DNA from: Vezdaea acicularis
Lineage: Eukaryota
DNA length: 20,000 nt
Direction: 5' to 3'
Assembly: GCA_026025075.1 (NCBI GenBank)
Contig: JAPEUI010000020.1
Coordinates: forward strand, 184,235 to 204,234
Shown here one piece after another: positions 1 through 20,000 of this stretch; positions within the stretch are counted from its first letter, which is position 1; each line of letters opens with the position of its first letter. Position numbers and translations under genes: made by a program. The notes under the pieces were generated by a model. It ran no database searches and was not told where the DNA came from. It was given only the letters and a program-made list of their open reading frames with translations.

Positions 1-274
1 TTATGGACCGTTAGCGCCGCTTCTAGCAGATTCTAAATGTAAGTTGTCGGGCATAGCTCACTGTGAGAGCGAAGAAGACAACGAAATGGGCGACCTTGTC
101 GTTAATGACGAGTAATGGCTGGAGCTCGGAGAGACCGAGGTAAGCGGCACCAAGGAGCAAGAAGAAGAAGGCACCTGATTGATTGTCAATAGTCTGAGGA
201 CGATCTTGACTGGTGCACAAAATTCAGAGTGTATAGAGGGGGAGGTTACCTGCAAAAGGCACACGGATGCGCAT
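1..274 (-). CDS. VanZ-like small membrane protein (yeast YJR112W-A-like), 5' part; runs off the left edge of the window
   Basis: ATG at 274. Exon 274-250, intron 249-175 (GTAACC..TCAG), exon 174-62, next intron starts at 61 (GTGAGC) with branch point GCTAAC near 9-14 and acceptor outside the window. Spliced product MRIRVPFAGAFFFLLLGAAYLGLSELQPLLVINDKVAHFVVFFALT contains the DKxxHF motif typical of VanZ-like proteins. Confidence 0.8.
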
Positions 275-852
275 GGCGAGAGGTTGTACGCTCGCGCTAT
301 GTGTCGGTGCCCAATCAAGGCTGGCTACATGAAGCCTTGTATCCGAGCGGCGTGCCAGATATCACACATCTAGTATGCGCAGAAGATACTGGGTCAGAGT
401 AGCATGGAGGGGGTTATGTCCACAGATGGAAAGCTTCGGAGGTAGCTCAGCCAAGGCACGGGCTCTCACGGGGCGTATCGAGGCGGAGACCGGCCACCGT
501 AGCGACAGGCGCCGCACGCCGCCCGCCGGCCGCATTCATAACTGAACCGCAACTTCACACGCTAAAAGTTCCAAAGCGACGCCTGTGGTGTCGGCTCGGC
601 CTGGCCTGGTCACGACCGTCTCGTTAGACGTCCTCCCTCTTCGCGAACATCTCTCCGCCAAATCGTCGTCATCCTTTCCATCACTCCAACACCCCAACAC
701 GCTTTTTTCCGTCTCGAAATCATCAGATCTCGAATATGCATCGTGCACGCTATCTTCTGGATCTTGTTTGATCTCGCTGCGACCATTTTTACGTTTCTGG
801 CTTCGCCGCCTATGCGACCGCGAAAGACTCGTTTTTAGGCGGGCGAGGGGCC
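275..852. promoter_or_regulatory. Divergent promoter/5' leader region between the VanZ-like gene and SPT7
   Basis: 578 bp between head-to-head start codons, with a GC-rich core (~480-535) and a pyrimidine-rich tract on the + strand (~630-715). Confidence 0.55.
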
Positions 853-3800
853 ATGTCCTCCCATCTCGCGAACAACCAGGCGTGGCATCCACCACCGCAT
901 TTGCGCCTGGGCGATCACAGCAATGGCGCCCACCACTATGACATACACAGCTCCGCGAGCTCAAGGCCTCGGACGCCGGTGTTGATGATGGACGGCTCCC
1001 TGGGGGGTGACACGGTGAATTCTCTGGTTGATGGAGACCTGGGGCTGGACGAGGACCCGCGATCCAAAATTTTGAAAGAATCCCTCGCGCGAAGCGAGGC
1101 AAAGATCGCCGCATTGTTTGGGACCGGGAAGCTCGTTGATGAAGAAGATGAAGAGTCCGCGGGGGATGGTATAGCATCGTCACGGCAATTGGAGATACAG
1201 GAGCGGGATATACCCGATAGTACCCCCCGGAAACCCGCCAGAGACATTGACGAAGATGACTACGACGACCTCGACGATGAAGACGAAGCTACGAACGCTG
1301 CGGATGTCTCGCCTCTCAAAGGGAAGGGTGCCCCTCTCGTCAATGGCATTGGCGGCTCCAAAGCTGCTGACCCAAAGCGGCCAGCACTTATATCAAAACC
1401 TACGACTGATAGCGGGAGGACAGGTGGATCGCAAGAGCAAGCAAAGAGTATAGAGGAAGTACGCAAGAGACTGGAGAATGACAAGAAGGTAGCGGAGGAT
1501 GCTGCGAAGCGGAGCTTTCACACGACCTTTTATACGCTTGAGAATGACCGGGACGCAATGCTGGAACAAGAAAAGCTGGATGAGCTAGACCGGCAGGTTG
1601 AAGCGGAAGTTTCAGGACACGGTACGAGTGGTGGCCAGGCTGGGAGTACTTCAGGCCGCGGCGAACAGCATAGCAAACTCAGCAACGCCAATCTGGGCGC
1701 TTCAAGCCTGACCTTGAAGCATCTCATTGCGCGAATAGATGCGAAGCGGGACCAAGTAAGAGCCTCTGATGCAGAACTTCGAAACTTGATGAGCGAAGTC
1801 CGAAAAAACAGGAGCAAGTGGGCGAGTGAGGATAAAGTCGGTCAAGAAGAGCTTTACGAGTCTGCCGAGAAGGTCTTGAGTGAATTAAAAGCACATACCG
1901 AGCACTCGACTGCTTTTTTGACCCGAGTCAACAAAAGAGAGGCTCGGGACTATTATGACAGTAAGTTTCGGATCGCTAGAGATATTAGGGTTATTTGGGA
2001 TAGGTATGCTAACAACAGTCTAGTTATCAAGAAGCCTATGGACCTGGGCACTATGACAAAGAAGCTCAAGCAGCTGGCCTATAACTCCAAAAAAGAGTTT
2101 GTAGACGATCTAAATCTAATCTGGTCAAACTGCCTCAAGTACAATGCCGACCCCACCCATTTTCTTCGCAAACATGCTCTTGCCATGAGAAAAGAAACCG
2201 ACAAACTGATTCCGCTTATACCCGATATCGTTGTACGAAACCGTGTCGATGTCGAAGCTGAAGAACGAAAAATGCAGAATGGCGATGACCTTGATGGTGG
2301 AGAGGAAAGTGACGACGAGCCAATAATGTCTTCCCGAGGCCGCATTGCCCCAGGGAAATCAACAAAGAAAGGCGTTACAAGCTCACGTCCAGCCACGGGA
2401 GCTGACTCTGATGGGACGCCTGGTCCGGACGTTAAGCCATTATTGACCGGCTTAGGGCCTTCTGCCTCAAGTAGTAACCTGAAGAATGATTTCCTAAGAG
2501 CGGATTCAGATGCTCCAATGGACGGCGGCAGTATCAATGGCCTCGGGACACCGCCGCTTGGGGGTCCAGGGACACTAACACCTGCTGGTCCGAATGGCTT
2601 CATGAGCGTTGGCGCCCCAGGAAGTCAAGCGGATGCGATGGACATTGATGGGCCTTCGATCAATGGACTCGGTGGCTCCGGTATCAATGGCTTAGGCGAT
2701 GATGCGGCCTTGGAGAATCTAGAATACAAGACTTGGAAACAGGTCACGAAGAAGGACCGCGCACGCCTTGCTGCTGAACGACATCGTCTATTCAAAGGAG
2801 ATAAACTGAACGCCGACGAGCCGGCTTTGCTAAGGACGAAAGCGGGGATGAGACGGTGGGAGCGACAACAGCGTCAAGCCGCGCTAGAGTTAGTGACTGG
2901 AGAAGGAAAGGCAGAAGCTGCTGAAAGCAGGCAAGAGGAGGCTGCCAAGGCAGGCGAAACGCTGGCTGAGGGCATGGAAGAAGGAGAAGACGAGCGAACG
3001 TTGCCTGACTACTACGACCCGCTATCTGCGATACCCGAAATATCTGACAGATTAAAATGGGTTGAAGATTCTGAGGGTAATGTCGCTCATCAGTCTGAAG
3101 AATACCTAAGGATCGTGGAACCTGGCTACTTTGTGGCACCAGAAAGTGGGTTGGCAAAGAAGATTAACGACAACATGCGTCAAATGCAAGAAACGAGGAA
3201 AGTGTGCTCTAAGATCGGCGTCATAAAGCAGATGCAGATCCAATCACAGGTAAGGATCAGGAATGTTGAATTTGATCAGCCTGATTACTGACTTTAAACC
3301 TTAGATGTACCAAAACCAATTCCAAAAGTACAATCCAGAACCTTTCATCGAGCAAGATATTGAACCTCACGTCGTATCCGACGATGGCCCCATAATGAGC
3401 CAATGGGTCTGTCGAGCTGCCATGCAACGTTCTGTCGGCAAAATCTTCTATCATGCCGGCTTTGAAGAGTTTCAACCATCCGCGCTTGACGCGGTAACAG
3501 ACATTGCAACTGACTTCTTCACGAAGCTAGTAAAGACGCTTGGGGTCTACCGGGAAGCGCCAAAGGTACCTGTTTCAAAGGCTGTAGCTGCAGCGAACGA
3601 AGTGGAGGGTTCCTCGAAATGGACAAATAGGTTCACTAACGAAGAGACAATCTTGCACTGTCTGCACGAGAATGGGCTTGATGTGCAAAGCCTGGAGAGC
3701 TACGTCAATGACGACGTGGATAGGATAGGATCGAAGCTTGGCGCGATGCACGAGAGAATGAAGGCACATCTCGCTGACCTTCTGGTAAGCTCCGTCCCCC

Positions 3801-4547
3801 AACCTTCTACAAAGTATGATACTAATATTTCGCACAGAGGCCTGCCCTTGGTGACGCCGGTGGCGATGGTTCCAATGCTTTCAACGATGGCAGCGAGCAA
3901 TTCGTCAGCGGCGACTTCGCTGAAGACTTCGGTGAAGATTTCTTTGGCTTCAGGGAACTCGGTCTCGACAAGGAGTTTGGCTTGGCTTCTCTCGGTGTAC
4001 CGTTGCACTTGCTACAAAACCGCATGCACAACCAGTATCAAGCCCAGAACGCAAGGTACGTCAAGCTCGGCTTTTCCGTTCTAGAGAGAGTTACTAACAT
4101 TACAGCAGTGCAACAACATCATCCGCCGCTATCCTCGAAACGCCACCACCCTATCCAGCTCTCACACTCACCAGCCTCAAAAATCACGTTGGCCTTGTAC
4201 AAAACTTCTTCCTCGCCAAGTTACATGCCAATAACGATGAGCCACTGGTGGAAGACGACGATCTCCCCGCCAAGCAACGCTTCCCCAAGCCACGTTTACC
4301 ACCATCCGGCAAAATCACGTCACCCCGTAAAAGACCTCTGAAGGAGCAAGGAGGCAGCAAGAATAAAAAGAGGAAGACAGGCCCCACGGAACCTGGAGAA
4401 GGCGTTCTGAAGATGAAGGGCAAGCTCGCCCTCGCAACCGGAGCAGTGCAAATGGAGAGAACAGAAAGCGGCCGTGGAAGTGAAGGCGACAAAGATGAAG
4501 GAAGCGGAGTCGGAATGATGAGTCCCGAGAGCATGGAAGTAACCTAA
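853..4547 (+). CDS. SPT7: SAGA complex bromodomain subunit Spt7 (~1157 aa)
   Basis: join(853..1960,2024..3249,3305..3784,3838..4055,4106..4547), all GT-AG introns, frame continuous (3474 nt). Acidic N-terminus; [14 protein letters not shown] motif; bromodomain [36 protein letters not shown]...IWSNCLKYN; histone-fold region ([17 protein letters not shown]); C-terminal [19 protein letters not shown] motif. Confidence 0.95.
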
Positions 4548-4718
4548 CCTCTTACCCTCCCCCGCCATTAAAATTTTTGTACAGGAAAGGATCGTAATAA
4601 GGCGCATTTTCTTCTTTCCGCGTTTCGTGCATATACACCACCACCTCACACCCTTCTCGCTTTGGGCACATGTCTTTTTTTTCTTGAATGTATGTTTCTT
4701 AATGCTGCCGACTGGCTA

Positions 4719-4764
4719 GCTGGGCTGGGCTGGGCTGGGCTGGGCTGGGCTGGGCTGGCTGGCT
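4719..4764 (+). repeat. (TGGGC)7 pentanucleotide microsatellite, G-quadruplex-capable, downstream of the SPT7 stop
   Basis: Seven perfect TGGGC units at 4721-4755, flanked by degenerate TGGC units. Confidence 0.9.
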
Positions 4765-5089
4765 CCTTTCGTTGGTCCCGGGGGCGCGGAACTGCGCATA
4801 TGGGGCTTGGGTGCATGGCGTTTTTTTTTGTCCGCTTTTAAAATCCAAAGATACCGCGGGCTTGGAGCGCTGCCGGCGTGCGCGCTGATTCAGGGGTTAG
4901 GACTTTAGGTGTATAGGGAATCAAAGGCTTTCTATACGTTTTCACGTTATGGGTCGTTAGGCAATGCTGACCGCGTGATCAGAGTGTGGGGTCTTGAATT
5001 ACTCGTGGCTTAATTTTGGAGATACGCTACCCCTTCTATGGGGAAAAAACTCTCAGCTGCTCGCCCGTCTCCAGTTCTTGGACCTACCG

Positions 5090-5128
5090 CCCCAAACCCC
5101 TCACCCCCAGCCCACCCCCCCATCTCCC
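5090..5128 (-). other. C-tract cluster (G-quadruplex on - strand / i-motif on + strand)
   Basis: Six runs of 3-7 C separated by 1-4 nt loops: CCCCAAACCCCTCACCCCCAGCCCACCCCCCCATCTCCC. Confidence 0.55.
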
Positions 5129-5483
5129 GATGAACGTCACTATCTAGTATTCTGGCTGATCACCCAGGCTTATAAGGAGTATATAAGCCACCCGAAACGC
5201 CTAGTGAGCGCAAGTATCTTGTGAGAGGTTGAGATATGATATCTCTGAACGGTGATACCGGTCTTGCTTCGTGCAGCTACAAGAGTTATTCGGGTACCGC
5301 ATCGTTGATCTAGGACCCCTTCGCTGGTAGCTTGAGCTAAAAGCTTCCCAGAGGCTGTTCAAGGGCTCATGTCAGTCTCTTCTTAATCCACTTCTCTTTC
5401 ACATTCAGATCAATGGGATGAGCCGATGAGTCCACCTCCTCAGCCGCACTTGTAGCTTTATCGTAGAGCATGGGAATCAGTCT

Positions 5484-5874
5484 TTACTCGCTGATGAACA
5501 AGACGTTCACGACGCAAGGCTGTGTATCGGCAATAGAGGATATGCTGATCACTGGGATATGATGGTCTGCTCGTGGCTTAGATGTAGTTTGGGTCCTTGT
5601 GTATCTTTTCAGGATGTTGGGGAATCTGATAAGATGCTCGTAATATTTATCTATGAACTTGGTAGCTCCGCCAGGCATGACTGCGTGGAATGCATTGCCG
5701 GCCTATTACTGTGCAGCTAAGATCCTATCCGCTTTGCGGGCGCAAACACGCCCAAAGCTTGCCTTGACAGTTCTTGCAGCAGTGCACCGTAACTGATTCC
5801 GACCCTTCGTGGCGCACGATACGATTCTGTAGTTCATAAGATTTGGTAGTATATATAGCAGAGTAAGCACTCAT
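5484..5874 (-). pseudogene. Possible degenerate gene with a Zn(II)2Cys6-like cysteine pattern
   Basis: ATG at 5874 reads MSAYSAIYTTKSYELQNRIVRHEGSESVTVHCCKNCQGKLWACLRPQSG*DLSCTVIGRQC. Five of six cysteines sit at C-x2-C-x6-C-x7-(D)-x2-C-x6-C spacing, interrupted by TAG at 5727-5725. The 5678-5484 ORF is in another frame and would need a frameshift to join. Confidence 0.3.
5850..5857 (+). promoter_or_regulatory. TATA element ~30 bp upstream of the putative Pol III transcript
   Basis: TATATATA at 5850-5857; predicted start A5880 (C-A step) is 30 nt from its 5' end. Confidence 0.55.
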
Positions 5875-5879
5875 TTGAC

Positions 5880-5995
5880 AGGATTCTGAAACTCAGTCAT
5901 GTTGGTCCAGTGGCAATAGCTCACGATTCAATGCCCTAATTGCACAATGGTGGTCGCCCCAACATGCACCCGCCGCAAGGCTCAGATTCCTTTTT
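5880..5995 (+). ncRNA. Putative RNA polymerase III-transcribed structured small RNA (~112 nt), family unknown
   Basis: Terminal stem AGGATTCTGA (5880-5889) / TCAGATTCCT (5982-5991), 9 of 10 pairs; stem CATGTTGG (5898-5905) / CCAACATG (5959-5966); inner stem 5907-5919 / 5936-5950; GNRA hairpin GCC-GCAA-GGC (5972-5981); TTTTT at 5991-5995; A-box TGGTCCAGTGG (5903-5913); B-box just downstream. Confidence 0.65.
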
Positions 5996-6002
5996 GGGTC
6001 CG

Positions 6003-6012
6003 GGTTCGAGTC
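6003..6012 (+). promoter_or_regulatory. Pol III B-box (TFIIIC site) downstream of the oligo-T terminator
   Basis: GGTTCGAGTC matches the B-box consensus GGTTCGANYC(C). Confidence 0.6.
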
Positions 6013-6270
6013 GGGGGAGGTTTCTGCGAATTTTATTTACTTTTAGCTAAGTTGAACTTTTTTTGAGAGATTTCTTTGAGAGTGTCGAGTTAAGAAGTAG
6101 AGGGATAGGAAGGGAGTAGACAGAAGAAAAGGGAATATACTAATTTTCAAGTAGGTTGGCATGAGAGGGCCCGTAATTTGTTCTTTCAAGAGGTATTAAC
6201 ACTCGTCATTAACTCCTCTGGTCTCTCATACATACGCTTTACAAGATCTTCCATTTATTAGTTCCCGAGT

Positions 6271-6483
6271 CTAATAAGTGTAGTGCCCATCCTTAAGACC
6301 CCTCACGAGCCGTCTGAGCTTCCATTCGTTTATGAATGGAACCTTGCCCGAAAAATTGACAATATCTGCCATTCGAGGCCAGTCTTCCTTTCCATGGCGT
6401 TCCATATAACTGTCATAGAATTCCAAGACATACTCGATCTCCTCGTCACTCCAGTGCCCAAATTCAGGGTCATCGATGGTCAT
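6271..6483 (-). CDS. 70-aa orphan microprotein with Myb/SANT-like helix-turn-helix pattern
   Basis: Intronless ORF MTIDDPEFGHWSDEEIEYVLEFYDSYMERHGKEDWPRMADIVNFSGKVPFINEWKLRRLVRGLKDGHYTY. WSDEE...HG.EDW..MA pattern resembles Myb-like WTxEED...G..W..IA. Good start context (AAAAATG), upstream CT-rich tract and TATATAA. Confidence 0.6.
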   Translation of the reverse strand: MTIDDPEFGHWSDEEIEYVLEFYDSYMERHGKEDWPRMADIVNFSGKVPFINEWKLRRLVRGLKDGHYTY

Positions 6484-6589
6484 TTTTATGGCTTAGGGGA
6501 ACCAAGTCCTTTGGTTGTTGGGAAGGCTCGCAAGAATTATTCTAGTAGAGGGATGGTGGTAAGCTTGGGGTGGTAAAATTATTAGTGAA

Positions 6590-6641
6590 AGTGGATGAGG
6601 AAGAAGGAGAGGGGAGATAGGGACTTCAAAGAGGTTATATA
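6590..6641 (-). promoter_or_regulatory. Core promoter of the 70-aa ORF: TATA box followed by CT-rich tract
   Basis: Minus-strand TATATAA at 6641-6635, then a pyrimidine-rich stretch (6622-6590), ~150 bp upstream of the ATG at 6483. Confidence 0.5.
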
Positions 6642-7509
6642 ATATGATTACATTTGGAACAGTGAATGTAAGATCCTGGAGCGCTTCACGTATGAGACTG
6701 CTTTGACCAAACCCATATTGAGGCGAGGGAGTGTCCAAATATGTGGCACCGGTATACTCTAATCAGGCCTTGAGCACAACAAGCAGGGATAATGATCTTA
6801 AGAACCCCTGATAAGCCGTCCTAGCCTTCGTTCAATTTTGGGTAGGAATTCACTTTGTATTTTAACCATTATTCGTCAAGTCAGGCCAGTATGTCCTTTG
6901 GGATGTCTGATCATAGGCTTCATACAAGACAAAGTGCCAGTCGAGCTGCTCGTCAGTTCAGTGCCCAAATCTGCAATCTCATGGGGTATTTTTGAACAGA
7001 AGGGTAGATGGATACGTTTGTAACTAGATGGTGTTCTCGCTGCACAGGCAGCGTTGTCGATTGGGCCGGACAAAGTTGACTTGGCCAGCAGAACCGGCCA
7101 ACTGATATGGCCAAGTTGGTCTGGCCAATAACAACAGCTAGAAAGGTGGGCGGGGCCAAGGGTCTGATCCTAGCCAGCCAAGCAAATAAGGCGCTCGGCG
7201 CACCTATTGGTAAAGCGGTAGGAGATAAAGAGAGCTTGAAAATCAACTTCAAAGCTAGTTGGGTGTAAAAACAGAATTGAAAGTAAGGGTCAAGGGTAAT
7301 ATAAACATTAGACCGCTCCAAAGCATGTCGAGAGGCCCATCTACACTAAGAGTGGTAGATAGCCCAAAGTGAACAACAAAAGCCTGTTGATCCCCTCCGA
7401 GACCATTAAGCTCTCAAGTGGCCCAACCCAAGAAAGTGAAAATGTATACCAGCCAATTACTAGGTTAGTCGATTTTGGGAGAGCATTGAGCATTCAATAT
7501 GACAAAAGT

Positions 7510-10251
7510 TCATTCCTCCAATTCCTCCGGTATATCTGAAATTTTATTCTTGGTTTCATTGGGAGCTTGAGCTTCCTGTCGCCGATACAAGGTCGCTAGA
7601 AAGTCACTTGTACTAGCCTCTTCAATACTCTTGTCTTCTCTCTTCTTAAGAAACCTCGGGAACCTCATGCTTAGGCCTCTATCCTCGCTGATTAACCCAA
7701 TAGCGGCAGTATACACCGGGCTCAGAGTAATGTCTGCAAATGCCATTTCCCATACTTCTTGCGGCTCGAACCACACATCCGGATTACCAGCATATTCTAC
7801 ATAGCTAGGTCTTTCAATGACATTCGGGCCATCCTCTGCGTAGAATTCTTTATTTTCTTTGTAAAATTTGTCGGTGAACCCGCTGATACATTTGCAGACC
7901 GCTTCAAGAGCCCCAGTCTCTGGGTTGCGAGCAGCAAGTAGGATTGGTGACCACCAGGCTGATTTGCGACCTTGTCCGTGCCATCCAGCCACAGGAATTA
8001 AGTCAATTGTGTCAAATGACGAGCTATTATAGTCTTTCTTCACCTTAAGCCAGGAATCAAGGCGTTTATCAGGTTCATACGTTGCAAGGAGCGCTTTTCG
8101 GCGTGTCTTGGGAGGCGTCTTAGTTTGAGTCTCCGCATTTGATTCTTTCGATGTCAGCCTTGACGGTGTGAGGGGGATTGGAAGCGCTGCGTCTCCTAAA
8201 TCTTCCTCGGCCTGGTCTAAGGAGAGATTGGGAAGATTGTCCAATATCTTGACCATTATTCCTTCGCATTTCATATCGATAGCGTTCTTGAGAAACCCTT
8301 GAACCTTTTCTGTTTCTGCCGATGTCGCGTCAACGGAATTTACCCAAGTGAAGCGCCGCGGAACTTCGGTGAAAAGACTTCGCAGCAGTTCTCGTCGCTC
8401 GCGGAAGGTACGGTCAAGTAGCTCCTCTCCGTTAAGATACATAAGATCGAAGGCGAAGAAGCAAACGTCAACTTTGACATCCGTTATCACTATGTCTTTC
8501 CGGCCTCGCCCTGCTAAGGTCTGAAATGTCTTGAGCTCACCCGTCTCTTGGTCTGTTGCAACAATTTCGCCCTCCATAATAAAGCTCTTAACGCCGTCTC
8601 CACGAATCTTCGGGACAAGTGCTACGAGGTCTGGGTATTTATCGGTCATTAATTCAAGATGTCTTGAGAAGATAGAAACTTTGCCGTTCTCATCGCAATG
8701 AATCTGACCACGTTGCCCGTCATACTTGTACTCGCAGCTAAAATCTCGACCTTGCAATTTCGTGAGCATCTCCCCAAGGTCTCTGGTTATGCTACCTAGC
8801 ATAGGCCTAAGGGGAATATGTAGAGCCAGTCCGCAACGGATGAGTAATTCCTCCGTAGGGCCTGTTTCTAATAGGCATGGAACTAGATCATTATAATTAG
8901 GACGACGAGCAAAACAAGCTTTGACTATCTCCTCTGCCTTAGAGTACATCTCCTGAAGGGATTCCTTTTTTAGAGATGCCAGCTTGGAGGAAGAGTGTAC
9001 AGGAAAGTCTGCTTGCGGTGGACGAGAAAAGAGAAAAGCGCGTGATAATGAGATTAGCATGGTGGTCTTCACTGCCCCTATTCTCAACTAAGGAGCTTTT
9101 AGCCTAAATAAATCGGCGTCGTGGAGAATCGACTTACATGCTGAACGAGCGTTCTAACAATGTATCTACTCTCCTCGGCACCTCTTGCATCTTGAATCAA
9201 TTTCTCGACGATACCCTGCTTGAAGTCCTGGCTTTTGTTACCCCTACTGTTGGCAATTCTGACGAGGCTCTTGTAGACCCCTTTTATTGTGAGAGGCTTC
9301 GGCCTTCTCAGTGTGAAGCTTTGGCGCTTTTTCGCCTCAAACGCTACGTCCCCAGCATCTCCATATTTGTTGTAAAGGGTCTTCAGTCCCTGGCTGTCCA
9401 GGCCGCATACTTTCTTGAGGGCTTTCGATAACGCCGAGCCGCCCAGCCCAAGCTCAAGGGAAATGTAGGGGGGTGAAATAGAATTAGTAGCCAGCCACAC
9501 CTAAGGAACGATTAACAGTAGATTGATTGCTACAAGTGATTGGTCTTACTGCAGGCAACAAGCTATCAGGGTCTGCCTCTATGATGATGCGCAGAAGGTT
9601 GACCAGTGTATCTACAATCTTGATTCTACTCTGAGTACTATTGACAAGCACGAAACACCTTGTCAGAAGAGCATAAGAGGCGTCTCCGCTCTCTGTCTCC
9701 CAATGCTTCTGCAGATCTTTCACGTACTTTGACGGATCGAAAGCAAAGGGACTCTCATCAAACGGTATAGAAGATGCAACAGAATCCTCTGCGGCACCAT
9801 TAGACTGGAGAGAAAGTGTTTTCGTCGTCGGTGGTCCCAATGCGACAGCTGCGTCCCTCCAAGAGTCCGTTACCGCAACATCGGTAGACTCCTTTGCGGT
9901 CTCTCCAAGCCGACTTTGATCTGCAGCATGTGCTTCTCCTTCGGATCGGGGTTGAAGCTCATTCACTGCCAAAGTTTGGCTGAGCTTAGGTTGATCGGAT
10001 TCCTTATTCCAATCGTCCTGTAACTTTTGGGCTAATTGCTCATCCGTAAGACTGCCATCCTTCTCGAATTCTGTAAGCGATTCCAGGCTACGAAGAAGCT
10101 CGGCGGAGTCTTTATGGCCTGATACTATCCCTCCTTCTGTTTTGGAATTGTTGTCCCTTTTTTGCTTGCCAAAAAAGTAGTCCAAGCTCCGGACTTTCTG
10201 TGGCGACGCGACATGACTATTCGTCTTTCGCTTTTTAGCAGGGCTTGCCAT
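7510..10251 (-). CDS. adl1: ATP-dependent DNA ligase I family, Cdc9/LIG1 paralog of the S. pombe Adl1 ('DNA ligase 3') type (~880 aa)
   Basis: complement(join(7510..9087,9138..9500,9550..10251)), introns of 50 and 49 nt (GTAAGT/GTAAGA..TAG). Adenylation motif CEYKYDGQRGQIH, EGEIV, FAFDLMYLNG, CEGIMVK, WLKVKKDY, RFPRF. KYDGQR (rather than KYDGER) and the insertion after EGIMVK point to the Adl1 paralog; the paralog call is less certain than the family call. Confidence 0.92.
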
Positions 10252-10489
10252 TACGGAAGGGAGTGGTGGAGAGAGATATTAGAGGCTGTGGTCCAGCCGG
10301 TAAACTTATTGAATAGCATCTGGGGAAGCTTGTTAATAAGAGGCGTTACCGGAATATGCATTGAACTGTCTCGTCATCGAAGTAACAGGGATTCGTGCTG
10401 CCGCGCTAAAACATCCCTGCAAGAGCTTAATTTTGCATTAGACCACTTATGGATTGCACGATTCGATTTAGAAACGCGAAGTTGCAAAG
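10252..10489. promoter_or_regulatory. Compact divergent promoter shared by the ligase and RINT-1/TIP20 genes
   Basis: Only 238 bp between head-to-head ATGs; MCB-like ACGCGA at 10474-10479. Confidence 0.55.
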
Positions 10490-13337
10490 ATGCCCGATTT
10501 TGCAACAACTGATGGTCCGCAGAGGCTCTTAGATGAGGAACGTGATGGGAGGGTCGAAGACTATCTTAACGACAAGCTACAGACAGACGCTGATCTGCAG
10601 AACCTCAATTCCCTTCTCGTAGGCATCAAGAAGCAGCACGAGCTGCTTAGGAAACAGGTCGGTCAGCTTGACTTCCAGAGGTTAAAATTATATACATAGC
10701 TGAACCTATAAAAAGCTTCAGGATGCAGAGGCGGATGTTGCTAAGGCACAGAGGACTTCTCAGAATCGTGCCTCTGCTACGTTGCAGCGAGCGAAAGATT
10801 TCCAGCAGAAGCAGGCTGATATTGATCGACGACTACTCGTCGTGACAAATTCAGAAACAAGTGATGAAGCAGTTACAAAATTTCGGCCAGTCATGGAAAG
10901 ACTGCATACGATAGAGGTCACCACCAAGTACGTTCAGCTACTTCAGGAAGTCGACGACCTTAGGTACGAACTCTGCAGCTATCGATCATCTCACTGGTTG
11001 ACGCGGCAGCAGTGCCCAAGCTCGTCAATTAATCAAAAAATCTCCCACAGCTGCCTTGAAACCATACGCTCGATTGAAAACCTTGAGTTCCACTCTGCAG
11101 GAGCTACAGCCTGCTGCAGAAGGCGCAGCACCGCATCTTATCAATCATGTACAGGAAGCTTCCGCTTCCTTATGGCTTCAGATGAAGAATATTCTGGGAA
11201 CAGAATTACAGAGCACTTTGGATTCCATCAATTGGCCAAAGAAAGGCATTGAGATGACCACGGAACAAGAAAATAATTGGAGAGAGTGTGTCCAAAAGCT
11301 TCTCGAGCTACAAGCACCGTGCGTATAGATGAGATTAGGGCAATCCAGCACTTTACTAACTGTCTAAAAAGGGAGCTCCTAGCACACAAAAGTGAGGCCA
11401 ATACACGATCGGCACCAGAGCCATTGGTCTTACTTCCTCTTGAGGTCATGGTGAAACCTCTGGAGTTAGGGTTTAAGTATCATTTTGATGGAGATCGGCC
11501 AACCAACCGACCGGACAAGGTGAATGGTGGTAAAACCTCTGACTATTGTTGGTCTAACGTTTATAGCCCGAATACTTTCTCACAGACATTTTCCGAATTC
11601 TTGATTCATATGACAGCTTTTTTGCCAGATACCTACAGCCTATACTCAATGAGCAATTTATTGAACGGCCTCTTCTGCTGAACTCTGCTTACACTGACTC
11701 AACATCGGCTCTAATCACAGCTCTTCTTCCTATGCTTCGCCGCAAGATATTATCCTTTCTGCCGCAAATCTCCAAACAACCTCACTTGTTGAGCCATTTC
11801 GTACATGAGTTAATCAATTTCGACACCAACCTTCGAGACGATTGGGGCTACGATGGTGGGCAGGAAGGTGAGGAATGGAAAGGTTTGACCTGGGAGGTTC
11901 TGGTAACACAGGACTGGTTCGGGAGATGGTTACAAGTGGAGAAAGAATGTTTGTCTTGACCCAGGACGGGAAGAGAGCCCAGACCAATCTTACTAACAAA
12001 CCTTGCAATAGTTGCACTCTCGAGATATCAAAGCATTATTGAGTCGCAAGACAGTGGAGAGCTTGATTACGATAGTGTAGAGCAGAGTAGTACGAAACCG
12101 ACGAAGGCTGCTGTTAGAGTAAATGATTTACTTGAAACGATAACAGGTAGCTATTAAATGAGTGGTAACTTGGCTTTTGCTGATTTGGTCTCAGATCGCT
12201 ATCGGCCGCTTGCTTCATTTTCACAGAAATTGAGGTTTCTGATTGATATTCAAATCTCTATTTTTGACAAATTCCACGCTCGCCTCCAATCTGCTCTAGA
12301 AGCGTATTTAGCAGCGACTTCCGCTGTAGTTAGAGCTGTGCAGGGGGTCAGCAAGGAAGAAAGAGCAAGTGTAGAAGGATTAGGGGGGTTAGAAAGACTA
12401 TGTCGTATATATGGGAGCGCTGAGTATCTCGAAAAGGCGATGAGAGATTGGAGCGATGACGTTGTACGTGGCTGTTCTTGCTAATGGCCCTCAAGAGACT
12501 AATAATCTCACCTACAGTTTTTCCTTGAGCTTTGGGACGAGCTGCAGGATCGAGCGAAGAAAAGGACGAGTGGGGCTTTTGCAGGTCCAATGAGTATTGA
12601 GGATGTGGCAGGCCATACATCTAGCGCTGTCGGGAACAGGAACGATGAAGGTGCCCTATTTGACGAGACAGCCATGGCGTATAAAAAACTAAGAACCAGA
12701 ACGGAAGAGATCATAAATGAGATGTTGATCGGAAGCTTAAAAGAATCACTTAGGTCATATTCAAGAGTGTGAGTTGACCACCCGAGTCTTAAGCTACGGC
12801 TCTAGCTAACCGCTGCATTCTTTAAGTAATACTTGGTCTTCGCTGAACTCTGATGTATCGAGTCCCTCCGTAAGTTCTGAGCTTGAAGGATGTCTTGATT
12901 TACTCAATGGCTACCTATCATTTTTACACAAAACACTCAACCAAGGCTCTCTTCGCCGGATTGTGCGCCAATTAGCGCTCTCCTTACAAACTTATTACTG
13001 GGATAACATATTACACCGCAACATGTTTTCAACCAGTGGAGCGAGGCAAATTGAACGAGACTTGGCCGCTATATGGGCTGTCATGGACAGATATCTTGGA
13101 CAGGATCAAGGAATGGCTGGGATGATGAGGATAGCAGAGGCTTCCTCTATATTATCTTTACCCTCAAGAGAAACTTCTAATACTGAAGAAGGCATATCAA
13201 GCCTAGAACATGTAAGCCAGGCGGTCTTTGCAAACAATGAACAAGCGAGGGACATGCTTGAGCAATTAGGAATCTCAATCCTAACAGAGTCTGAAACAAG
13301 GGGAATTTTGGAGCGCCGAGTAGAGCTCAGTCAATAA
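10490..13337 (+). CDS. TIP20: RINT-1/Tip20 family protein, Dsl1/NRZ ER-Golgi tethering complex subunit (~805 aa)
   Basis: join(10490..10657,10716..10963,11013..11318,11372..11519,11567..11948,12012..12146,12195..12463,12518..12768,12827..13337), frame continuous (2418 nt). Motifs RVEDYLNDKLQT, FKYHFDGDRPTNRPDKPEYFL, LLSHFVHELINFD, DWSDDVFFLEL, FSTSGARQIERDL. Confidence 0.9.
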
Positions 13338-13633
13338 ATGAGAAACCGAGGCTTCTTGCGAATATTGAATGTGTTTTATTGACATTGTGGTCGAGAATTG
13401 GGACAACATTAAGGGTAAAGTAAGGCGGATATCCGGGCACTCGCACGTTATCCCGCGCCTTTTTCGTGTCATCACACACAGCTCAATCCATCGACCAAGC
13501 ACTCATTGACAAAGCTATACAAAGCCCATTGTCCCTGTAGAAAATTCCGATATAAGCTCCAAAGTTTTTATTATTGCCGCCGTGCTTGGATATTTGCGAC
13601 TTCCATATTTAATAACGTGCGTCAAAGGTCGTT

Positions 13634-14732
13634 ATGGCAGCGGCGGAGGGGCAGACCGACAAGGTAACAGCTCAGTCAACGGGTGGTTCAAGCCGAGTAT
13701 TGAAGGACCTATTCGCTGGAGCTGCAGGCGGTGTAGCACAGGTACTTCTTGGTAATTGCATTCGAGCAAGAATAAATGGCTTTTAGTGCCATAGCGCTAA
13801 TATAATATCTTCATATAGGTCAACCCTTTGGTGAGCTCTGAATGGCTGTTCGCTGCCATTGAATCGCCAGAGATTGACTCAGGCTAGATATCGTCAAAGT
13901 GAGGTTACAAACATCTACAAATCATAAAAATGCCCTTAGCTGCGCAACTCAGATATACAGGAATGAGGGTGCATTGGCGTTCTACAAAGTACATTCTGAC
14001 TGCCCTTACCAACATACATGCAGCTAACCCACTCAGGGCACACTTACTCCCTTAATTGGCATTGGTGCCTGCGTTTCCATCCAATTCGGTAGCTTCCACT
14101 ATGCACGACGCTTCTTTGAGTCTCAGAATCTTGCTTCCCGCCGCCCTGCCGCTCTATCCTACTCGCAACTCTATCTTTCTGGCGCGTTCGCTGGCGTGAC
14201 CAACTCCGTCATCTCCGGCCCAATCGAGCATGTGCGGATCAGACTCCAAACACAACCACACGGCGCTGGTCGCCTCTACAGTGGTCCTCTAGACTGCGTG
14301 CGCAAACTCTCGGCGCATGAAGGTGTCCTACGTGGTCTATACCGCGGAGAAGCTGTTACAATTCTCAGGGAGGCACAGGCATATGGAGTATGGTTCCTGA
14401 CATTCGAATACCTCATGCGTAATGATGTTGTGCGGAATAAGGTCAAGAGGGAAGACATCCCAAGCTGGAAGGTGGCGGCATACGGGGGTCTTGCAGGAGA
14501 GGCTCTATGGATCTCGAGCTACCCATTTGATGTTGTAAAGAGCAAGATGCAGAGCGATGGGTTTGGGCCCGACATGCGATACAAGTCTATGAGAGATTGC
14601 TTTGCGCAGACATTCAAGAAAGAAGGCGTGCTGGGTTTTTGGAAGGGTATCGGCCCAACCTTACTTAGAGCCATGCCAGTATCGGCGGGCACGTTTGCTG
14701 TAGTAGAGCTGACGATGCGTGCATTAGCGTAA
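13634..14732 (+). CDS. YMC1: Mitochondrial carrier family (SLC25) protein, Ymc1/Ymc2-like (~308 aa)
   Basis: join(13634..13751,13819..13830,13888..13988,14037..14732). Three carrier repeats with PX[DE]XX[KR]X[RK] signatures: QPFDIVKVRLQ, GPIEHVRIRLQ, YPFDVVKSKMQ; FYKGTLTPLIGIGACVSIQF is typical of Ymc1-type carriers. Confidence 0.9.
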
Positions 14733-14851
14733 ATAGAGTGGGCTGATGGCGGTATTCTCCAAATCTTTCATGCATATCAATGGCGTTGTAACGAATACCT
14801 AGCCCATAGAGCATTGAAGATAGTTACCTAAAATTCCGAAGCTTTAAAGCT

Positions 14852-15091
14852 ATGATAGGCTTTCTCGCCGTCCCGCTAGAACTTCGCTTCATAATCTACA
14901 GCCTCGTCTTCCTCCCACTTAGGCGTATCGCCATATTTCCTTGCCATGGCGGTTCACATTCCGGAGGTAAAAGGTGCTGCAATGGCCGCTCGGAATACAG
15001 TTTCATTTGCTGCTATCGGCAGGTTTACTTAGTAAACTGCCCACTCAACTGTCTAGGTAACACGCCTTCTTCCAAAGCTTTTCCTAGATAG
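14852..15091 (+). pseudogene. Truncated fungal F-box-like ORF (79 aa), remnant or microprotein
   Basis: N-terminus GFLAVPLELRFIIYSLVF fits the fungal F-box-like FLxLPxELRxxIYxxx motif, and SFICCYRQVYLVNCPLNCLGNT echoes the usual downstream LLxxCRQIYxExxPxLYxxNT segment. It stops early, ~100 bp from the convergent MRP4 stop. Confidence 0.45.
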
Positions 15092-15192
15092 AGGTAGAAC
15101 AGGTTGGAGTCTTCATTGTACAGCAAGATAAGATTATATAAATACACTGCATGCCTATGCACCTCCCCTGATTTTTGTCCATTACCATACAT

Positions 15193-16432
15193 CTATAATT
15201 TCTCTGCCACTGACGGCAGAATATTAGTGTCCTTGCTTTCGGCATCATCGGTATCCTCTTCGTCTAAGGTGTCAAGTGAATCGGGATGCTTTAAATCCTT
15301 CGATGGGGAGAATGTAATGATTCCGTTCTTTGCGGCTTCAAGCCGCTTATTTCGGCCATCTTCGGCAGCTTTGCTGAGGGCGCCCGCTATGACTTGAACG
15401 CATCGAAGACTAGAGGAGATGAGTGTTTGTTTGTCATTGTGGTGGTCATCCGTTTTGGAGCTTACCTATCGTCATTGGCGGGGATTGGATACGTCACCCA
15501 TGTAGGGTTTGCATCTGTATCTATAATGCCAATAGTCGGAATACCATTTGTCCCGCATTCATGAAGCAAAACGTAATTTTCCAAAGGGTTTAAGCAGACA
15601 ACTAGGTCTGGTTTCAGCGCGGCTCGTTCTTTTAATTGCGGTTTGTACTCTGGCATCTCTTGATCATTTTGATCTACCACCTTGGTCCTTAATCTCCCTA
15701 AGATTTGCTGTCTATTGGTAATTGTTCCAGATATCCAACGCTGGAAAAGATGGCAAGCACCAGCGCGCTTCGCTGCCGCCACCACTATCGTATCTTGTCC
15801 TGGCCGGTTCCCAACGAAGAGTATTATCCCAGCGCGATAAGCCACTGACTCAATAACTTTACACGCTCTCCGCAAATGTGCGGCAGTCGCTTCCAATGAT
15901 ATGACATATATACCTTGCCGGACGCCAAAAATATATTGGGAGTTGGCAGGATTCCATAAGCCTGTTGCATGACCGAGATGCGCTTGTGAGGCAAGCAGAA
16001 GCTCTAATGTAATTTGGGAAGGGGATGGTGGGTCATGTAAGAGGGTATGGGGCTTGTAAACATTGGTGATCGAGGTTCCGAGGTGATCTGTCTGTGTCTC
16101 TGCGAAGAGTTAGAAGAGGCTCTACGCATAGGGTTGGAATAAAGCCATACTATGTTCCAGTCTGTTTAAGTACCCAATCACCTGCGAATCAGGTTTGGGA
16201 GGAGCTGGGTAGAGGGAAGAGAGCGGTCCATCCTCGGAATCAAATGCTGAGACGTCTTCACTGGCAGTCCCTTGTGGCCCCGATGCGGTCGCTAGTCGGC
16301 GCAGTGTTTGCCGAGATTGTAGGGAAGGTAAACCTCTTAGACCTGTCATAGATAGTCAGCGTCTTGCAAGTTCATCAATTCGGGATTGGGACACCTACTC
16401 TGCCGCGAGATGGCTTGTCGTACTATCATCAT
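15193..16432 (-). CDS. MRP4: Mitochondrial 37S ribosomal protein uS2m (~358 aa)
   Basis: complement(join(15193..15409,15466..16099,16151..16342,16399..16432)), frame continuous (1077 nt). Arg-rich targeting peptide; uS2 motifs LLASQAHLGHATGLWNP, RWISGTITN, KPDLVVCLNP, IPTIGIIDTDANP, YPIPANDDSLR. Confidence 0.93.
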
Positions 16433-17066
16433 GGCATATAGGAATGTAGCTTGATTTAGCTTCTCCCCAGATGTTCGGACGGATTTTCATGAGAGCTAAG
16501 CGAGAGCTTAGTGGAAAGCTCGAAGCGAGCGTCATTCACGTCCAGGGATCCGCGGCGGCATCAAACTCTAAAGTGCCCACCTTCCGCGACAATCCCGACA
16601 CTTCCTCAGTCCAAGCTGCGACCTTATCCACAGGAGCGGCAGTTTTGAGCAGCTTGACGGAGGCTTCCATCGGTCCATAAATAACCGAAGGCTTACACGA
16701 AAACAATCAATGAGCTTCCGCAGCCTACGATTCACCCAGCTTTATTAGAAGTGGGGAGCTTCGTCTATCTGGTCCGAACCACCATCACCTACTCGAAAGA
16801 AAAAGCCTCGGGCAGACCAAGCGCGCGCAGGGAAATATCAGACCTATGCGACCGATCACCTGTTCTTGGTCCATCCTGAGGGAGTAACAGAAACTTTGGC
16901 GAGGGCGAAGCACGCCGCTTCTACCTACAATTACCTCAAGCCGGGGAGTGTAGCACAGGCGATCCACTTCTAGATAAACCCAACGCTGCACACGACGCCA
17001 TCCACTCGAGTTTCTTACTTGCCCATAACCACAAGGAGCTCTCATCGATAAGTTCTCATCTCAGTA

Positions 17067-18810
17067 ATGGCTGATCGTACGCCCTCAATGGAGCGAAAGT
17101 CTCCCACACCTTCGCGAGAAAGCATAAGCCCTTCGATATCAAGGGAGACGCCTCCAAACCTCAAGCTTAGCGGAAGTATGGGAAGCGTCGGGTCTCTAAA
17201 CCATCGCCAAAGCTTCACTGAACAGCTACGAGGTCATCCAGGCTCCCCACGTGCCCAGCGGCAACCATCACTCAGTCAGGCAGCCGTCCAGGAGCTACTC
17301 AATAATCCGCCTGCAGCTAACGCGGGAGACCCGGCTTTCGTAGGAAGGGATTGGAAAGATATTCGAGTTGGAGAGCTTGTCCGGTCGGACGATGTCCGGT
17401 CTGTTAGTCCAGAGACTGGTGTGGAAGCTGCGACCAAAGTTAGTGCCTCAATGGTGAACACTTTTTGAGACCGTGCCTGACGCCCATTCATTAGCTCCTT
17501 ATCGACAGCGGCGCTCCTGTTGTGCTAATACGGGATATGTCTAGAGGCGGAGCAGTTGTTGGCACTTTTGACTACAGCGATCTCAATGCATACTTACTTT
17601 TGGTTGTTGGTGTAGCCGAACCTGAAGAAGGGAATATCACCTCTTTTCTAGAGTTAGCCCGGAAGGCTCGACAAGGCTCAACTATTCCAATTAAAGACGT
17701 CAAAGATCTAGGGAAAAAGGAGCCATTCGTTCATTTGCCACATACCGCAAATCTAACGAAAGCAGTCGAAATCTTTGGGAGTGGCGTTCATCGAATCATA
17801 GTCTTCAAAGATGGTACAAATGAGATCAAAGGCATTCTAAGCCAACTTCGGCTTGTCAAATTTCTCTGGGAAAATGGGAAAAGTTTCCCTGTCATCGATA
17901 AGCTCTACCCACAATACCTTAAAGCGCTGGATATTGGATCACATCAGGTTATCGCCATCAAGTAAGACTTACAATCTTCGCTCATTGGTGACTGAGAAAA
18001 GTTGACACAAACTAGTGGTGATCAGCCGTTAGCTGCTGCTCTAGAATTACTTAATAACGAAGGGGTAACATCCCTTGCCGTTGTTGATAATAATCTCAAT
18101 GTCGTGGGCAACATATCAACAGTCGACGTCAAAGTAGGGTACCTCATCAGGAAACCTTCGAGCAATGGCTAACCTATTCTGAATCTTAAGCATTTGACAT
18201 CATCTAGCAAGCTTCCGCTTCTTCAGTCTTCGTGTATCCACTTCATTGGTGTTATACTATCAAGTCGTGGCATGAACGATGGCAAAGATTCAGTCCCAGT
18301 TTTCCATGTAAACCCGTTCTCGACGCTTGCTCATACTGTAGCAAAGCTAGTTGCAACCAGATCGCAAAGGTTCGCAAGCATCCCTCAAATGTACTTGCAC
18401 TTCAGACTGACTTGGCATTTCTTAGAATGTGGGTTGTGGATGCTCCGTCACCAACAGCGAGTGCACCTCCAACGCCTGTATCCCAGCCGGCTGTGATGGT
18501 ACCTCCACCTGGAACTCTCAGTTCGTCCACAACACCCATCACGCCTGGTTTTCCGTCGTCTCCAACACCGTCTCATACTCACTTCCCCTCCATATCAGCC
18601 TCAGCCCTACCAGGGACTAATATGTCTGGTCGGCTAAATGGAGTCATCTCACTAACCGATATTCTAAACTTGTTTGCTCGTCATTCTGGTCTTAAGCCCT
18701 TGGATCCAAACGAAACAAGACGGCAAAGGAGAAGGAGTAGCTCGAGCAGTATCAGAGGTCGGCCGAGCATGGATAGTGGCAGAAGCTCAAGTGTCGATAT
18801 GCGCCGCTGA
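17067..18810 (+). CDS. SDS23: CBS-domain protein Sds23/Moc1 (~506 aa)
   Basis: join(17067..17438,17495..17961,18016..18133,18191..18369,18426..18810), frame continuous (1521 nt). Motifs [90 protein letters not shown]. Confidence 0.92.
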
Positions 18811-19915
18811 CTCAGATACATGTTCTTCCTTATCAGAGAGGTTGCAGATAGCGAATGCAGGATGGGGGAAGCAGGTACCCGAATCCATCTTTGCCTCTCT
18901 TCGCGCTGCAAGTGTATTAAGCCTTTTGCACCCTCACTGTTTGCAATGGATCTTTGTTTACACACAGCGGTTAGCGAAAAGTTCACGTCCTGGAGGAACA
19001 TGCCCTATAGGACACTGCAGTGCTCAGGTCAAGCCTCAATGGAACCTTTGCGTCTATGTCAGATTGGGCTTTGGCTTCACGTTACAACTCCACCATTTTT
19101 CAGTTGTTTCACCTGCTCTTAGGAGACGATTTGCAAAAGCGGATGCTTAATAGGCTTACGGGAGTGGCGGATGAATTTTGCTACTTCTTGCTGACAGGTC
19201 ATGATTCCGAAGTATTAGACCTTAGACTGCTCTACTTCTGGACCCAATCAATTATATCGTCCAACTCCTTTTGTGCCAAAGAATGAGTGTTGGATTTCGT
19301 ACGGTCGTGACTTACAGGCGCGTCTGTAGAGATCCTTTGATATCATTTGTTTCACTTGCGCTATTCGCGCCCGGCTATTTTTGACCATGACGTTGTCGCA
19401 TTCACCAATATGCCGTGAGGGGCTCAAAAATGGCCCGTTTGGTTTGGAGGCGATGAATGGCTGATTAAAGTATATTACTAGGCTCATAATCGTTCCGACG
19501 GAGTTGTTCTTTCTTTCTCTATTTTATTCCTATCTGCTTACTATATCGGGGGCGACGCCTCCCAACTGTTTCATAGCGCAAGGTCCAACCTGCGGTCCCT
19601 CCTTCCGCCAGGTATACGAAGCGGCCAACCATCCTACATACTTTCTCCTCGTTCACATCGTTACAAATAGCTTCACGTACTCTTAAGAAGTGGTTACTTC
19701 AATAGCCGCGTTGCTGTGCCTCCTTCGGCTCTCTCTAATATCAACCTCGGCCGCGGCGTTGTGTTTTGCGAGCATCTGATTCCTCTGCCCCCCCCCCACA
19801 CTACTTTTCCCATACGTCCATTCTGCCTGCAGCCTAGGCAGCAAACGTGGCTACAACTACCCTGTATCGCCGAGCCGAATTGCGCGGGCGCAAAGCTCTA
19901 GAAAAGCTACGGACA

Positions 19916-20000
19916 ATGACGGCGCCATTAGGAATACGTCGATCCGATTCTCGTAGGTCGCGACGATCGCGATCTCCCGAAGTACGGCCTCCATCATCAC
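19916..20000 (+). CDS. Probable 5' end of the next gene (Arg/Ser-rich N-terminus), product unknown
   Basis: ACAATG context; open to the window end as MTAPLGIRRSDSRRSRRSRSPEVRPPSS; preceded by a CT-rich/poly-C promoter-like tract (~19720-19830). Confidence 0.45.
   Translation, partial: MTAPLGIRRSDSRRSRRSRSPEVRPPSS

What the first reader, a model, noticed from the sequence alone, without database searches (positions are those of the whole stretch)
5850..6012. Candidate unannotated Pol III small RNA gene with U6(SNR6)-like promoter layout and a three-way-junction fold
Seen in sequence: TATATATA at 5850-5857; predicted start A5880 30 nt later; A-box TGGTCCAGTGG at +24; T5 at 5991-5995; B-box GGTTCGAGTC at 6003-6012, outside the predicted transcript. 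The ~112 nt between start and terminator folds end to end: closing stem 5880-5889/5982-5991 (one U-U mismatch), long arm CAUGUUGG/CCAACAUG extended by CCA/UGG and GUG(G)CAAUAG/CU(A)AUUGCAC around a 16-nt loop, and a GCC-GCAA-GGC GNRA hairpin. Established knowledge: TATA at -30 plus internal A-box plus B-box beyond the terminator is the S. cerevisiae SNR6 architecture. This RNA lacks the U6 ACAGAGA/AGC motifs and is not a tRNA cloverleaf or 5S rRNA. Inference: an independent Pol III ncRNA of a family I do not recognise. Paired 5'/3' ends with a U tail recall Y and vault RNAs only in general architecture.
Basis: partly seen in the sequence, partly recalled or inferred. Interest (0 to 1): 0.88.

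Follow-up and report, generated by a model that had tools for sequence, protein, structure and literature searches.

The report
Possible Pol III small RNA gene
A short stretch between two fungal genes carries a full, well-spaced set of RNA polymerase III signals and could make a roughly 112-base RNA of no known family, but no transcript or relative could be found to prove it.

Summary
The listed stems all form standard pairs.

The promoter layout is far rarer than chance. Textbook-strict A-box then B-box within 130 nt is expected 2.4e-4 times per 20 kb, and 5e-7 with TATA and T5. The pattern matched 0 places in 596 Gb of prokaryote genomes and 3 unrelated places in the metagenome collection. 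A 9-of-10 stem joining the TATA-predicted start to the T-run arises in 398 of 200,000 simulations.

The fold as a whole is ordinary: z -1.79, with 8 of 200 shuffles and 8-11% of the window's 116-nt pieces folding as well.

It is not a tRNA, U6 or any Rfam family, and there is no sign of further copies. The host is an uncultured Pezizomycotina fungus whose nearest named relatives are only 71-76% identical in DNA ligase I. No fungal genomes or RNA data were available, so conservation, covariation and expression are untested.

Best reading, about 0.45: a real Pol III unit with an SNR6-like layout. Rivals are an exapted tRNA relic or TFIIIC site, and chance.

The parts
5850..5857 (+). TATATATA, putative TFIIIB/TBP site centred about -27 from the predicted start
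   Evidence: Read. TATATATA is expected 0.55 times per 40 kb of strand and seen twice in the window.
5880..5995 (+). Predicted Pol III transcript, about 112-116 nt, from A5880 (C-A initiator context) to the T5 run
   Evidence: Inferred from motif spacing. Fold. No Rfam or tRNA match. No transcript data.
5903..5913 (+). A-box TGGTCCAGTGG, fits the tRNA-type consensus TRGYNNAGTGG, at +24
   Evidence: The strict consensus is expected 0.45 times per 40 kb and is seen only here.
5880..5889 (+). 5' strand of the closing stem, pairs with 5982-5991 (9 Watson-Crick pairs of 10, U-U at 5884/5987)
   Evidence: Such a stem in the allowed registers arose in 398 of 200,000 simulated sequences.
5982..5991 (+). 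3' strand of the closing stem, running into the first T of the terminator
5896..5969 (+). Long arm: 5896-5905 pairs with 5959-5969 (one bulge); the inner part is uncertain
Evidence: MFE and centroid.
5972..5981 (+). GCC-GCAA-GGC hairpin with a GNRA-type loop
5991..5995 (+). T5 run, putative Pol III terminator of minimal length
   Evidence: Further T runs lie at 6031-6034, 6041-6044 and 6058-6064 (T7) and could catch read-through.
6003..6012 (+). B-box GGTTCGAGTC, 7 nt beyond the T5 run; the only match to GGTTCGANTC in the window
   Evidence: 1 match, 0.13 expected, 25 of 200 shuffles have at least one.

Best explanation
This is a genuine RNA polymerase III transcription unit with a hybrid, SNR6-like promoter, in the gap between two convergent genes of an uncultured Pezizomycotina fungus. 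Inferred mechanism: TFIIIC binds the A-box (5903-5913) and the B-box (6003-6012), which lie 89 bp apart. TFIIIB/TBP sits on TATATATA (5850-5857). Pol III starts at or near A5880 and stops in the T5 run (5991-5995). The product would be a 112-116 nt RNA with a 3' oligo-U tail (a La-type binding site), its two ends closed by a 10-bp stem, and two arms on a three-way junction. The B-box stays outside the RNA, in the 3' trailer. The RNA belongs to no described family and its cellular role is unknown. What is shown: the motifs, their spacing, their rarity, and the absence of any known family. What is inferred: binding, start, stop, existence of the RNA, and its fold.
For: The motifs are at textbook spacing. 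The TATA start lies 53 nt before the A-box, and the A-box to B-box gap of 89 nt is inside the 31-93 nt range given for yeast tRNA genes (PMC5356446, passages). [quoted passage not shown] Rarity under a second-order Markov model of the window: strict A-box 0.45 and strict B-box 0.16 expected per 40 kb of strand; A then B within 130 nt, 2.4e-4 per window; with TATA and T5 in place, 4.9e-7. Empirical rarity: the pattern A-box/62-92 nt/T5/2-14 nt/B-box matched 0 stretches in 596 Gb of prokaryote genomes. It matched 3 stretches in the 241-million-record metagenome collection, all unrelated: two look like coding DNA and one is an AT-rich tRNA-like piece. Independently, a stem with at least 9 of 10 Watson-Crick pairs links the TATA-predicted start to the bases abutting the T-run; only 398 of 200,000 simulated sequences did so over 13 x 6 allowed registers. 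No convincing protein-coding gene overlaps it: no ORF of 80 aa or more between 4650 and 6282, and 13 short ORFs tested had no Pfam match at E<=0.001. [quoted passage not shown]
Against: There are no expression data of any kind. No homologue was found, so there is no conservation or covariation. The fold energy is ordinary: z -1.79 with 8 of 200 shuffles as good, 8-11% of the window's 116-nt pieces fold as well, and the opposite strand folds as well. T5 is the shortest run usually counted as a yeast Pol III terminator (recalled, not from a call); if it is read through, the 187-nt product to the T7 run folds worse than shuffles (z +1.32). The motif definitions were chosen after seeing the sequence, so the chance figures are optimistic, perhaps by 10-1000 fold. 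The loose A-box pattern is not enriched in the window (5 seen, 8.1 expected). The bases after the B-box do not complete a T-stem (3 of 5 pairs).
Confidence: 0.45

Rival explanations
1. It is an exapted or decaying tRNA-gene relic, or an extra-TFIIIC-type site. An old intron-bearing tRNA gene has lost its cloverleaf but kept its A-box, B-box and upstream TATA. TFIIIC, and perhaps a poised Pol III, bind there. Any RNA is a weak by-product, and the DNA-protein complex would be the functional part, for example as a boundary between the two convergent genes. The yeast loci ZOD1, YGR033C and the ETC sites work like this.
For: The geometry fits a tRNA gene with an intron of about 55 nt. With T8 at 5903, position 1 falls at 5896 and a start 10-12 nt upstream falls at 5884-5886 (spacing rule from PMC5356446). 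The A-B gap of 89 nt is within the 31-93 nt range of yeast tRNA genes (same passage). T runs at 6031-6034 and beyond follow where a tRNA 3' end would lie. In yeast, ZOD1 is described as an ancient tRNA-Ile gene that is weakly transcribed, and YGR033C as derived from a tRNA-Arg gene (PMC5356446). The overall fold is not better than chance.
Against: No cloverleaf remains. In tRNA register the acceptor stem has 0 Watson-Crick pairs (3 G-U), the T-stem has 3 of 5 pairs and there is no D-stem. ARAGORN with introns finds nothing at default settings; at relaxed settings its only overlapping call (5802-6024) buries the A-box in a 133-nt 'intron'. Rfam's tRNA model gives no match. Neutral decay would not spare both boxes so cleanly, so this reading also needs selection. 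It does not predict the 9-of-10 stem between the predicted start and the T5 run (0.2% by chance), nor a T5 run before the B-box.
Confidence: 0.25
2. It is a chance meeting of short motifs in AT-variable intergenic DNA, with no Pol III role. The reader scanned 20 kb, one of very many windows, for anything resembling a promoter and then fitted a start and a fold to it.
For: All definitions were made after the fact. With the loosest consensus forms the composite is expected 6e-4 times per window, and A-then-B alone 0.29 times. 25 of 200 shuffles of the window contain a strict B-box. Fold energy is ordinary. The surrounding 1 kb holds several equally good short repeats, including four perfect 9-nt inverted pairs. 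No homologue was found.
Against: The observed motifs meet the strict textbook forms, not only the loose ones: 2.4e-4 per window for A then B, and 4.9e-7 with TATA and T5. There were 0 matches in 596 Gb of prokaryote DNA and only 3 in the metagenome collection. The terminal stem adds an independent 2e-3.
Confidence: 0.2
3. The signals belong to Pol II genes. TATATATA (a palindrome) would be a TATA box or 3'-end efficiency element for a neighbouring unannotated gene, and the stretch would be a UTR or terminator region of the small minus-strand ORF at 6271-6483.
For: A 70-codon ATG ORF lies on the minus strand at 6271-6483. An AATAAA on the minus strand (6038-6033) lies 233 nt after its stop, so its 3' end may reach the B-box region.
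Against: This does not explain the A-box plus B-box pair. The ORF has no Pfam match at E<=0.001 (only E>=0.13). The strain differences inside it change three residues and include no silent change (codons read). Minus-strand ORFs left of the TATA have no family match.
Confidence: 0.1

Closest known systems
SNR6 (U6 snRNA gene) of Saccharomyces cerevisiae, promoter layout only
   Same: Upstream TATA at -30, A-box inside the transcribed region about 20 nt from the start, T-run terminator, and B-box outside the RNA in the 3' trailer (PMC9136082; PMC5356446). The predicted RNA length of about 112 nt is close to that of yeast U6 (recalled).
   Different: No ACAGAGA box and no U6 model match. The B-box lies 7 nt after the T-run and 89 nt from the A-box, against a 202-bp A-B distance in SNR6 (PMC9136082). 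There is no T7 element between TATA and start.
ZOD1, YGR033C, RNA170 and ETC sites of S. cerevisiae (tRNA-gene relics and extra-TFIIIC sites)
   Same: Orphan loci with tRNA-type boxes but no tRNA, bound by TFIIIC with or without Pol III, weakly transcribed or silent, of unknown function (PMC5356446).
   Different: Those were defined by ChIP and there is no occupancy data here. No sequence relation is expected or tested. The candidate has a strong TATA and a terminal stem that these loci are not known for (recalled).
Intron-containing tRNA genes
   Same: A-box and B-box consensus, A-B spacing within the known range, upstream start geometry, downstream T runs.
   Different: No acceptor, D or anticodon stem and only 3 of 5 T-stem pairs. 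No ARAGORN or Rfam call. A T5 run lies before the B-box.
Y RNAs and vault RNAs
   Same: Pol III products of about 100 nt with paired 5' and 3' ends and an oligo-U tail. This is general architecture only (recalled).
   Different: No Rfam match to either. Their protein partners are not known in Pezizomycotina (recalled, not tested). There is no sequence likeness.
Dispersed 5S rRNA genes of filamentous ascomycetes
   Same: About 120 nt, three-way junction with paired ends, Pol III, and an upstream TATA near -29 reported for Neurospora (recalled).
   Different: No 5S model match. It uses a B-box, not a C-box.

Membership tests
U6 snRNA (Rfam RF00026) | ACAGAGA box and a match to the U6 covariance model | tested here: not met
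   No ACAGAGA on either strand of 5850-6070. No Rfam match at gathering or at E<=10.
SNR6-type Pol III promoter layout (a way of working, not an RNA family) | TATA near -30, intragenic A-box, terminator, B-box downstream of the terminator | tested here: met
   Positions read. Layout as described in PMC9136082 and PMC5356446. The A-B distance differs: 89 nt against 202 bp.
SNR6-type Pol III promoter layout | Actual TFIIIC/TFIIIB/Pol III binding and transcription | not testable with these tools
   No RNA or ChIP data for this organism.
tRNA gene or pseudogene | Cloverleaf: acceptor, D, anticodon and T stems in register with the A- and B-boxes | tested here: not met
   ARAGORN found 0 genes. The relaxed call does not use the A-box. 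By eye: acceptor 0 Watson-Crick pairs, T-stem 3 of 5. No Rfam tRNA match.
tRNA-derived SINE | Many dispersed copies | tested here: not met
   Best non-self blastn match in the window has E 1.7. In 3 metagenome runs only 1-2 contigs per run lie on 5400-6500, none partly, none at two places, and there are no loose ends. Contigs can hide copies, so this is weak evidence.
5S rRNA, Y RNA, vault RNA, SRP RNA, RNase P/MRP RNA, snoRNAs in Rfam | Match to the family's covariance model | tested here: not met
   0 of 4227 families matched at gathering on the whole window. 0 matched at E<=10 on 5750-6150. The only 2 weak matches in 4500-7500 lie elsewhere. No C box on either strand.
Extra-TFIIIC (ETC) site or tRNA relic locus | B-box bound by TFIIIC without a functional RNA | tested here: inconclusive
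   A B-box is present. Occupancy and lack of RNA cannot be tested.
Structured functional ncRNA in general | Fold more stable than shuffles, and compensatory changes in relatives | tested here: inconclusive
   z -1.79 with 8 of 200 shuffles as good; 8-11% of local pieces fold as well. No relatives were found, so covariation is untested.

The most novel reading that the evidence does not exclude
A previously undescribed family of Pol III-made, closed-end RNAs of about 112 nt in an uncultured, deep-branching Pezizomycotina lineage. It would be expressed from an SNR6-like TATA/A-box/trailer-B-box promoter and would act as a small RNP scaffold comparable in architecture to Y or vault RNAs, which fungi are thought to lack.
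Probability: 0.25. Interest if true: 0.7.

Novelty: new member of a known kind. Interest (0 to 1): 0.45.

Why it matters
The list of Pol III products in fungi outside the model yeasts is short and has mostly been inferred by homology. An orphan locus with a complete, well-spaced Pol III promoter would add either a new small RNA or a TFIIIC-bound landmark of the ZOD1/ETC kind in filamentous ascomycetes. It would also show that the SNR6-type layout, with the B-box in the trailer, is used for genes other than U6. The claim is easy to test once RNA from the organism or genomes of its relatives are at hand. Until then it is a well-formed candidate, not a discovery.

Tried and rejected
- Sequencing runs: 3 holders, all DNA contigs of moss metagenomes from one study; no RNA holder listed.
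- Laying those runs gave no variation inside 5400-6104, hence no covariation data, and no sign of extra copies.
- Metagenome scan for the architecture: 3 hits, read, none related, and no hit from the window's own organism.
- The same pattern in prokaryote genomes: 0 hits. This serves only as an empirical null.
- tRNA with a long intron was rejected (and by eye).
- C/D or H/ACA snoRNA on either strand was rejected: there is no C box.
- MITE with terminal inverted repeats was rejected: there is no target-site duplication beside 5880/5991 and no second copy.
- A diverged duplicate upstream was rejected. Short matches exist (5614-5629 is complementary to 5957-5965 and 5982-5990), but blastn E-values are 1.7 or worse.
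- Protein-coding overlap was rejected: 13 small ORFs between 4098 and 7169 had no Pfam match at E<=0.001, and an Atlas look-up of the ORF at 5484-5702 (minus strand) gave only scores of 0.80 or less.
- Literature: 5 searches turned up no described Pezizomycotina Pol III RNA of this kind. The 11-nt A-box string appears in 19 papers; none of the 15 listed titles concerns a fungal RNA (listing only). PMC5806293 (passages) gave nothing on A- or B-boxes of Aspergillus U6.
- No supplements were consulted.

Full report
**Setting**

The window is eukaryotic and fungal.
- On the plus strand a bromodomain gene runs from about 853 to 4547 (Pfam Bromodomain and Bromo_TP).
- On the minus strand a DNA ligase I gene runs from 10251 down to 7510 (DNA_ligase_A_N, _M and _C).
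- The ligase piece has one 100%-identical entry from an assembled public run. The named proteins among the 120 hits listed are 71-76% identical, and the ones I recognise (recalled) are Leotiomycetes (Mollisia, Oculimacula, Cadophora) and lichen-forming ascomycetes. The host is therefore a Pezizomycotina fungus with no close sequenced relative in the resources at hand.
- The only public runs holding the stretch are three moss-metagenome DNA runs of one study.
- The finding lies in a 3-kb gap (4550-7510) between the two convergent genes. That gap has no ORF of 80 aa or more between 4650 and 6282. The 13 short ORFs tested have no Pfam match at E<=0.001.

**The observation**

- TATATATA at 5850-5857.
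- A5880, preceded by C.
- TGGTCCAGTGG at 5903-5913.
- T5 at 5991-5995.
- GGTTCGAGTC at 6003-6012.

The computed fold of 5880-5995 keeps the closing stem, the base of the long arm (5896-5905 with 5959-5969) and the GCC-GCAA-GGC hairpin, in both the minimum-energy and the centroid structure. The three-way junction is therefore real as a prediction.

**Is the fold unusual? No.**
- The z-score is -1.79 and 8 of 200 shuffles fold as well.
- Of 1372 pieces of 116 nt cut from both strands of the window, 11.4% fold as well. Of 505 with matching G+C, 8.3% do.
- The reverse strand folds at -35.5 kcal/mol (z -1.20).
- A longer product running to the T7 run at 6058-6064 folds worse than shuffles (z +1.32).

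The phrase 'folds end to end' should carry no weight.

**Is the promoter layout unusual? Yes.**
- GGTTCGANTC occurs once in the window against 0.13 expected.
- In 12 Mb simulated from a second-order model of the window, the tRNA-type A-box TRGYNNAGTGG is expected 0.45 times and the B-box 0.16 times per 40 kb of strand.
- An A-box followed within 130 nt by a B-box on the same strand is expected 2.4e-4 times per window. With a TATA in a 31-nt slot upstream and a T5 within 250 nt, the figure is 4.9e-7.
- With the loosest consensus forms the figures rise to 0.29 and 6e-4. The loose A-box alone is not enriched (5 seen, 8.1 expected).
- As an empirical check, the pattern A-box, 62-92 nt, T5, 2-14 nt, B-box (one Y and one R allowed) matched nothing in 596 Gb of prokaryote genomes. 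It matched three places in the metagenome collection, none resembling this locus.
- A separate coincidence: the start predicted from the TATA is the first base of a 10-bp helix (9 Watson-Crick pairs) whose other strand ends at the first T of the terminator. Allowing 13 start and 6 end registers, 398 of 200,000 simulated sequences did the same.

These figures are optimistic because the definitions followed the sighting.

**What it is not**
- ARAGORN finds no tRNA, with or without introns. At relaxed thresholds its one overlapping call (5802-6024) hides the A-box inside a 133-nt 'intron'.
- In tRNA register (T8 = 5903, G53 = 6004) the acceptor strands 5896-5902 and 6017-6023 form no Watson-Crick pair, the T-stem forms 3 of 5 pairs, and no D-stem exists.
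- Rfam gives nothing: 0 of 4227 families at gathering on the whole window, and 0 at E<=10 on 5750-6150. In that tool E is multiplied by the number of families, so very weak likeness could be missed. Two chance-level matches in 4500-7500 lie elsewhere.
- There is no ACAGAGA and no C box on either strand.
- It does not look like a repeat. The best non-self match in the window has E 1.7. In the three metagenome runs only one or two contigs per run lie on 5400-6500, none partly and none twice. Contigs can hide copies.

**How it most likely works**

The spacing fits Pol III rules as given in the papers read.
- In yeast tRNA genes the A-box starts at +8 of the mature RNA, the start lies 10-12 nt upstream, and A-B distances run from 31 to 93 nt. 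[quoted passage not shown] The SNR6 TATA is at -30 and its box B lies beyond the terminator, 202 bp from box A (PMC9136082, passages).
- Here the TATA is at -30, the A-box at +24, the T5 at +112 to +116, the B-box 7 nt later, and the A-B gap is 89 nt.
- I therefore read it as a Pol III unit. TFIIIC sits on the A- and B-boxes and TFIIIB on the TATA. Transcription starts near 5880 and stops in the T5 run. The product is a 112-116 nt RNA with an oligo-U tail and paired ends.

All of that is inference from sequence; none of it is shown.

**Rivals**
- Exapted tRNA-gene relic or TFIIIC site. The same boxes and the same geometry are what an intron-bearing tRNA gene would leave behind. Yeast has such loci: ZOD1 is an ancient tRNA-Ile gene, YGR033C descends from a tRNA-Arg gene, and there are TFIIIC-only ETC sites (PMC5356446). 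Clean boxes in the absence of any cloverleaf argue that the boxes are under selection, which fits either a gene for an RNA or a TFIIIC landmark. The terminal stem and the T5 ahead of the B-box favour the RNA reading, but the ordinary fold energy does not.
- Chance remains possible.
- A Pol II reading explains the TATA at best. The elements for it are a TATA or 3'-end signal for the small minus-strand ORF at 6271-6483, and an AATAAA on the minus strand at 6038-6033.
- My odds: Pol III gene making a discrete RNA 0.45; relic or TFIIIC site 0.25; chance 0.2; other 0.1.

**What could not be done**
- No fungal genomes, no genome of the window and no RNA data were available.
- The strain differences seen in the metagenome contigs all lie at 6105-6459: 14 substitution places in all, 13 in each of two runs, plus indels. 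None lies in 5400-6104. They say nothing about the stems.
- Conservation, covariation and expression, the three tests that would settle the matter, remain open.

**Verdict**

The sighting is accurate and the promoter-like layout is unlikely to be accidental. The structural argument is weak, and nothing yet shows that an RNA is made. It is a sound candidate for a new Pol III locus of a known kind in an uncultured ascomycete. Its interest is moderate until tested.

Noticed in passing
window 4720-4757: Pentanucleotide microsatellite, CTGGG repeated about 7.5 times, just after the end of the bromodomain gene.
   Followed up: no
window 6271-6483 (minus strand): A 70-codon ATG ORF (begins MTIDDPEF) with no Pfam match at E<=0.001 (only E>=0.13). 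The four strain differences inside it (6304, 6306, 6441, 6459) change three residues (V to I, E to K, G to W) and none is silent, so it may not be a conserved gene. An AATAAA on the minus strand lies at 6038-6033.
   Followed up: partly
window 5400-6500: There is a sharp haplotype boundary near 6105. Contigs of three metagenome runs show no difference over 5400-6104, but 13 substitutions per run plus a 1-nt deletion and a 4-nt insertion over 6105-6459. This may be a recombination edge or a mixed-strain assembly.
   Followed up: no
window 5614-5629: The 16-nt stretch ATGTTGGGGAATCTGA is perfectly complementary to two separate parts of the candidate's 3' half (5957-5965 and 5982-5990). TTTGGGTCC occurs at both 5588-5596 and 5993-6001. 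blastn finds no significant duplicate, so this is probably chance.
   Followed up: partly
L001 2000-2110 (minus strand): An AT-rich metagenome contig holds a tRNA-like piece with one A-box followed by two T-arm-like B-box hairpins in tandem, flanked by TATAAATTATATTAA-type repeats. It is unrelated to the finding.
   Followed up: no
window 4550-7510: A 3-kb gap between two convergent genes has no ORF with a family match, which seems long for a compact fungal genome (recalled). It may hold other unannotated small genes or non-coding RNAs.
   Followed up: partly
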